From positions 139,808 through 203,807 of the forward strand of contig JBMORG010000027.1 in the NCBI GenBank assembly GCA_049322355.1: DNA of 64,000 bases, in the 5' to 3' direction. The position numbers and the translations under genes are program-made. Below are positions 1 through 64,000 of this stretch, one piece after another. Positions within the stretch are counted from its first letter, which is position 1. Each line of letters begins with the position of its first letter. The notes under the pieces are model-generated. The model did not search any database and had not been told where the DNA came from. It was given only the letters and a program-made list of their open reading frames with translations. Origin of the DNA: Thermodesulfobacteriota bacterium. Its GTDB lineage: Bacteria > Desulfobacterota > Desulfobaccia > Desulfobaccales > 0-14-0-80-60-11.

Positions 1-343
1 GCAGACTTTTAGGCGGCAACGGGCCTGGCGCCCGCCGGTTCTCCTGACCCAGGCCAAGGATGAGGAAGGTATCGAGGAGTTGATGGCGGCCCTAGAGGAT
101 CACCAGGAATACTTGGTCCAAGACGGCGGCGCTGCGCTGCAGGAGGCCCATGCCTCCCGGGCCCGCCAGGAGTTTCTGGAACTCCTGAAAGAGGGGATTT
201 ACCGGCACCTGGTCAAACAACTGGAGGCGGACGGCCGCCTGGACCATATTCTTAATGACATGCTCACGAAACAGACCGATCCCTACTCCGCCAGCGAGGC
301 CGTGATACTTCAGACCCTGGGACCGTTAAACACCCAGGCATAA
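1..343 (+). CDS. meaB: MeaB/ArgK-type G3E GTPase (methylmalonyl-CoA mutase accessory protein), C-terminal fragment; 5' end outside window
   Basis: Frame 2 is open from the window edge. Translation ...WRPPVLLTQAKDEEGIEELMAALEDHQEYL... resembles the C-terminal region of MeaB/ArgK. TAA stop at 341-343. Confidence 0.7.
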   Translation, partial: QTFRRQRAWRPPVLLTQAKDEEGIEELMAALEDHQEYLVQDGGAALQEAHASRARQEFLELLKEGIYRHLVKQLEADGRLDHILNDMLTKQTDPYSASEAVILQTLGPLNTQA

Positions 344-373
344 ATAATGTGTCCTGGATAAGGAGAGCAACCG

Positions 374-1135
374 GTGAACATACTACTGACCAACGACGAC
401 GGTATTTACGCCCCGGGGCTGGCCGCCCTCTACCGGGAACTTCAGCGCCTGGGGGAAGTGACGGTGGTGGCCCCGGAGGGCGAACAGAGCGCGGTGGGGC
501 ACTCCATCAGCCTGATTACACCGTTGCGGGTGAAGGAGGTGTCCATCAACGGCGGGGTCGAAGGTTGGGCGGTGAGCGGCACCCCCGCCGATTGCGTCAA
601 GATCGCCCTGGCGGAGCTGCTCCCCGCCTACCCGGAACTGGTGGTGTCAGGCATTAATTTAGGCCCCAACGTGGGCATCAATGTGCTTTATTCCGGGACC
701 GTGTCCGCAGCTACCGAAGCCTCTATCCTGGGGGTGCGCGGGGTCGCCTTTTCCTTGAACTCCTACGACAAAAACTCCGACTTTGCCACCGCCGCCCGCC
801 TGGCCCGGGACCTGCTGACGCAGGTCAAGGGATGGTCCCGCTGGACCAACGGCGTCTGTCTCAACGTCAATCTGCCGGCCCTGCCAATGGACCAAGTCAA
901 AGGTATTAAGGTCACCCGTCAGGATACCGGCCCCCTGGTGGAGCATTTTGAACGCCGGGTGGACCCCCGGAAGCACGTCTATTATTGGCTGGCGGAAATC
1001 CACGAACGCCAGGAGCCGGATTTGGACACGGACTACGGGGCCTTGTCCCAAGGCTATATTACCGTAACTCCCATCCATCACGACCTCACCGATTACTCCA
1101 GTCTGAGTGATCTGCAGACTTTGAAGTGGGAATAA
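374..1135 (+). CDS. surE: 5'/3'-nucleotidase SurE
   Basis: 253 aa. GTG start 6 nt after AGGAGAG. N-terminus MNILLTNDDGIYAPGL is the SurE signature, and the protein is full-length and colinear. Confidence 0.95.
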   Translation: MNILLTNDDGIYAPGLAALYRELQRLGEVTVVAPEGEQSAVGHSISLITPLRVKEVSINGGVEGWAVSGTPADCVKIALAELLPAYPELVVSGINLGPNVGINVLYSGTVSAATEASILGVRGVAFSLNSYDKNSDFATAARLARDLLTQVKGWSRWTNGVCLNVNLPALPMDQVKGIKVTRQDTGPLVEHFERRVDPRKHVYYWLAEIHERQEPDLDTDYGALSQGYITVTPIHHDLTDYSSLSDLQTLKWE

Positions 1136-1249
1136 GCACCGACTTGGTTTACCGAAAATCGCCGATAAGTACGGCTTCTTGATTTATATCGAACAATGCC
1201 TATGCTTCAGATATTAGGTTAAAATTATCAGAAAGAGGCTCGACCAATA

Positions 1250-1840
1250 ATGACTCCACCGGTGACTGCCGCTGAGCCGGGAAAAGACCCCAAAAGCATC
1301 GTTTTTGATGCGCAGGATCGCTTCCTGGCCCGGGATATCGAGCGGCTCAGCCAGAGCAACCTGAGCCGCTGCTACCACTGCCGCACCTGCGGCAACGGCT
1401 GCCCGTTCGTCCGGGCCATGGACTATCCGCCCAACGCCGTCATTCGTTTGCTCCAGTTCGGATTGCGCCAGCAAGCCCTGGAATGCTCCACCATCTGGAT
1501 CTGCGTAGGCTGCCACACCTGTTCCGTCCAGTGTCCCATGGGCATCGATATTGCCGCCATTATGGCCACGTTGCGGCGTCTGGCGTTGGAAGAGGGGGTG
1601 ATGATCCCCGAGTCCAACATCCTGGATTTCCACCGGGAAGTCCTCCATTCCATCAAACGCTATGGCCGGGCGCATAAGTTGGGGATTATGTTGCGCTACA
1701 AGACCAGGGTGCGCCAGTGGTTCGCCGATATGGATGTGGGCTTGAGATTGCTGGCCAAACGTAAGATGGACCTTCGGGCCTCCCGGGTTCAGGCCATCGG
1801 CGAAATCACCCGGCTGTTCATCCCCCATTGGAAGAGATAG
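1250..1840 (+). CDS. hdrC: HdrC-like 4Fe-4S dicluster protein (heterodisulfide reductase subunit C family)
   Basis: Two ferredoxin-type Cys motifs (CYHCRTCGNGCP and CVGCHTCSVQCP). Size and helical tail are as in HdrC. Immediately followed by a CCG-domain gene. Confidence 0.8.
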   Translation: MTPPVTAAEPGKDPKSIVFDAQDRFLARDIERLSQSNLSRCYHCRTCGNGCPFVRAMDYPPNAVIRLLQFGLRQQALECSTIWICVGCHTCSVQCPMGIDIAAIMATLRRLALEEGVMIPESNILDFHREVLHSIKRYGRAHKLGIMLRYKTRVRQWFADMDVGLRLLAKRKMDLRASRVQAIGEITRLFIPHWKR

Positions 1841-1842
1841 CC

Positions 1843-2706
1843 ATGGGCGGCAAAGGCAATCGGCTCACGGACATCTCTTATTTTCCCGGTTGTTCCATGG
1901 AGAGTTCGGCCCGGGAGAGCAACATCTCCCTAATGGAAGCCGCCAAGATTCTGGGCCTCAACCTCATCGAAGTGGAGGACTGGAATTGCTGCGGCTCCTC
2001 CTCAGTCAATATCCTGGATAAGGAGATCGCCTTCTCTTTAGCGGTGCGGAACCTTGCTCTGGCTTCGCCCCACCGCCCCCTCATGGCCATGTGTCCCCGC
2101 TGCTTATATCAGCTCCGGGAGGCCCATCAGCGCTTGCGGCAAGAGCCCGAAACCCTCCGGTCCCAGGAACGCCGCTGGGGCCGGACCATTTCCCTGGACC
2201 TGGAAATTATCCACTTTCTGGAGGTACTGGTGCGCCTGGGGCCGGAGCGCCTGAAACAGGGAGTGATGCGGAATCTGGGCGGTCTGAAATTTATGCCCTA
2301 TTACGGCTGCACCGTCTTTCGACCTCCGGCATTGCGTAAGGGCACCTATTACCAGGGAGAATTGGGAAATGTCCTGACCACGCTGGGCGGCGTCGCTATC
2401 ACCAGATGCCTCACCCACCGCTGCTGCGGCAGTTTTCTCACTGCGGCCCGGGCCGACGTGGTCACCCCCCTGGTGAACGAGATTATCGAAAGCGCGGTGT
2501 TAGCGGGGGCCGAATGTATTGTCACCTCATGCGCCATGTGCCAGCTCAACCTGGAAATCCGCTGCACCTGGGAGCCTCGCCTGCCCATCTTCCACTTTTC
2601 CGAAATCCTGGCCCTGGCCCTGGGCGCCCAGGATTACGAGGGCTGGTTCACCCGGCACCTGGTGGACCCGCGGCCGCTGCTCAAAGCCAGAAACCTGATT
2701 GCTTGA
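1843..2706 (+). CDS. hdrB: HdrB-like CCG-domain protein (heterodisulfide reductase subunit B family)
   Basis: Two Cys-rich CCG motifs (DWNCCGSS; HRCCGSF plus CAMCQLN). ATG 1843 is preceded by GGAAGAG; the ORF-track start at 1828 is an alternative codon. Confidence 0.8.
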   Translation: MGGKGNRLTDISYFPGCSMESSARESNISLMEAAKILGLNLIEVEDWNCCGSSSVNILDKEIAFSLAVRNLALASPHRPLMAMCPRCLYQLREAHQRLRQEPETLRSQERRWGRTISLDLEIIHFLEVLVRLGPERLKQGVMRNLGGLKFMPYYGCTVFRPPALRKGTYYQGELGNVLTTLGGVAITRCLTHRCCGSFLTAARADVVTPLVNEIIESAVLAGAECIVTSCAMCQLNLEIRCTWEPRLPIFHFSEILALALGAQDYEGWFTRHLVDPRPLLKARNLIA

Positions 2707-2728
2707 TGTCCAAGCTTGCATTCTATTC

Positions 2729-3691
2729 TTAAGGAATCAGCACGATCTTGCCGTAGGCCTTGGCTTCCATGATTTCGTGTTGAGCCCGGGGGGCCTCGCT
2801 CAAGGACATTTTCTTGCCGATGATGGGTCTTAAGGTGCCGTTGGCCAGGCCCGCACCCAGGGCGGCGTGAATACTCAAGGTCTCCTTGTCACTGGCGTTC
2901 CAGATATACATGCCCAGGATGCTGGTCTCCTTGGCGATGGTGTCCCGGGGGTCGACGTTCACCACGCCCCGACTGCCAATAACCACCACCCGCCCGCCGT
3001 TGGCCAGGATCTTCAGATCATCTCCCAGGTTTTGGTTGGCCAGCAATTCCAGGATAATATCCACCCCGCGCTGTTCGGTGAGGTCCAATACTTGCTGATA
3101 ATGGTCGGGATCGTGGTGGTTCAGGACGTGCTGGGCGCCCTGGACCGTGGTGAGGGTGCGGCCTTCCTCCGTGCCCGCGGTGCCGATGACGGTGAGGCCG
3201 AAGGCCGCGGCCAGTTGCACCGCAGCCACACCCACGCCGCCGCTGGCCCCGTGGACCAGCACTACCTCGCCCGCCGCGGCCTTCGCCCGCTGAAACAGGG
3301 CGCGGTAGGCCGCGGAATAAGGCACGTTGATCCCGGCCCCCTGTTCAAAAGAGACCCCTTCCGGCAACGGATGGACCTGGGACTCCTGGCACAGGGTCTT
3401 TTCGGCATAGGTGCCGCTGAGGCTAAAAGAGGTATAGACCCGGTCGCCCAACTCCACCCGGCTGACCCCGGGACCCACGGCCTCCACTATGCCGGCCGCG
3501 TCGGTCCCCGGCGTGTAGGGCAAGACCGGCCCCTGGGGGTAGATGCCGGCCCGGATGTAGGTTTCCACCGGGTTAACTCCGATGGCGTAGACCCGCACCA
3601 AGACCTGGCCAGGCCCCGGCTGGGGCTCGGCAACGTCGGTAAGAAGCATGACTTCCGGTGCACCAAATTCATGGACGCGAATCGCTTTCAT
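2729..3691 (-). CDS. qor: NADPH:quinone oxidoreductase / zeta-crystallin-type MDR oxidoreductase
   Basis: MKAIRVHEFGAPEVM... N-terminus. GASGGVGVAAVQLA nucleotide-binding motif, with no structural-Zn Cys cluster. ATG 3691 is preferred over the TTG at 3703. Confidence 0.8.
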   Translation of the reverse strand: MKAIRVHEFGAPEVMLLTDVAEPQPGPGQVLVRVYAIGVNPVETYIRAGIYPQGPVLPYTPGTDAAGIVEAVGPGVSRVELGDRVYTSFSLSGTYAEKTLCQESQVHPLPEGVSFEQGAGINVPYSAAYRALFQRAKAAAGEVVLVHGASGGVGVAAVQLAAAFGLTVIGTAGTEEGRTLTTVQGAQHVLNHHDPDHYQQVLDLTEQRGVDIILELLANQNLGDDLKILANGGRVVVIGSRGVVNVDPRDTIAKETSILGMYIWNASDKETLSIHAALGAGLANGTLRPIIGKKMSLSEAPRAQHEIMEAKAYGKIVLIP

Positions 3692-3795
3692 CGCCTTCCC
3701 CAAAGATAGCCTTCAGCTTGCGGTCAGCTTTCAACAGAAAGTAATACTTTTACAAATAATAATACTCCGGTTCAGTAAAACAGTAACGAAAATTT

Positions 3796-3874
3796 TGTCA
3801 CCCTGAGCCGGAGGCGAAGGGTCTCAGTTTTATGTTTGAGATTCCTCGCCGCCTTTTGCGGCTCAGAATGACCA
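3796..3874. repeat. Palindromic element, family GTCAyyCTGAGC...GAGAyTC / ...GCTCAGAATGAC (copy a)
   Basis: Imperfect inverted repeat: gtcaccctgagccggaggcgaagggtctca / tgagattcctcgccgccttttgcggctcagaatgac. The same core occurs at 35461 and 57439. Confidence 0.8.
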
Positions 3875-3933
3875 GATTGAATCTGTAGTCTATGAAAATG
3901 TGTAATTTGTGTTCCGCTAACTGCAACTGTTGC

Positions 3934-4500
3934 TCACTGCTTAACCGCCACTGCCAGGATGCCCAGCATTTTGTGCTCCCGGCGGGCTTGGAGCGCAAAA
4001 CCCGCCTCAGTCAGGGCTAGATGCAGGTCATGGCTGTGGAAGCGGTTGTGTTCCGGGTGCCGGAAGAGGCGCCGGGTCAAAAAATTCAGGTAGAGGGGAG
4101 GATAAAACTCCTCCAGGAAGTAAATGCCGCCTGGTTTCAGCACCCGGGCCACTTCCCTAAGGCCGCCCTCCCAATCCGGCAGATGGTGCAGCACCCCGAA
4201 GCCGAAAACTGCGTCCAGGACGCTGTCGCGGTAAGGGAGGCTGAGGGCATCCCCCACGTAGAGGGAAATTTTTTCCTGGTGTCGGGACCCAATATATTTG
4301 CCGGCCATAAGAATCATTTGGTGGTCCAGGTCGAAGGCATGAAGCCGCGCGGGGTTGAACTCCTCCTGAATAAAACAGGCCCCCACCCCCCGGCCGCAGC
4401 CCATCTCCAGGATCCGGGCTCCCGGTGGAATCCGGGTTACCCTTTTGATCCACCTGATAATCAGGCGCTGGATCAGGACCCGGACGGGGTTGTTGACCAT
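3934..4500 (-). CDS. Class I SAM-dependent methyltransferase (Methyltransf_11-like), substrate unknown
   Basis: Motif I ILEMGCGRGVG, acidic loop FDLD, post-II LKPGGIYFLEEF. Confidence 0.7.
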   Translation of the reverse strand: MVNNPVRVLIQRLIIRWIKRVTRIPPGARILEMGCGRGVGACFIQEEFNPARLHAFDLDHQMILMAGKYIGSRHQEKISLYVGDALSLPYRDSVLDAVFGFGVLHHLPDWEGGLREVARVLKPGGIYFLEEFYPPLYLNFLTRRLFRHPEHNRFHSHDLHLALTEAGFALQARREHKMLGILAVAVKQ

Positions 4501-4523
4501 CAGGCGCTCGGCCCAATTAACCT

Positions 4524-5318
4524 TCAGGGCTTCACCCCCAGATAGATCACCGCGATGCCGTTGGTCAGGCGGCGGTATCGCACCTTGGTAAACCCGATGG
4601 CCTCCAGGGTCGCGCTCAATTCATCGGGTTGGGCAAACATCCGAATGGATTCAGGGAGATAGGTGTAGGCCTCCCAGGAGCCCACCATGATCTTGCCCAC
4701 CGCGGGCATGACGTAAAAGGAGTAGAGGTCGTAGAGCCAGCGGAACCAGGCGGTCTTGGGTTTGGAGAACTCCAGGCACATTAAGGTCCCACCGGGCTTC
4801 AAGACCCGGAACATCTCTTGAAACCCCTTTTCCGGGTGAGTCAGGTTGCGGATGCCGAAACCCACCATGGCCGCGTCAAAGCAGGCATCCGGACAGGCAA
4901 GGTGCTCCGCATCCCCCTGGATATAGCCGATGCAGCGGGCCCGCGGAGAATTAACCACTTTGGGCCACCCCGCCGCCATCATGGCCCAATTGATGTCATA
5001 CACGAACACCCGGCCGGTGCCGCCGATAACCCTAGCAGCCCGGATAGCCAGGTCGGCGGTGCCGCCGCACACGTCGATGACCCGGTCTCCTGGTTTGAGG
5101 TGCATCATCCGCACCGCGGCGCGCTTCCACAGGTGGTGCATACCGAAACTCAGAAGGCTGTTCAGCAAGTCGTATTTCCGGGCCACCGTGTCGAAGTGCT
5201 GGTGCACCAGCCGGCCCTTATCCGCCGCACTCACCCGGCGATAGCCGAAACAGGCGGTTTGGTTATGGTGGTCCGTAAGTGAGTTTATTTCGCGATCAGA
5301 CGACATGACAATCCTCAT
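4524..5318 (-). CDS. ubiE: Demethylmenaquinone/ubiquinone C-methyltransferase UbiE/MenG
   Basis: YDLLNSLLSFGMHHLWKR, VIDVCGGTADL and LKPGGTLMCLEFS are the UbiE/MenG family signature. Confidence 0.85.
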   Translation of the reverse strand: MRIVMSSDREINSLTDHHNQTACFGYRRVSAADKGRLVHQHFDTVARKYDLLNSLLSFGMHHLWKRAAVRMMHLKPGDRVIDVCGGTADLAIRAARVIGGTGRVFVYDINWAMMAAGWPKVVNSPRARCIGYIQGDAEHLACPDACFDAAMVGFGIRNLTHPEKGFQEMFRVLKPGGTLMCLEFSKPKTAWFRWLYDLYSFYVMPAVGKIMVGSWEAYTYLPESIRMFAQPDELSATLEAIGFTKVRYRRLTNGIAVIYLGVKP

Positions 5319-5419
5319 TCCCTCCCCCTTGATGGGGGAGGGCTAGGGTGGGGGTGATAAGATTCATTGAGACCTTTCTTATCTCCCCTCCCCCCACCCC
5401 CTCCCACCAAGGGAAGGGA
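5319..5419 (+). repeat. Bipartite G/C-homopolymer palindromic element (family 1, copy 1)
   Basis: Left arm TCCCTCCCCCTTGATGGGGGAGGGCTAGGGTGGGGGTGA, about 30 nt variable core, right arm CCCCACCCCCTCCCACCAAGGGAAGGG. It abuts the ubiE start codon, so its reverse complement supplies GGGGGAGGGA directly before the ubiE ATG. Confidence 0.85.
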
Positions 5420-5508
5420 AGATGAAAGGAGAATTTGTTGAAGATGGAGATAGGGCAAAATATTTGTGTTTACATTGTCCTATCGATTAAGCCTGCTGGT
5501 CAGCCAGC

Positions 5509-8031
5509 TCAAAGAATCGACAAACGCTCGTCGTAGATGTATTCCCGGGTATGCCTGGCCACCCGTTCCGGTTCCAGATGGATGCGGGCGGTTCCTGTGG
5601 CCATGGCGGCCCGGGCCACGGCCTCGGCCACCACCGGAGGCACCCGGAAGTCCATGGCCCCGGGCAGGATATATTCGGGATGCAATTTCTCCCCCACCAG
5701 TCCGGCAATGGCGTGGGCCGCAGCAATATTCATCTCATCATTGATGGCCCGGGCTCTGATGTCCAAGGCCCCCCGGAAGATGCCGGGAAAGGCCAGGCAG
5801 TTGTTCACCTGGTTGGCAAAATCGGAACGGCCCGTGGCCACCACCGCCGCGCCCGCCAGTTTGGCGGCTTCGGGGTGAATTTCCGGATCAGGATTGGCCA
5901 GGGCAAAGACCACCGGGTCCGGCGCCATGGACCGCACCATTTCCGGAGTGAGGACGTTGGGGCCGGACAGCCCGATAAAGATTTCCGCCCCTTTTATGGC
6001 GTCGGTTAAGGAACCTTGCAAACGGTCCGGGTTGGTAATTTCGGCCAATTCATTCTTGATAAAGTTCATGCCTTTATCCCGGCCTTTGTAAATGACCCCG
6101 GTAGTGTCGCAAACCACGATGTGGCGGGCCCCGGCCTGGATGAGAATCTTGGCCACCGCGATAGCCGAGGCTCCCGCCCCGTTGAAGACAATCTTAACCT
6201 CGGCCAATTTCCGGTCCACGATCTTCAAGGCGTTCATCAACCCCGCCAGGGCCACCACCGCGGTGCCGTGCTGGTCGTCGTGAAAGACCGGGATTTCCAG
6301 GCGCTCGCATAATCTCTGTTCGATGTCGAAGCACCTGGGGGAAGAGATGTCCTCCAGGTTTATCCCGGCAAACACCGGAGAAATATTCTCCACCACCTCC
6401 ACGATGCGGTCGGTTTCCTGGGTGCTGAGGCAGATGGGGAAGGCCTCCACGCCGCCGAAGGTTTTGAACAGGATGGCTTTGCCTTCCATCACCGGCAGGG
6501 CTGCCCTGGGGCCGATATTCCCCAACCCCAAGACCGCGCTGCCATCCGTCACGATGGCCACCAAGTTGTTTTTACAGGTATAGTCGTAGGCGCTCATGGG
6601 GTCCAGAATGATCTGGTTACAAACCTCGGCCACTGCCTGGGGGGCATAGAGCCGCCTGTAAATAACTTCATCTTTAATGGGAACCTTGGCGTTGACCTGG
6701 ATGCATCCCTGGTAACGGCGGTGAAGCTCCAACGCCTCCTCGTTGTGGCTGAGCTTGCCGTAATCCTGGCCTTCCGAGGGCAGCCAGGCCAGCTCCCCTT
6801 CATAGATATAGCTTTCGGTGCGCTCGTGAATCCGCTCCGGAGTGATGCTCTCCCGGGTAAGCTGGGCCGCCCCGGTTTCCTGGGCCGCCCTGGCCACCGC
6901 CTCGGCAATGACCGGGGAAATATGCCAGTCCATCTGCCGGGGGATAATATGGCTGGGGGATAATTTATTTTCCGGGATCATATCCGCCAGGGCCTTCGCC
7001 GCGGCCAGATACATTTCGATATTGACTTTGTGGGCCCCCACATCCAGACAGCCCCGGAAAAAGCCCGGAGTCACCAGCGAGGAACGGATTTGGTTTTCGC
7101 TGTCGGCCTGGCCGGTGGCCACCACCGCCCCGCCTCCGGCTTTGGCCTCGGCTTCGCTGATTTCCGGTATCGGCAGAGCCAGGGCAAAGACGATGGGGTC
7201 TTTGGCCATGGACGCGATCATTTCCCGGGTGACTAAGCCACCGGCGGAAAGTCCGATAAAGACATCCGCTCCCTTGATAACCTCTTCCAGGCTGCCTTTG
7301 ACATCCTGGGGACCTACCAGGCGGGCGATCTCGGATTTGGACCAATCCATGCCCACCGTGCGGTAAACGCGCAACGCGCCATGCCGGTCGCAAATCACAA
7401 TATTATTATTGCCGGCCACCAACAGCCCCTTGGCCACACCGATACCGGCGGCCCCGGCCCCGTTAATGACGATGCGCACTTCGCTCAAGGACTTGCCCAC
7501 TACTTTGAGGGCGTTATACAGGGCGGCCAGAACGATGATCCCGGACGCATGGTTTTCGTGGTGCAACACTGAAACCCGAACTGCATGCCGGATGCAATTT
7601 TCAATGGTGAAGCATTTGGGGGCGGCGATGGACTCCAGGCAAAAACCCCCGAAGGATGGAGCCAGAACCCGCACCGTTTCAATAATTTCGTAAGGATCTT
7701 GGGTCCTTAAGGCTATGGGGACGGCATCGACGTTGGCAAAGGTCTTATAGATTACCGATTTGGCTTCCAATTTAGGCAAAACCGCGGCGGCTCCGATGTT
7801 GCCGAACTCAAAGACCCGGCTGCCGTCGGAGATCAAGGCGATGGAGTTGCCCCGGCAGGTATACTGGTATGACGAGGCCGGGTTTTTTTCGATCTCTTTG
7901 CACACCGCGCCCACCCCCGGGGTGTAAACCCGGCTTAACACTGACACATCCCGGATGGGCATCTTGCTTTTGACGCCGATTAAACCCCGAAAGCGCCTAC
8001 GATAATCCAGAGCATCCGATTCTTTATCCAT
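5509..8031 (-). CDS. Tandem double malic-enzyme protein: two complete NAD(P)-malic enzyme modules in one 840-aa chain
   Basis: Module 1 (aa 7-412) and module 2 (aa 432-840) each run from ALxxxRRxxGxIxVxxKxPI to E(S/Y)IY(E/D). Module 2 carries VTDGSAVLGLGNIG, MEGKAILFK, INLEDI, FHDDQHGTA and NGAGASAIA. Confidence 0.85.
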   Translation of the reverse strand: MDKESDALDYRRRFRGLIGVKSKMPIRDVSVLSRVYTPGVGAVCKEIEKNPASSYQYTCRGNSIALISDGSRVFEFGNIGAAAVLPKLEAKSVIYKTFANVDAVPIALRTQDPYEIIETVRVLAPSFGGFCLESIAAPKCFTIENCIRHAVRVSVLHHENHASGIIVLAALYNALKVVGKSLSEVRIVINGAGAAGIGVAKGLLVAGNNNIVICDRHGALRVYRTVGMDWSKSEIARLVGPQDVKGSLEEVIKGADVFIGLSAGGLVTREMIASMAKDPIVFALALPIPEISEAEAKAGGGAVVATGQADSENQIRSSLVTPGFFRGCLDVGAHKVNIEMYLAAAKALADMIPENKLSPSHIIPRQMDWHISPVIAEAVARAAQETGAAQLTRESITPERIHERTESYIYEGELAWLPSEGQDYGKLSHNEEALELHRRYQGCIQVNAKVPIKDEVIYRRLYAPQAVAEVCNQIILDPMSAYDYTCKNNLVAIVTDGSAVLGLGNIGPRAALPVMEGKAILFKTFGGVEAFPICLSTQETDRIVEVVENISPVFAGINLEDISSPRCFDIEQRLCERLEIPVFHDDQHGTAVVALAGLMNALKIVDRKLAEVKIVFNGAGASAIAVAKILIQAGARHIVVCDTTGVIYKGRDKGMNFIKNELAEITNPDRLQGSLTDAIKGAEIFIGLSGPNVLTPEMVRSMAPDPVVFALANPDPEIHPEAAKLAGAAVVATGRSDFANQVNNCLAFPGIFRGALDIRARAINDEMNIAAAHAIAGLVGEKLHPEYILPGAMDFRVPPVVAEAVARAAMATGTARIHLEPERVARHTREYIYDERLSIL

Positions 8032-8109
8032 AGAGTCCTGCCTTCCGAGTAGATGAGCCAGCGATCCAGGCGATTATAGCGTTTGCCAAAATTTCCTTCC
8101 GATTGCTGG

Positions 8110-8207
8110 TTTTTAAATCCCCCTTAAATCCCCCTTTGTCAAAGGGGGACTTTTAAAGGAAATCCGCTAAGTTCCCCCCTTTGGAAAAGTGGGGATAGGG
8201 GGGATTT
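8110..8207 (+). repeat. About 95-bp AAATCCCCC/GGGGGATTT composite element (family 5, copy 1)
   Basis: tttttaaatcccccttaaatccccctttgtcaaagggggac...tccgctaagttcccccctttggaaaagtggggataggggggattt. It is colinear with 35575-35670, about 75% identical by eye. Confidence 0.8.
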
Positions 8208-8309
8208 GGTCCTTGGACCATGTGCCTTATAAGGAAGAAACTTTTGGCAACGAGTATATTCCTTTACATAATGGGGTCTAACCTTCGAATTGGCAAGGTC
8301 AGCCGTGCC

Positions 8310-10940
8310 CTATTCCCTCTCATCTTGGCTATCCGGACGCCGGGGCAGAGAAAAATAAAAGGTAGCCCCGCCATCGACTTGGCTTTCGGCCCAGATGCGG
8401 CCGCCATGACGCTGGATGATGCGCTGCACCAAGGCCAGCCCCACCCCGGTCCCTTCAAATTTCTCATAGGGGTGCAAACGTTGAAACACTCCAAAGAGCT
8501 TGTGGGCATATTGCATGTCGAACCCCACTCCATTGTCTTTGACGTAATAGATATCTTCCTCTGCGGTGCTTTGGCAGCCCACTTCAATAACCGCAGCATC
8601 CCGGGGACGGGTGAATTTCAGGGCATTTCCCAGGAGATTGATCCAGACCTGGTGCATCAAGGCCCGGTCGGCCCAGGTCTCGGCCAACGGCTTCAGGTCC
8701 CAGTGAACCGTACGGCCCTCCAGGGTTTCATTAAGTTCCCTCACTATGTCTGCAACCTGTTTTTCCATGTCCAGGTCGGCCACCCTCATTTCCAAGCGTC
8801 CCAACCGGGAAAATGCCAGGAGATCATCAATGAGTTGACCCATCTTTTGGGTATTGTCCCTGATAATATTCAGCAACCGCTGCCCTTCCGCATCCAGGTG
8901 CTGGACCTGGTCTTTCAGGAGAAGCCGGGAGAAGCCGTCGATGGCCCGGAGCGGGGCGCGCAGGTCATGGGAGACGGAGTAGGAAAAACTTTCCAGTTCC
9001 CGGTTGGCCGCTTCCAATTGGGCCGTCCGGAGCCGCACCCGCTGTTCCAGTTCTTCATTGAGTTTGATGATCTCTTCTTCGGCCTTTTTCCGGTCTGTGA
9101 CGTCATTGAGGACAAAGACCAGGAAGTCCACCTCCCCCGCTTCATCCAGGATGGGCACCAGGGTCCAATCCCAGTAGGTCACTCCCCACTCCGGGTGATC
9201 GGGAAAGACAAAGGCTTTGGCCACGGCCTGATACGGCGTCTTGGTTTGAACTACCTGGGTGAAGATGGCCCGGTTCTCTTCGTGGGGGTAGAAATCGAAA
9301 TGGTTGCGGCCCGGAAACTCGGAAACGTCGCGGTGACAACCCTGCGCATAAGCCGCATTCACCCGGATGAAGTTGAAGTCCCGGTCCAGGAAGACCAGGG
9401 GGGTAATGGTGTGGGCAAAAAAGGCTTCCAGAATGCGGGTTTGTTCCTTGAGGATTTCTTCGGCCTGTTTCCGTTCAGTAATATCGATGCCCAATTCCAG
9501 GACCAGGGGAGAGCCGTCGCTGTCGGCAAAAGGATAAACATAGGTGCGGTAACTCCGGCCTCCCCGGTGGTGGGTCCACTCCCGCTCCTGTGGTTCTCCG
9601 GTGGTAAGGACTTCAAAGGGCCGGCAGTTCTCACACTGGTCTTGAAATCCATGCATGACCTCAAAACAGGGGCGATCTTCGGGATCGCCGAACCGCTCCC
9701 GGAAAAAGCGGTTGGCAAACTTGATGGAGAAATCCGGGGCCTTCAGATAGACGTAGGCGGGCAGCTCTTCCAGGAGGGACAGGAGGCGCCTGCGTTCCGT
9801 CTCCACGGCCGCCTCCGCACGGCGCAAGGCCGTAACGTCCCGGATCACCCCGATGACCCCCATAGGCCGGCCCTGGGGGTCAGTGATGAGGGAAGCATTA
9901 ATCAATACCGGGACTTCCCGGCGGTCTTTGGTTAAAAGGACGCATTCCAGGTCCCTTTTATAGCCGTGCTCCAGACAGACGTTGAGGCCGGACAGGATTG
10001 TGGCGGTATCCTGGTCAGCCACCAGCGTGGTGGCCAGTCCTCCCACCACTTCCTGGCCCCACCCGAAGTACTGTGTCAGGGCTTTATTGATATGGGTGAT
10101 GCGCCCCCTGAGGTCGGTGATGATCACCCCGTCCAGCATGCCTTCGACGGTTTGGACGGCCATGGTGGCCGCCGCCGCGGCTTCCTGGGCGTGTAAGGCT
10201 GTGGCGGTGCTGGCGCCCAGTTGCCGCACCCCCAGGACGATCCCCGCCACCCCCAACATCCACAAGGCCAGATGACTTAATATTATGGACCAGCTATGCC
10301 AAGTCTCTGCCACAATGGGACCCATGGGGACCGCCACACTGATGCCGCCCCGGATGTCGCCCACCTTGTAACCTTGTTTCGCATGACATTGCAGACAGCT
10401 GGCATCGACCCGGAAAGAGCGCATCAAGCGCATATGAGGCTTGCCGTTTATGGATACTATCTGGCTGACCTCCTCTTTCCCCTGTTCAAAGTCTTCCAGG
10501 GCCTTCTTCTCCCAGGGGTCGGGGGCGTTTTCTGGGCGCAGGGGCTTCAAACTGGTGAGATGGCCCCGGGGCAGGCCTGATTCTTGGGCCAGGGCATAAA
10601 CCTGGCGGGTCATATAAGCCGGGTTGAGCAGAGTCAGCCGACGGCCCGAAGGAGTGGTCAGATCTCTCTCCGGCAGGTGGGCCAGATAGGGAGTGGGAGG
10701 CGAATCAGGGGTGACCGGGACATAAACACCTCCGTGGGCCGCGGCCCAGCGGCGATAGAGCACATCCCGCTCATAGTTGGTCAGGGCGATATGCCGGGCG
10801 ATTTCCATGGCCTCCTGCTCATGATGGAACAGGTTCCAACCCAGCGATGCCGCCGCTACCAGGGTCCATATTCCTATGAGAATCCAGCCGTAAAGTTTTA
10901 CGGGTATGGGGTATACTTTGGTTTTCGAGTCAGTATTCAT
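8310..10940 (-). CDS. Membrane sensor histidine kinase: DUF3365-like CxxCH domain, three PAS, HisKA, HATPase_c
   Basis: N-terminal TM. SCLQCHAKQGYKVGDIRGGISV is a DUF3365/Tll0287-like haem-c motif. Second TM, PAS repeats, H-box FSYSVSHDLRAPL and a G-box GTGVGLALV. Confidence 0.9.
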   Translation of the reverse strand: MNTDSKTKVYPIPVKLYGWILIGIWTLVAAASLGWNLFHHEQEAMEIARHIALTNYERDVLYRRWAAAHGGVYVPVTPDSPPTPYLAHLPERDLTTPSGRRLTLLNPAYMTRQVYALAQESGLPRGHLTSLKPLRPENAPDPWEKKALEDFEQGKEEVSQIVSINGKPHMRLMRSFRVDASCLQCHAKQGYKVGDIRGGISVAVPMGPIVAETWHSWSIILSHLALWMLGVAGIVLGVRQLGASTATALHAQEAAAAATMAVQTVEGMLDGVIITDLRGRITHINKALTQYFGWGQEVVGGLATTLVADQDTATILSGLNVCLEHGYKRDLECVLLTKDRREVPVLINASLITDPQGRPMGVIGVIRDVTALRRAEAAVETERRRLLSLLEELPAYVYLKAPDFSIKFANRFFRERFGDPEDRPCFEVMHGFQDQCENCRPFEVLTTGEPQEREWTHHRGGRSYRTYVYPFADSDGSPLVLELGIDITERKQAEEILKEQTRILEAFFAHTITPLVFLDRDFNFIRVNAAYAQGCHRDVSEFPGRNHFDFYPHEENRAIFTQVVQTKTPYQAVAKAFVFPDHPEWGVTYWDWTLVPILDEAGEVDFLVFVLNDVTDRKKAEEEIIKLNEELEQRVRLRTAQLEAANRELESFSYSVSHDLRAPLRAIDGFSRLLLKDQVQHLDAEGQRLLNIIRDNTQKMGQLIDDLLAFSRLGRLEMRVADLDMEKQVADIVRELNETLEGRTVHWDLKPLAETWADRALMHQVWINLLGNALKFTRPRDAAVIEVGCQSTAEEDIYYVKDNGVGFDMQYAHKLFGVFQRLHPYEKFEGTGVGLALVQRIIQRHGGRIWAESQVDGGATFYFSLPRRPDSQDERE

Positions 10941-11263
10941 ACCGGCTCCATGATGCCAGTGCCTTTGAAAGCCAAAACCGGCGCAAAGTCCGCTACTGCC
11001 CAGCTTGGATTGGTTCCCAGGCCCGGAAGCGATGACGCAATTTATTTTATCACCAAACTAAGCATAACAAAGAATTATAAAATCCGTGGCAAGATTGGTA
11101 AGGTTGACAAAATAAATTCTGGGGGAGGGGGCGGCCAGAAATTGCGGTTTTGAGGGGATTCGGCTATAGTTTTTTCATTCCAAATAGCAGGATTCAAAAA
11201 GTCATGAGATTATGATCGCCTCTTTATCTTTAATAGACTGAAAACAGGATAAAGGTTGGAAAA

Positions 11264-11476
11264 ATGATTAACCTGGAAGAGTTTCGCGCCGGACTATACA
11301 GCGTGCCCTTTTGCTGCGGGGACGAACTCCCGGAATACTGTTTTACCTGCGTCTACCTGTGTTACGATGAGAGGGACGCCTGCCTGTGCAACTCGGGCTC
11401 TACCTACTTCTGCGGCTACTCCTGGCCGGACAAACTGACTCACACTGTACCCCCTTGCCTGCTGGCTCCTGCGTAA
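11264..11476 (+). CDS. Hypothetical small Cys-rich protein (70 aa, 10 Cys)
   Basis: ATG ORF in an otherwise empty 640-bp spacer. Third codon positions are mostly G/C, as in neighbouring real genes. No family recognised and only a weak SD. Confidence 0.3.
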   Translation: MINLEEFRAGLYSVPFCCGDELPEYCFTCVYLCYDERDACLCNSGSTYFCGYSWPDKLTHTVPPCLLAPA

Positions 11477-11582
11477 GCCCCCTTTACCCTGTCGGTTCTT
11501 TCCCTAAGTCGATAGTCCCCGGCCCCGGCTAAGATTTGACAACTACCACCCCTTCATTTATTTTGAGGTCAGGGGAGGATTC

Positions 11583-12107
11583 ATGGATACGACCAAGCGT
11601 TGTCTCATCACTCAAGCAGAAATATCCCAGCGGGTGGCCGAACTGGGAGAGCAGATCGGCAAGGATTATGCCGGTCGGGACCTGGTGATGGTGGGAGTTT
11701 TGAAAGGGGCGTTCATTTTCCTGGCGGACCTGGTGCGGGCCCTGCCTTATCCCGTGGAAGTGGATTTCGTGCGCCTGCGCAGCTATGGAGCTGGCACCAC
11801 CTCCAGCGGCGAAGTCAACATCACCAAAGACGTGGAATCATCCCTTAAAGATCGGGATGTGCTTATCGTGGAAGATATTGTGGATACGGGTATTACTTTG
11901 GCTTTTCTGAGAAACCATTTGGCTACCCACAGGCCCCGTTCCCTCAAGATCTGCTGCTTCATCGACAAAAAGGAGCGCCGGGAAGTGGAAATCCCCTTGG
12001 ATTACGTGGGCTATACTGTAGAAAAGGGTTTTCTGGTGGGCTACGGCCTGGATTGTGGTGAACAAAGCCGCACCTTGCCGGAGATTTTTGTGATTGAAAA
12101 GGATTGA
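11583..12107 (+). CDS. hpt: Hypoxanthine-guanine phosphoribosyltransferase
   Basis: 174 aa. PRPP-binding motif VLIVEDIVDTGITL. GGGGAGGA SD upstream. Confidence 0.95.
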   Translation: MDTTKRCLITQAEISQRVAELGEQIGKDYAGRDLVMVGVLKGAFIFLADLVRALPYPVEVDFVRLRSYGAGTTSSGEVNITKDVESSLKDRDVLIVEDIVDTGITLAFLRNHLATHRPRSLKICCFIDKKERREVEIPLDYVGYTVEKGFLVGYGLDCGEQSRTLPEIFVIEKD

Positions 12108-12166
12108 AAGCCGCAAGAATAATCAACTTTTATAACTGTAATCCCCATAAACATATAGCGTCGTAG

Positions 12167-12187
12167 GGGCGGGTTTGAAACCCGCCC
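12167..12187 (+). repeat. GC hairpin GGGCGGGTTTGAAACCCGCCC downstream of hpt (weak terminator-like element)
   Basis: 7-bp GC stem GGGCGGG/CCCGCCC with no clean T-tract. Member of a family of GC hairpins seen throughout the window. Confidence 0.5.
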
Positions 12188-12214
12188 TTACCCCATTTTC
12201 AACTTCGGGAAGCT

Positions 12215-13204
12215 ATGACCGACTCGGCTAACTTCAATCATTTTGCGGCCATCGATGTCGGCAGTCTGACGGTGCGTCTGGCGGTGGCTGAGTCACTCCC
12301 TGAAAGCCGATTTCGGGTGCTTCTCCACCGCCGCGAAATCACCGGTTTGGGGCAGGGGTTGGCCGCCACCGGCGAGTTGGCCCCGGAGGGCATGGCCCGG
12401 ACTCTGGCAGCCCTAAAGGACTTTCAGCAGGTAATGGCTTCCCAGCAGGTGGGAGCCTACCGGGCCGTGGGCACCCAGGCCCTGCGCCAGGCCCGCAACC
12501 GCCAGGTTTTCTTGGATATGGTGCGAAATGATTTGGGGCTGGCCGTGGAGGTGCTAACGCCAGAGGAAGAAGCCCGGCTGGCGCTCGCCGGGGTTTTGTC
12601 CGCCCTGGATTCGCAGGTGCTGACGGCCCCCGCGGTGCTGGTCTTCGATGTGGGCGGCGGCAGCTCCGAGTTCGCCCTGGTGCGCCCAGGCCAGGAGCCG
12701 GTCTTTGCCAGCCTGCCCCTGGGGGTCCTGACCCTGAGCCAGGCCCGGCCGTTGGGAGACCCGCCGCAGCCAGACAAGGTGGCGGCCCTGAAAAAGGAAC
12801 TGGCTACCCGTTTGCTGGTTTTTTACCAGGAGAGGATCGAGCCTAACCTCCAGACGGCCCCTCGCCTGGTGGGTACCGCCGGCGCGGTAACCACCCTGGC
12901 GGCCATGCACTTGCAGTTGCGGGAATATGACGCGGATAAAGTCAACAACTTGTTTTTGACCCGAATCCAGGTGGCAGGCCTTGCGGAGCTTATGTGCGGC
13001 CTGCCCGAAGCCGACCGGGCCCGATTGGTCGGCATCGAGCCCGCCAAAGCCGGGGTCATGGTGGCCGGGGCTTTGATAGTGCTGGCCATACTTGACGTCT
13101 GTCACCAGGATTCCCTGGTAGTTATCGACGCCGGACTTTTGGAGGGGGTCTTGCAGGAGATGGCCCTCAAGTTTTGGGTTTCAGGATTTGACAAAATTGG
13201 GTAA
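12215..13204 (+). CDS. Ppx/GppA family phosphatase (exopolyphosphatase / pppGpp phosphohydrolase)
   Basis: ASKHA-fold motifs AAIDVGSLTVRLAV and VFDVGGGSSEF. Length of 329 aa fits the catalytic two-domain core. Confidence 0.85.
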   Translation: MTDSANFNHFAAIDVGSLTVRLAVAESLPESRFRVLLHRREITGLGQGLAATGELAPEGMARTLAALKDFQQVMASQQVGAYRAVGTQALRQARNRQVFLDMVRNDLGLAVEVLTPEEEARLALAGVLSALDSQVLTAPAVLVFDVGGGSSEFALVRPGQEPVFASLPLGVLTLSQARPLGDPPQPDKVAALKKELATRLLVFYQERIEPNLQTAPRLVGTAGAVTTLAAMHLQLREYDADKVNNLFLTRIQVAGLAELMCGLPEADRARLVGIEPAKAGVMVAGALIVLAILDVCHQDSLVVIDAGLLEGVLQEMALKFWVSGFDKIG

Positions 13205-13329
13205 TATTTAAATTTATTCTCCGGCGACTTGTTGGCCCCGATTTTATTCATATTATTAAGACTGCCATCTTCTTTTCCATGGCCCAAGATTAATCACTGT
13301 AAAATCCAATCAGTATTAAAGGAAAGCTT

Positions 13330-14793
13330 ATGGCGCCAGACCCCATTCCCTACGCTTATACCTTCGATGATCTGCTGTTGCTGCCTGGGGCGTCGTCGGT
13401 GCTCCCCAGCGAAGCCGACCTCAGCACTAACCTGACCCGGCGCATTTCCCTCAATATTCCGCTGCTCAGTTCCGCCATGGACACGGTCACCGAAGCGGAA
13501 ACAGCCATCTCTTTGGCCCGCCAGGGCGGTATCGGGATTCTGCACCGCAATATGACCATCGAAGCCCAGGCCCTGGAAGCGGAAAAGGTCAAGAAGTCCG
13601 AGTCCGGCATGATCATCGATCCCGTGACCATCGGGCCCGAGGCCCGGATCGCCGATGTTTTGCAGCTTATGGAGCGCTACCGCATCTCCGGCATCCCGGT
13701 GGTGGAGGGGCGGAAGTTGGTGGGCATCGTCACCAACCGGGACCTGCGCTTTGAAACCAACCTGGAGCAAAGGGTGAAGGAGGTGATGACCAAGGACCAC
13801 CTGGTCACTGCCAAGGTGGGGATCACCCTGGAGGATTCCAAGGCCCTGCTCCATAAATACCGCATCGAAAAACTCCTGGTGGTGGACGAAAACGGCGATC
13901 TCAAGGGGCTCATTACCATTAAAGACATTGAAAAGATTCGCAAATACCCCCAGTCCTGCAAGGACGAGTTCGGGCGCCTGCGGGTGGGGGCCGCCATCGG
14001 GGTGGGGGCGGACCGGGAGGCCCGAATTGAGGCTCTGATCAAGGCCGGGGTGGATGTTATCGTCATCGATACCGCGCATGGGCATTCCTGGCGGGTGATC
14101 GAGACGGTGGAGGACACCAAACGGAATTTCCCCACCATAGAGTTGATTGCCGGAAACGTCGCCACCGCCGAAGGCGCCCGGGACCTCATCCAGGCCGGGG
14201 TCGACGCGGTCAAAGTGGGGGTGGGGCCCGGCTCCATCTGTACCACCCGGGTGATTGCCGGGGTGGGAGTGCCGCAACTGAGCGCCATCATGGACTGCGC
14301 CAAGGCCACTCGCAAAGCCGAGATTCCCCTGGTGGCCGACGGCGGCATCAAGTACTCCGGCGACCTTACCAAGGCCCTGGCCGCGGGCGCCGACGTGGTG
14401 ATGATCGGCAGCCTCTTTGCCGGCACCGATGAGTCCCCCGGTGAAACCGTGATCTTCCAGGGCCGCAGTTACAAAATCTACCGGGGCATGGGAAGCGTGG
14501 AAGCCATGAAGGCGGGCAGCCGGGACCGCTATTGCCAGGAGGACATCAACCTGGAGCACAAACTGGTGCCGGAAGGCATCGTGGGGCGGGTGCCCTCCCG
14601 GGGCAAGCTGGCGGAGGTCATCTTTCAGCTTATGGGAGGCCTCAGGTCCGGCATGGGCTATGTGGGGGCCAGGACCATCAGGGAACTCCAGGACAAGGCT
14701 AAATTCGTGCGCATCAGCCCCGCGGGCCTGAAAGAATCCCACGTCCACGACGTCATTATCATGAAGGAAGCGCCCAATTACTGGGTGGATTAG
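13330..14793 (+). CDS. guaB: IMP dehydrogenase
   Basis: 487 aa with a CBS pair. Catalytic loop [13 protein letters not shown] and GGIKYSGD motif. Confidence 0.97.
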
Positions 14794-14851
14794 GGGATTG
14801 AGCAGTTAGCGGTTAGCATTCCGCAGTTAGTTTTCTGCCAAAATAATGTAG

Positions 14852-14878
14852 GGGCGGACCCATGTGTCCGCCCTTTTT
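14852..14878 (+). terminator. Rho-independent terminator after guaB
   Basis: GGGCGGAC-ccatgt-GTCCGCCC, an 8-bp stem followed by TTTTT. Confidence 0.75.
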
Positions 14879-15013
14879 CGCGCAAGGTTACTATCCCAAA
14901 TTTCATAACTAATTCTGATAGATAATATAAATAATATTAATTTTACTTATATAAAATGGTGATTTAACATGAAGAAAAAGCTGGCATAGTGCTCTTGAGT
15001 AGGGGGTAATCCC

Positions 15014-15520
15014 ATGTTGATCAAGGGGTACACCAAATCTTTTGTCCGCCCGCCCAATCCCAGCGCCCAGCACCTTCGCTGTTTCGCCGCGCTGGACGCA
15101 GACGTCACCGAAGTGCTGCCTTATTTGAATACTATACTCAAGGGTTATGAATACCTGACCGACCCGCCCTCGCTGACACTGAAATTGCTGGGGAAACTCG
15201 TCACGATTCATCCCCGGAAGGTTGCCATTAATATTGTTAAAGATGAACAGGAAGCCGATGAGATTTTGGAGTGGCTGACTCGAAACATCAACGAAACCTG
15301 GGACCGGAAGAACCAAATCGCCCCAAGTTTTAAGGCCGCGCCTAAACCCCGGGTCCTGGATATTCTGAGACTTTTGCCCAAGACCAACTGCGGTAAATGC
15401 GGCGCCCCCACCTGCATGGTCTTTGCAGTGGGGCTGAGCACGGGAGAGAAGGTTCCGGAACTATGCCCGGCATTGGGCCAGGAGAACCGGGAAAGACTAG
15501 GGAATATCTTGGGTGTTTGA
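15014..15520 (+). CDS. Fe-S protein with C-terminal PF04060-type (RnfB/CFeSP-like) putative 4Fe-4S motif; N-terminal domain unknown
   Basis: LLPKTNCGKCGAPTCMVFAVGL matches the LPxTNCGxCGxPTCxAFA motif of RnfB N-termini and corrinoid Fe-S protein subunits. SD AGGGGG upstream. Confidence 0.6.
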   Translation: MLIKGYTKSFVRPPNPSAQHLRCFAALDADVTEVLPYLNTILKGYEYLTDPPSLTLKLLGKLVTIHPRKVAINIVKDEQEADEILEWLTRNINETWDRKNQIAPSFKAAPKPRVLDILRLLPKTNCGKCGAPTCMVFAVGLSTGEKVPELCPALGQENRERLGNILGV

Positions 15521-15665
15521 AGCAGGCGGTGGCGTAAAGGGAGTAATGATTTGGGTGGTGCCCAAGCAGAGCTTGGGCGATATGGGCTTTCCCAAGCTGT
15601 AAGCGACCCACCGGGCCGCCCGTACTTATGGGATGGGGGGGGCTTGGGGGAGGGGGTTAGAGGTT

Positions 15666-15688
15666 CACAGGCGAGACGCCTGTGCCAC
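15666..15688 (-). repeat. GTGGCACAGGC...GCCTGTG hairpin (family 3, reverse-oriented copy)
   Basis: cacaggcgagacgcctgtgccac lies in the convergent spacer between the Fe-S gene and mvhD. Confidence 0.7.
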
Positions 15689-15727
15689 TGCCCTTTGCCC
15701 CCTCCTCCAAAAACATCCCACCAGCTA

Positions 15728-16192
15728 TTAACCTGCCGCGGCTTTGGGCTGTTCGGCCAGCCAGGCCGCCCGGGCTTCCCGGTTCACCGGGCTGGGGCCC
15801 AGTTTCAAGGTCCGCTCCACCATTTCCTTGGCCAGGGCGGCGAATTTCGGCCCTTCCGAAGACGACAGGTTGAACATTTCCAACCGTTCCGGCTCGAACA
15901 CCCCCATCTGGGCGAAGTCCTTTTTTACCTTGTTGACCCGTTTTTTGGCCCGGATGTTGCCCATGAGATAATGGCACTCGCCCTCCAGGCACCCCGCCAC
16001 GAAGACTGAATCCGCCCCGGCTTCAAAGGCCTTGAGCAGGTGGATGATGTCCACCCGTCCGGTGCAGGGCATCATGATGACCTTGATATCCGGGGGGTAT
16101 TGCAGTCGCATCGAACCTGCCAGGTCCGCAGCGCTGTATGCTCAGTAACGGCAGCAAAAGCCGATGATTTTGGGAGACCACGCAGCAGTCAT
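15728..16192 (-). CDS. mvhD: MvhD-like (methyl-viologen-reducing hydrogenase delta subunit family) protein with in-frame UGA, predicted selenocysteine at codon 17
   Basis: The track ORF (15728..16111) starts at MRLQYPPDIKVIMMPCTGRVD. The same frame upstream reads ATG(16192) MTAAWSPKIIGFCCRY-TGA-AYSAADLAGS, with AGGAGG before the ATG. The TGA aligns with the second Cys of the MvhD FxCNWCSY motif. Confidence 0.75.
16108..16144 (-). promoter_or_regulatory. UGA (16144..16142) plus candidate bacterial SECIS hairpin
   Basis: The mRNA UGA-GCAUACAGCGCUGC-GGACCUG-GCAGGUUCGAUGC can form an imperfect stem of about 13 bp starting right after UGA. The G-rich apical loop lies 15-21 nt downstream. Confidence 0.5.
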
Positions 16193-16206
16193 AATTCCTC
16201 CTATTT

Positions 16207-19200
16207 TTATCCCGCAGCCAGAGCCGTTTCCTGGGCAATGATCTGGGCGTCGGTAAAGTTTTTCAGGGTGATGGCTTTGGCCGGGCACTCCGAGGGGCAT
16301 ACGCCGCAGCCCTGGCACTTGGCCGGGTCAATATAAGCCGCGTCCACGGTATAGTCGATGACCGGCACGTTGAAGGGGCAGGCCCGGACACAGGTGAGGC
16401 AGACGGCGCACTTGTCCTGATCCACCACCGCCACGATACCGCCCACCTCCACCATGGCTTTGCCCAGGAAGGTGGCAGCCCGGCCGGCCGCAGCTTTGGC
16501 CTGGGCGATGGACTCGTCGATGGGCTTGGGATAATGGACCAGCCCCGCCAGGAACATGCCGTCGGAGGGCAAATCCACCGGGCGCAGCTTGGCGTGGGCC
16601 TCATTGAGGAAGCCCTCGGCGTTCCGGGGCACCTTGAAGATTTCCCCGATGTCCTCCACCGGGTTGGGCAGTATTGCGGAAGCCAGGGTCAGAAGGTCGG
16701 GCTTCAGAACCACCGGGCGGTCCAGGATGGGATCAGTGATGGTCAATTGAAGCTTGCCCTCAGCCGATTGTTCCACTTTGGGTTTGCTGTCCAGATCGAA
16801 GCGGATAAAAATCACGCCCAGCTCCCGGGCCTCTTTGTAGAGCAGTTCCTTTTCGCCGTAGGTGCGCAGATCCCGGTAAAGGATGAAGACATCCATGTCG
16901 GGTTTGAGGCGTTTGAGTTCGATGGCGCCTTCCACCGAGTGGGTGCAGCACAGGCGGCTGCAATATGGCCGCTGGGGCTCCCGGGAGCCCACGCACTGGA
17001 TGAACACCGCCTGATTGGCCCCCATGATCTTGGGGTCTTTGGCGGCGACCAGTTTGTCGAACTCGAAGGCTGTCATGACATTGGGGTTTTGGCCGTACAG
17101 ATACTCTTCCGGCTGATAGGCTTGTCCGCCCGTGGCCATGATGGTGACGCCGTGATCCAACTGGCGCTCGCCCGCGGGCGTCTGAATCACCGTGGAGAAG
17201 TTGCCGATGAAGCCGCTGGTGTCCTTGACCGTGGAGTTGAAGATGATTTCGATATTGGGATGGGTCTCCACCTTCTTGATGAGGTCTTCCAGGTAGCCCC
17301 GGTAGTTGTAGCCCCGGGCGCTGGTCACCAGGTTCCAGGCCTGGCCGCCCAATTTATCGCCCTTTTCAACCAGATAGGCCTGGAAGCCCATATCGGCGAT
17401 GGAACGGGCCGACTCCATGCCCGCGACGCCGCCGCCGATGACCAGGCCGGCTTTCTGCACCGGGAAGGCCTGCTTGTGTAAGGGTTCCAGCTGCACCACC
17501 CGGGCCACCGCGCCCCGCACCAGGTCCTTGGCTTTTTCCAGGGCCTTTTCCGGTTCGTGCATGTGCACCCAGGAGTCCTGGTCCCGGATGTTGGCCATCT
17601 CAAAGAGGTAGGGGTTGAGACCCACCTGCTGAATGGTCTCCTGGAACATGGGCATGTGGGTCCGGGGGCTGCAAGATGCCACCACTACCCGGTTGAGTTT
17701 GTGTTCCTGAATGGCCGCCAGGATCTTGTCCTGGGTGTCGGCGGAACAGGTGAACAGGTTCTGGTCGGCCAGGACCACTCCCGGCAGGGAAGCGGTATAC
17801 TCCGTAAGGGCCGGGACGTTGATGACCCCGCCGATGTTGATGCCGCAGTTGCAGACAAAGACGCCCACCCGGGGCTCCTGGCCGGCCACATCGATCTCCG
17901 GCGGCAGTTCCCGCTTTTTGATGGCCGTGCCCCGGGCCGCGTGGAGAAGCTCACCCGCAGCCGCAGCCGCGGCGGAGGCCTCCATGACCGACTGGGGAAT
18001 GTCCTTGGGAGCCTGGAAGACGCCGCAGACATAAACGCCTTCCTTGTTGGTGCTCACCGGGGTAAAGGGAGAGGTGTCGGCAAACCTGGTTTCGGTCTTG
18101 ATCTCAATGCCCATGGTTTTGGCCAGGTTCAAGGCATCCCGGGAGGATTCCAGGCCCACGGAGAGGACCACCATATCGAAGGTTTCCGTTTTCAGCTCGC
18201 CCTTCTCCGAGAGGTAGCGGATGGCCACATCATCGGTGCCCGGCACCTGGTCAATGGTGTGGACCCGGGAGCGCAGGAAGCGGACGCCGTGTTCCTGTTC
18301 GGCCCGCCAGTAATACTTCTCGAAGTCCTTGCCGTGGGTCCGCATGTCCATGAAGAAAATGGACGTATCCAGCGTATAGTCTTTGCAATGCTCTTTGGCG
18401 ATGACCGCCTGCTTGATGGCATACATGCAGCACACCGCCGAGCAGTAGCTGTTGTCGCAGTGGTTCAGGTCCCGGGAGCCCACGCACTGGAGCCAGGCGA
18501 TCTTCAGGGGCTCCTTGTGGTCCGAAGGCCGGACCAGGTGGCCGGCAAAAGGCCCGGAGGCGCTCAAGATGCGCTCGAATTCCAGGCTGGTGACCACGTT
18601 GGGGAAATTGGCATAGTGATAGGCTTCGTATTTCTTAGGGTCATAGACCTGGAAGCCCGGAGCCAGGATGACTGCGCCCACGTCCAACTCCACCTTCTCC
18701 GGTCCCAGTTCATGGGCTACCGCTTTCGCCTGGCAGGCCTGGGCGCACTGCATGCACTCGGAGCAAATGCCGCAGTTGATGCAGCGGGCCGCTTCCTCCA
18801 CAGCCTGCTCTTCGCTGTAGCCCAGGTTGATTTCCTTGAAGCCCTTGATCCATTCCTCCACCGGCAGGGTCTCCATGAGGGCCCGTTGTTTCTTCTGGAT
18901 ATCTTCCGGAATCCGGTTCCACTGGCCTTCTTCCTTGGGAATGGGCCGCACCGGCAATTCCCGGTCGGCTTTCAGGTCTTTGCCCTCAAGGTAGCGCTCA
19001 ATGGAAGTTGCGGCTTCCCGGCCTGCCGCCACTGCGGCGATGGCGATCCAGGGGCCGGTTTCCACGTCGCCGCCGGCAAAGACACCTTCGCGAGAGGTGG
19101 CCTTGGTGACCGGGTCGGTTTCGATGAGTCCCCGGGGGGTCAGCTTGAGGCCGTCGGCTTCGGTGATGAACTTCAGGTCGGTCTTCTGGCCGATGGCCAT

Positions 19201-20679
19201 GATGACTATGTCGGCATCCTGGGTGGTGGTTTTATCTTCAAAGTAGGTGGGGGAGAACCGTCCCTGCTCGTCGAAGACCCGCTCCACCGCCTTGAGGGTG
19301 AGCCCGGTTACCTTGCCGCCCGCGGCGTTGATTTCTTTGACGCCCCAGCGGTTAATGACCGTGACACCCTCGTGCTCGGCCTCTTCCACTTCCCACGAGG
19401 AGGCAGGCATCTCTTCCCGGGTCTCCAGGCAGATGAGGGTGATGTTCCCTCCCTGGCGCCGGGCGGTGCGGGCCACGTCCATGGCCACGTTGCCGCCGCC
19501 GATGACCACCACTTTTTTGCCGCTGAAATCGAACTTCTTGCCTGAGGTGGAATCCTTCAAGTATTCCACGCCCCAGAGCACGCCCTGGGCGTCAGACCCT
19601 GGCACCGGCAGGCGGATGGAGTCCTGAGCCCCCACACCCACAAACACGGCGCTGAAGCCGTCCCGGGTGAGGAGATCGTTGATGGTGCGGTCGCCGCCGA
19701 TGGGGGAGTTGTAGTGGATTTCCACGCCGCAGCGCTTGATGTAGTCCACTTCCCGGTCCAGGACTTCCCGGGGCAGCCGATATTCCGGGATGCCGTAGCG
19801 CAGCCAGCCGCCCGCAGCGGGCGCGGCCTCAAAGATCACCGGTTTAAAGCCTTTCAGGGCCAGGTGGTAGGCGCAGCTTAACCCGGAAGGGCCGGCGCCG
19901 ATGATGGCCACCGACTGGCTCTTTTTGGGCGCCTCCGGCACCGGCAGGGCGCTCCAGTCCACCGCGTCCGCCACAAAGCGCTTCAGGTTGCAGATGGCAA
20001 TGGGCTCATCCACGTCCTGGCGGCGGCAGTCGGTCTCGCAGGGGTGGGGGCAGATGCGGCCGATGGTCCCCGGCAGGGGCAGCCGGTCCATGATCAGGGC
20101 CAGGGCCTCAGGGTACTTGTGTTCCTTGATGAGCTGCACATAGCCCTGGGCGCTCAAGTTGGCAGGACAGGCCCTTACGCAGGGGGCCCGGTCCGCCTTC
20201 TTGATGGCGAAGGTGGCGGGAATGGCCTGGGGATAGAGGCGGTAAACGGCCTTGCCTTCGGCCAGCCCCAGGTTGAACTCGTCGGGCACCCGCACCGGGC
20301 AGACCTCAGCACAGGTCCCGCAGCCGGTGCACTTGGCAGGGTCAATGTAGCGGGGTTCTTTTTCCACGCTGACCTTGAAATTCCCCGGCGTGCCGGCGAT
20401 GGCCTTCACTTCCGACAGGGTGTGGATTTGAATGTTCAGGTGCCGGCCGCATTCCACCAACTTGGGGGAAATGATGCACATGGAGCAGTCATTGGTGGGG
20501 AAGGTCTTGTCCAACTGGGCCATAACCCCGCCGATGGCCGACTTGTTTTCCACCAAATGGACATAAAAGCCAGAATTAGCCAGGTCCAGGGCTGCCTGCA
20601 CCCCGGCGATCCCGGCGCCGATCACCATAACTTGACCTACTGGACCTTGTGTTTCGGCTGCCATAAATATACCTTCCAT
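16207..20679 (-). CDS. hdrL: Giant HdrA-type fusion (HdrL-like): HdrA module interrupted by a GltD/NfnB-like NAD(P)H oxidoreductase module, followed by a second HdrA module
   Basis: 1490 aa. Motifs: VIGAGIAGVQAALDLA, FPTNDCSMC and CTGCGTCAEVCP (HdrA); CPHPCETDCRR, IIGAGPSGL, VVVIGGGNVAMD and FAGGD (GltD/NfnB-like, aa about 165-565); WLQCVGSRD...CSAVCC; second FAD module VIGGGVAGM...FIQCVGSRE...CSRLCC; C-terminal 2x[4Fe-4S]. The start could instead be ATG 20664. Confidence 0.9.
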   Translation of the reverse strand: MEGIFMAAETQGPVGQVMVIGAGIAGVQAALDLANSGFYVHLVENKSAIGGVMAQLDKTFPTNDCSMCIISPKLVECGRHLNIQIHTLSEVKAIAGTPGNFKVSVEKEPRYIDPAKCTGCGTCAEVCPVRVPDEFNLGLAEGKAVYRLYPQAIPATFAIKKADRAPCVRACPANLSAQGYVQLIKEHKYPEALALIMDRLPLPGTIGRICPHPCETDCRRQDVDEPIAICNLKRFVADAVDWSALPVPEAPKKSQSVAIIGAGPSGLSCAYHLALKGFKPVIFEAAPAAGGWLRYGIPEYRLPREVLDREVDYIKRCGVEIHYNSPIGGDRTINDLLTRDGFSAVFVGVGAQDSIRLPVPGSDAQGVLWGVEYLKDSTSGKKFDFSGKKVVVIGGGNVAMDVARTARRQGGNITLICLETREEMPASSWEVEEAEHEGVTVINRWGVKEINAAGGKVTGLTLKAVERVFDEQGRFSPTYFEDKTTTQDADIVIMAIGQKTDLKFITEADGLKLTPRGLIETDPVTKATSREGVFAGGDVETGPWIAIAAVAAGREAATSIERYLEGKDLKADRELPVRPIPKEEGQWNRIPEDIQKKQRALMETLPVEEWIKGFKEINLGYSEEQAVEEAARCINCGICSECMQCAQACQAKAVAHELGPEKVELDVGAVILAPGFQVYDPKKYEAYHYANFPNVVTSLEFERILSASGPFAGHLVRPSDHKEPLKIAWLQCVGSRDLNHCDNSYCSAVCCMYAIKQAVIAKEHCKDYTLDTSIFFMDMRTHGKDFEKYYWRAEQEHGVRFLRSRVHTIDQVPGTDDVAIRYLSEKGELKTETFDMVVLSVGLESSRDALNLAKTMGIEIKTETRFADTSPFTPVSTNKEGVYVCGVFQAPKDIPQSVMEASAAAAAAGELLHAARGTAIKKRELPPEIDVAGQEPRVGVFVCNCGINIGGVINVPALTEYTASLPGVVLADQNLFTCSADTQDKILAAIQEHKLNRVVVASCSPRTHMPMFQETIQQVGLNPYLFEMANIRDQDSWVHMHEPEKALEKAKDLVRGAVARVVQLEPLHKQAFPVQKAGLVIGGGVAGMESARSIADMGFQAYLVEKGDKLGGQAWNLVTSARGYNYRGYLEDLIKKVETHPNIEIIFNSTVKDTSGFIGNFSTVIQTPAGERQLDHGVTIMATGGQAYQPEEYLYGQNPNVMTAFEFDKLVAAKDPKIMGANQAVFIQCVGSREPQRPYCSRLCCTHSVEGAIELKRLKPDMDVFILYRDLRTYGEKELLYKEARELGVIFIRFDLDSKPKVEQSAEGKLQLTITDPILDRPVVLKPDLLTLASAILPNPVEDIGEIFKVPRNAEGFLNEAHAKLRPVDLPSDGMFLAGLVHYPKPIDESIAQAKAAAGRAATFLGKAMVEVGGIVAVVDQDKCAVCLTCVRACPFNVPVIDYTVDAAYIDPAKCQGCGVCPSECPAKAITLKNFTDAQIIAQETALAAG

Positions 20680-20923
20680 TTACTCAGGATATTTATATTT
20701 TATAACAAATTTTGTGCAGATATTGTGAAATTACCCACTAGTCCATCCTAAAAGATAATGTTCAATATGTCAAGAGAGAATGAAAACTCTTGCTGCCAGG
20801 CAAACTGTTGTCCCCTATCTTGATTAGGGCCGGAAAATGCTTAAGATTATGACAACTGCATCTTCCGGCCCGAGGAAAAAAAGTAGCAAGGCTATACTTC
20901 TAATACCATTTTGCAGTCGAATG

Positions 20924-20972
20924 GTGGCACAGGCGTCTAGCCTGTGCAGCGCAGGCTAAAGCCTGCGGCTAC
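20924..20972 (+). repeat. Double-hairpin element GTGGCACAGGCGTCTAGCCTGTGCAGCGCAGGCTAAAGCCTGCGGCTACC (family 3, copy 1)
   Basis: Two adjacent hairpins (CACAGGC/GCCTGTG and GCAGGC/GCCTGC). Flanked by outer inverted arms TTGCAGTCGA (20911) and TTGACTGCAA (20986). Confidence 0.8.
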
Positions 20973-21051
20973 CAAAAATAGCCCTTTGACTGCAACTCGG
21001 TATGATGGGGCAAAAAGGGACAGGACATGGCTGCCATATCTGTTAGTGCAA

Positions 21052-21113
21052 GTGGCACAGGCCTCTGGCCTGTGAAAGGCAGGATATGACCGCACATCAG
21101 AGGCCTGTGCCAC
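21052..21113 (+). repeat. Family 3 copy 2: GTGGCACAGGCC...GGCCTGTGCCAC long palindrome
   Basis: gtggcacaggcctctggcctgtgaaaggcagg...cagaggcctgtgccac; the terminal 12-nt arms are perfect inverted repeats. Confidence 0.8.
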
Positions 21114-21140
21114 TTAGATATTTGTGATTAAGAAAGTATA

Positions 21141-21162
21141 GGACAGCCGCCCTCGGCTGTCC
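21141..21162. repeat. GC hairpin GGACAGCCGCCCTCGGCTGTCC
   Basis: Inverted arms GGACAGCCG/CGGCTGTCC in the hdrL/DUF169 divergent spacer. Confidence 0.7.
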
Positions 21163-21220
21163 GGAGGTGTAGGGGAGGCACTGCCCGCCGGCTTCTTTTT
21201 GCGAAAGTTGTTGAGGTTTT

Positions 21221-21279
21221 GTGGCACAGGGTTGTAACCTGTGCAGCACAGGCCGAAGGCGGGCACGGAGGCCCGCCCC
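21221..21279 (+). repeat. Family 3 copy 3 fused to a GGCGGGCACGGAGGCCCGCC hairpin
   Basis: gtggcacagggttgtaacctgtgcagcacaggccgaaggcgggcacggaggcccgcccc. The 3' hairpin is the reverse complement of the one at 29786-29806. Confidence 0.8.
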
Positions 21280-21364
21280 ACCGGATTCTTCATTGTTTTG
21301 AGAGAGTCGCGGGCTCGTGAGCGACTATTCCAATTGATATAGGCGATATGAGGAGATAAAATTA

Positions 21365-22204
21365 ATGATTCCCTTATCCGATATCCAGGCGGCAGTGCCG
21401 GGTTTTCTGGAAATCCTGGGCCTTACGGAGGAACCCCTGGGGATGTTGTATGCCTCCGTGGAGCCCGCCGAAGGCTTCTCACCCCAGAGTGCTGTTTTGC
21501 CCAGCGTGGATATGGAAGCCCGGGGTGAAGTGGATTGGGCTGCGACCTTTCAGAATTTTTCCTGCGTCATTAGCCATATCTGGCGGGCGCGCAAGTTGGG
21601 CAAGCCCGCCTTCTTCCACCAGGCCCGCTTCGGCTGCCTGGGGGGCGCCTTTTACCTGGGCTTTTTAAAACCGCAACTGGACTTCATCGTGCATTACGTC
21701 TCCACCGGCATCCCCAACGTCCTGGAAGGGGAGTGCTACCTGGATTCCCCCGCGGCCGTCCGCCGCTTCTTTGAAACCGTGGACCCGCGGCCGGCGCCGG
21801 CGCCCTTCTGTGTGTTCAAGGCCTTGAGCCAATTCACCCCCGAGGAGACCCCGGAAGTGGTGATCTTTTTTGCCCGGGGGGAGGTCATCGGCGGCCTCAA
21901 TCAGTTGGCCACCTTCGTCACCAACGACTTCGAGGCGGTGATGTCCCCCTTCGGCGCCGGGTGCTCCAATATCGTGACCTGGCCCTTGAAATACCTGGAA
22001 CAGGGGCGGCTGAAGGCGGTTCTAGGGGGCTGGGACCCATCCGACCGGCGGTTCTTGAAGCCTGATGAAATCACCTTTGCGGTGCCCTGGGAGATGTTCA
22101 CCAGGATGATTGAGCGCTACCGGGACTCCTTCCTCACTAAACCCACCTGGGCATTAGTCCGCAAAAAGATCGAACTGAGCCGCAAGGTATGGAAGGAGAA
22201 GTAA
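21365..22204 (+). CDS. Hypothetical protein, DUF169 (COG2043)-like
   Basis: 279 aa with a good SD (GAGGAG, 9 nt). The FGCLGGAFYLGF region and the size recall DUF169. This assignment is from memory and is not certain. Confidence 0.55.
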   Translation: MIPLSDIQAAVPGFLEILGLTEEPLGMLYASVEPAEGFSPQSAVLPSVDMEARGEVDWAATFQNFSCVISHIWRARKLGKPAFFHQARFGCLGGAFYLGFLKPQLDFIVHYVSTGIPNVLEGECYLDSPAAVRRFFETVDPRPAPAPFCVFKALSQFTPEETPEVVIFFARGEVIGGLNQLATFVTNDFEAVMSPFGAGCSNIVTWPLKYLEQGRLKAVLGGWDPSDRRFLKPDEITFAVPWEMFTRMIERYRDSFLTKPTWALVRKKIELSRKVWKEK

Positions 22205-22244
22205 GAAAAGTTATCTATGATAGCTTCGTAAAAAGTCAAAAATT

Positions 22245-22347
22245 TCCTCCCCCTTGATGGGGGAGGGTAGGGTGGGGGTGAAATAATTTGCATCTTTGAA
22301 CAGTTATATTCCCCCCTCCCCTTAATCCCCTCCCACCAGGGGAGGGG
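22245..22347 (+). repeat. Family 1 bipartite element, copy 2
   Basis: TCCTCCCCCTTGATGGGGGAGGGTAGGGTGGGGGTGA ... CCCCCCTCCCCTTAATCCCCTCCCACCAGGGGAGGGG. Flanked by an outer imperfect inverted repeat (GTAAAAAG 22228 / CTTTTTAC 22352). Confidence 0.85.
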
Positions 22348-22445
22348 AAAAACCTTTTTACAAGTTCATCAATCTTTAGGGGAGGGGCTAGGGGCCAGGA
22401 CCCCCGTCACCCTCCCCTTCGTCCACATCCTGGCCCTCCCAAAAC

Positions 22446-22838
22446 CTAAGCGCGCCACTCTTTCTTCACGGCAATGGCGTCGATCTCCACAGAGACATTC
22501 TTGGCCAGACCTGCGGCTTGAATGGTAGTGCGGGCCGGCGGGTGCTGGGGGAAGAACTCACCGTAAGCCCGGTTCATCTCAGGGAAATCGGCCATATCCG
22601 CCAAATAGACCGTGGTCTTTACTACATCTTTCAAGGTCAGACCCACCGCCGCCAAAATGGCTTTGAGGTTCGCAATCACCTGGACCGTTTGCACCACAAT
22701 GTCCCCTTCTACCAAACGGCCCTTCGCATCCATGGGGATTTGTCCGGAGATGAACACAAAGGGACCGGCGGCCAGGGCCTGGGTATAGGGGCCGACCGGG
22801 ACCGGGGCTTGATCCGTTTCAATGACAATTTTCTTCAT
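22446..22838 (-). CDS. ridA: RidA/YjgF family reactive-intermediate (enamine/imine) deaminase
   Basis: 130 aa. APVPVGPYTQA...FISGQIP and TTVYL...F..MN..Y..FF motifs. Confidence 0.9.
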   Translation of the reverse strand: MKKIVIETDQAPVPVGPYTQALAAGPFVFISGQIPMDAKGRLVEGDIVVQTVQVIANLKAILAAVGLTLKDVVKTTVYLADMADFPEMNRAYGEFFPQHPPARTTIQAAGLAKNVSVEIDAIAVKKEWRA

Positions 22839-22962
22839 ATTCGATTCCTCCTGCCTGCAAATTTTCCGGCTGGGTCAGGGGCAAAGCCGCCCCGACAACA
22901 TAAAAGTCTTGAAGATTCGTTAACGTTTTGTTAATGGTAGGGTAAAACACTGGAGGCGAACG

Positions 22963-23259
22963 ATGGGGTTGTGGTTGAAGTGCCCGGGGTGCCAAGCGTC
23001 AAATCCCCTCTCATTAAAGGTCTGCCCCAATTGCGGGCAAGACCTGACCAGGCTTTCCGCAGACCAGCGGGTTTACGTAATCGGGCCGGCAATAGTGGCC
23101 CCGCCGGCGCCATCTCCATCACCTGCCACGGCAGCAGTCCCGGCCGCGCCTGAGCCCATGCCAGCTGCCGCCGCTCCACCAAGCCCGCCGTCACCTGAGG
23201 CGGAAACGCCCCCGAAGGCCAACAAGAAGCCCAAAAAGGCGAAAAAAAAGAAGAGCTAG
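22963..23259 (+). CDS. Hypothetical zinc-ribbon protein with Pro/Ala-rich linker and poly-Lys tail
   Basis: CPGC-x13-CPNC at the N-terminus, about 45 aa of P/A/S low complexity, and C-terminal KANKKPKKAKKKKS. No family recognised. Confidence 0.5.
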   Translation: MGLWLKCPGCQASNPLSLKVCPNCGQDLTRLSADQRVYVIGPAIVAPPAPSPSPATAAVPAAPEPMPAAAAPPSPPSPEAETPPKANKKPKKAKKKKS

Positions 23260-23266
23260 CTGCCCG

Positions 23267-24100
23267 TTAGGAACCTTCCTGCATCACTCCCAGCAACAAC
23301 TCCACCAGTTGGGGTTCTGCTTGGGATACCGTGTCGATGATGGCCTCAATGGCGATGGGGGCCATGGCATCCGGGAGATTGAGGTTGCTGATCACTGAGA
23401 TTCCCAGGACCCGGAGACCGGCATGCACGGCGGCGATGGCTTCCGGCACCGTGGACATGCCCACCGCATCTGCCCCGGCCAGCCGCAAAAGTCTGGTCTC
23501 GGCCGGGGTCTCCAGGCTGGGGCCCTTGACCGCCACGTACACCCCCTGGCGCAGCCCGATTCCCAGACGGCGGGCCACCCGCTCGGTCACATCCCGCAAG
23601 CCACGATCGTAAACCTGGCTCAAATCGGGGAAGCGGGGGCCCCAGGCGTCGATGTTGTTTCCCACCAAGGGATTGTCCCCGATAAAATTGATGTGGTCGG
23701 TGATGAGCATCAGTTCCCCGGCCTTGAACAGGGGGTTAAGGCCGCCCGCGGCATTGGTCAGCACCAGGGTCTTGACCCCCAGGCCCGCCAACACCCGCAC
23801 CGGAAAGGTCACCTGGCGCAGGGAATAACCTTCATAGGCATGGAACCGGCCTTGGCAAAGTACGACTTGCTTGTCGGCCAGGCGTCCCCAGCAGAGGCGT
23901 CCGGCATGGCTGGGACTGGTAGCCTGGGGAAAATGGGGCAGCTCCTGATAGGAGAGGCAGTCTCCATTTTCCAGCCGGGAGCTCCAACCCTTCTGGCCGG
24001 TCCCCAAGACGATTCCCCATTCGGGAGCAACCGGGAGGTGCGGGGCCAGAAACCGGACGCATTCCTCCACCTGGGCCTGATAGGATCCGATCACAACCAC
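23267..24100 (-). CDS. punA: Purine nucleoside phosphorylase (PNP family I, PunA-type)
   Basis: GRFHAYEGYSLRQVTFPVRVLAGLGVKTLVLTNAAGGLNP closely resembles the PunA/PNP-I core. Also VGMSTVPE. Confidence 0.9.
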   Translation of the reverse strand: MVVIGSYQAQVEECVRFLAPHLPVAPEWGIVLGTGQKGWSSRLENGDCLSYQELPHFPQATSPSHAGRLCWGRLADKQVVLCQGRFHAYEGYSLRQVTFPVRVLAGLGVKTLVLTNAAGGLNPLFKAGELMLITDHINFIGDNPLVGNNIDAWGPRFPDLSQVYDRGLRDVTERVARRLGIGLRQGVYVAVKGPSLETPAETRLLRLAGADAVGMSTVPEAIAAVHAGLRVLGISVISNLNLPDAMAPIAIEAIIDTVSQAEPQLVELLLGVMQEGS

Positions 24101-24195
24101 CTCCTATTCGGATGCGATACAAAGTTATATAAGCATAAGTCGCGATCCCCGGTTCGTCAATGACTGGAAGTTTCGGGGAGGTTTTCGCTTTATCC

Positions 24196-24224
24196 TTGAC
24201 AGTTTCCCCCTTTACCTTAAAAAT
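24196..24224 (+). promoter_or_regulatory. Candidate sigma70 promoter for the DUF134 gene
   Basis: TTGACA (24196-24201), 16-17 nt spacer, then TAAAAAT. It lies 25-30 nt upstream of the SD and ATG at 24250. Confidence 0.35.
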
Positions 24225-24249
24225 AAAGCATTACGGCGAGGTAGGAAAG

Positions 24250-24663
24250 ATGGGTAGACCCAAAAAGTGCCGATGGGTGGAAACCGAGCCGGGGGTAACC
24301 TTTTTTAAGCCCCGGGGCATTCCTCTTAGATCCCTGCAGCAGATAGTGATTACGGTGGACGAACTGGAGGCCATGCGCCTGGCCGACTTTCTGGAGTTGA
24401 CCCAGGAAGAGGTGGCCCAAAGAATGCAAGTTTCCAGACCCACAGTGACTCGGATGTTGTCCCGGGCCCATAGGGCGGTGGCCGAAGCCCTGGTACACGG
24501 CAAGGCCATTTGCATCGAGGGGGGAGATTATCGCGTCGGACAGCATTGTCAGTCCTGCGGGCAATGGTCCGTTTTGGGGGAGGAGGGCGCAGTCCCCGAA
24601 GGATGCGCTTGCCGGGATTCCGAAGCCGAGGAGACCCAGTCGGACCCAAGCAAGAAATTGTAA
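24250..24663 (+). CDS. DUF134 (UPF0251) predicted DNA-binding protein with extra C-terminal Cys cluster
   Basis: MGRPKKCRWVETEPGVTFFKPRGIP is the DUF134 N-terminal signature, followed by a sigma70-r4-like HTH (LTQEEVAQRMQVSRPTV). The track start at 24160 lacks an SD. Confidence 0.75.
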   Translation: MGRPKKCRWVETEPGVTFFKPRGIPLRSLQQIVITVDELEAMRLADFLELTQEEVAQRMQVSRPTVTRMLSRAHRAVAEALVHGKAICIEGGDYRVGQHCQSCGQWSVLGEEGAVPEGCACRDSEAEETQSDPSKKL

Positions 24664-24717
24664 GATCCAGCCTTTCCAGATCTTGGCCGGTACGCCTTTG
24701 AAGGGGAGACAAAGGGG

Positions 24718-25761
24718 ATGGCCGAATTCAGCACCTATAAAGATGCCGGGGTCGATATCGAGAAGGCAGACGCCTTCATTAAAAATATCCGGCCTTTGGT
24801 TAAAGCCACTTACCGTACCGGGGTCCTGGGGGAGATCGGGTCCTTCGGCGGCATGTTTCATCTGGGGGTGGACCGCTATCGCGACCCCGTATTGGTATCC
24901 GCCACCGACGGGGTGGGGACCAAGCTGAAAATCGCTATCCTCATGAACCGCCACGACACAATCGGCATCGACCTGGTGGCCATGTGCGCCAACGACATTG
25001 TGGTCCATGGCGCCACCCCGTTGTTTTTTCTGGATTACCTGGCCATGGGGAAGCTGTCCACTGAAACCGCCACGCTCCTCATTGAAGGCATCGCTCACGG
25101 CTGCCGGTTGGCCCGCTGCTCCCTGATCGGCGGAGAAACCGCGGAGATGCCCGGCATCTATCAGCCCGGCGACTACGATTTGGCCGGCTTTGTGGTGGGG
25201 GTAGTGGAACGGGACGCCATCATCGACGGCTCGGATATTGCCGTAGGACACCGGATCATCGGCATCGCCTCCAGTGGCCTCCATGCCAACGGCTACTCCC
25301 TGGTGCGCCAGGTGCTGTTTGAGCGGCACCATTTGCAGGTGGACGACGAGATTCCGGAATTGGGCGGGCCCCTGGGAGAAGAACTCTTGAAACCCACCCG
25401 CATCTATGTAGAGACGGTGCTCAATCTGCTCCGGGACTTCCCGTTGAGCGGCATCTGCCATGTCACCGGCGGCGGCTTGACCGACAACCTGCCCCGTATT
25501 TTGCCCAAATCGTGCCAAGCCATCATCAAAAAGCACTCCTGGCCGGTGCCTCCTATATTCCATCTGCTTCGGGACCGGGGCAACATCCCGGAAGCTGAAA
25601 TGCTCAGGACCTTCAATAACGGCATCGGCCTGGTGCTCGTGGTCAGGGAAGAACACGAAGCCGATGTCCTTCTGCGTCTCCAAGGCCTGCACGAGGCAGG
25701 CTACGTCATCGGGGAAATCGTGGAACGCAAAAATGACGACCCGGCGCTGGTGTATATGTGA
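24718..25761 (+). CDS. purM: Phosphoribosylformylglycinamidine cyclo-ligase (AIR synthetase)
   Basis: 347 aa. YKDAGVDI, DGVGTK and GGETAEMPG motifs. Confidence 0.97.
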   Translation: MAEFSTYKDAGVDIEKADAFIKNIRPLVKATYRTGVLGEIGSFGGMFHLGVDRYRDPVLVSATDGVGTKLKIAILMNRHDTIGIDLVAMCANDIVVHGATPLFFLDYLAMGKLSTETATLLIEGIAHGCRLARCSLIGGETAEMPGIYQPGDYDLAGFVVGVVERDAIIDGSDIAVGHRIIGIASSGLHANGYSLVRQVLFERHHLQVDDEIPELGGPLGEELLKPTRIYVETVLNLLRDFPLSGICHVTGGGLTDNLPRILPKSCQAIIKKHSWPVPPIFHLLRDRGNIPEAEMLRTFNNGIGLVLVVREEHEADVLLRLQGLHEAGYVIGEIVERKNDDPALVYM

Positions 25762-25835
25762 TATCTTCCACCGCGCCAATCCAGCTTAGACGAGATGCGG
25801 CCGGGGTCCCAGACTGGATAAAATCTAACAAAATA

Positions 25836-25961
25836 TTGACAATTCTCTTTCAAATATGGTAAAAACTAGCAGTTTTTTAGCCCAGAGCTTGGATCCGGTT
25901 TAAGGCGGACTGAGACTCGGAGGGTGGTCTACCCCCAGAGGATCAGGTCTGGGGTTTTTTT
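25836..25961 (+). promoter_or_regulatory. Candidate promoter plus structured leader/attenuator (or small RNA) directly upstream of panC
   Basis: TTGACA at 25836 with an A/T-rich -10-like TAAAAA. Terminator-like hairpin CCCCAGA-ggatcagg-TCTGGGG followed by T7 (25933-25961) runs into the panC ATG. A second CCCAGA (25881) could pair with TCTGGG instead. Confidence 0.4.
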
Positions 25962-26825
25962 ATGGAGATAATCAGCGATCCACGAGATGTGGGGACCCTG
26001 GCCCGGCTATGGCGGGAGCAGGGATTTAAAGTGGCATTGGTGCCCACCATGGGCTTTTTCCACCAGGGGCATGTGAGCCTGATGGAATATGGGCGCACCA
26101 TCGCCGACCGGCTCGTGGTGAGCCTGTTTGTCAATCCCGCCCAGTTCGGGCCCGCCGAAGATTTGGCCCGTTATCCCCGGGATTTGGACCGGGATGCCCG
26201 CCTGGCCCTGGACGCGGGCGTTGACTGCCTCTACACCCCTGAGGTCGGGTCTATGTACCCGGCGGGGTACCAGACATATGTCGAGGTGGAGCAGCTTTCC
26301 CACGGCCTGTGTGGCGCTTCCCGGCCGGGCCATTTTCGGGGCGTGGCCACGGTGGTGCTCAAACTGTTCAATCAGGTAACACCTGAGGTGGCCATTTTTG
26401 GGGAAAAAGACTATCAGCAGTTGATGGTCGTGAAGCGCCTGGTAGCAGACCTGGACGTGCCGGTGGAAATTATTGGCCGGCCCATCGTCCGGGAGCCCGA
26501 CGGGCTGGCCATGAGCTCCCGGAATACTTATTTAAACCCGGAAGAACGGGCCGCAGCCCTCTGCCTCTTCCGGGGCATCCAGGCCGCCCGGGAATTGGTG
26601 GGTTCTGGGGCCAAAAGCCGGGAGGATATTTTGGCAGCGGTGGGTCAGATTATTACTGCGGCTCCTTACACCCGTATCGACTATGTGGATTTAGTGGACC
26701 CCCAGACCCTCCGGGAAGTTGACACCATTGAGGACGAAGCCCGATTGTTGCTGGCAGTATGGATCAATAAGACCCGCCTCATCGACAATACTTTGCTATC
26801 GGAGTCCCGTTTATGTTGCGTGTAA
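25962..26825 (+). CDS. panC: Pantoate-beta-alanine ligase
   Basis: VPTMGFFHQGHVSLM (HIGH-like motif), FVNPAQF and MSSRN motifs. Confidence 0.95.
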   Translation: MEIISDPRDVGTLARLWREQGFKVALVPTMGFFHQGHVSLMEYGRTIADRLVVSLFVNPAQFGPAEDLARYPRDLDRDARLALDAGVDCLYTPEVGSMYPAGYQTYVEVEQLSHGLCGASRPGHFRGVATVVLKLFNQVTPEVAIFGEKDYQQLMVVKRLVADLDVPVEIIGRPIVREPDGLAMSSRNTYLNPEERAAALCLFRGIQAARELVGSGAKSREDILAAVGQIITAAPYTRIDYVDLVDPQTLREVDTIEDEARLLLAVWINKTRLIDNTLLSESRLCCV

Positions 26826-27208
26826 TGATGAAATCCAAAATCCACCGGGCCACCATCACCCAGGCCGATATGCACTATGAAGGATCCCTCACCATATCCG
26901 CTGAACTGATGCGGGCGGCTGACATCCTGCCATATGAAATGGTCCACGTCTACAATATCTCCAACGGTGAGCGTTTCGAAACTTACGCCATTGAGGGCGC
27001 AGAAGATACCGGGGTGATCTGTTTAAACGGGGCCGCGGCCCGCAAAGGGGCCCCGGGAGATTTAATCATCATCACTACTTATGCCTCTTACGAGGGTTTG
27101 GAGTTGTCCCAGCATAAACCTAAAGTGGTCCTGGTGGACAGCAGCAATCGCCTGAAAAATACCTCCTCGGCGGAAAAACCCCTCGCTTTTTTCTCGGTTT
27201 CCAATTAA
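26813..27208 (+). CDS. panD: Aspartate 1-decarboxylase proenzyme
   Basis: MLRVMMKSKIHRATITQADMHYEGSLTI, including the self-cleavage G-S site. Overlaps panC by 13 nt. Confidence 0.95.
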   Translation: MLRVMMKSKIHRATITQADMHYEGSLTISAELMRAADILPYEMVHVYNISNGERFETYAIEGAEDTGVICLNGAAARKGAPGDLIIITTYASYEGLELSQHKPKVVLVDSSNRLKNTSSAEKPLAFFSVSN

Positions 27209-27223
27209 ACTAAGTCGGATATG

Positions 27224-27257
27224 GCGCGGGAGCTATCCCGCGCTTTGATTATTCTTT
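27224..27257 (+). terminator. Rho-independent terminator after panD
   Basis: GCGCGGGA-gcta-TCCCGCGC, an 8-bp stem followed by TTTGATTATTCTTT. Confidence 0.7.
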
Positions 27258-27277
27258 AATAAAGGAGTCCCCTAAGG

Positions 27278-28492
27278 ATGGCCAAATCCGAATTTCTCTT
27301 TACCTCGGAGTCCGTAACCGAGGGACATCCCGATAAAGTTGCGGACCAGATCTCCGACGCGATTTTGGACGGTATCCTGGCCCAAGACAAGTTCTCCCGT
27401 GTTGCCTGCGAAACTATGGTAACCACCGGCCTGGCCATGATTGCCGGAGAGATCACCACTAACGCCCGGGTGGATTTTCCCGTGATCGTGCGTGAAACCA
27501 TCAAAGAGATCGGCTATTGTGACTCCTCCATGGGCTTCGACTGGGAAACCTGCGCCGTGCTCACCTCCCTGGACCGGCAGTCTCCGGACATCGCCCAGGG
27601 GGTGGAAGGCCGGGGGTTGTCGGCGGAACAAGGGGCCGGCGATCAGGGACTGATGTTCGGCTATGCCTCCACCTCCACGGAACACCTGATGCCTATGCCC
27701 ATCTGGTACGCCCACCGGCTGGCCGAACGTCTGGCTAAAGTGCGAAAAACCGGCCGGTTGCCGTGGTTGCGCCCCGACGGCAAGACCCAGGTAACGGTGC
27801 GCTATGAAAACGGCACCCCCAAAAGCATCCACACCGTAGTCATCGCGGCCCAACATAACCCCGACATAAAATATGATGATTTGAAAGAGGCCATCGTAGA
27901 GGAAGTCATCAAAAAGACCATCCCGGCCGAACTTTTGGTGGACACCAAATTCCTGGTGAACACCACCGGCCGCTTTGTGGTGGGCGGTCCCTTAGGCGAC
28001 TGCGGCATCACCGGCCGCAAGATCATCGTGGATACCTATGGCGGCCGGGGCTATCACGGTGGCGGCGCCTTCTCGGGCAAAGATCCCACCAAGGTGGACC
28101 GCACCAGCTCTTACATGCTGCGCCACGTGGCCAAGAACGTGGTGGCCGCGGGCCTGGCCAAACGCTGCGAAGTCCAGGTAGCCTACTCCATCGGCTTGCC
28201 CGATCCCCTGTCCATCATGGTCTATACTTACGGCACCGCGGTCATTCCCGAGGAAAAAATCCTGAGCATCATCAAGGACACCTTCAGTTTTAAGCCCGCA
28301 GCCATGATCCAATACCTGGAGCTCCAGCGGCCCATCTTTAAGAAGACCGCAGCTTACGGCCATTTTGGCCGCACAGATCCTGACTTTACTTGGGAATACC
28401 TCAATAAAATTGATATCTTGCGGGAAAAGGCCGGGCTTAAAGGCCCCTCCCCCATCTGCACCTGCCAACCGGAAATTGCCCTGGTAAAATAA
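27278..28492 (+). CDS. metK: S-adenosylmethionine synthetase
   Basis: [27 protein letters not shown] and [16 protein letters not shown] motifs. Confidence 0.97.
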
Positions 28493-28508
28493 GCGAAATG
28501 AGGCTCGC

Positions 28509-29765
28509 ATGAATTACGATGTGAAGGATATCAACTTGGCGGACAAAGGCCGCCTGCGGGTGGAGTGGGCCCGGCGGGATATGCCGGTGTTGAACGCCAT
28601 CCGGGAACGGTTTGAACGGGAAAAACCCCTGACCGGCCTTAGGCTTGCCGCCTGTTTGCACGTTACCACCGAAACCGCGGTGCTGGCCGCCACCTTGAAA
28701 GCCGGCGGGGCGCTGGTGCATGTCTGCGCCTCCAACCCCTTGAGCACCCAAGACGATGTTGCGGCCTACCTGGCCCTGCAAGAAGGCATTCCCACCTTTG
28801 CCATCAAAGGCGAGGACGGGGACACTTATTATCGTCACATTCACCAGGCCCTGGAGGTCAAGCCCCAAATGACCATGGATGACGGGGCCGACTTGGTCTT
28901 CACCGTCCACACCAAGCGCCAGGACCTCCTCCCCGACATTTTTGCCGGCACCGAAGAGACCACCACCGGGGTCATTCGCCTTAAGGCCATGGCCAAGGAT
29001 GGGGTATTGCGCTATCCCATCATCGCAGTGAATGACGCCATGACCAAGTATCTCTTCGACAACCGCTACGGCACCGGCCAGAGCACCATGGACGGTATCC
29101 TGCGGGCCACCAACCGGTTGATGTCCGGCAGCATCTTTGTGGTGGCCGGCTATGGTTGGTGCGGCCGGGGCTTGGCCATGCGGGCCCGGGGCATGGGCGC
29201 CCGGGTGATCATCACCGAAGTCAACCCCCTCAAAGCCCTGGAAGCCCTGATGGACGGCTATGAAGTCCTGCCCATGGAGCAGGCTGCGCGTGTCGGCGAC
29301 ATTTTCTGCACCCTCACCGGCGACATCAATGTCATCCGGGAAGAGCATTTCGTCCTGATGAAAGACGGTGCCATCCTCTCCAATTCCGGGCACTTTAACG
29401 TAGAGATCGACATTCCGGCTCTTGAGCGCATCAGCACTACCCGGCGCCCGATTCGGGAGTCGGTGGAAGAATTTACCCTGAAAAACGGTAATTGCCTCTA
29501 TGTGCTGGCCGAAGGCCGCCTGGTCAATCTGGCTGCGGCGGAAGGCCACCCCTCGGCGGTTATGGATATGAGCTTTGCCAATCAGGCCCTGGCCGCGGAA
29601 TTCATTTCCAAAAACCACCAGAAGTTCGCCAAACAGGTCTATCCGGTCCCCGAGGATATCGATAAAGAAATCGCCCGCTTGAAACTCGCGGCCATGCAGG
29701 TGGAAATCGACACCCTGACGCCCGAACAGGAAAAATATCTGGCCTCCTACGATTTAGGGACCTAA
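28509..29765 (+). CDS. ahcY: Adenosylhomocysteinase
   Basis: 418 aa. [33 protein letters not shown] and HFNVEID motifs. Confidence 0.97.
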
Positions 29766-29785
29766 AAGCAGGGGTCAGTCTGGCA

Positions 29786-29806
29786 GGGCGGGCCTCCGTG
29801 CCCGCC
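29786..29806 (+). repeat. GC hairpin GGGCGGGCCTCCGTGCCCGCC after ahcY
   Basis: Stem GGCGGG/CCCGCC. The same motif occurs reverse-complemented at 21258-21278, and variants at 45878-45896 and 55028-45. Confidence 0.7.
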
Positions 29807-29855
29807 GCCAACCGGGTATTTTTAAGGGTCAGGGGTAATATGCTATTGAAATTAT

Positions 29856-30140
29856 CCGGTTGACTCCCGTAACCACTATATGTTGATTTTTAATTAAAGA
29901 CCCCATAAATGGATTTTTAATAAACTTTCGCTCATAACAAAGCGGCTTTATTCCCTCCCCCTTGATGGGGGAGGGTTAGGGTGGGGGTGGAATCTTAGGT
30001 TATACAGAGGTGTTGCCCAGACAACCCCCTCCCCACCAACCCCCTCCAACCAGGGGAGGGGGAGTTTCCGAATCAGGTTTATCTGATGGAACTTCGGGCT
30101 TCCGCTCATGCCATATATAGTGGTAAAGAGAATCAACCGG
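29856..30140. repeat. About 285-bp MITE-like unit: outer about 26-bp inverted arms enclosing family 1 copy 3
   Basis: Left arm CCGGTTGActcccgtAACCACTATAT (29856-29881); right arm ATATAGTGGTaaagagaATCAACCGG (30115-30140). Family 1 element sits centrally at 29952-30063. Confidence 0.7.
29952..30063 (+). repeat. Family 1 bipartite element, copy 3
   Basis: TCCCTCCCCCTTGATGGGGGAGGGTTAGGGTGGGGGTGG ... CCCCCTCCCCACCAACCCCCTCCAACCAGGGGAGGGGGAG. Confidence 0.85.
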
Positions 30141-30245
30141 ATAGCCCCACATGCTTTTAACTTTTAGCATTGAACTCATCGAGCGGTGGCTTTACTGACT
30201 CTAATCCCTGGTTCCTAACCCCTGGTCCCTGACTCCTGCAACAAA

Positions 30246-31664
30246 ATGACTGAAATCAAATTCGGCACTTCCGGTTGGCGTGGAATTCTGGCGGAGGATT
30301 TCACTTTTGCCAACGCCCGCTTGGTGTGCCAGGGCATTGCCGATTATCTGAAACAGGAAGCTTTGGCTCATCAGGGAGTGGTAATTGGCTATGATACCCG
30401 CTTTCTCTCCGAAGCCTTTGCCGCGGCCGCAGCCGAAGTGATGGCTGGAAACGGCATCACCAGTCATTTCACCCTCCGGGATTGTCCGACACCGGCGGTG
30501 AGTTGGGCCATCCGGGAAGGGAAGAACGCCGGTGGCATCAACATTACGGCCAGCCACAATCCCCCCGAATATAACGGCATCAAGTTTTCTCCTGCTACCG
30601 GCGGGCCTGCACCCTCAATGGTTACCAATGCCATCGAATCTCTCATCGCCGATCTGAACCCTGCCGTGATAAAAACCATGCCCCTGGACCAGGCCCGGAA
30701 ACAGGGTCTGGTTCTGGATCTGGACCCTCGAGGTTCCTATTTTCAGCATCTCCAGGAACTGATAGACACCGAAGTGCTAAAGCGCTCGGGCCTCAAAGTG
30801 GTGGCGGATGTCATGTTCGGCACCGGCCGGGATTATCTGGATGCCTTCCTGGAGGAGGCGGGAGTGCAGGTGGAAACCCTCAACGGCTATCGGGACGCCT
30901 ACTTCGGTGGGCACCGGCCGGAGCCAGCCGAGGAATTCCTTCAGGATCTTTCGGTCCGAATCAAGGCCACCGGCGCCCATTTGGGCCTGGCGGTGGACGC
31001 CGACGCCGACCGCTTCGGGGTTATGGACGCCGCAGGCGTTTATCGGGATGCCAACACCATCCTGGCCCTGCTTTTCGATTATCTCATCGAAACCCGGGGC
31101 TGGGAGGGGGGCGTGGCCCGCAGTGTAGCCACCACCCATCTGATTGATCGGGTCGCCGCCCGTCACCGCCGCCCGGTCTTCGTCACCAAGGTGGGCTTCA
31201 AGCATCTGGGGCAATTTATTATTGAAGACCAGGTCCTCATGATAGGAGAAGAGAGCGATGGCTTCTCCATGAAACACCATCTGCCTGAAAAGGATGGAAT
31301 TTTAGCCTGCGTCTTGGTGGCCGAAATGGTGGCCAGGACAGGCAAGGGCCTCCCGGAACTGATCGACGGCCTGTTCGCCAAGGTCGGCCCGGTTTACAAC
31401 CGCCGCCTCAATTTCTCCCTGGCCCCTGAGGTTAAGGAACGGCTTTTGGTTAAACTTCAGACCGCTCCGGTCCGTTTTGCCGGCCTGGCAGTTAAGGAGC
31501 ACCTCACCCTGGACGGACACAAGTACGTCTTAGAGAATGGCAGTTGGGTCTGTTTCCGCCCTTCCGGCACTGAACCCGTAGTGCGCTTCTACTTCGAAGC
31601 ATCCTCACTGGAGGAACTGGAGCGGTTGCAGCGCGCGGGAGAAGCTTTGATCCGGGGAGCCTGA
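30246..31664 (+). CDS. Phosphoglucomutase/phosphomannomutase family (alpha-D-phosphohexomutase)
   Basis: FGTSGWRG N-terminus, active-site loop NITASHNPPEYNGIKF, metal loop AVDADADR. Confidence 0.9.
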   Translation: MTEIKFGTSGWRGILAEDFTFANARLVCQGIADYLKQEALAHQGVVIGYDTRFLSEAFAAAAAEVMAGNGITSHFTLRDCPTPAVSWAIREGKNAGGINITASHNPPEYNGIKFSPATGGPAPSMVTNAIESLIADLNPAVIKTMPLDQARKQGLVLDLDPRGSYFQHLQELIDTEVLKRSGLKVVADVMFGTGRDYLDAFLEEAGVQVETLNGYRDAYFGGHRPEPAEEFLQDLSVRIKATGAHLGLAVDADADRFGVMDAAGVYRDANTILALLFDYLIETRGWEGGVARSVATTHLIDRVAARHRRPVFVTKVGFKHLGQFIIEDQVLMIGEESDGFSMKHHLPEKDGILACVLVAEMVARTGKGLPELIDGLFAKVGPVYNRRLNFSLAPEVKERLLVKLQTAPVRFAGLAVKEHLTLDGHKYVLENGSWVCFRPSGTEPVVRFYFEASSLEELERLQRAGEALIRGA

Positions 31665-31665
31665 A

Positions 31666-32292
31666 ATGCCGGCAATGAACCTGCCTTACCTCATGCAAGC
31701 CGCCCTCATGGCCATAGTGCTGCTGTTTTCCGTCATAATCCATGAGGTGGCCCACGGGTACGTGGCCCTCCTGAACGGCGACCCTACCGCCAAAATGCTG
31801 GGCCGCATTACTTTAAATCCGGCGCCCCACATCGACCTCATCGGCACCATCATTCTGCCTCTGCTGCTCCTGATCTCCCAATCCGGCATTATCTTCGGCT
31901 GGGCCAAGCCGGTGCCGGTCAACCCCCTTAACTATCGCAACTACCGCTGGGGAGAGTTCGCGGTGAGCGCCGCTGGTCCCGTGAGCAACCTGGTCCTGGC
32001 CGCACTCTTTTCCGTCTTGGTGCGTATGGGGTTCGACAACCCGGGTCTTATGCAGATGGCCTACTTTGGCGTGAGCATCAACATCTTTCTGGCCCTGTTC
32101 AACCTGATCCCCATTCCGCCTCTGGACGGCTCCCATATCCTGGCTCTCTTCCTGCCTCGGGAACTGGCCCGAATGTATGACTACCTGCAACCGGTGGGGT
32201 TCATCCTCATTCTGATCCTGTTTTACACGGGGATCATGGGGTATATCCTCATGCCGGTATATCGCCAAATTGCCTCAATGCTGCTGGGATAA
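31666..32292 (+). CDS. Site-2 protease family (peptidase M50) membrane metalloprotease
   Basis: HEVAHG zinc motif within TM1, several TM helices, NLIPIPPLDG motif. Confidence 0.8.
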   Translation: MPAMNLPYLMQAALMAIVLLFSVIIHEVAHGYVALLNGDPTAKMLGRITLNPAPHIDLIGTIILPLLLLISQSGIIFGWAKPVPVNPLNYRNYRWGEFAVSAAGPVSNLVLAALFSVLVRMGFDNPGLMQMAYFGVSINIFLALFNLIPIPPLDGSHILALFLPRELARMYDYLQPVGFILILILFYTGIMGYILMPVYRQIASMLLG

Positions 32293-32516
32293 GTTCAAGG
32301 TTCAAGATTTAGAGAAAAAAAGAAGGCCCCATAGCCGCCAGATGCCGATGTAAAAGCCACTGCCTATATCTGCCAAGAATTATTATTTAATTGACTTTTG
32401 TTCATAAATTCTGTCTTGCGCAGAAGAGATTTAAAGTTATACAATTAAAAAGGTACAAGAGGATTCATAAATCCTCCTGCCGATTTCTCTGATTACCTTC
32501 ACGAGGAGTTCTTGAT

Positions 32517-33791
32517 ATGGATAAATGTCCTCATGGAGCCGATCCCAAGTCCTGCGGCGAAGACCCCAAGTCTTGCGAGGGCTGTGATCCGGCTCATCAT
32601 GCCCAAGCTAAAGACCAGGAAGAGCGGGAACTGGCCCGGGCTCTGAAGCAGATTCGTCATAAACTGGTGGTGATGAGCGGCAAGGGCGGCGTAGGCAAAA
32701 GCAGCGTCGCGGTCAGCCTGGCCCTATCCCTGGCCCGCCGGGGCAAAAAGGTGGGGTTGATGGATGTGGACCTCCATGGCCCCAACGTCCTGAGGATGCT
32801 GGGCTTGAAGCAGCCTCTGGATTTGACCCACGCCCAGTTTGCCTTGCCCCCGGACCTCTTTGACAATCTCCGGGTCATCTCCATCGAGGTCCTGATGCGG
32901 GACCGGGACATGGCGGTGATCTGGCGGGGCCCTTTGAAGCACCAGCTTATCCGCCAGTTTATCAGCGAAGTGCAGTGGGGCGACCTGGATTATCTGGTGG
33001 TGGATTCGCCTCCAGGTACCGGGGATGAGCCTATGAGCGTGGCCCAGACCATCCCCGATGCCCAGGCCGTCATCATCACCACCCCCCAGGAGATTTCCCT
33101 GGCGGATGTGCGGAAGTCCCTAAATTTCTGTGAAAAAATCAATATGAAAGTGGTGGGGATCGTGGAGAACATGAGCGGCTACGCCTGCCCCCACTGCGGG
33201 GAGAACCTTCCCTTGTTCAAAAGCGGCGGCGGCCTAAAAACCGCCCAGGCCGCCAAGGTTCCCTTCCTGGGGGCTCTGCCTTTCGATCCCCAGGTGGTGG
33301 AGGCCGCGGACCAGGGCCGGCTCCTGGAAGTTAAAGAGGCGGACAGCCCCTTTTTCCAGGCAATAAAGCCCATCGTGGAATACATCCTGGAGACCCTCCC
33401 CGCAACGGCGGCCCCCAGACGGGAACCCGGGGTTATGAAATTTGCTCTGCCGGTGGACGACGGCAAATTGAGCGATAAGTTCGGCCATGCTTCCCACTTC
33501 GCCATCTTCAAGGTCAAAGACGGCACAGTCGGCCCCAAGGAACTCTTGGCCAGTCCGCCCCACGAACCCGGGGGCATCCCCGAATGGTTGGACGACTTAG
33601 GCGTAACCCATGTCATCGCCGGGACTCTGGGTGAGAAGGCCCAGGGATTGTTGAGCAAAAAAGGCATCGAAGTGGTGGCTGGCGCTCCCCTGGAAGCTCC
33701 AGAAGCATTGGTCGAGAAGTATCTCAACAAGACCCTGGCCACCAGTCCCCGGGAACATCCGGGCGCCTGCGGTCAGTGTTCCACGCCCTGA
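32517..33791 (+). CDS. mrp: Mrp/NBP35 (ApbC) Fe-S cluster carrier ATPase fused to a C-terminal NifX/NifB-type (dinitrogenase FeMo-cofactor-binding-like) domain
   Basis: Deviant Walker A MSGKGGVGKSSV, CPHCG cluster-bridging motif. C-terminal roughly 110 aa, MKFALPVDDGKLSDKFGHASHFAIF...VTHVIAG, resembles PF02579. Cys/His-rich N-terminal leader. Confidence 0.85.
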   Translation: MDKCPHGADPKSCGEDPKSCEGCDPAHHAQAKDQEERELARALKQIRHKLVVMSGKGGVGKSSVAVSLALSLARRGKKVGLMDVDLHGPNVLRMLGLKQPLDLTHAQFALPPDLFDNLRVISIEVLMRDRDMAVIWRGPLKHQLIRQFISEVQWGDLDYLVVDSPPGTGDEPMSVAQTIPDAQAVIITTPQEISLADVRKSLNFCEKINMKVVGIVENMSGYACPHCGENLPLFKSGGGLKTAQAAKVPFLGALPFDPQVVEAADQGRLLEVKEADSPFFQAIKPIVEYILETLPATAAPRREPGVMKFALPVDDGKLSDKFGHASHFAIFKVKDGTVGPKELLASPPHEPGGIPEWLDDLGVTHVIAGTLGEKAQGLLSKKGIEVVAGAPLEAPEALVEKYLNKTLATSPREHPGACGQCSTP

Positions 33792-33833
33792 AGGCCAAAA
33801 GTAGCCCAGACTAAGCTTGAACTGATCGTCACC

Positions 33834-33870
33834 GGGGGAAAAGGGAGTCAGCCTTTTCCCCCTTTCTGTT
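33834..33870. terminator. Strong hairpin terminator between convergent mrp and nuoN
   Basis: GGGGGAAAAGG-gagtcag-CCTTTTCCCCC, an 11-bp stem followed by TTTCTGTTT on the plus strand. Confidence 0.75.
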
Positions 33871-33951
33871 TAAAGGGTTGCCGCCCTCTGCCTTCCATAC
33901 TCTTCCAGTTGCAGTCTCTTGACAACATTTGATAGCAGAGACCGGATATGT

Positions 33952-35391
33952 TTAAACCGGCTTGGGCAAAGCCGCGGCGATGGCGGAAATCGCCTGCAAC
34001 AAGGGATCGGGAAGAATGCCCAGCCACAGAATCGCCGCCAGGATCAACGCGCCGGCCAAACCGATGCCCGGGTCCACGCCGGGGACGGGGATCCCCGGCC
34101 CTCTTTCGTGCATATAGAGGTGGATCACAAAATTAATATAGTAGTAAACGGAAATTATTGCAGTGAGCATTCCCAGCACCGCCAGGGTGATGAAATTGGC
34201 GTTCAGCACCGCTCGGAAGAGCACTAATTTCCCCATGAAACCCGCGGTGGGGGGCAGCCCCAGCAAAGAGATGAGGCAGACGGCCAGGATAGCGGCGCGC
34301 CAGGGGTGCGTATAGCCCAGACCCTGGTAATCCGAAAGCTCCTCCAGGTGGGTGTCCCCCCCGGAAAAGCTGCCGATAAGCCCGAAGGCCCCCAAATCCA
34401 TGATGGCATAGACCGCCAGGTAAAACATTATTGCGGGCAGGCCGCCGTCCTTGACGGCCACCAGGGTCATGAACAGGTAACCCATCTGGGCGATGGAGGA
34501 ATAGGCCAGGAGCCGCTTGACTTTGGTTTGATAAAGCGCGGTGAGGTTGCCCACGGCCATGGTCAAGAGCGCCAGGACCCACAGAACCGGCCAGGCGTAG
34601 TCCCAGACCAAGGGCGCCGCCAGCCATGCAAAGCGTAATAACGCCGCAAACAGGGCCACCTTGGAGCCGGTGGATAAAAACGCGGTGATGGGGGCCGGGG
34701 ATCCCTGGTAGACGTCGGGGGTCCAGAGGTGAAAGGGCACCAGGGAGATTTTGAACCCCATACCCGTCAATACCAGGGCCAGGGCCAGAAGGATGACCGA
34801 CAACTGCTCGGGGTAGGACTGGGCCGCGGCCAGGGACGCCGCGATCTGGAGGGTCCCGGTCATGGCATAGAGGAGCGCCAGGCCGAAGGTCAGGAAGGCG
34901 GAGGCCACCGCGCCCATGATGAAATATTTCAGGGCCGCCTCATTGCCGTAAGGTTCGCCCTTGTTAATGGCGATGAGGACATAGAGGGACAGGGACAGAA
35001 GTTCCAACCCCAAAAAGAAGATCACCCAGTTGGCGCTGGACACCACCAGCACCATCCCCAGGACGGCAAAAATCAGCAGGGCGTACAATTCATCCCCGGA
35101 GAAGCCACGAATCAGGCTGTATTGGCGCATGAAGAGCAGAGTGATGAGGGTGATGAAGATCAGGAGCAGGGAAAAGAAGCGGGAGTAGCCGTCCAGATCC
35201 AACATGCCTTCGAAGCCAGGGTTGGAATATGGCAGAAGGAAAACCACCCCCGCGGCCAGGGCGGTGAGCAGGGCCAGGGCAAAGAGCAGACTTTGCGGCC
35301 GCCCTTGCCAAAAGGCGCCGACCAGGAAGATGAGGGTGCCCCCGCCCGCGAGGCTCAGGAAGGGTAGGAGGCTAATCCAGTCGGTGGCCAT
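33952..35391 (-). CDS. nuoN: NADH-quinone oxidoreductase subunit N
   Basis: 479-aa polytopic antiporter-like subunit. KxxLVPFHLWTPDVYQG motif. Last gene of the nuo string. Confidence 0.9.
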   Translation of the reverse strand: MATDWISLLPFLSLAGGGTLIFLVGAFWQGRPQSLLFALALLTALAAGVVFLLPYSNPGFEGMLDLDGYSRFFSLLLIFITLITLLFMRQYSLIRGFSGDELYALLIFAVLGMVLVVSSANWVIFFLGLELLSLSLYVLIAINKGEPYGNEAALKYFIMGAVASAFLTFGLALLYAMTGTLQIAASLAAAQSYPEQLSVILLALALVLTGMGFKISLVPFHLWTPDVYQGSPAPITAFLSTGSKVALFAALLRFAWLAAPLVWDYAWPVLWVLALLTMAVGNLTALYQTKVKRLLAYSSIAQMGYLFMTLVAVKDGGLPAIMFYLAVYAIMDLGAFGLIGSFSGGDTHLEELSDYQGLGYTHPWRAAILAVCLISLLGLPPTAGFMGKLVLFRAVLNANFITLAVLGMLTAIISVYYYINFVIHLYMHERGPGIPVPGVDPGIGLAGALILAAILWLGILPDPLLQAISAIAAALPKPV

Positions 35392-35430
35392 GATTTTATT
35401 GTGCCCTTAAAGAGTTTGACATAACTTAAT

Positions 35431-35572
35431 CACATGAGCTTCTTGCAAAATTCTCCTTATTTGTCATTCTGAGGGAGCGCAAGCGACCGAAGAATCTCAA
35501 TAAGGTCAGTAACATAAGAGATCGTTCGCTGCGCTCAGGACGACAAAACGCCTTTTTGCAAGCTCACATGTG
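35431..35572. repeat. Nested palindrome: outer arms CACATGAGCTTCTTGCAAAA / TTTTGCAAGCTCACATGTG enclosing family 2 copy b (35461-35547)
   Basis: Inner element ttgtcattctgagggagcgcaagcgaccgaagaatctc ... gagatcgttcgctgcgctcaggacgacaa. The outer arms are imperfect inverted repeats. Confidence 0.8.
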
Positions 35573-35574
35573 GA

Positions 35575-35670
35575 TTTTTAAATCTCCCTAAATCCCCCAT
35601 TTACAAATGGAGACTGTTCAAAGGATTCCGCTAAGTTCCCACCTTTATTAGGGGGGGGTTAAGGGGATTC
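35575..35670 (+). repeat. Family 5 about 95-bp element, copy 2
   Basis: tttttaaatctccctaaatcccccatttacaaatggagac...tccgctaagttcccaccttt...ggggggggttaaggggattc. Colinear with 8110-8207. Confidence 0.8.
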
Positions 35671-35714
35671 TGATTTTTATCGCATAACGATATGGAAAGA
35701 TTTTAACCATCGCC

Positions 35715-36329
35715 CTAACCTTTGAGCTTTTTGGCAATTTCCGCCACCCGGCGCCCCAGGGCCTTGGCGATCTCCAGGTCTTCCGGGGTGGGGTTAAGCT
35801 CGTTGCGTCCCCCGGCTATGGTGGTGGCGGCATACGGAGTGCCGCCCCGGCCTTCGGTGTGGAACATACCAGGCGTGGAATAGGGCACGCCCACGATGAG
35901 AAAACCCAGATGCAGCAGAGGGGCCATCATGGTCATGGCCGTGGTCTCCTGGCCGCCGTGGGTGGTGGCTGTGGAAACTAGAATTCCTGCAGGTTTGTCC
36001 TCCAACGCCCCGGAGAGCCACAGATCGATGGTTTGATCAAAGTACTGTTTCATCTGGGCGCACATGTTGCCATAGCGGGTCGGGGTGCCGAAGATGACGC
36101 CGTCCGCGTCCCGCAGGTCATCCATGGTAGCGATGGGGATGTCCTGCTGTTGGGCCAGAACTTCCTGGGCATGCTTGCTGCCCTGCAACTTGGGGAGGTT
36201 GTAATCCAGGTCCTGGACCCGGCGCAGGACCACTTCGACACCGGTCACTGCCTGGGCCCCTTCCGCTGCGGCCCGCGCCATTTTCAGGACGTGTCCGTAC
36301 ATGGAGTAATAGACGATCAGGATTTTCAT
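35715..36329 (-). CDS. wrbA: WrbA-type flavodoxin-like NAD(P)H:quinone oxidoreductase, embedded between nuoM and nuoN
   Basis: MKILIVYYSMYGHVLKMARAAAEGA is the WrbA N-terminal signature. 204 aa. Confidence 0.9.
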   Translation of the reverse strand: MKILIVYYSMYGHVLKMARAAAEGAQAVTGVEVVLRRVQDLDYNLPKLQGSKHAQEVLAQQQDIPIATMDDLRDADGVIFGTPTRYGNMCAQMKQYFDQTIDLWLSGALEDKPAGILVSTATTHGGQETTAMTMMAPLLHLGFLIVGVPYSTPGMFHTEGRGGTPYAATTIAGGRNELNPTPEDLEIAKALGRRVAEIAKKLKG

Positions 36330-36365
36330 GGTGTTTTCCCTTTATGAAATGAGTTGATGGTTTGG

Positions 36366-36462
36366 CTCGTCCCCAACTTGCACTTGGAAACGAACTGGGG
36401 CCCAAGGGCCCAAGCTCAGCCTGAAAACATCATCCCGTCCCCAAACACAGCCTGGGAACGAG
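36366..36462. repeat. Family 4 (CCCAAG...CTTGGG) degenerate hairpins in the nuoM-wrbA spacer
   Basis: ctcgtccccaacttgcacttggaaacgaac and gtccccaaacacagcctgggaacgag. Related to the perfect copies at 41282-41367. Confidence 0.65.
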
Positions 36463-36471
36463 TGTAAACCG

Positions 36472-37974
36472 TTATCCCCCTGTCGCCAGCACGCTGAATT
36501 GGGCCAACAAGTGTTGGACGGGCTGGTCCAGGATACGCAAGACCGGCCCGGGATGTAAACCTATGAATAGGATGGGAAGGGCTAGGACCGCCAGGATAAG
36601 CCCTTCCCGGAAGCAGAGATCGGCGATAACCTCGTTTTTCCGGGGTTGGCCGCAGACTGCGTCCTGGACCATCCTCAGGATATAGACCACGGCCAGAACC
36701 AGGCCGGTGAAACTCAAGATGCCGATTATCGGTTTGGCCTGGAAGGTGCCGATAATGACCAGAATCTCTCCTACGAAATTATTCAACCCCGGCAGACCCA
36801 GGGAAGCCATGGCAAAGAACAGGAAAAATCCGCTGAAAACAGGTATTTTGCTCCAGAGGCCACCCATGTCCTCGAACTTCCGGGAGTGAATGCGTTCATC
36901 CAGCATGCCCACCATGATGAACAGGGCGGTGGTGGAGAGCCCATGGTTGATCATTTGCAGGATGGAGCCGGTCAGGGTCATCATATTCCAAACCGCCAGG
37001 CCCACAACCATGAGGCCCATGTGGCCGATGCTGGAATAGGCCACCAGGCGTTTCATATCGGTTTGGGCCAGGGCCACCCACGAGGCGTAGAACATGCCGA
37101 CTAAGCCCAGGCCGATTAGGACCGGGATGGAGCCCCGGGCGGCCTCGGGAAAGAGAGGAAAGCCGAACCGGAAGAGGGCGTAAAACCCCGCCTTCAGCAG
37201 CAGACCGGCCAGGTCCAGGCTCCCCGCAGTGGGGGCATGGGTATGAGTATCCGGCAGCCAGGTATGGAAGGGGATTACGGGGATCTTGATGGCAAAGGCT
37301 AACAAAAAGGCGGCATAGATCCAGGCTTGAGCAGCAGCGCTCAAATGGGTCTGCATCAGTTGGGCGTAAGCGAAGGTGTAAACCCCGGTTTGGGCCCCGT
37401 GGATTAGGTAAAGAGTGATCAGGGCCACCAGCATCAAGAGGCTGCCGCAAAAGGTGAACAGGGCGAACTTGACGGCGGCCTGGACCCGCTTTTCGTGCCC
37501 CCAGATGCCCACCAGGAAGAACATGGGAATGATCTGGACTTCCCAGAACAGGTAAAAGAGCAGCAGGTCGGTGGCCAAAAAGAGGCCCATGACGCCGGTT
37601 TCCAAAAATAATAAATAGAAGTGGAAAGCCCCGATCTTGGTGGTGACGGACCGCCAGGAGATGAGGACGCAGAGGACGTTGATAAAGGCCGTGAGAAGTA
37701 TGAGCAGGAAGCTGATGCCGTCCAGCCCCAGGCTGTAGCGGACGCCCAGGCTGGGGATCCAGGGGTAATCCTCCACCAGGAGCCAGGCACCGGTGGGCCC
37801 GGCCTGGTACTGGAGGTGGGCAAACGCCAGGGAGAGCACCATCCCCAGTTCCATCATGGTAACGCTAAGGGCCAAAGACCGGCACCAAAAGGGACGGCCG
37901 CCGGTGGCCAGAGTGAGCAACCCGCCCAGCAGAGGCAAGAAGATAATGCTCGTCAGGATGGGGAAATCGGTCAT
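36472..37974 (-). CDS. nuoM: NADH-quinone oxidoreductase subunit M
   Basis: 500-aa antiporter-like subunit. FAIKIPVIPFHTWLPDTH motif. Confidence 0.92.
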   Translation of the reverse strand: MTDFPILTSIIFLPLLGGLLTLATGGRPFWCRSLALSVTMMELGMVLSLAFAHLQYQAGPTGAWLLVEDYPWIPSLGVRYSLGLDGISFLLILLTAFINVLCVLISWRSVTTKIGAFHFYLLFLETGVMGLFLATDLLLFYLFWEVQIIPMFFLVGIWGHEKRVQAAVKFALFTFCGSLLMLVALITLYLIHGAQTGVYTFAYAQLMQTHLSAAAQAWIYAAFLLAFAIKIPVIPFHTWLPDTHTHAPTAGSLDLAGLLLKAGFYALFRFGFPLFPEAARGSIPVLIGLGLVGMFYASWVALAQTDMKRLVAYSSIGHMGLMVVGLAVWNMMTLTGSILQMINHGLSTTALFIMVGMLDERIHSRKFEDMGGLWSKIPVFSGFFLFFAMASLGLPGLNNFVGEILVIIGTFQAKPIIGILSFTGLVLAVVYILRMVQDAVCGQPRKNEVIADLCFREGLILAVLALPILFIGLHPGPVLRILDQPVQHLLAQFSVLATGG

Positions 37975-37987
37975 TAAGGCACCCGGC

Positions 37988-39859
37988 CTACCAGTTCCAA
38001 CTCATGGCTAAAACCATGAAAATCACGGTTAGTCCCAAAAACAGCATGGTCAAATAGGTGGACAGCCTTCCGGTGGTCCATAAACCCATGAAACCGGAAA
38101 AGGCCTTGAAGCCGCCCGCGGCCTTCTCGAAACCGGCGTCCACGCCTCTTTCATCTACGTTCTGCCACAAGATGTCTGCAAGCCGCTCATAGGGCCGGAC
38201 AAAAACCCTGAGATAGAGCCGATCCAGGTAGAAGGCGTTAAAGAGTGGGTCCTGGAAGGCACCCCACAAGTCGGGCCGGGGCTGCCGGAAAACCGCATAC
38301 GTCAGCCACAAGGTCAGGAGCACCAGGAGCGCGCCGGTCAGCCCCAGACCCCAGGAAACCACGGAAGAGGCCCCGAGGTCCGGACGGGCGCCGGGCACCG
38401 AGGCCAGAAAGTTGGCCAGCCAGTTTTTCCCTGGGCCGAAGGGCAGATTGAGGAGACCGTCGCCAAGGGCCAGGATGGCCAGGGGCCATAACACCCAGAC
38501 CATGAGCCGGGGGACGGTTTTGACGGACTCGGCTGTGCGGCCGTCGGGACGTGCCAGGAAGGCCGCAAAGAACATGCGAAAGGTGTAGAGCACCGTCAAC
38601 GCGGCCCCCAGGAGCCCCGTGGCCCAAAACACCTTATAGATGGGCTGGGGATGGAGGAAGGCGGCTTCCAGAATCCGGTCCTTGCTGAAAAAACCGCCGA
38701 TCATGGGGAAGGCCGCCAGCGACAGGGCCCCGATCAAAAACGGCCAATAGACCTGGGGCATCAGGCGGCGCAGGTTGCCCATCTTAAAAATAGAGTGTTC
38801 CTCATCCAGGGCCTGGATGATGATGCCCGCCCCCAAGAACAGCAGGGATTTGAAAAAGGCGTGGGACAGGAGGTGGAACATGCTGCCGATAATATCCCCG
38901 GCCCCCACCGCCAGGATCATGTAGCCCACCTGGCTGATGGTGGAGTAAGCCAAGACCTTCTTGATGTCGATTTGGGCCAGCGCGGCAAAAGATGAATAGA
39001 GGAGGGTCACCGCGCCTACCGCGGCGATGATGAGCATGGCGCTGGCCGACATCTGCACCACCGGAAAGAGCCGTATGAGGAGATAGACGCCGGCGGTGAC
39101 CATGGTGGCGGCGTGAATCAGGGCGGAAACCGGGGTGGGACCGGCCATGGCGTCGGGCAGCCATACTGTTAACGGCAACTGGGCCGATTTGCCTACGGCC
39201 GCCCATAGGAGCAGCAAGGCCAGGGCGGTGGCCATGGCGTTGCTCAGGGTGGCGGCCTGGGCGTTGATGGACATGATGGATAAGGTCTGAAAAAGAAAAA
39301 AAAGCAGGGCCAGGGCCACCCCGAAGGCCACATCCCCGATGCGGGTCAGAATGAAGGCCTTGCGGCCGGCGTTGGCATAGTCCACGTTGGTGTACCAGAA
39401 GCCGATGAGCCCGTAGGAACAGAATCCCACCCCTTCCCAGCCCAGGTAAACGAAAAGAAGATTATCCGCCAGGGCGATGACCAACATGGAAAAGACGAAG
39501 AGGTTCAGATAGCAGAAGTAGCGGACGTAATCGGCGTCCTCCCGCATGAAGGCCACGGAATAGATATGGATGAGGCTGGAGACAAAGGTGACCATGAGGA
39601 CCATGATCGCGGCCAGGGGATTGAAATAGACGTCCATGGCGGTGGCAAAGGTCCCCACTTGAATCCACTGGAAAAAGGTGATATGGAGCGTGTCTCCCCA
39701 GCCCAATACAAAGGCGATAACCGCCATCACCAAAGCTCCCAGGACACCTAAGCAGGCGATGGCTTCGGAGACCCGCCGGGGCAGCAACCGGCCCACCAGG
39801 GCGTTGATGATGCCCCCCGCCAGGGGAAAGGCCAGCAGGAGCAAAAGAACGGTGGTCAT
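37988..39859 (-). CDS. nuoL: NADH-quinone oxidoreductase subunit L
   Basis: 623 aa. GKSAQLPLTVWLPDAMAGPTPVSALIHAATMVTAGVYL motif and the long C-terminal lateral-helix region. Confidence 0.92.
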   Translation of the reverse strand: MTTVLLLLLAFPLAGGIINALVGRLLPRRVSEAIACLGVLGALVMAVIAFVLGWGDTLHITFFQWIQVGTFATAMDVYFNPLAAIMVLMVTFVSSLIHIYSVAFMREDADYVRYFCYLNLFVFSMLVIALADNLLFVYLGWEGVGFCSYGLIGFWYTNVDYANAGRKAFILTRIGDVAFGVALALLFFLFQTLSIMSINAQAATLSNAMATALALLLLWAAVGKSAQLPLTVWLPDAMAGPTPVSALIHAATMVTAGVYLLIRLFPVVQMSASAMLIIAAVGAVTLLYSSFAALAQIDIKKVLAYSTISQVGYMILAVGAGDIIGSMFHLLSHAFFKSLLFLGAGIIIQALDEEHSIFKMGNLRRLMPQVYWPFLIGALSLAAFPMIGGFFSKDRILEAAFLHPQPIYKVFWATGLLGAALTVLYTFRMFFAAFLARPDGRTAESVKTVPRLMVWVLWPLAILALGDGLLNLPFGPGKNWLANFLASVPGARPDLGASSVVSWGLGLTGALLVLLTLWLTYAVFRQPRPDLWGAFQDPLFNAFYLDRLYLRVFVRPYERLADILWQNVDERGVDAGFEKAAGGFKAFSGFMGLWTTGRLSTYLTMLFLGLTVIFMVLAMSWNW

Positions 39860-39860
39860 G

Positions 39861-40172
39861 TTAACCCTTCATGAGGTTGTAACGGTCCGCATCCACCGTG
39901 CCGGTGCGCCGCTGGGAATAGACGATCAGGGCCAACCCCACGGCCACCTCGCTGGCTGCCACGGCCATGATGAAGAGGACGAAGGCCTGGCCGTCCAGGT
40001 GCTGCCAGCGCATGGCGGCCCCGATGAAGGCCAGGCCTGCGGCGCTGAGCATAACTTCCACCCCGATCAGGATCATGATGAGGTTGCGGCGGGCGATGGC
40101 GCAGCCGGCCCCCAGCAAAAACAGGATCACCGCCAGGATGAGCACGTGGCTGTAAGGTACGAGTTCCACCAT
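39861..40172 (-). CDS. nuoK: NADH-quinone oxidoreductase subunit K
   Basis: 103 aa with three TM helices. GVEVMLSAAGLAF...AAASEVAVGLALIV motif. Confidence 0.9.
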   Translation of the reverse strand: MVELVPYSHVLILAVILFLLGAGCAIARRNLIMILIGVEVMLSAAGLAFIGAAMRWQHLDGQAFVLFIMAVAASEVAVGLALIVYSQRRTGTVDADRYNLMKG

Positions 40173-40175
40173 GGT

Positions 40176-40682
40176 TCAGCCTCCGGTTTTCTCGCCCCGG
40201 CCCAGGTATAAGCCGCCCACCAGGGCCACGAACAACAGGAAAGAAGCAATCTCCACCCCCAGCCAGTATTTTTGGAAAATAAAGCGGCCAAAATCCAAAG
40301 GCGAGGCCATTACTAGAGGTAGAACCCGGTTGCTGCCCGATTCCAGGAGAATAAACACAAACATGACAATGAAGGAGATTCCGCCCAGGGCCAGGGCCGG
40401 AAACCAACGCCGCAAAAAGGGCCATAGGGTGGCGTCGTCTGTTTTGATTTCCAGCATCATGACGATGAACAGGAAGAGCACCATGATGGCCCCGGCATAA
40501 ATGACCACCTCCAGGATCGCCAGGAAGGGCGCTCCCAACAGATAGAACAGCAGGGCGGTGGCGATGAACGAACCCACCAGATAGACAATGGCGTGCATGA
40601 CGTTGCGGCGGGTGATGGCCATAATGGTAAAGGCCACGATGATTGCGGCAAGTATGTAGAAAATAACGGCATAAAGGTTCAT
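40176..40682 (-). CDS. nuoJ: NADH-quinone oxidoreductase subunit J
   Basis: 168-aa membrane protein. NVMHAIVYLV...LGAPFLAILEVVIYAGAIMVLFLFVVMML-type motif. Position is between nuoI and nuoK. Confidence 0.88.
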   Translation of the reverse strand: MNLYAVIFYILAAIIVAFTIMAITRRNVMHAIVYLVGSFIATALLFYLLGAPFLAILEVVIYAGAIMVLFLFIVMMLEIKTDDATLWPFLRRWFPALALGGISFIVMFVFILLESGSNRVLPLVMASPLDFGRFIFQKYWLGVEIASFLLFVALVGGLYLGRGEKTGG

Positions 40683-40701
40683 GGCAAGGTCCTGTACATC
40701 T

Positions 40702-41256
40702 TCAGGGGAGATTGCTCCTGAGGTTTACCGGCTTGGCTTCGCCGACGTGGGTGCCCTTGGCTCCCACCATGGCCACCCCGGCATGGCGGTAAAAATTGTA
40801 GTCGGGATGTTTGCCGCCGTGATTCACCAGCAAATCGCGCTTTTCCGCCACCAGGTTCAGGAGGTCCCGTTCACAAAATTCGAAATGAGGGGTCAGTTGG
40901 ATGGCCAGCGTGGGGCAGGCCTCTTCGCACAGGCCGCAATAAATGCAGCGGGCGAAGTTGATGCGAAACCACCTGGCCCAGCGGCGGCCGTCGGCCCGTT
41001 CCTCGCCTTCCATGGAAATGCAGGACACCGGGCAGACCGCGGCACAGAGATAGCAGGAAACGCAGCGTTCCTCGCCTTCCGGGTCCCGGGTGAGGATGAT
41101 CCGGGCCCGTGTGCGCTCCGGCAGGGGCCGCTTGTATTCCGGGTACTCTTCGGTGACGGGACGGCGGAAAAGGTGCCGAAGCACAACGGCAAAGGCATCC
41201 CACAGCCCGGCCGCGGCCCGTCCGCTTTTCTGCAACCAGTTGAACTTCTCGGCCAT
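40702..41256 (-). CDS. nuoI: NADH-quinone oxidoreductase subunit I (2x[4Fe-4S])
   Basis: True start is MAEKFNWLQKS (ATG 41256). CVSCYLCAAVCP and CIYCGLCEEACP motifs. The track extension to 41397 is read-through of palindromic repeats. Confidence 0.9.
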   Translation of the reverse strand: MAEKFNWLQKSGRAAAGLWDAFAVVLRHLFRRPVTEEYPEYKRPLPERTRARIILTRDPEGEERCVSCYLCAAVCPVSCISMEGEERADGRRWARWFRINFARCIYCGLCEEACPTLAIQLTPHFEFCERDLLNLVAEKRDLLVNHGGKHPDYNFYRHAGVAMVGAKGTHVGEAKPVNLRSNLP

Positions 41257-41281
41257 CTTTTTGATTCCTGTCGCCTTGCCT

Positions 41282-41367
41282 CGTTCCCAAGTTGCACTTG
41301 GGAACGCTTTATTGGAGCCAAGCTGGGCTTGGCATCCATTGTCATTCCCAAGTTTAACTTGGGAATG
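41282..41367. repeat. Three consecutive perfect hairpins (family 4) in the methyltransferase-nuoI spacer
   Basis: CGTTCCCAAG-ttgca-CTTGGGAACG (41282-41306), GCCAAGC-tgg-GCTTGGC (41317-41333), CATTCCCAAG-tttaa-CTTGGGAATG (41343-41367). Confidence 0.85.
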
Positions 41368-41412
41368 AGTTGATAAAGCCATGGAAACCAGGCGCAAAGG
41401 CCCGACTACCGG

Positions 41413-41994
41413 TTATTTTCGGATAAATATAATCAAATAGTTGTAAGGCCCTAATTTTGCCGCCTTTTGCCGCTTAAAGCCATAGGGGGAAACCAGATTT
41501 TCCACTTCCTCCGGGTCCAGCCGGATATGCCGGGGAGGGCCCGGGGGGCCGTCGATCTTGTCGAATTCCACAATGGCAAGACAACCGCCGGGCTTGAGCA
41601 CCCGGGCCAATTCATTCAGGGCGACGGCGTCCGTCCCGGCTTCCACCAGGTCATGGAGCACGGTGGCCATAAAGGCCACATCCACGCTGTGGTCTGTCAA
41701 AGGGACCTTTCCCGCCGAAGATACCATGGCCTTGATGTTGGTTCGTCCTGCTTTGGCAGCCCTTTCTTTTAGGGCGGCAATCCCTTCTTCCCATAAATCC
41801 ACGGCGTAAATTACACCGGTAGGTCCGATAATTTCTGCCGCGGCCAGGGCGTAATTGCCAGCCCCGCAGCCCAAATCGAGGAAAGTCGTTTCCGAAGGTA
41901 GATTTAGTTCGCTCCAGAGGGCTTCAGGATTAATCAGGTCAAAGCTGCTTTTTCCCGCGCCCGGGGGTTTGTGGGGGTCACTATGATTTGCCAT
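41413..41994 (-). CDS. Class I SAM-dependent methyltransferase embedded between nuoH and nuoI
   Basis: Start is MANHSDPHKPP (ATG 41994). Motif I FLDLGCGAGNYA and LKPGGCLAIVEF. The track extension to 42240 runs through the family 1 repeat. Confidence 0.75.
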   Translation of the reverse strand: MANHSDPHKPPGAGKSSFDLINPEALWSELNLPSETTFLDLGCGAGNYALAAAEIIGPTGVIYAVDLWEEGIAALKERAAKAGRTNIKAMVSSAGKVPLTDHSVDVAFMATVLHDLVEAGTDAVALNELARVLKPGGCLAIVEFDKIDGPPGPPRHIRLDPEEVENLVSPYGFKRQKAAKLGPYNYLIIFIRK

Positions 41995-42068
41995 TTTGCC
42001 TCTATCTTTTCTGTAAGGAGGTCCTGGTGTAGCATCCCGGGTAAAAATTGCACAAACCACCTGTTTTT

Positions 42069-42168
42069 TCCCTTCCCCTTGATGGGGGAGGGTCAGGGTG
42101 GAGGTGAACCTGACTGATTTCGTTGCCTTTCCCCCTCCCCCCAACCCCCTCCCACCAGGCGAGGGGGA
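42069..42168 (+). repeat. Family 1 bipartite element, copy 4
   Basis: TCCCTTCCCCTTGATGGGGGAGGGTCAGGGTGGAGGTGA ... CCCCCTCCCCCCAACCCCCTCCCACCAGGCGAGGGGGAG, in the nuoH-methyltransferase spacer. Confidence 0.85.
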
Positions 42169-42258
42169 GTTTAAAGGCCTGGCTTTTCGAAATGTCTTTG
42201 CGGAACACAATACCAGGTGTCCTTTATCCGGGGAGGGCAAATAGGTGCGCCTTCCGGA

Positions 42259-43260
42259 TCATAACTTAAATCCCAAGGCCAGCATAACCCCACCGGTGAT
42301 AATGATGTTGAGCAGGGCCACCGGAATCAGGAATTTCCAGCCCAGGTGCATGAGCTGATCATAGCGCAACCGCCCCAGGGTGCCCCGAATCCAGATAATC
42401 ACAAAGACTACAAATGCGATCTTGAGCAACAACCACAACAGCGGCGGCAGGAACGGCCCCCGCCAGCCCCCCAGGAAAAAGACCGAGACCAGGGCCCCCA
42501 GGGTCACCATGGTGACGTACTCACCCAGAAAATAGAGGCCGAAGCGCATGCCGCTGTATTCCATGTGGTAGCCGGCGATGAGCTCATGTTCCGCCTCCGG
42601 GATATCGAAGGGAATGCGCTTCATTTCGGCTACCGAACTCATGAAAAAAATGATGAAGGCTAGGGGCTGAAACACGATAAAGGGGCAGCGGGCCTGGGCG
42701 TTGACGATGTCCACCAGGCTGAAGGACCGGGCCATCATGACGATGGGGACCAGGGACAGCCCCAGGGCCAATTCGTAGCTGATCATCTGGGCCGCGCCCC
42801 GGATGGCCCCCAGGAGACTGTACTTGGAGTGGGAGGCCCAGCCGCCCAGGGCCACGCCGTAGACCGCCAGGGAGGACAGGGCGTAAACATAAAGCAGGCC
42901 GACGTTGAGGTCCACCACCACCCCGGGGATGGGATGGCCTCGAATCGTCCACCCAGGGGCAAAGGGCACTACGGCAAAGATGAGGATGGCAGTGCCGGCC
43001 ACCACCACCGGAGCGTAGAGAAAGATAAACCGGTCTGCGCCCGCGGGGATGAGGTCTTCTTTGGTGAGGAGCTTGACGGCGTCAGCCAGGGGTTGCAAAA
43101 GTCCTAAAGGACCGGCCCGGTTGGGACCCAGGCGAATCTGGAGGAATCCCAGGAGCCGGCGTTCCACGTAAATCAGGTAAGCCGCCAACAGCAGCAGGGC
43201 CACCAGCACCACCAGCAATTTCACGATCAATAAGCCGATTCCGGCAACCCAGAGGCTCAT
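42259..43260 (-). CDS. nuoH: NADH-quinone oxidoreductase subunit H
   Basis: Start at MSLWVAG (ATG 43260). ERRLLGFLQIRLGPNR and AEMKRIPFDIPEAEHELIAGYHMEYSG motifs. Confidence 0.92.
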   Translation of the reverse strand: MSLWVAGIGLLIVKLLVVLVALLLLAAYLIYVERRLLGFLQIRLGPNRAGPLGLLQPLADAVKLLTKEDLIPAGADRFIFLYAPVVVAGTAILIFAVVPFAPGWTIRGHPIPGVVVDLNVGLLYVYALSSLAVYGVALGGWASHSKYSLLGAIRGAAQMISYELALGLSLVPIVMMARSFSLVDIVNAQARCPFIVFQPLAFIIFFMSSVAEMKRIPFDIPEAEHELIAGYHMEYSGMRFGLYFLGEYVTMVTLGALVSVFFLGGWRGPFLPPLLWLLLKIAFVVFVIIWIRGTLGRLRYDQLMHLGWKFLIPVALLNIIITGGVMLALGFKL

Positions 43261-43264
43261 GGGG

Positions 43265-45877
43265 TCATCCCTGTACCTTGTTGATGTGGTGGTGGGCCAG
43301 GTAAACCGGGGTCTCAAAGAGCTTGCGCCAATCCAGTCGGCGGTGCCGGGGCAGCACCACCACCCCGGGGGCCATGGCTGGCGTTAGCTTGACCTTGACT
43401 GCCAGAGACCCTTTGGGGAGGTGGACGGCGGCCTGGTCATCATCCCGCAGCCCCGATTTTTCGGCATCTTCGGGATGCATAAAGAGGACCGGAGTGGCTT
43501 CCGCCTGCCGGAGGATATCTGAATAGCCGGCCAGTTCTTCGGTGCCGAAGGTCGCCTCCACCAGCAGGAGTTCCACCTTATCGGGAGGCGGTGCTTCCGG
43601 CGGCGCCAAAACTGAAGCAAAATCTTGCGCAGGCTGCGCCTCCGGGAGCAGCCGCAGCCCTTCCGGATGCTGTGCTAAGGACTTCATGCGCCCAAAAACC
43701 GGGTTATGCCGGGCCAGCCAGGTCCAGAGGTCCACAGAATCAAAGACTTTGAGTCCGGAGGTGGCCTGAGTCAGTTCTTGAAAAATCTCCGCCGGGGTGC
43801 GGGGGTCGCTGCCGGGGACATAATTGATAAAAGTCCGGGGCGGATGCAGATCGGGGCTGATGAGGGTGATGGGCGTCCCCCCGAAGTGCACCGGCGGCGC
43901 GGTTTGCGCCCGGCCCTCCTGGTTGACGAAGCAGCTCCCAGTCCGTTCGAACAGAGGGCGGGTGGGCAGCAGCACGTGGGCCCGGCTTACTGTGGGCGAA
44001 GGCAGATAGTCCAGGACCACCAGGAGTTCGAGTCTTTCCAGGGCCCAGGCCAGCCGCTCCTCATCGTAAAAGCTCCAGAAGGGGTCGTTCTCCACCAGGA
44101 CCAGGGCCTTGATCTCCCCCCGGTCAATGGCTTCCACAATCTGGGGGCCGCTTAGGACCGGTTGCCCTGGACCCAGGGGCTCCCCCGGCGCGGCCGGCCC
44201 CCAAGGCCACCAGGCGTTGGGTTGTTCACCGGCTTCAGGCTGGTCTGGCGCAGACATGAGCCCGGCGCCGAAGGCATTGGCCCCGGGCAACAGATAAAAT
44301 AATCCCGCCGCCTTCCCGACGGCCTGCAGGAGCAGAACCAGGTCTGCGGACACGCCGGGTGTGGTCTCCCGGACAATATCGGTGCCGCAGACCACCACGG
44401 GCTCCCGGCTCTTTTGCAGGGCCTCAGCCAGGACCGCAAGTCGGGAAGCCGTTCTGGGGTCTCCGGGATACCGGCCGGGGAGGGCGTCATAGAATTTGCG
44501 GGCCGGCTCCGGCAACCCTGCTCCCTGTTCGGCAGTCAAGGCCCCTTTGGCCAGGACCCCCAGCGCAGCGTCGAGATAACCGGGGGGAACCGCCAGATGT
44601 TCAAACTCACAGGTGAGGGAAACCGGCCTGGGGTCCAGGACCGCGATTTGTGCTCCCCGGCGCCGGGCCTGGCGCAGCGCCAGGGCCAGCATGGGGGCCT
44701 CATTCACCGGGTCCGCCCCTGCCGCCAGAACGAAATCCGCGTCCTCGATCTGGCGCATGGAGACCGCCACCCGTTCATCTAAGCGTTCTACCGCGGTTTT
44801 AGCCTTGCGCTCCAGGGCCGGGTCCCAGAAAAATTGAGGGTCCCGCCAGCCTCGGGTGCGGCAAAAGAGCTTAAGGGCCCCCTGGGTTTCCAGGCTGCTG
44901 CGGGTCCCACCCACGCAGGCCACCGCGCCGGGACCGTATTTGCGGCTGATTTCGGCCAGCCCCTGGGCCGCCGCCTGGATGGCCTCCTTCCAGGGAACTT
45001 CCCGGCCCTTTACGCATGCCTGGCGGGGGCGGTCCGGGCGGTTGGCATAATAAAAACCGTAGCGGCCCCGGTCACAGATGAAATAGCCGTTCACGGCCTC
45101 ATGCAACCGGGCTTCCAGGCGCACCATTTCCCGGTATTGGGCGCTCCCCACGGTGTTGCACCCCAGGGAGCAATGGAGGCACAGCGATGGCCCCCGCTCA
45201 AAATTCCACCGCCGCCCTTTGTATCGGGAGGGTTTATCGGTATAGACCCCGGTGGGGCAGACATCGATGAGATTGCCGGCAAAGGGGCTTTCCAGGGGGC
45301 CGTCGCTGAACCGCCCAAAGTAAGTGCGGCGGCCGATCTGGAGCGCCCCCAGGTCCCGGCCGCCGGCAAATTCCTGGTAGTAGCGGCGGCAGCGCCAGCA
45401 CTGGATGCAGCGGTTCATTTCGTGCTGGACGAACAGACCCAGGTCTTGGTCCTGGTAGGTACGCTTAAGGCCCAGGAAGCGCCTGATGCCATGGCCGCCG
45501 GAGACGGTTTCGTCCTGCAGGAGGCAATGCCCCCCTTCGTCGCATACCGGACAGTCCAGGGGGTGGTCCATCATCAGCCACTCGATGACATATTTCCGGT
45601 AATCCACCGCCTCTGGGTGGGTAGTGGAGACCACCATGCCGTCTTCGGCTTCCACCATGCAGCTCATCTCAATCCCTTTGACCCGTCCCTCCAGGAATTT
45701 GACGGCGCAGACCCGGCAGGCGCCCACGGAGCCCAACGCCGGATGGTAGCAGAACCGGGGAACCATGATTCCCAGGCGCTCCGCGGCCTCCAGCACGTTG
45801 GTGCCCTTGGGGACCTCGATTTCCCGGCCGTCGATGATGAGTTTCGGCAATGGCGGACCTTGTTTAAATTTATCCAT
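43265..45877 (-). CDS. nuoG: NADH-quinone oxidoreductase subunit G (75-kDa, molybdopterin-oxidoreductase fold)
   Basis: Start at MDKFKQG (ATG 45877, GGAGG 7 nt upstream). 2Fe-2S and 4Fe-4S Cys motifs: CYHPALGSVGACRVC, CPVCDEGGHC, CIQCWRC. Confidence 0.9.
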   Translation of the reverse strand: MDKFKQGPPLPKLIIDGREIEVPKGTNVLEAAERLGIMVPRFCYHPALGSVGACRVCAVKFLEGRVKGIEMSCMVEAEDGMVVSTTHPEAVDYRKYVIEWLMMDHPLDCPVCDEGGHCLLQDETVSGGHGIRRFLGLKRTYQDQDLGLFVQHEMNRCIQCWRCRRYYQEFAGGRDLGALQIGRRTYFGRFSDGPLESPFAGNLIDVCPTGVYTDKPSRYKGRRWNFERGPSLCLHCSLGCNTVGSAQYREMVRLEARLHEAVNGYFICDRGRYGFYYANRPDRPRQACVKGREVPWKEAIQAAAQGLAEISRKYGPGAVACVGGTRSSLETQGALKLFCRTRGWRDPQFFWDPALERKAKTAVERLDERVAVSMRQIEDADFVLAAGADPVNEAPMLALALRQARRRGAQIAVLDPRPVSLTCEFEHLAVPPGYLDAALGVLAKGALTAEQGAGLPEPARKFYDALPGRYPGDPRTASRLAVLAEALQKSREPVVVCGTDIVRETTPGVSADLVLLLQAVGKAAGLFYLLPGANAFGAGLMSAPDQPEAGEQPNAWWPWGPAAPGEPLGPGQPVLSGPQIVEAIDRGEIKALVLVENDPFWSFYDEERLAWALERLELLVVLDYLPSPTVSRAHVLLPTRPLFERTGSCFVNQEGRAQTAPPVHFGGTPITLISPDLHPPRTFINYVPGSDPRTPAEIFQELTQATSGLKVFDSVDLWTWLARHNPVFGRMKSLAQHPEGLRLLPEAQPAQDFASVLAPPEAPPPDKVELLLVEATFGTEELAGYSDILRQAEATPVLFMHPEDAEKSGLRDDDQAAVHLPKGSLAVKVKLTPAMAPGVVVLPRHRRLDWRKLFETPVYLAHHHINKVQG

Positions 45878-45952
45878 GGGCGGGCCTCCGCCCGCCATCA
45901 TTACTATCAGGCTAAACTTTAAATAAAGACACGTGTCTTACCCCCGGCGATG

Positions 45953-46000
45953 AAAAATCCCCCCGCCCCCCCTTTTTCAAAGGGGGATTTAAGGGGATTT
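45953..46000 (+). repeat. Family 5 partial copy in the nuoF-nuoG spacer
   Basis: aaaaatccccccgcccccccttttttcaaagggggatttaaggggattt. Confidence 0.7.
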
Positions 46001-46049
46001 TCTTTTTCGGCTTTCACGATAAATCCTGGGGCTACCAATACCATTATCC

Positions 46050-47339
46050 TCACTTAAACGGGCATTTCTTCTGGCTGATGTGCTCCCGCACTTCGTCTTC
46101 GAAGTACTGCAACATACCTTTAACCGGCTCCGCCGCGCCGGGGGCGAAGGCGCAGTAAGCCTTGCCCAGGTGTCCGGTCATTTCCCGGAGCATGGGGATG
46201 AATTCTTCTTTGCCCTCGCCATTTTCCAGGCGCTGAAGCAGATCCTGGATATACGGTATCCCCTGACGGCAGGGGGTACAGAAACCGCAGGATTCCCGGG
46301 CGAAATAATTAATCAGGTTCAGGGTGGCGCCCAGGATGCAGGTCTTCTGGTCAAAAACCATGATGGCGCCGGTGCCGAAGCGGTGCCCCACCGCTTTCAA
46401 TGACTCGATGTCCATGGCCACGTCCATGAACTTGGGAGGCATAAAGCTGGTGGAAGCTCCTCCGGGGATGAAGGCCTTGAATTCGGAACCGGGCAGCATA
46501 CCCCCGGCCACCTCCTCCAGGATCTCCCGGAAAGGAATGCCCATGGGGAGTTCATAGCAGCCGGGCTTATTGACTTTGCCGCTGATGCAATAGAGTTTGT
46601 TGCCGTCCCCGGTTTCGGTGCGGGCCAGCTTCTTGAACCAGGGGCCGCCGTTGCGGATAATCAGCGGCACACAGGCCAGGGTTTCGGCATTATTGACGAT
46701 GGTGGGCCGGTCCCAGAGGCCGGAGTCGGTCATGTGGGCGGTCTTATCGGGATGGGGCCTTTTGCCCATGATGGCCTGGACCTGGGCCGTGGCCTCGCCG
46801 CAGATGTAGCGGCCGGCGCTGCGGTGCACTGCAATGTCAAAGGAAAATTCGCTGCCCAGGATGTTTCTTCCCAAAAGCCCCGCCTCCCGGGCCACTTTCA
46901 GTTCCCGTTCGATGAGCTCGGCATCAATTTCATAGGTGGGCCGGATGAAATAGAAGGCCTTTTGAGCCTTGATGGCGTAGCCGGCCAGGATGATGCCCTC
47001 GATGACCAGATGGGGATTGATGTTGACCAGATAACGGTCCTTGAAGGTGCCCGGCTCCATTTCATCGGTATTGGCGGAGATGTACCGGGGATGGGGGGCG
47101 TCTTCCCGGACAAAGCTCCATTTGCGCCAGGTGGGGAAGCCGGCGCCGCCCCGGCCGGTCAGACCGGATTCTTTGAGGATTTCGATGAGGTCTTTGGGGG
47201 TATATTTCCGCACCGCGTCGGTCAGGCCCTGATAGCCGCCGCCGGCGCGATAGTCCTCCAGGCTGGCGGGACAGGTTATCGGGCAATCTTTTAAGAGCGC
47301 TTGCTCGTACATGCAGTCACCGGCATACGATGAGGTCAC
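46050..47339 (-). CDS. nuoF: NADH-quinone oxidoreductase subunit F (FMN/NADH-binding, 51 kDa)
   Basis: GLTGRGGAGFPTWRKW, ANTDEMEPGTFKDR and ESCGFCTPCR motifs. The start is either GTG 47339 or ATG 47312. Confidence 0.93.
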   Translation of the reverse strand: MTSSYAGDCMYEQALLKDCPITCPASLEDYRAGGGYQGLTDAVRKYTPKDLIEILKESGLTGRGGAGFPTWRKWSFVREDAPHPRYISANTDEMEPGTFKDRYLVNINPHLVIEGIILAGYAIKAQKAFYFIRPTYEIDAELIERELKVAREAGLLGRNILGSEFSFDIAVHRSAGRYICGEATAQVQAIMGKRPHPDKTAHMTDSGLWDRPTIVNNAETLACVPLIIRNGGPWFKKLARTETGDGNKLYCISGKVNKPGCYELPMGIPFREILEEVAGGMLPGSEFKAFIPGGASTSFMPPKFMDVAMDIESLKAVGHRFGTGAIMVFDQKTCILGATLNLINYFARESCGFCTPCRQGIPYIQDLLQRLENGEGKEEFIPMLREMTGHLGKAYCAFAPGAAEPVKGMLQYFEDEVREHISQKKCPFK

Positions 47340-47811
47340 ATTGATCAGTCTTCAATTGCTCCAGAATTTCGTCGATCCGTTGCGGGTTGAGGTTGCCGAA
47401 AAACCGGCCGTTGACCACCATGGCCGGGGCCTGGTCGCAGTAGCCGATACAGGCGGTGGGCAGCACGGTGAACATGCCGTCGGCGGAGACCTCTCCGACG
47501 CAGACCTCCAGTTTCCGGCACATATAGTCGAACAGCGACCCCTCGTGGAACATCCAGCAGACCACGCCGTCACAGACATGGAGGACAAACCGGCCCACGG
47601 GCTCCCGGTAAATGAAATCATAAAAAGTGGCCAGCTCCTCCAACTCCAGGGGAGTCATCCCCAACAAGGCTGCGGCTTCATGTACGCCTTCGTCAGTGAG
47701 ATAACCATAATGCCGCTGAATCTCGTACATGACATTAATGGCCTGTTCCCGGGGGGACTCGGCTTCAGCGATCCGGCTTTTAAGCTGGCGGCGTAATTCG
47801 TCAGGGATCAT
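47317..47811 (-). CDS. nuoE: NADH-quinone oxidoreductase subunit E (24 kDa, 2Fe-2S)
   Basis: 164 aa. HVCDGVVC ... CIGYCDQAP thioredoxin-like 2Fe-2S motif. Confidence 0.9.
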   Translation of the reverse strand: MIPDELRRQLKSRIAEAESPREQAINVMYEIQRHYGYLTDEGVHEAAALLGMTPLELEELATFYDFIYREPVGRFVLHVCDGVVCWMFHEGSLFDYMCRKLEVCVGEVSADGMFTVLPTACIGYCDQAPAMVVNGRFFGNLNPQRIDEILEQLKTDQCDLIVCR

Positions 47812-47817
47812 AAGCCC

Positions 47818-50214
47818 TTACCGGTCAATGTCCGGCATGACGTAATCGATGGAACCGATAATGACGACCAAATCCGACAAGAGGTGGCCCACGGCCATGA
47901 GGGGCAGGGCCTGGACGTTGGCGAATCCCGGGGACCGGATACGCAGACGGTAGGCCATGCTGAGGCCGTCGCTCACCACGTAGAAACCCTGCTCCCCCCG
48001 GGGATGCTCCGTGGCGGCATAGGCTTCGCCCCGGGGAATCTTGGGTCCCCGGGTAACATTGATGAAATGGTGGATCAGGCTTTCAATGTCCTTTAAGGTG
48101 TCTTCTTTCCGGGGGACCGCGTAGCGATAGTCGTCGGTGATGTAGCGCCCCGGAGGCATCCGGTCAGCCGCCTGCCGGATTATCCTGAGACTCTGGCGCA
48201 TCTCCGCCACCCGCACCTGGTAACGGGCATAGGTGTCGCCCTCGCTGGCCGTGGGGATGTCAAACTCAAAGGCTTCATAGGCCGAATAGGGGAACTTTTT
48301 TCGCAAGTCCCATTCCAGGCCGCAGGCCCGGAGGTTAACCCCCGTCACTCCCCAATCCATGGCGTCATCCAGGGAAAGATAACCAACACCCCGGGTCCGG
48401 GCCTCCCAAATGGGGTTGCGGGTGATGGCCTTTTCGAGCTCGTTAAGCTGCCGGGAGAAGCCTTTGATGAAGGCGTCCACCGGCTCTTTCCAGCCCTCCG
48501 GCAAATCCATGGCCACGCCCCCCAACCGGAACCAGGAGGGATGGAGCCGCCCCCCGGTGATCAACTCGACGATGTCCATGATTTTTTCCCGTTCCGCAAA
48601 GGCGTAGAAAGTGGGGGAGATGGCGCCCGTATCCACGGTGTGGGTGGAGAACCACACCAGGTGGTTCGCCAGGCGGAAAAACTCGGTGAGCATCACCCGG
48701 ATGAACTGGGCCCGGTCCGGGACCTTGATGCCCGCCAGGGTTTCCACGGCGTGGAGGTAGCTCAGGTTGTTGGCCACACCGGTCAGATAATCGGCCCGGT
48801 CGGTATAGGGGATGAACTGGTGCCAGGACTGGCGCTCGCCGATTTTTTCCACGGCCCGGTGGTGGTAGCCGATATCGGTGTCCATGGCGGTGATTTCCTC
48901 GCCGTGGAGGGCCAGGATAAACCGGATGAGCCCGTGGGTGCTGGTGTGATGGGGACCGACGTTGAGAATCAGCTCTTTTTCCCCTACCCGCCCCGCCATA
49001 TATTTGCCGGCGTCCAGGGGCTGGTATTTCCGGGCCTCCGCCTGGGTATAAGGGGGCATCCGGGTGGCCCGGTCCGGGTAGCTCTTCCGCAGGGGGTGGC
49101 CCTCCCAGTCGTGGGGCATGAGGAGCCGCCAGAGCCGGGGGTGGCCATCGAAGCGGATGCCGAACATATCAAAGCATTCCCGTTCGTACCAGTTGGCCGA
49201 GGGCCAGATATCGGTAATGCTGCCGGTGACGGGACTTTCTCCGTGCAGGGGCACCTTCAACCGCAGCCGGGAGGGGGGGGCGAAGGAGAGAAGCTGGTAG
49301 ACCAGGGTATAATCCGGGTAAGCCTGCCGCTCCTGCCGAGCGGATTCATCCACCGCGGTGAGGTCATCCAGGCGGCGGAACCGGGGAGACGCCTCGGTCT
49401 TGAGAAACCGCAGCACCTCTTTGACCCGGTCCGGGGCCACCTGGAAGGTGGGCATGTCCGAGGTTTCGGCTGCAGGGGTAACCGCATCACCGAATCTCTC
49501 CTGGAGCGTCTGGGCGAGAGATTTGTCTGTCTCAGTCAGTTCCATGCGGGCCGGGGGCGGGGTCCACATGAGTTCGGAGCGGCTCTCCCAAAACCACGGC
49601 GGGCTCACCGCAGTGCCCCGGGGGGGCGTGCCGTAATAGCCGGGTCCCCGGGGGTCCCGGGATTTGTTGACGCCGTCCACTGCCAGCGGTCTCTGGGTGC
49701 CCTGGGTGCCGCCGGCCAGGTGGAGAATCTTCCGGGTTGGCCGTTCGGATTTAACCTTTTCCTGGAGGAGCACCAGGCCCTGGAGCACCGCTTCGGGCCG
49801 GGGCGGACAGCCGGGAATGTAGATATCCACCGGCAATATCTGGTCCACACCCTGCACCACGCTGTAGCAGTCGTACATCCCACCGCAGTTGGCGCAGGAC
49901 CCCATGGAGATCACCCACTTGGGTTCGGCCATCTGTTCGTAGAGCCGGAGCACCACCGGGGCGATTTTTTTAAAGACCGTGCCGGAGATGATCAGGAGGT
50001 CGGCCTGCCGGGGCGAGCCTCGCAGGACTTCCGCGCCGAACCGGGCCATATCATAGCGGGAGGTCAGCGCGGTGGATTCTTCGATAAAACAGCAGGAGAG
50101 CCCGAAAAACATGGGCCAGAAGCTGTAGGACCGAAACCAGTTGATCAGCCCGTCGATGCGGCCAAGGATCAGGTTTTCGGGCTTATCCGGCGGGGCGGGG
50201 CAGCGGCCCTCCAA
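47818..50214 (-). CDS. nuoBCD: Fused NADH-quinone oxidoreductase subunits B, C and D in one 798-aa polypeptide
   Basis: NuoB: FGLSCCFIE...[13 protein letters not shown]...IPGCPPRPE. NuoC: a central region of about 160 aa. NuoD: [16 protein letters not shown]...to the C-terminus. TTG start 6 nt after GGAGG. Confidence 0.9.
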
Positions 50215-50594
50215 TCCAGACCTCCTTTTTTCCAGATATAGAAGAGGCTAAGGAGTAGAACGGTGATGAAAAAGGTGATCTGCAGCCAACCGCGCCAGCC
50301 CAAATCCTCCATGGCTACGGCCCAGGAATAGATGAAGGCGGCTTCCACGTCGAAGATGAGGAAAAAGACCGCCACCAGATAAAAGGGGACCGGGTAGCGA
50401 AAGCCAGGCCACCCGGTGGGAATCACTCCGCATTCATAAGGCCGGGCTTTTTCGGGATCTGGTTTTTTCTCCCCCAGCCAGCCGGTGAGAAACAGCAGGA
50501 CCCCCAGCAAACCCAGAACGATGACGACATAGCAGCCAAAACTCAATAACTCCGGGGTCCAGGGGGATAACGCCGCGGAGGTTACCGGATGCAT
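50169..50594 (-). CDS. nuoA: NADH-quinone oxidoreductase subunit A
   Basis: 141 aa. PYECG...[12 protein letters not shown] motif. The 3' end overlaps the nuoBCD start by 46 nt. Confidence 0.88.
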
Positions 50595-50670
50595 AGTCTA
50601 CTTCTCCACAGGTCGGAATCGGACCTTGCTCACCGCCATGCCGAGCGCAAAAAGCCAAACCAATTTCTAA

Positions 50671-50691
50671 ATCCGGGAATTGATCCCGGAT
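50671..50691. promoter_or_regulatory. Operator-like perfect palindrome ATCCGGGA-attga-TCCCGGAT upstream of nuoA
   Basis: 8-bp perfect inverted arms with a 5-nt spacer, about 80-100 nt upstream of the nuoA start. A second 7-bp palindrome, CCTTGAC-N7-GTCAAGG, lies at 50708-50728. Confidence 0.35.
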
Positions 50692-50945
50692 AATGAAATC
50701 CTAAGACCCTTGACCACTCCTGTCAAGGTGGGATCCAAACGTGCTTTCCAAGAAGCCTCGGAAAGGATTGGGAAATTAACAGATTATGATTAGTCGCAGA
50801 TATTATGCGGTTGAGACATTGACAAACCATCGACTATGGCCCCCTGGGGAGGCTGGTTGGCTACGATTCCCAGGGGTAAGCAGTCCTTGACAGACTTGGT
50901 GCGGTCCTTATTTTAATTAAAGAAAAGCATGGCAGACGCGGCAGT

Positions 50946-51890
50946 GTGGACAGGAGGCGGCCCCTGAACATCACTTCTCTCCAGATGGCCCGGATAAAGC
51001 TTTTTCTGGCCCTGTCCCGGACGCCCCACGGCCTGTTGGACCTGGCCACTCCGGCTTTGGCGGCCGTTCTCTGGCATGGCGGCCTGCCGCCTCCGGGGGT
51101 GACTGCCCTGGGTATTTTGACCATGTTCGCCGGTTATACCGCGGTGTATGCCTTAAACGATGTGGTGGACTACCGGGTGGATCGGGAGAAGCTGAAGGCG
51201 GCGACGGGACAGGCAAAAGCCGGATACCTCGACGCCCTGCTCATGCGCCACCCCATGGCCCAGGGAGAGCTGAGTTTCGGGGAAGGCCTCCTGTGGACTT
51301 TGGCCTGGGCGGTCGTGGCCCTGCTGGGCGCTTACCATCTCAATCCCGTGTGCGCCTATATTTTCCTGGCGGGATGTTTGCTGGAGACGGTATACTGCCT
51401 GCTATTGCGGGTTAGCCATTTGCGGACCCTGGTGAGCGGTCTGGTCAAAACCCTGGGCGGGGTGGCCGCGGTCTTTGCCGTGGACCCGCACCCTTCATCC
51501 TGGTTCCTGCTGCTCCTCATTCTGTGGCTGTTCTGTTGGGAGATTGGCGGGCAGAATATTCCCGCCGACTGGCATGATGTGGAGGAGGATCGCCACCTGG
51601 GCGCCCAAACCATAGTTGTGCGGTATGGCCCCGACCGGGCCGCCGCCCTGGTCCTGGGGACTTTGGCCTCCAGCGTGGTTTTAAGCGCAGTGCTGGTTCT
51701 GGTTTCTCCCCTTAAGTATTCGCCGGTCATGGTGGCCCTGGCGATGGCAGTGGGGATTTTTTTTCTGCTTCTCCCGGCCCTGGGGCTGTATCGCAGCAAA
51801 GAGCCGGAGCAGGCCGCGGCGCTGTTCAACCGGGCCAGTTACTATCCTTTGGCCATGTTAATCCTGACCCTGATCAATCTGATGGCATAA
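50946..51890 (+). CDS. UbiA-family aromatic prenyltransferase
   Basis: YALNDVVDYRVDREK (NDxxDxxxD) motif and 8-9 predicted TM helices. The start is uncertain (GTG 50946 or ATG 50985). Confidence 0.8.
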   Translation: MDRRRPLNITSLQMARIKLFLALSRTPHGLLDLATPALAAVLWHGGLPPPGVTALGILTMFAGYTAVYALNDVVDYRVDREKLKAATGQAKAGYLDALLMRHPMAQGELSFGEGLLWTLAWAVVALLGAYHLNPVCAYIFLAGCLLETVYCLLLRVSHLRTLVSGLVKTLGGVAAVFAVDPHPSSWFLLLLILWLFCWEIGGQNIPADWHDVEEDRHLGAQTIVVRYGPDRAAALVLGTLASSVVLSAVLVLVSPLKYSPVMVALAMAVGIFFLLLPALGLYRSKEPEQAAALFNRASYYPLAMLILTLINLMA

Positions 51891-51893
51891 TAC

Positions 51894-52226
51894 TTGTTTC
51901 TGTTCACCCACTGGCTGAATTTTCCCGGGGAGTTGCATCAAACTGCGCACATCGAGATAGGACTGTCCTACGCGGTGCTGATCGTCGCCGGTGTGGCCTT
52001 TTTCTGGCGTTGGTCGAATCCCTTGGCTCTGCATGACCTCAATGGCCTCAATATTCTTTACTTTTTCCTGGTTCTGTCCCTGGCGCCGCTGGTGTCGGCC
52101 AACGGCTATTTCGGAGGCCTGGTTACTTTTCCCCTGGAGGAGGAAGCGAATCGAGGCTTATATAAACACCTGAAAGATAACTGCGAAGTCCACAGAAAGG
52201 ATAACGCCTTTGGCAAGGAACTCTGA
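51894..52226 (+). CDS. Hypothetical small membrane protein
   Basis: 110-aa ORF (TTG start) with two hydrophobic helices. It overlaps the next gene by 17 nt, which suggests translational coupling. No family recognised. Confidence 0.35.
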   Translation: MFLFTHWLNFPGELHQTAHIEIGLSYAVLIVAGVAFFWRWSNPLALHDLNGLNILYFFLVLSLAPLVSANGYFGGLVTFPLEEEANRGLYKHLKDNCEVHRKDNAFGKEL

Positions 52227-52965
52227 CAAATCCCGGAAATTCACGCCCGCCGACCTGGCCGCCTGCACGGGGAAAGATGGCCGTCCAGTCTGCATTGCCT
52301 TCCAGGGCAAGGTTTACGACGTCAGCGGCAGCGCCTTATGGCAGGGGGGCCGGCACATGGGTCTGCATGACTCCGGGGCCGACCTTACCATAGAGTTTGC
52401 CGACGCTCCCCACGGCGAGGAAGTCTTCGCGCGGTATCCCCAGGTGGGGGTCATCAAGGAAGAGGAGGCCCCCGAGACCCCGGAAGCCCGGCAGTCGGCG
52501 GCCCGGGAGTTCTGGCGGCGGCAGGTGCAGCGGGTGCCTTTCATCCGCCGCCATCCCCATCCCATGGTGGTGCACTTTCCCATCGTTTTCATGATCTCCA
52601 CCACGGGATTTACCTTGCTTTATCTTTTCACGGGGGTGAAATCCTTTGAGGTTACGGGATTTCACTGCCTGGGCGGCGGGGTGCTCTTCACCCCGGTGGC
52701 CATGGTCACCGGCTGGTTTACCTGGTGGCTGAACTATGAATCACGCCCCCTTAAGCCCGTAGTTATCAAGTTGATCCTGTCCCCTATCCTGTTGTTAGCG
52801 GGCGCGGGAGCCTGGGTCTGGCGTTTTCTGAACCCTGAAATTCTGGCCCAGTTGCGGGATTGGCCGTCCCTGGGCTACCTGGCCTTGATTTGCGCCCTAA
52901 CCCCGCTGGTGGCCCTCATCGGAGGCTATGGGGCAGTATTGACCTTCCCGTTGCACCACAAATGA
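52210..52965 (+). CDS. Cytochrome b5-like haem/steroid-binding domain fused to a DUF2231-like four-TM membrane domain
   Basis: FTPADLAACTGKDGRPVCIAFQGKVYDVSGSALWQGGRH resembles the cyt-b5-like (PF00173) fold. Then HPMVVHFPIVFMISTTGF and further TM helices. TTG start 7-8 nt after GAAAGGA. Confidence 0.65.
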   Translation: MARNSDKSRKFTPADLAACTGKDGRPVCIAFQGKVYDVSGSALWQGGRHMGLHDSGADLTIEFADAPHGEEVFARYPQVGVIKEEEAPETPEARQSAAREFWRRQVQRVPFIRRHPHPMVVHFPIVFMISTTGFTLLYLFTGVKSFEVTGFHCLGGGVLFTPVAMVTGWFTWWLNYESRPLKPVVIKLILSPILLLAGAGAWVWRFLNPEILAQLRDWPSLGYLALICALTPLVALIGGYGAVLTFPLHHK

Positions 52966-53140
52966 ATCATCTTTGTGAACATGGAATATTGCCAAGCGCA
53001 GTTTCGTTATTATGTTTTGAAACAAGCAGTTAAACTGCGTCTGCAAATATTTGGGTAGCCGCGGGTTTAGCCTGCAGTTCCACAGGTTGAAAACCTGCGC
53101 CGCCAGATTCTCCAAGAAATTTGGTAGGAGGAAATCTGAA

Positions 53141-54985
53141 ATGCCTGATACCGCGAAGTTGGACCACCTTAAGAAACTGGCCACTCTGATTCGCTACTAT
53201 ATACTCAACATGACCACCCAGGCCGGCTCCGGCCACCCCACTTCGTCCCTGTCGGCCACCGAACTCATGGCTGGCCTGATGTTCGGGGGCATTTTCAGAT
53301 ACGACCTCAACAACCCCAAGCACCCCAACAACGACCGGCTCATCTTTTCCAAGGGGCACGCCACGCCCCTGTTTTATTCCCTGTGGGCTGCAGCCGGCAA
53401 GCTGACCGAAGACGAAATCATGACCTACCGCCATTTCGGCAGCCCCCTGGAGGGGCACCCCACCATGACCTTCCGCTACACCGAAGCGGCCACCGGCTCC
53501 CTGGGGCAGGGCCTGTCCATCGGCCTGGGCATCGCTTTGAACGCCAAGTACCTGGATAAACTGCCCTACACTACCTACGTGCTCCTGGGGGACAGCGAAA
53601 TGGCCGAGGGCTCCCAGTGGGAGACCATGCAGTTGGCGGCCCATTACAAGTTGGATAATCTGGTCGCGGTGCTGGACGTCAACCGGTTGGGGCAGCGGGG
53701 CGAAACCATGTATGGCTGGGACCTGATGGCTTATGAGGACCGGGTTGCCGCGTTCGGCTGGGAGACCATCATCGTCAACGATGGCCATGCCTTTCCCGAG
53801 GTTTTGGCGGCTTACGAAAAAGCCATGACGGTGACCGACAAGCCCATAATGATCATCGCCAAGACCATCAAGGGCAAGGGAGTCTCCTTCATAGAGAATA
53901 TCAACGGCTGGCATGGAAAGCCCCTGAACCAGGAACAGTTGGAGAAGGCCTTGCCTGAGTTGGGCGCCGTGGATAAGTCGGTCCGGGGTGAGGTAAACCG
54001 GCCCGAAGACCTGAAACCGGCGGAGCTTACACCCCAGCCCGCGGCTGCCATGTCTTACCAGCCAGGAGACTCCCTGGCCACCCGGAAGGCTTACGGCAAC
54101 GCCTTGAAACGGCTCTATCCCCAGTTTCCCAACCTGGTGAGCCTGGACGGGGAGGTGAGCAACTCCACCTATGCGGAAATCTTTGAAGAGGCCTACCCCA
54201 AGAAGTTTTTTGAGATGTACATCGCCGAACAGAACATGGTGGGCGCCGGCTTGGGGCTGGCCACCCGGGGCAAAATCCCCTTTGTCTCCACTTTTGCCGC
54301 CTTTTTCTCCCGGGCCTGCGATCAGATCCGCATGAGCCAGTACTCCGATCCCAATCTAAAGTTCGCGGGGTCTCACGCCGGAGTCTCCATCGGTGAAGAC
54401 GGGCCGTCCCAGATGGGCCTGGAAGACCTGGCCATGTTCCGGTCGGTCCGGGACAGCGTGGTGCTCTACCCGGCGGACGCAGTGTCCACCGAGCGCCTGG
54501 TGGAGGCGGCCCTGAAACATCACGGGATTGTCTATATCCGCACCACGCGCTCGGCTACTCCAATCATTTATGGTCCCGATGAGGAGTTTCCCATCGGGGG
54601 CTGCAAGGTGCTGCGCCAGAGCGCCAGCGACGTGGCCACGGTCATCGGGGCCGGTATCACCCTGTTTGAGGCCCTGGCGGCCTATGAGGAATTGCAGAAA
54701 GAGGGCATCAATATTAGGGTCATCGACCTCTACAGCGTCAAGCCGGTGGACGCGCCTACCCTGTTGGCTGCGGCCAAAGCCACCAAAGGCCTGGTCACCG
54801 TGGAAGACCATTACCCTGCCGGTGGCATCGGCGAGGCCGTGTTGGGAGCCCTGGCTCCCAATCCCGTGGCGGTTTATTCCCTGGCGGTGACCAAGAAACC
54901 CAGGAGCGGCAAGCCCGGGCAGCTTTTGGATTTTGAGGAGATTTCCCGGAGCGCCATTATTAAGCTGGTGAAGCAAATTAAGTAG
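53141..54985 (+). CDS. tkt: Transketolase (614-aa short-type)
   Basis: ATG 53141 after GGTAGGAGG. GSGHPTSSLSATE (ThDP motif), GDSEMAEGSQWE and EDGPSQMGLEDLA motifs. Confidence 0.95.
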   Translation: MPDTAKLDHLKKLATLIRYYILNMTTQAGSGHPTSSLSATELMAGLMFGGIFRYDLNNPKHPNNDRLIFSKGHATPLFYSLWAAAGKLTEDEIMTYRHFGSPLEGHPTMTFRYTEAATGSLGQGLSIGLGIALNAKYLDKLPYTTYVLLGDSEMAEGSQWETMQLAAHYKLDNLVAVLDVNRLGQRGETMYGWDLMAYEDRVAAFGWETIIVNDGHAFPEVLAAYEKAMTVTDKPIMIIAKTIKGKGVSFIENINGWHGKPLNQEQLEKALPELGAVDKSVRGEVNRPEDLKPAELTPQPAAAMSYQPGDSLATRKAYGNALKRLYPQFPNLVSLDGEVSNSTYAEIFEEAYPKKFFEMYIAEQNMVGAGLGLATRGKIPFVSTFAAFFSRACDQIRMSQYSDPNLKFAGSHAGVSIGEDGPSQMGLEDLAMFRSVRDSVVLYPADAVSTERLVEAALKHHGIVYIRTTRSATPIIYGPDEEFPIGGCKVLRQSASDVATVIGAGITLFEALAAYEELQKEGINIRVIDLYSVKPVDAPTLLAAAKATKGLVTVEDHYPAGGIGEAVLGALAPNPVAVYSLAVTKKPRSGKPGQLLDFEEISRSAIIKLVKQIK

Positions 54986-55076
54986 GGACAAATAGAGATT
55001 CTGGTTGGGAAGGGGCTTTGGATTATGGCGGGCACGTAGGCCCGTAGCAACGACTTCGGCGGCACCGGGATTTATT

Positions 55077-55106
55077 ACCGAAAACCGAAAACTGAAAACC
55101 GAAAAC
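55077..55106 (+). repeat. Tandem heptamer (CCGAAAA)x4 upstream of rpiB
   Basis: ccgaaaa ccgaaaa ctgaaaa ccgaaaa cc, 19 nt upstream of the rpiB ATG. Preceded by a GGCGGGCACGTAGGCCCGT hairpin variant (55028-55045). Confidence 0.85.
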
Positions 55107-55124
55107 CCAAGAAGGGAGCATGCC

Positions 55125-55568
55125 ATGCGTTTAGGCGTCGCCGCGGACCACGGTGGCTTTGAACTGAAGGAGCAGATGAAGGAAGACCTCAAGACTATGG
55201 GATATGAGGTCATAGACTACGGCGCCCATGAGTATGCCCCCGAAGACGACTTTCCCGACTTGGTGGTGCCCCTGGCCCGGGCCGTGGCCGCAGGCGAGGT
55301 GGAACGGGGCATTGCCTTTTGCGGCAGCGGCGTGGGGGCCTGCGTGGCGGTAAACAAGGTGCCGGGCGCCCGGAGCGCGCTTATCACCGACTCCTACTCC
55401 GCCCACCAAGGGGTGGAAGACGACGACATGAACATCATGTGTTTGGGGGGCCGGGTGACCTGCTATGCCCTGGCCTTGGAGTTGATCAAGAGTTTCCTGG
55501 AAGCCAAATTTAAAGGCGAAGAGCGGTTCAGGCGGCGGCTGGACAAAATTAAGGCCCTGGAAAAATAG
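55125..55568 (+). CDS. rpiB: Ribose-5-phosphate isomerase B
   Basis: MRLGVAADHGGFELKE..., CGSGVGACVAVNKVPGAR motif. 147 aa. Confidence 0.93.
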   Translation: MRLGVAADHGGFELKEQMKEDLKTMGYEVIDYGAHEYAPEDDFPDLVVPLARAVAAGEVERGIAFCGSGVGACVAVNKVPGARSALITDSYSAHQGVEDDDMNIMCLGGRVTCYALALELIKSFLEAKFKGEERFRRRLDKIKALEK

Positions 55569-55579
55569 GAGAATCAGGC

Positions 55580-56707
55580 ATGAAAGCAAACCCTTTGGTG
55601 AAATTGGGTGCCTTTGGCCAGAGCATCTGGCTGGATTATATCCGCCGGCAAATGATCGACTCCGGGGAACTGAAAAAATTCATCGATGAAGACGGACTTA
55701 AGGGGGTCACCTCCAACCCGGCTATTTTCGAAAAGGCCATTGCCGGGTCCGACGACTACAACCAGGCGATCCGCACCCTGGCTCTAGCGGGCAAGTCCAT
55801 CCAGGAAATTTACCAGGTTCTCACCGTAGAGGACGTGGGCCGGGCCGCAGACCTGTTTCGGCCTCTCCATGACCATTTGCACGGCCAAGACGGTTTCGTC
55901 AGCCTGGAGGTCAACCCCCACCTGGCCCACGACACCCAGGGCACCATTGCCGAGGCCCGGCGCTTGTGGCAGGCCCTTAACCGCCCCAATGTTTTGATCA
56001 AGGTCCCGGCCACCAAAGCCGGACTGCCCGCCATCCGGCAGCTCATCAGTGAGGGCGTCAACGTCAACGTCACCCTGCTTTTCGGCCTGCCCCGCTATAA
56101 GGAGGTGGCGGAGGCCTACCTTTCCGGCCTGGAAGCCCGGGCGGCAACCGGCGCAACCCTGAACCGGGTGGCGTCGGTGGCCAGTTTCTTTTTGAGCCGC
56201 ATCGACGTGCTCCTGGACCCCCAACTTGAGGCCATGGCCGCGGCAGGCGGGGCCAACGCCAAAGGGGCCAAGGAGCTGCAAGGGCAGATTGCCATCGCCA
56301 GCGCCAAAATTGCCTACACCATCTATCAGGAAATCTTCGGGAGCGACCGTTTTAAGAAACTGGCCGCCCAGGGGGCCAGGCCCCAGCGCCTTCTTTGGGC
56401 CAGCACCAGCACCAAAAACCCGGCGTACCCGGACGTCAAGTATGTGGAGCCCCTCATCGGCCCCGAGACCGTGAACACTCTGCCCTTAGAGACCCTGGAG
56501 GCCTACCGGGACCACGGCGACCCCGCCTCCCGCCTCACGGAGGGCGTGGACCGGGCCGCCAGTTACCTGCAACGCCTGCCGGAATTGGGCCTTGACCTCA
56601 ACCAGGCGACCCAGCAGTTGGAAGACGAGGGGGTGGAGAAGTTTAATAAACCCTTTGACTCCCTCATGTGCACTCTGGAGGGCAAGCGCCGGGAGGCCCT
56701 GCCGTGA
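55580..56707 (+). CDS. tal: Transaldolase (about 370-aa type)
   Basis: GQSIWLDYIRR, GVTSNPAIFEKAI and LIKVPAT motifs. Confidence 0.93.
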   Translation: MKANPLVKLGAFGQSIWLDYIRRQMIDSGELKKFIDEDGLKGVTSNPAIFEKAIAGSDDYNQAIRTLALAGKSIQEIYQVLTVEDVGRAADLFRPLHDHLHGQDGFVSLEVNPHLAHDTQGTIAEARRLWQALNRPNVLIKVPATKAGLPAIRQLISEGVNVNVTLLFGLPRYKEVAEAYLSGLEARAATGATLNRVASVASFFLSRIDVLLDPQLEAMAAAGGANAKGAKELQGQIAIASAKIAYTIYQEIFGSDRFKKLAAQGARPQRLLWASTSTKNPAYPDVKYVEPLIGPETVNTLPLETLEAYRDHGDPASRLTEGVDRAASYLQRLPELGLDLNQATQQLEDEGVEKFNKPFDSLMCTLEGKRREALP

Positions 56708-57321
56708 GCGCCACCTCCATTACCCATATCTTTTCGGATATCGGCGGGGTTTTGCTCACCAACGGCTGGGACCGCCACATGCGCCAAGACGCAGCCATAA
56801 GCTTCGGCCTGGACCTGGAGGAATTGAACGACCGGCACAAGATGAGCTTCGACACCTACGAGGAAGGCAAACTCAACCTGGACACCTATCTGAACCAGGT
56901 GGTGTTCCACCAGGAACGGCCCTTCACCCGGGAGGACTTCAAGGAATTCATGTTCGCCCAGTCCAAGCCCAAGGTGGAGATGATCAACCTGGTGAGCACC
57001 CTCAAGTGGAAATACCGCTTGAAGACCGCAGCCATCAGCAACGAAGGGCGGGAGCTGACCATTTATCGGATCAGGAAATTCGACCTCACCGCGCTGTTCG
57101 ATTATTTCGTGTCGTCCTGCTTTGTCCATTTCCGCAAGCCGGACGTGGACATCTACCGCATAGCCCTGGACATCTCCCAGGCGGACCCGGCCCGGTCCGT
57201 CTATATCGATGACCGGGCCCTGTTTGTGGAGATCGCCCAGAGCCTGGGACTCCATGGCATTCATCATACCGACTTTGCGGTCACTCGCCGCAAATTGCAG
57301 GAGCTGGGCCTGGAAGAATAG
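56704..57321 (+). CDS. HAD-superfamily phosphatase, YihX-like motif I (DxGxV)
   Basis: GTG start overlaps the tal stop (GTGA). IFSDIGGVLLTNGWD motif I; ISNEGRE motif II; the YIDD region is motif IV. Confidence 0.75.
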   Translation: MSATSITHIFSDIGGVLLTNGWDRHMRQDAAISFGLDLEELNDRHKMSFDTYEEGKLNLDTYLNQVVFHQERPFTREDFKEFMFAQSKPKVEMINLVSTLKWKYRLKTAAISNEGRELTIYRIRKFDLTALFDYFVSSCFVHFRKPDVDIYRIALDISQADPARSVYIDDRALFVEIAQSLGLHGIHHTDFAVTRRKLQELGLEE

Positions 57322-57375
57322 TCAATGAACGGAACTTATTTCTGCATTAGGCTAAAGGGGGATTAGGGGCAATAC

Positions 57376-57552
57376 GGTTCACTTAAGCGGTTTTTTCTAA
57401 GGAATTAGAGGGCAGGGCCCACCCCGCATTACATTTTCTTGTCATGCTGAGCGCAGCGAAGCATCTCGTGTTTGGAGATTCTTCGGTCGCCTTTGGCTCC
57501 CTCAGAATGACAAGAGAGATAGATTCATAGTTCCTCTCGGGCTTAAGTGAAC
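57376..57552. repeat. Nested palindrome: perfect 12-bp outer arms GTTCACTTAAGC / GCTTAAGTGAAC enclosing family 2 copy c (57439-57513)
   Basis: Inner element ttgtcatgctgagcgcagcgaagcatctc...gagattcttcggtcgcctttggctccctcagaatgacaa. Family-5-like GGGGATTAGGGG / GGGATTAAGGGGATT motifs flank the outer arms. Confidence 0.85.
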
Positions 57553-57719
57553 AGCATTGGGATTAAGGGGATTATCAAACAGTTATTTAATCCCCCCTGC
57601 CCCCCGAGAAAAGGGGGAAATTCTTTTCTGCGGGAATTTCCTTGGCTGATTCAAGATTATGTCTGAATTAGGTTTTGAAAGGGCTGCAGTTTGCAGCGAA
57701 TCTAGGAGTGGAGATCGTT

Positions 57720-59132
57720 ATGAGCAACCAGGATTGTGATATCGGCCTGATCGGCCTGGGGACCATGGGTCGCAATTTTATCCTGAACATGGCGGACCAC
57801 GGTTTTTCCGTGGCTGCGTATAACCGCACCACCGCGAAAACCAAAGAGTTCATGGAAACCGAAGTTGGCCCCCGTAATATCCAGGCCGGTTATGACTTGA
57901 AAGAGTTTGTCGGCCTGCTGAAACCGCCCCGGGCGCTGATTATGCTGGTGGCGGCCGGCGATCCGGTGGATGCAGTGATCCGGGAATTGCTGCCATTGCT
58001 GGAGCCTGGCGACCTGATCATCGACGGCGGCAACTCCCATTTCACCGACACCAACCGGCGGGGCAAATTCCTGACCGGGAAAAACCTGCAATTTATGGGC
58101 ATGGGAATCTCTGGGGGTGAGGCCGGCGCCCGCTATGGCCCCAGCCTGATGCCCGGCGGCTCCCGAGAGATGTACGACCGGGTGGGCCCCATCCTGGAGG
58201 CGGCCGCGGCCCACGTCAACGGCGACCCCTGCGTCACCTATCTCGGGCCGGGCTCCGCCGGCCACTATGTCAAGATGGTCCACAACGGCATCGAATACGG
58301 CATCATGGAACTGATCGTAGAGACCTATGATCTCCTGAAGCGGGGTCTGGGCCTGACGCCGGAGGATTTGGCCACTATCTACGACACCTGGAACCGGGCC
58401 GAGCTTAACTCCTACCTCATGGAGATCACCGCCAAAATCTTTACCCGAAAAGACGACCGGTCCGATAAGTTTTTAGTTGATATGATTCTGGACAAGGCCA
58501 AGCAGAAAGGCACCGGCATGTGGACCTCCTGGGATGCCATGGACCTCCAGGTGGCGACGCCCACCATCGATGTGGCGGTAGTCATGCGGGACCTGTCGGG
58601 CGCTAAGGAGGAGCGCCAAGCTGCGGCCCGGTTCCTGGTGGGGCCTTCCCCCACCTTTACGGGAGATAAGGAGGGCTTCATCGGCCAGTTGCGAAGCGCC
58701 CTCTACGCTTCCATAATCGCCACCTATGCCCAGGGGATGGCCTTGCTCCAGAAGGCTTCCGCCGTCTATGGCTATAACCTGGACCTGGAGGCCGTGGCGC
58801 GTATCTGGCGGGGCGGCTGCATCATCCGGGCGGCCCTTCTGGAGGATATCCGCAACGCCTACAAAGCCAAGCCTGATTTGGCCAATCTTCTCCTGGACCC
58901 TCGCCTGGGCAAGGAATTTCTGAGCCGGCAATCCGACTTGCGGGAAGTGGTGAAAATGGCCGTCACCCTTGGCCTGCCGGCCCCGGCTTTTATGGCGACC
59001 CTGGGATACTTTGACGCTTATCGCAGCGCCGTGCTGCCCGCCAACCTGATCCAGGCCCAACGGGACTTTTTCGGGTCGCACCAATATGAACGCGTCGACA
59101 CCCCCGGCAGTTTTCATACCGAATGGGAGTAG
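57720..59132 (+). CDS. gnd: 6-phosphogluconate dehydrogenase (decarboxylating)
   Basis: ATG 57720 after AGGAGTGGAG. IGLIGLGTMGRN, GGNSHF and MVHNGIEYG motifs. 470 aa. Confidence 0.95.
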   Translation: MSNQDCDIGLIGLGTMGRNFILNMADHGFSVAAYNRTTAKTKEFMETEVGPRNIQAGYDLKEFVGLLKPPRALIMLVAAGDPVDAVIRELLPLLEPGDLIIDGGNSHFTDTNRRGKFLTGKNLQFMGMGISGGEAGARYGPSLMPGGSREMYDRVGPILEAAAAHVNGDPCVTYLGPGSAGHYVKMVHNGIEYGIMELIVETYDLLKRGLGLTPEDLATIYDTWNRAELNSYLMEITAKIFTRKDDRSDKFLVDMILDKAKQKGTGMWTSWDAMDLQVATPTIDVAVVMRDLSGAKEERQAAARFLVGPSPTFTGDKEGFIGQLRSALYASIIATYAQGMALLQKASAVYGYNLDLEAVARIWRGGCIIRAALLEDIRNAYKAKPDLANLLLDPRLGKEFLSRQSDLREVVKMAVTLGLPAPAFMATLGYFDAYRSAVLPANLIQAQRDFFGSHQYERVDTPGSFHTEWE

Positions 59133-59270
59133 TCAGTAGCCAGTAGTCAGTGGTCAAAAAGACTGGGCTTGGGGAGAAAAAGGGAGGGTAGCCAGGGAAT
59201 AATGTTGCAAAATAATGCAAAACGGATTTGAGTTTTTGCTGACTGCTGGCTACTGACCACTGACTACTGC
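59129..59270. repeat. Long inverted repeat of (AGTAGTCAGTGGTC/AGTAGCC) units spanning the gnd-zwf spacer
   Basis: Left arm gtagtcagtagccagtagtcagtggtca (it overlaps the gnd TAG stop). Right arm gctgactgctggctactgaccactgactactgc. About 80 nt lie between the arms. Confidence 0.8.
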
Positions 59271-59286
59271 TTTTTCAGGAGGCCCT

Positions 59287-60840
59287 ATGGGAAGCGATCA
59301 CCGGCCGGACCCCACGATTTTCATCATTTTCGGGGGCGCCGGCGACCTCGCCTGGCGCAAGCTCATTCCTGCCCTCTATAATCTCTACCTGGACCAGTGG
59401 CTGCCGGAGAAATTTCTGATTATCGGCACCGGTCACCGGCATGCCAACGAGGAACAATTTCGCCAACACCTGCGGGAGGGGTTGGACAAATTTTCCCGCC
59501 GGGGCAAAACGTTAGACGATGAATGGCAGCGGTTTGCGGCGCATCTGAATTTTATGGCGGCAGACCTGGACAATCTCGAGGTCTTCGGGGACCTGGCCAA
59601 GAAGCTGGCCGACCAGGACAAAACTTGGGATACCAAGGCCAACCGCATCTTTTATCTAAGTCTGCCCCCCAGCATGATCGACCCCATCGCCCGGGAACTG
59701 GGCAAAGCCAAGCTCAACCTGGATCGCAAGCGCAGCCGCATCGTGGTGGAAAAACCCTTCGGCCATGATTTGGAGTCCGCCCAAAAGCTAAACCGCGACT
59801 TGGGGGAGATCTTTCATGAATCCCAGATTTTTCGTATCGACCACTATCTGGGCAAAGAAACGGTTCAGAATATTTTGGCCTTTCGTTTTGCCAACACCCT
59901 GTTTGAGCCCATCTGGAACCGCCACTACATTGACCATGTGCAGATTACCGTGGCGGAGGCCGAAGGGGTAGGCAGCCGGGCCCATTACTACGACCATGCC
60001 GGGGCCTTGCGGGACATGATCCAGAACCACCTGCTCACCATCATGTGCCTCATTGCCATGGAGCCCCCCATCTCTTTCAGCGACAACGAAGTGCGCAACA
60101 AAAAGGTAGACGTGCTGCGGGCCATCCGGCCCATCCCGCCGGATCAGGTCCACCGCTTCGCGGTGCGGGGGCAATACGGTCCCGGGACCTTGGACGGGGA
60201 AATGGTCAAGGACTACCGCTCCGAAACCGACGTGGCTCCCAATTCTCCCATCGATACCTTTGCCGCGGTGAAACTCGAGGTTGATAATTGGCGCTGGCAG
60301 GGAGTGCCCTTTTACCTGCGCACCGGCAAACGCTTGCCCACCAAGATCTCAGAGGTCTCCATCCAGTTCCGGGGGGTGCCTCATCAGAGCTTCCCGGCAG
60401 CCTCGGTGATGGACTGGCGGCCCAACCGGCTTATCATCGCCATCCAGCCGGAGGAAGGTATCTTTCTGCGGTTTGAGTCCAAGTATCCGGGCCCCACCAT
60501 GCGGTTGTCTCCGGTAATGATGCAATTTTTTTACCGGGAGGCCTTTAAAGTGGCGACGCCGGAGGCCTATGAGACTCTGCTGCTGGACGTGATGTTGGGG
60601 GACGCCACCCTGTTTATGCGGGCCGACCAGACCGAAGTCGCCTGGTCCATTCTCATGCCGATCCTGCAAGTTTGGAACACCATAGCCCCCACGGACTTTC
60701 CCAACTATGCCGCAGGCACCTGGGGGCCTGATGCGGCCGACACCTTGATAGCCCAGGACGGGCGCAATTGGCTGACCCCCACCTTTCTTCAGTGTCAGGG
60801 AGACCAACCCGTCTGCCGGGTGACCATGGTGAAGCCATGA
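59287..60840 (+). CDS. zwf: Glucose-6-phosphate 1-dehydrogenase
   Basis: [22 protein letters not shown] and EKPFG motifs. 517 aa. Confidence 0.96.
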
Positions 60841-61577
60841 TCAAAGTATATCCCGATCTGGAGTCTTTGAGCTATGCGGCGGCCACTTTGTTGGTGGAAC
60901 AGGCCAATCAGGCCGTATCCGCCCGGGGCCGGTTCAGCGTGGCCCTCTCTGGAGGCCATACTCCCCGGCGCACCTATGAATTGCTGACCGCTCCACCCTT
61001 CAAGGATCAGGCTCCCTGGGACCGAATCCATATCTTCTGGGGGGATGAACGCTGCGTGCCCCTGGACGACCCCCGGAGCAACGCCCGCATGGCCAAAGAG
61101 GCTTGGCTGGACCACGTGCCCATTCCTGAAAATCAGATTTACCCTATGGACTGCGCTAAAGCTCCAAGGGAGGCGGCCCTCCAATACGAGGCGGAACTGC
61201 GGGAGTTCTTCACCGGAGGGCCTCCTTACCTTGATCTGGTGTTGTTGGGATTGGGCGACAACGGCCACACCGCCTCGCTGTTTCCGGGCACGCCGGTGCT
61301 GAAGGAAACCCAGCGCTGGGCTGCGGAAGTTTACGTGGCCGAGCAGGATATGTATCGGGTCACTTTGACCGCGCCTTTTATTAATCAGGCGGCGCTGGTG
61401 GCCTTTTTGGTGGCGGGTGAGGCCAAAGCCGGCGTCTTACGGGAAATCCTATATGGCCCCCGGGCCCCGGAACGCCTGCCGGCCCAACTCATCCACCCTC
61501 AAGCCGGTGAACTCTTCTGGTTGACTGACCTTAAAGCTGCGGCTCAGCTAGCGGATAAAAAGAATTACATTGCTTAG
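60837..61577 (+). CDS. pgl: 6-phosphogluconolactonase
   Basis: ATG overlaps the zwf stop (ATGA). [17 protein letters not shown] and [15 protein letters not shown] motifs. Confidence 0.9.
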
Positions 61578-61770
61578 CATGCCAAAACTGACGCTTGCCT
61601 GAAACTCCTGCCAACTAACTTGTATTATTTTCTTTATTTCAATTTATAAATTTATTATAAGATAAAACCATAAACGAGATACTATCTCTCCCGGTTAGAG
61701 GATGATGTTGGGGTCAGGATGATGTATTTTCTTTTTTCCTCCAAATAATAATGGGGCCTGGAGATAGGTC

Positions 61771-63657
61771 ATGGAAGATTTAAATCTTCTCAAAAAAGTT
61801 CCTCTGTTTTCCGATCTCCCTGATCAGGATTTAAAGGTGCTGGCTGAAGTAGGTCACGAAGAGCATTATCCCCAGGACAGTATCATTATCGATGAAGGCG
61901 AGATTAATAATTCCCTATATTTCCTGGTTGCGGGTCAAGTAAAAGTCTGCCTGGAAAAAATTTCTGGAAGACCGGTTACTCTCTCGGTATTAAAAAAGGG
62001 AAGTCTATTCGGAGAGGTTTGCCTAATAGGAAATGAAAGACCATCACCCAAAGTAGTGGCATTAACAGACACTACATTGATACGCTTTGAAAAAAATGAT
62101 TTTCTTCATGGAATAAGTAATGATCCAGTTATTCTAGCTAATATACTGCGAGAAACATGCTTTAGACAAAGTCATAATACTGATAATTTGTTTGATAATG
62201 GAGATGATATTGAGTGTGAAAGTAAGTTACATAAGGAGATATCAATATTTGAAAAAAGATTTGCCATCGAACTGGAAGGGATAAAATTAATCTCAAAAAA
62301 AATTGAAGACATTTCAAATGATACCAGTTCCTATATTAAAGATAAATCTGAAGAAACTATATCATGGGTAGAACAGAGGTCCAAGGAAGCGATTGAATCC
62401 AGCGAAAAAAGGTCCCTGGAAGTCACCGAGCGCGCCGAAAAACAGGCAAGGCTAGCCATTGACTTGGCTGAAAAAACTATTGCTAAAGCCTTAGAAGAGG
62501 CTAACACCCGCACCGAAGCAATGATCTCCCAGATTGAAAAAGCCATCATTTCGACACGGGCTGAAACTGAGGCATCCATTAAAAAAGTGGAGCTATTCTG
62601 GAACAATATTAAGAAAGGAGTAGTTTTATTAAGTTCCGGTCTGGCGATACTTGGATCAATATTGGTATGGCTTGGTTATCCAGAATTTAAGCGCGTTATG
62701 GAAGTAAGGGAAAACATAAAAGAAAATCAAGAATATATTGAAAAAATCAAAAAGAATGTGGAATTAGACTCTTCGCAGTTAAAAGACAAAATGCAAACGT
62801 TTAAAAATCAGTTGGGTGAGTTGGCCGCGCTGAAAGCCATGGTTTTGACTATCGGCAGGATTAGGCATGAATCTCAATTAGGAAGGGATGAGGTAGACAG
62901 TTATAAAAAGGCACATATTACCTATAATGAAAACCGGGAAAAATTGTTAATTTACTTTTCCCCTCCTAGTAGTAATGAGTATCAACCGGAAGTAATTGTA
63001 GAGGCTTTAAATAATTTTTTACATTTGATATATTATTCGAATTTTGATACAATAAAAGAGAAGGAAAAAAATAATATCTTGAGTACTTGTCGGGAAAGTT
63101 TAACGTTAGTAAAAAATAAAGACTTTCGGTACCGTTTAAAAGTGCGTGAAAATCTTATTATTTTTGGTCAAATTCTTAAGAAAAGAAGTCCTGATTTCTA
63201 TAATGATCAGTTTATTCCAACATTTAATAGTATCTTGATAGAAAAAGAAGTTGATGACGATGCAAAATTTACTGTGGCCGAGGTTCTGGCAGCGTTAGGG
63301 GAAGGCAGTGATGAATGCGTTAATTTTTTAGTAAAGTATTTTGAAAAGACTGACAAAAAATGGAGACGGGCTAGCGCTGCTGTAAGCTTGCTTTATCTCA
63401 AAAACCAGAAAGGTCACGATTATCTGTTCAACGAATTGAAACAACCCCACGGAGAGCGGCGCGAAATTGCCGTCCTCACTTTAGGTGAGGCCGTGGCCAA
63501 AAGTGATGCTATAAGTCTTGATGACAATGATCGCAGAATATTATTGCGCCGCATTGAAGAAGAAATAAACCTCGCCCATAACCGGTTTCGAAAGGATTAT
63601 GCGGAGGCCATACTGAAGAAGTTGAAGGAAAAGGAAACTTTACGGAGTGCGAGATAG
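61771..63657 (+). CDS. Hypothetical cNMP-binding-domain protein with coiled-coil, single TM and C-terminal HEAT-like helical repeats; AT-rich, probably horizontally acquired
   Basis: aa 5-125 are a CAP/Crp-type cNMP-binding fold (VPLFSDL..., GSLFGEVCL). aa 150-280 are a charged coiled coil. TM at GVVLLSSGLAILGSILVWLGY (aa 283-303). A second coiled coil follows, and aa about 400-628 are helical repeats. Sampled 60-nt lines are 20-35% G+C, against 60-70% in the flanks. Confidence 0.8.
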   Translation: MEDLNLLKKVPLFSDLPDQDLKVLAEVGHEEHYPQDSIIIDEGEINNSLYFLVAGQVKVCLEKISGRPVTLSVLKKGSLFGEVCLIGNERPSPKVVALTDTTLIRFEKNDFLHGISNDPVILANILRETCFRQSHNTDNLFDNGDDIECESKLHKEISIFEKRFAIELEGIKLISKKIEDISNDTSSYIKDKSEETISWVEQRSKEAIESSEKRSLEVTERAEKQARLAIDLAEKTIAKALEEANTRTEAMISQIEKAIISTRAETEASIKKVELFWNNIKKGVVLLSSGLAILGSILVWLGYPEFKRVMEVRENIKENQEYIEKIKKNVELDSSQLKDKMQTFKNQLGELAALKAMVLTIGRIRHESQLGRDEVDSYKKAHITYNENREKLLIYFSPPSSNEYQPEVIVEALNNFLHLIYYSNFDTIKEKEKNNILSTCRESLTLVKNKDFRYRLKVRENLIIFGQILKKRSPDFYNDQFIPTFNSILIEKEVDDDAKFTVAEVLAALGEGSDECVNFLVKYFEKTDKKWRRASAAVSLLYLKNQKGHDYLFNELKQPHGERREIAVLTLGEAVAKSDAISLDDNDRRILLRRIEEEINLAHNRFRKDYAEAILKKLKEKETLRSAR

Positions 63658-63844
63658 AATTTGCTTCGACTAAGATGCTTGCTTACGATAAGAACCGGCA
63701 ACTTCCGGTTACCGGGGGTGCAGGGTTTTTCCAGATAAAAATGATTCAGGCAGTATTCCCGCCTTGATTTTTGCCCAACACCGGGGGTAAGTTTAACCCT
63801 AACCCCTCAGCCCGCAACTGATAAAAAGAAAAACTGGAGCGCCC

Positions 63845-64000
63845 ATGAAAAAGCTGTCTGCCTCGATTTTATCGGCGGATTTCGGCCGCCTGGCGGAGCA
63901 GGTGAAGGCCGCGGAAGACGCTGGCGTCGATTGGATTCACGTGGATGTCATGGACGGGCATTTCGTCCCCAATATCACCATCGGCCCGGTGGTGACCCAG
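63845..64000 (+). CDS. rpe: Ribulose-phosphate 3-epimerase, N-terminal fragment (continues beyond window)
   Basis: [48 protein letters not shown] is the Rpe N-terminal signature. Confidence 0.9.

Follow-up and report, generated by a model that had tools for sequence, protein, structure and literature searches.

An AT-rich single-gene insertion between pgl and rpe of a Desulfobaccales bacterium encodes a predicted membrane-spanning protein with a cyclic-nucleotide-binding domain and an alpha-solenoid

Why is a cluster of pentose-phosphate genes in a Desulfobaccales genome interrupted by a single gene of deviating composition, and what could the product of this gene do? In the stretch of 64 kb analysed here (the window), the gene order is tkt-rpiB-tal-HAD-gnd-zwf-pgl-[X]-rpe, which places the gene in question, referred to as X, between pgl and rpe, so that X splits the cluster. 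The GC profile delimits an AT-rich island of 2.15 kb (61578 to ~63724), and homology with the empty sites of two relatives (L011 and L012) breaks off there, ending at pgl and restarting at window positions ~63725–63750. As the first-pass annotation had claimed, the island fills the space between the two genes, spanning from the pgl stop codon to a conserved rpe promoter block. The left neighbour is pgl (60837–61577, plus strand; PF01182), which encodes 6-phosphogluconolactonase. The right neighbour is rpe (ribulose-phosphate 3-epimerase), which is cut by the window end and represented by its 5' end (63846–64000, plus strand). This end is 70–76% identical to the N-termini of the ORFs of L012, L013, and L015, and the L012 ORF and its L011 counterpart match PF00834 with an E-value of ~1e-85.

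All parts of the island with an assigned direction are on the plus strand. An AT-rich non-coding leader with the promoter region of X (61578–61770) contains a promoter-like site at 61599–61628, recognized by consensus match only, and the Shine-Dalgarno sequence GGAGA at 61760–61764. The only gene of the island is the 628-aa CDS of X (61771–63657), whose homologues are under purifying selection. It is followed by a 3' non-coding tail (63658–63724) that is not conserved among loci and includes an inverted repeat at 63695–63715. The conserved rpe promoter/leader block (ATTCCCGCCTTGATTTTT...; 63725–63845, plus strand) aligns with positions 9335–9486 of L011 and 8495–8720 of L012, and this alignment marks it as the right-hand boundary, outside the insert.

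A computation of GC content and codon usage, which the first-pass annotation had suggested, revealed a strong deviation by every measure. The X ORF has a GC content of 0.373 and a GC3 of 0.347, compared with a GC content of 0.585 for the remaining window. Its GC content lies at z = -9.6 relative to all 1887-bp windows outside the island, and its GC3 at z = -7.2 relative to 50 other ORFs in the window (0.745 ± 0.055, minimum 0.62). Codons rare in the host account for 24.8% of X, whereas they average 6.5% and reach at most 11.7% across 37 genes of the window, and a CAI-like index is 0.40 for X versus 0.66 ± 0.04 (z = -5.9). The compositional outlier is confined to 61578–63724. Thus, the sharply bounded, AT-rich, single-gene nature of the island that had been proposed is confirmed by these values. 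The proposed fall in GC is also real, but the figure of 20–35% given for the island was slightly too low (0.27 to 0.49 in 200-nt windows), and pgl, with a GC content of 0.59 rather than 60–70% and a GC3 of 0.66, has native composition.

A synteny comparison with relatives, another of the checks that had been proposed, shows that pgl adjoins rpe in two of them and that X was found between these genes in none of the six related Desulfobaccales loci compared, whose zwf genes are 82–88% identical to that of the window. Both L011, where 83 bp separate the two genes, and L012 have an empty pgl–rpe site. The site holds DUF1003 and cupin genes in L013 and L014, and genes for a GT2, an LPG-synthase TM protein, and a GNAT in L015. 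In L019, other genes lie 3' of pgl, with no rpe within reach. It is therefore well supported that the gap between pgl and rpe is a variable spot and that X is a horizontally acquired accessory insertion consisting of a single gene.

X is not unique to this genome. Its close family comprises ~13 clusters among 5.8 billion proteins, with 12 full-length homologues at 44–67% identity in addition to P0015. The ORF is intact in all close members (603–629 aa), and many of the homologues are located on short contigs. Literature searches for this architecture returned no description, and the whole architecture is covered by no curated family, in agreement with the initial impression that no known family has it. 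A profile search with the C-terminal region against the 5.8-billion-protein index (with a word prefilter) yielded known members only. A metagenome scan with the family alignment gave 600 candidates, including two irrelevant matches to cyclic-nucleotide-binding (CNB) domains, and back-translated patterns were unspecific. That X belongs to a rare, uncharacterised family is thus well supported.

Close-subfamily members are known only as single genes that are AT-rich and rich in rare codons, in GC-rich genomes. They occur in five housekeeping contexts that are unrelated to one another, namely pgl|X|rpe, glgB|X, hsp20-lon|X, xerC|X|ABM-HD, and rex|X|uvrA. The four contexts other than that of the window are represented by L002, L003/L005, L008/L009, and L093, where L008 and L009 were counted once, as probably the same locus, in view of their complementary contig ends and similar 3' flanks. 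In all five contexts, the GC content of the gene is 0.37–0.42, compared with 0.54–0.59 for the flanks. Two of the five are assignable to Desulfobaccales, and the Lon protein encoded beside X in L003 shares 98% identity with its counterpart in a Desulfobaccales MAG. Alignment of the upstream and downstream regions revealed that the loci share the CDS and its ribosome-binding site only (GGAG(G/A), located 6–7 nt 5' of the ATG, was the sole conserved upstream element in the seven loci compared), and there is therefore no shared regulatory element or att-like end. The distant relatives with the X architecture number a few dozen. They are 500–630 aa in length and contain a CNB domain, one transmembrane (TM) segment, and a homologous C-terminal region, and they show native composition (0.35/0.38 in L095, 0.435/0.42 in L096, and 0.66/0.69 in L097). 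No conserved partner gene was seen near the distant relatives, whose contigs are short or whose neighbours are unrelated. These features are consistent with an origin of X in a lower-GC lineage and a subsequent spread within Desulfobaccales.

The mode of evolution of X bears on how long it has been resident. The dN/dS values of its homologues (0.10–0.27) indicate purifying selection, and the sequence evidence gives good support to the view that X is a functional gene. Within the lon-linked clade, X and its neighbours have equal dS (0.30 for X and 0.18–0.34 for the neighbours), whereas the dN of X is 0.081 versus 0.019 for Lon, the X protein evolving ~4 times faster. Polarised synonymous changes in X are near balance (50 W>S versus 39 S>W), and the implied equilibrium GC3 is 0.52, compared with 0.70–0.80 for the neighbours (p = 7e-4 to 9e-9). 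X is not drifting towards host composition. Bacterial mutation in general is reportedly AT-biased.

These data also lend themselves to a different history, in which an early ancestor of the Desulfobaccales gained X a single time, most lineages later lost it, and rearrangement moved it to other places. Its weak expression would have let it escape the selective pressure or biased gene conversion by which host genes stay GC-rich. Such a history would fit the two contexts in Desulfobaccales, the similar flank GC in all five hosts, the co-divergence of X with its flanks at equal dS in the lon-linked clade, and the low equilibrium GC3 with its near-balanced changes. Because X evolves ~4 times faster than Lon, an identity of 44–67% could also reflect divergence within the order. 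However, five flanking contexts that have the CDS alone in common resemble insertion rather than rearrangement, and the pgl–rpe site is empty or otherwise filled in relatives that are close by their zwf identity. Outgroup relatives of native low GC also exist, as expected under a foreign origin. We therefore consider an ancient residence unlikely and favour the acquisition of X as a foreign, functional gene.

What the acquired gene encodes can be read in part from its domains. The N-terminal domain (aa 1–135; 61771–62175, plus strand) is a CAP-type CNB domain, as had been noted at first sight. Pfam cNMP_binding (PF00027) matches aa 31–115 with an E-value of 2e-18 (66.5 bits versus a cut-off of 27.5), and the PDB matches are the CNB domains of PKG, PKA-R, and CRP, with E-values down to 1e-18. 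The canonical phosphate-binding cassette of such domains, G-E...R-[ST]-A, interacts with the 2'-OH of the ribose and with the cyclic phosphate. The cassette of X (FGEVCLIGNERPSPKVVA, aa 80–97; 62008–62061, plus strand) is indeed atypical. In the alignment to PKG, Gly81 and Glu82 are kept, and Pro91 occupies the position of the phosphate-binding Arg. Arg90, one residue before, is present in 9 of the 12 subfamily members and replaced by K, T, or a gap in the rest, and the S-P-K of the cassette is nearly invariant among them. Since the canonical Arg is Pro and the neighbouring Arg is missing in 3 of the 12, cyclic-nucleotide binding by X is uncertain. The database label 'CRP/FNR family transcriptional regulator' attached to two homologues (P0004 and P0010) is wrong, as there is no HTH and the C-terminal half consists of the TM segment and the solenoid. 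Pfam gives no match of X to HTH_Crp_2 or Crp, and NCBIfam CRP-type models match only aa ~2–137, far below their cut-offs.

The remaining domains follow the order proposed by the first-pass annotation (CNB domain, coil, TM helix, coil, helical repeats), and the first coil is a hendecad rather than a heptad coil. This predicted cytoplasmic stalk (11/3 hendecad, aa 150–282; 62218–62616, plus strand) contains the invariant motif SIFEKRF..ELE.IK and is modelled by AF2, with low pLDDT, as part of a continuous helix (aa 150–300). Its hydrophobicity spectrum peaks at 3.65 residues, with a power of 129 versus 14 at 3.5. The predicted TM helix (VVLLSSGLAILGSILVWLGYP, aa 284–304; 62620–62682, plus strand) is the sole strongly hydrophobic segment of 19–21 aa (mean Kyte-Doolittle value of 2.2 over 19 aa), and every close relative retains it, as do nearly all of the distant relatives that were inspected. 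Its N-side flank is slightly more positive than the other. Next comes a predicted heptad coiled coil (aa 306–368; 62686–62874, plus strand), which is helical over this range in the AF2 model and has a periodicity peak at 3.5 residues. Two weak matches were judged to reflect coiled-coil composition: that to ATP-synt_B is not significant (E = 0.12 in Pfam and 0.94 in NCBIfam), and that to ZorA in PADLOC (E = 0.011) was not taken as homology.

The C-terminal region (aa 385–628; 62923–63654, plus strand), which had been described as helical repeats, is confidently modelled as an alpha-solenoid of the ARM/HEAT fold. In the AF2 model, where confidence is low over aa 1–380, aa ~385–628 form an all-alpha structure of 12 helices with pLDDT values of 70–92. 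Foldseek searches of the PDB retrieved designed ARM proteins, alphaRep, and importin-alpha, the matching entries including 5mfh, 4hxt, 3tj3, and alphaRep (E = 2e-4 to 1e-3, probability 1.0). Use of the full-length model as the query kept the TM-scores low. The match of X to Pfam HEAT_2 (PF13646) is sub-threshold (E = 0.022, 15.5 bits versus 27.7), and the distant relative P0031 matches the same model above threshold, at 28.1 bits.

From the architecture alone, we propose with low confidence that X is a ligand-gated, membrane-spanning scaffold. The protein would probably dimerise, as is usual for CNB proteins and for proteins with long coiled coils. An N-in/C-out topology is suggested by the lone TM segment, by the slightly higher positive charge on its N-terminal side, and by the absence of a signal peptide, with the CNB domain and the hendecad stalk in the cytoplasm and the heptad coil and the solenoid across the membrane. 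The ligand may be a cyclic nucleotide, or a small molecule of another kind in view of the cassette Arg being displaced or missing. When bound to the CNB domain, it would alter how the highly conserved stalk packs or rotates, and the TM helix would relay this alteration to the solenoid. As there is no enzymatic or DNA-binding output domain, the output would have to be a protein–protein interaction or a perturbation of the membrane, and the solenoid, which carries no catalytic signature, may work by binding an envelope partner or releasing it. Such 'inside-out' signalling from a cytoplasmic sensor to an extracytoplasmic HEAT-like solenoid has no characterised bacterial precedent in the literature searched. 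To our knowledge, no bacterial CNB domain signals across the membrane to a non-enzymatic scaffold. The acquisition of a foreign functional gene is the well-supported part of our reading and the scaffold its tentative part, and the two taken together appear to us about evenly poised.

The first-pass annotation had also raised the possibility that X is an orphan effector of Pycsar-type antiphage signalling. Pycsar systems protect against phages by a cell death that cCMP or cUMP triggers. A Pycsar system consists of a genome-linked cyclase (the class-III-like pyrimidine cyclase PycC) and a CNB receptor (PMC11224242). In this scenario, X would serve as an orphan effector of abortive infection or conflict. 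The CNB domain would bind a nucleotide signal that originates elsewhere (the product of a distant host cyclase, housekeeping cAMP or cGMP, or a phage product), and the resulting oligomerisation through the coiled coils would lead the TM helices to perturb the membrane in the manner proposed for PycTM. The AT-rich, rare-codon CDS would hold the basal expression of a toxic protein low. Several features favour this idea: the CNB domain matches the CNB part of the PADLOC PycTIR models, although this part only (E = 4e-9), the combination of CNB and TM segments is the logic of PycTM (PMC11224242), the distribution is patchy and at variable sites with X evolving faster than its neighbours (dN of 0.081 versus 0.019 for Lon), and the gene shows no amelioration of its strong AT-richness, 25% of its codons being rare in the host.

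However, no cyclase was found beside X in the window, L002, L003/L005, L008/L009, or L093, and the PADLOC PycTM model gave no match to X, nor did any effector model beyond the CNB domain. The neighbourhoods consist of housekeeping genes, none of them a defence island, and the phosphate-binding cassette is degenerate. Moreover, the ~320 aa of conserved coil and solenoid past the single TM helix would be needless for a simple pore-former. In keeping with the initial observation that no cyclase, integrase, tRNA, or direct repeats are visible nearby, no cyclase or integrase is present among the 30 largest ORFs of the window, and the tRNA scan detected no tRNA in its 64 kb. The search for flanking repeats, whether direct or inverted, and for target-site duplications or inverted termini gave nothing above chance. 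An Rfam search of 56000–64000 gave sub-threshold chance matches only, IMG/VR loci, PHROGs, BFVD folds, and GenBank phages contained no phage link of X, and plasmid records matched X via the generic CNB domain only. Neither the repeats, tRNA, and integrase searches nor the locus ends yielded a mobility signature that would account for the movement of the bare gene. Because a cyclase, an integrase, a tRNA, flanking repeats, and phage or plasmid links are all absent from these searches, Pycsar membership is not supported, and we regard an orphan effector as slightly less likely again than an ancient residence. A combined version, in which X is a self-contained, cyclase-less membrane effector of conflict that is triggered by a ligand and moves as a bare single gene between Desulfobaccales genomes and whose AT-richness is selected as an expression throttle or a silencing target, appears improbable, although selected AT-richness would account for the GC3 of ~0.35–0.46 in hosts at 0.75 and for the balanced W>S and S>W changes. 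Finally, the foreign composition, the single insert, and the many homologues on short contigs could suggest that X has no current function, being either left over from a phage, plasmid, or integrative element or a pseudogene in decay, but the intact ORFs of 603–629 aa in all members, the dN/dS of 0.10–0.27, the absence of PHROG, BFVD, IMG/VR, or phage-record matches and of plasmid matches other than via the generic CNB domain, and the lack of an integrase, tRNA, or flanking repeat make this highly improbable. X is probably an accessory signalling protein and not a recognisable phage-defence system.

Should the architecture function as we propose, a cytoplasmic small-molecule signal would reach a non-enzymatic scaffold across the bacterial membrane. 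The X family also provides a clean natural case for asking why some acquired genes keep their foreign composition in the long term and do not ameliorate, as it allows comparisons of one gene between several host contexts and with relatives of native composition. In addition, X should not be counted as Pycsar in censuses of defence systems.

Among known systems, CNB domains of the PKG, PKA-R, and CRP types share sequence and fold family with X, which retains the Gly-Glu of the cassette, but X has R-P-S-P-K where they have R-[ST]-A, and it lacks their kinase, HTH, or channel output. Pycsar receptors likewise fuse a CNB sensor to a non-enzymatic membrane segment (PycTM) or an effector. However, Pycsar has a linked cyclase (PMC11224242), whereas X has no neighbouring cyclase in its five contexts, and X differs from these receptors in possessing one TM helix in mid-protein, followed by 320 aa of coiled coil and solenoid. 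The cassette Arg described as 'highly conserved' among CNB proteins (R97 of PsPycTIR; PMC11224242) is displaced or absent in X and its close homologues. The PBS-lyase/HEAT_2 repeats (PF13646) have the alpha-solenoid fold seen in X, which remains below the threshold of their profile, and P0014, a TLC-transporter-CNB-HEAT_2 protein, combines a CNB domain with HEAT-like repeats as X does, although its membrane part is a multi-pass ATP/ADP translocase and that of X a single TM helix. The b subunit of F-type ATP synthase resembles X in having a single membrane anchor and a long hendecad helix, but its orientation and domain order differ, and the resemblance is one of helix type only. The distant relatives of X (P0018, P0019, P0025, P0029–31, P0035, P0127, and P0130) share with it the order of the CNB domain, the helical stalk, the single TM helix ending in [FW]LGY, the coil, and the homologous solenoid. 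These relatives have a canonical P-R-S-A-T cassette, shorter stalks, and native composition (GC content of 0.35 to 0.66), and X differs from them in all three respects.

The 628-aa CDS X (61771-63657, plus strand) is a functional single-gene insertion of foreign composition and belongs to a rare, unannotated family. Its neighbours are housekeeping genes: the nuo operon and ubiA are followed by tkt-rpiB-tal-HAD-gnd-zwf-pgl-X-rpe, and X therefore interrupts a complete pentose-phosphate cluster between pgl and rpe, as the first-pass annotation had claimed. For comparison of the site, Desulfobaccales MAGs were collected by a genome scan with Zwf (82–88% identity). None of those examined carries an X homologue downstream of pgl, and the pgl–rpe intergenic spot (61578-63845 in the window) is variable across Desulfobaccales. 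The spot is empty in L011 (9295-9376), where pgl and rpe are neighbours 83 bp apart, as the proposed synteny check had asked. The same spot is filled by approximately 400 bp of palindromic sequence in L012 (8137-8535), by DUF1003 (minus strand) and cupin genes with GC lowered to 0.47–0.53 in L013 (9277-11235) and L014 (2560-4486), and by GT2, LPG-synthase-TM and GNAT genes in L015 (6520-9624); L019 also has content other than X after pgl. The L012 spacer includes two G/C-rich palindromic elements (8280-8480; CCCTCTCCC...GGGGGAGAGGG type) with a REP- or MITE-like look.

Three Desulfobaccales genomes have in common a conserved block ahead of rpe (ATTCCCGCCTTGATTTTT ... AAACTGGAGCGCCCATG; 63725-63845 in the window, where it starts at ~63725-63750; 9335-9430 in L011; 8495-8615 in L012), which probably serves rpe as promoter and leader. 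In L011, only ~40 bp separate this block from the pgl stop codon. The conservation of the block and the empty sites in relatives therefore define the insert as 61578 to ~63724, with pgl on one side and the rpe promoter on the other, both intact. Searches for repeats, tRNAs and ORFs bore out the remark that no such landmarks are nearby: flanking repeats of the insert do not exceed chance, the 64-kb window contains no tRNA, its 30 largest ORFs include no integrase, and Rfam gave no hit above threshold over 56000-64000. Two details of the surrounding genes were also recorded. Read from its longest ORF (TTG at 60768), pgl shares 73 nt with zwf; in a Logan contig the gene is called from ATG 60837, with a 4-nt overlap (ATGA) with the zwf stop codon, which suggests translational coupling. 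A single 798-aa ORF (47818-50214, minus strand) has NuoB (Oxidored_q6), NuoC (30 kDa) and NuoD (49 kDa) domains and would be a fused NuoBCD subunit of the complex I operon.

The region of X is a true compositional outlier, and sliding-window GC and codon usage both agree with the sharp AT-rich island described earlier. X has a GC of 0.373 and a GC3 of 0.347 versus a GC of 0.585 for the other 61.5 kb, where every 1-kb bin is at least 0.50. The GC of X has a z-score of -9.6 against all 1887-bp windows outside the island, and its GC3 has a z-score of -7.2 against the 50 other ORFs (0.745 ± 0.055). Host-rare codons make up 24.8% of X versus a mean of 6.5% (maximum 11.7%) in window genes, and the CAI-like index is 0.40 versus 0.66 ± 0.04. 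G+C is depleted at each of codon positions 1, 2 and 3, and the protein is enriched in Lys, Glu, Asn and Ile. Outside the island, the lowest 1-kb bin (0.51) lies at 11001-12107, which includes a 174-aa ORF (11583-12107) with the lowest GC3 of the native ORFs (0.62); a second, smaller dip (0.47–0.51 at 57200-57800) lies over the 353-bp intergenic region (57322-57674) upstream of gnd.

A set of 5.8 billion clustered proteins yielded only 12 full-length X homologues (44–67% identity). When 1.84 billion representatives were searched exhaustively with a profile, P0015 joined them, together with a few dozen remoter proteins (500–630 aa) whose parts follow the same order. Literature text searches yielded no description of this architecture, in line with the first-pass annotation, which had recognised no such family. 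The close subfamily occupies five unrelated contexts: pgl-X-rpe (the window), glgB-X-abhydrolase (L002), hsp20-lon-X (L003, L005, L010 and one JGI contig), xerC-hslVU-X-ABM-HD (L009 plus L008, probably one locus) and rex-X-uvrA (L093). These loci share only the CDS and its Shine-Dalgarno sequence. Assignment to Desulfobaccales was possible for two of the five contexts; in L003, the Lon encoded beside X matches the Lon of a Desulfobaccales MAG at 98% identity, and therefore the window clade and the lon-linked clade, two of the most divergent, live in one order. At every close locus X has a GC of 0.37–0.42 and a GC3 of 0.34–0.46 between flanks of 0.54–0.59, with similar GC profiles along the gene. 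The distant relatives are native in composition (gene/host GC of 0.35/0.38 in L095, 0.435/0.42 in L096 and 0.66/0.69 in L097); AT-richness is thus no inherent property of the family, and there are donors of lower GC. Very short contigs (L004, L010, L094, L095, L096 and several of 1.7–3 kb from JGI/ENA) carry many of the family members and end just beyond the gene, consistent with assembly breaks at a sharp change in composition. P0016 (299 aa, on an 11-kb JGI contig) comprises only the post-TM part (profile positions 330–625, 64% identical to X); the copy may have been truncated or split.

In the lon-linked clade, the dS of X (0.30) equals that of its neighbours (0.18–0.34), and X was therefore inherited together with them. 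X is under purifying selection, with a dN/dS of 0.27 in this clade and 0.10–0.22 in other pairs (0.06 for Lon). In this clade X is directly followed by a gene (L003 11962-12462; L005 11941-12471) for a 166/176-aa hypothetical protein with no Pfam match; this gene has a lowered GC of 0.50–0.54 and a dN/dS of 0.64, is missing in the P0010 contig and may represent a second accessory gene that evolves fast. Substitutions polarised among the L003, L005 and L010 alleles of X are nearly balanced (113 W>S versus 102 S>W at all sites; 50 versus 39 at strictly synonymous third positions) and imply an equilibrium GC3 of ~0.52 (present value, 0.46). A host-like equilibrium of 0.70–0.80 was rejected (p = 7e-4 to 9e-9; X alleles alone). 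Therefore, the foreign composition is stable on the time scale of these alleles. In bacteria, mutation is biased towards AT, and it is selection or biased gene conversion that keeps composition GC-rich. The plain explanation is that a weakly expressed accessory gene escapes these forces and stays AT-rich; alternatively, selection may favour rare codons or an AT-rich silencer target. The one feature without an explanation is that foreign composition has persisted throughout the subfamily.

Pfam, AF2 and hydrophobicity analyses found the anatomy previously proposed for X to be accurate. Pfam places a CNB domain at aa 31–115 (E = 2e-18) and no other domain above threshold (HEAT_2, E = 0.022). NCBIfam and PADLOC matches are confined to the CNB part, and PDB sequence matches are to the CNB domains of PKG, PKA-R and CRP. 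The cassette is indeed atypical: Pro91 aligns with the phosphate-binding Arg of PKG, and an Arg lies one residue earlier in nine of the 12 subfamily members (the others have K, T or a gap), followed by a nearly invariant S-P-K. Distant relatives keep the canonical P-R-S-A-T. The cassette Gly, Glu and Arg are highly conserved among CNB proteins (PMC11224242). Since X keeps the ribose-binding Gly-Glu with a displaced Arg, cyclic-nucleotide binding is plausible, not assured.

The AF2 model, built with an 11-sequence family alignment, has helices at aa 150–300 and 306–368 (confidence is low over aa 1–380). Of the two coiled coils said to flank the TM helix, aa 306–368 is a heptad coil (hydrophobicity peak at 3.5 residues), whereas aa 150–282 is a hendecad (11/3) stalk (peak at 3.65, almost no power at 3.5). 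Nowhere is the protein more conserved than at the start of the stalk (SIFEKRF..ELE.IK..K.IE), which suggests a specific interaction or signal-transmitting role rather than a mere spacer. The sole strongly hydrophobic stretch (aa 284–304; 19–21 aa, Kyte-Doolittle mean 2.2), usually ending in [FW]LGY, is kept in all close and nearly all distant relatives examined. Positive charge is slightly higher on its N-side flank and there is no signal peptide, from which an N-in/C-out topology is predicted. An all-alpha solenoid is modelled confidently at aa 385–628 (pLDDT 70–92); its matches to designed armadillo proteins, alphaRep and importin-alpha (E ~2e-4) amount to generic ARM/HEAT similarity.

X would be a dimeric, single-pass membrane protein with the CNB sensor and hendecad stalk in the cytoplasm and the heptad coil and ARM/HEAT-like solenoid outside. 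It has no catalytic or DNA-binding module, so its output would have to be partner binding or membrane perturbation. We tentatively favour a ligand-gated transmembrane scaffold as a possible mechanism. Ranked second, and unlikely, is an orphan Pycsar-like effector, which would share the CNB domain; the scaffold is preferred because ~320 conserved residues follow the TM helix, none of the five contexts contains a cyclase or known defence genes, and the cassette is degenerate. A CRP/FNR regulator is ruled out by the absence of an HTH domain.

A Pycsar system needs a cyclase linked to a receptor of the PycTM or PycTIR type (PMC11224242). X resembles these systems in its CNB domain only and differs in cyclase linkage and effector type, and the antiphage reading raised earlier is thus not supported. 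No phage, plasmid or viral-structure relative was found in the collections searched. The solenoid is ARM/HEAT-like in fold, although below the HEAT_2 sequence threshold. P0014 (1080 aa, JGI), in which a TLC ATP/ADP translocase is combined with a CNB domain and HEAT_2 repeats, is another membrane protein that pairs CNB with HEAT-like repeats. The insertion that carries X holds a single gene and is of an ordinary kind, if unusually clean, and X itself fits best among the CNB-domain signalling proteins, as a new variant in architecture.
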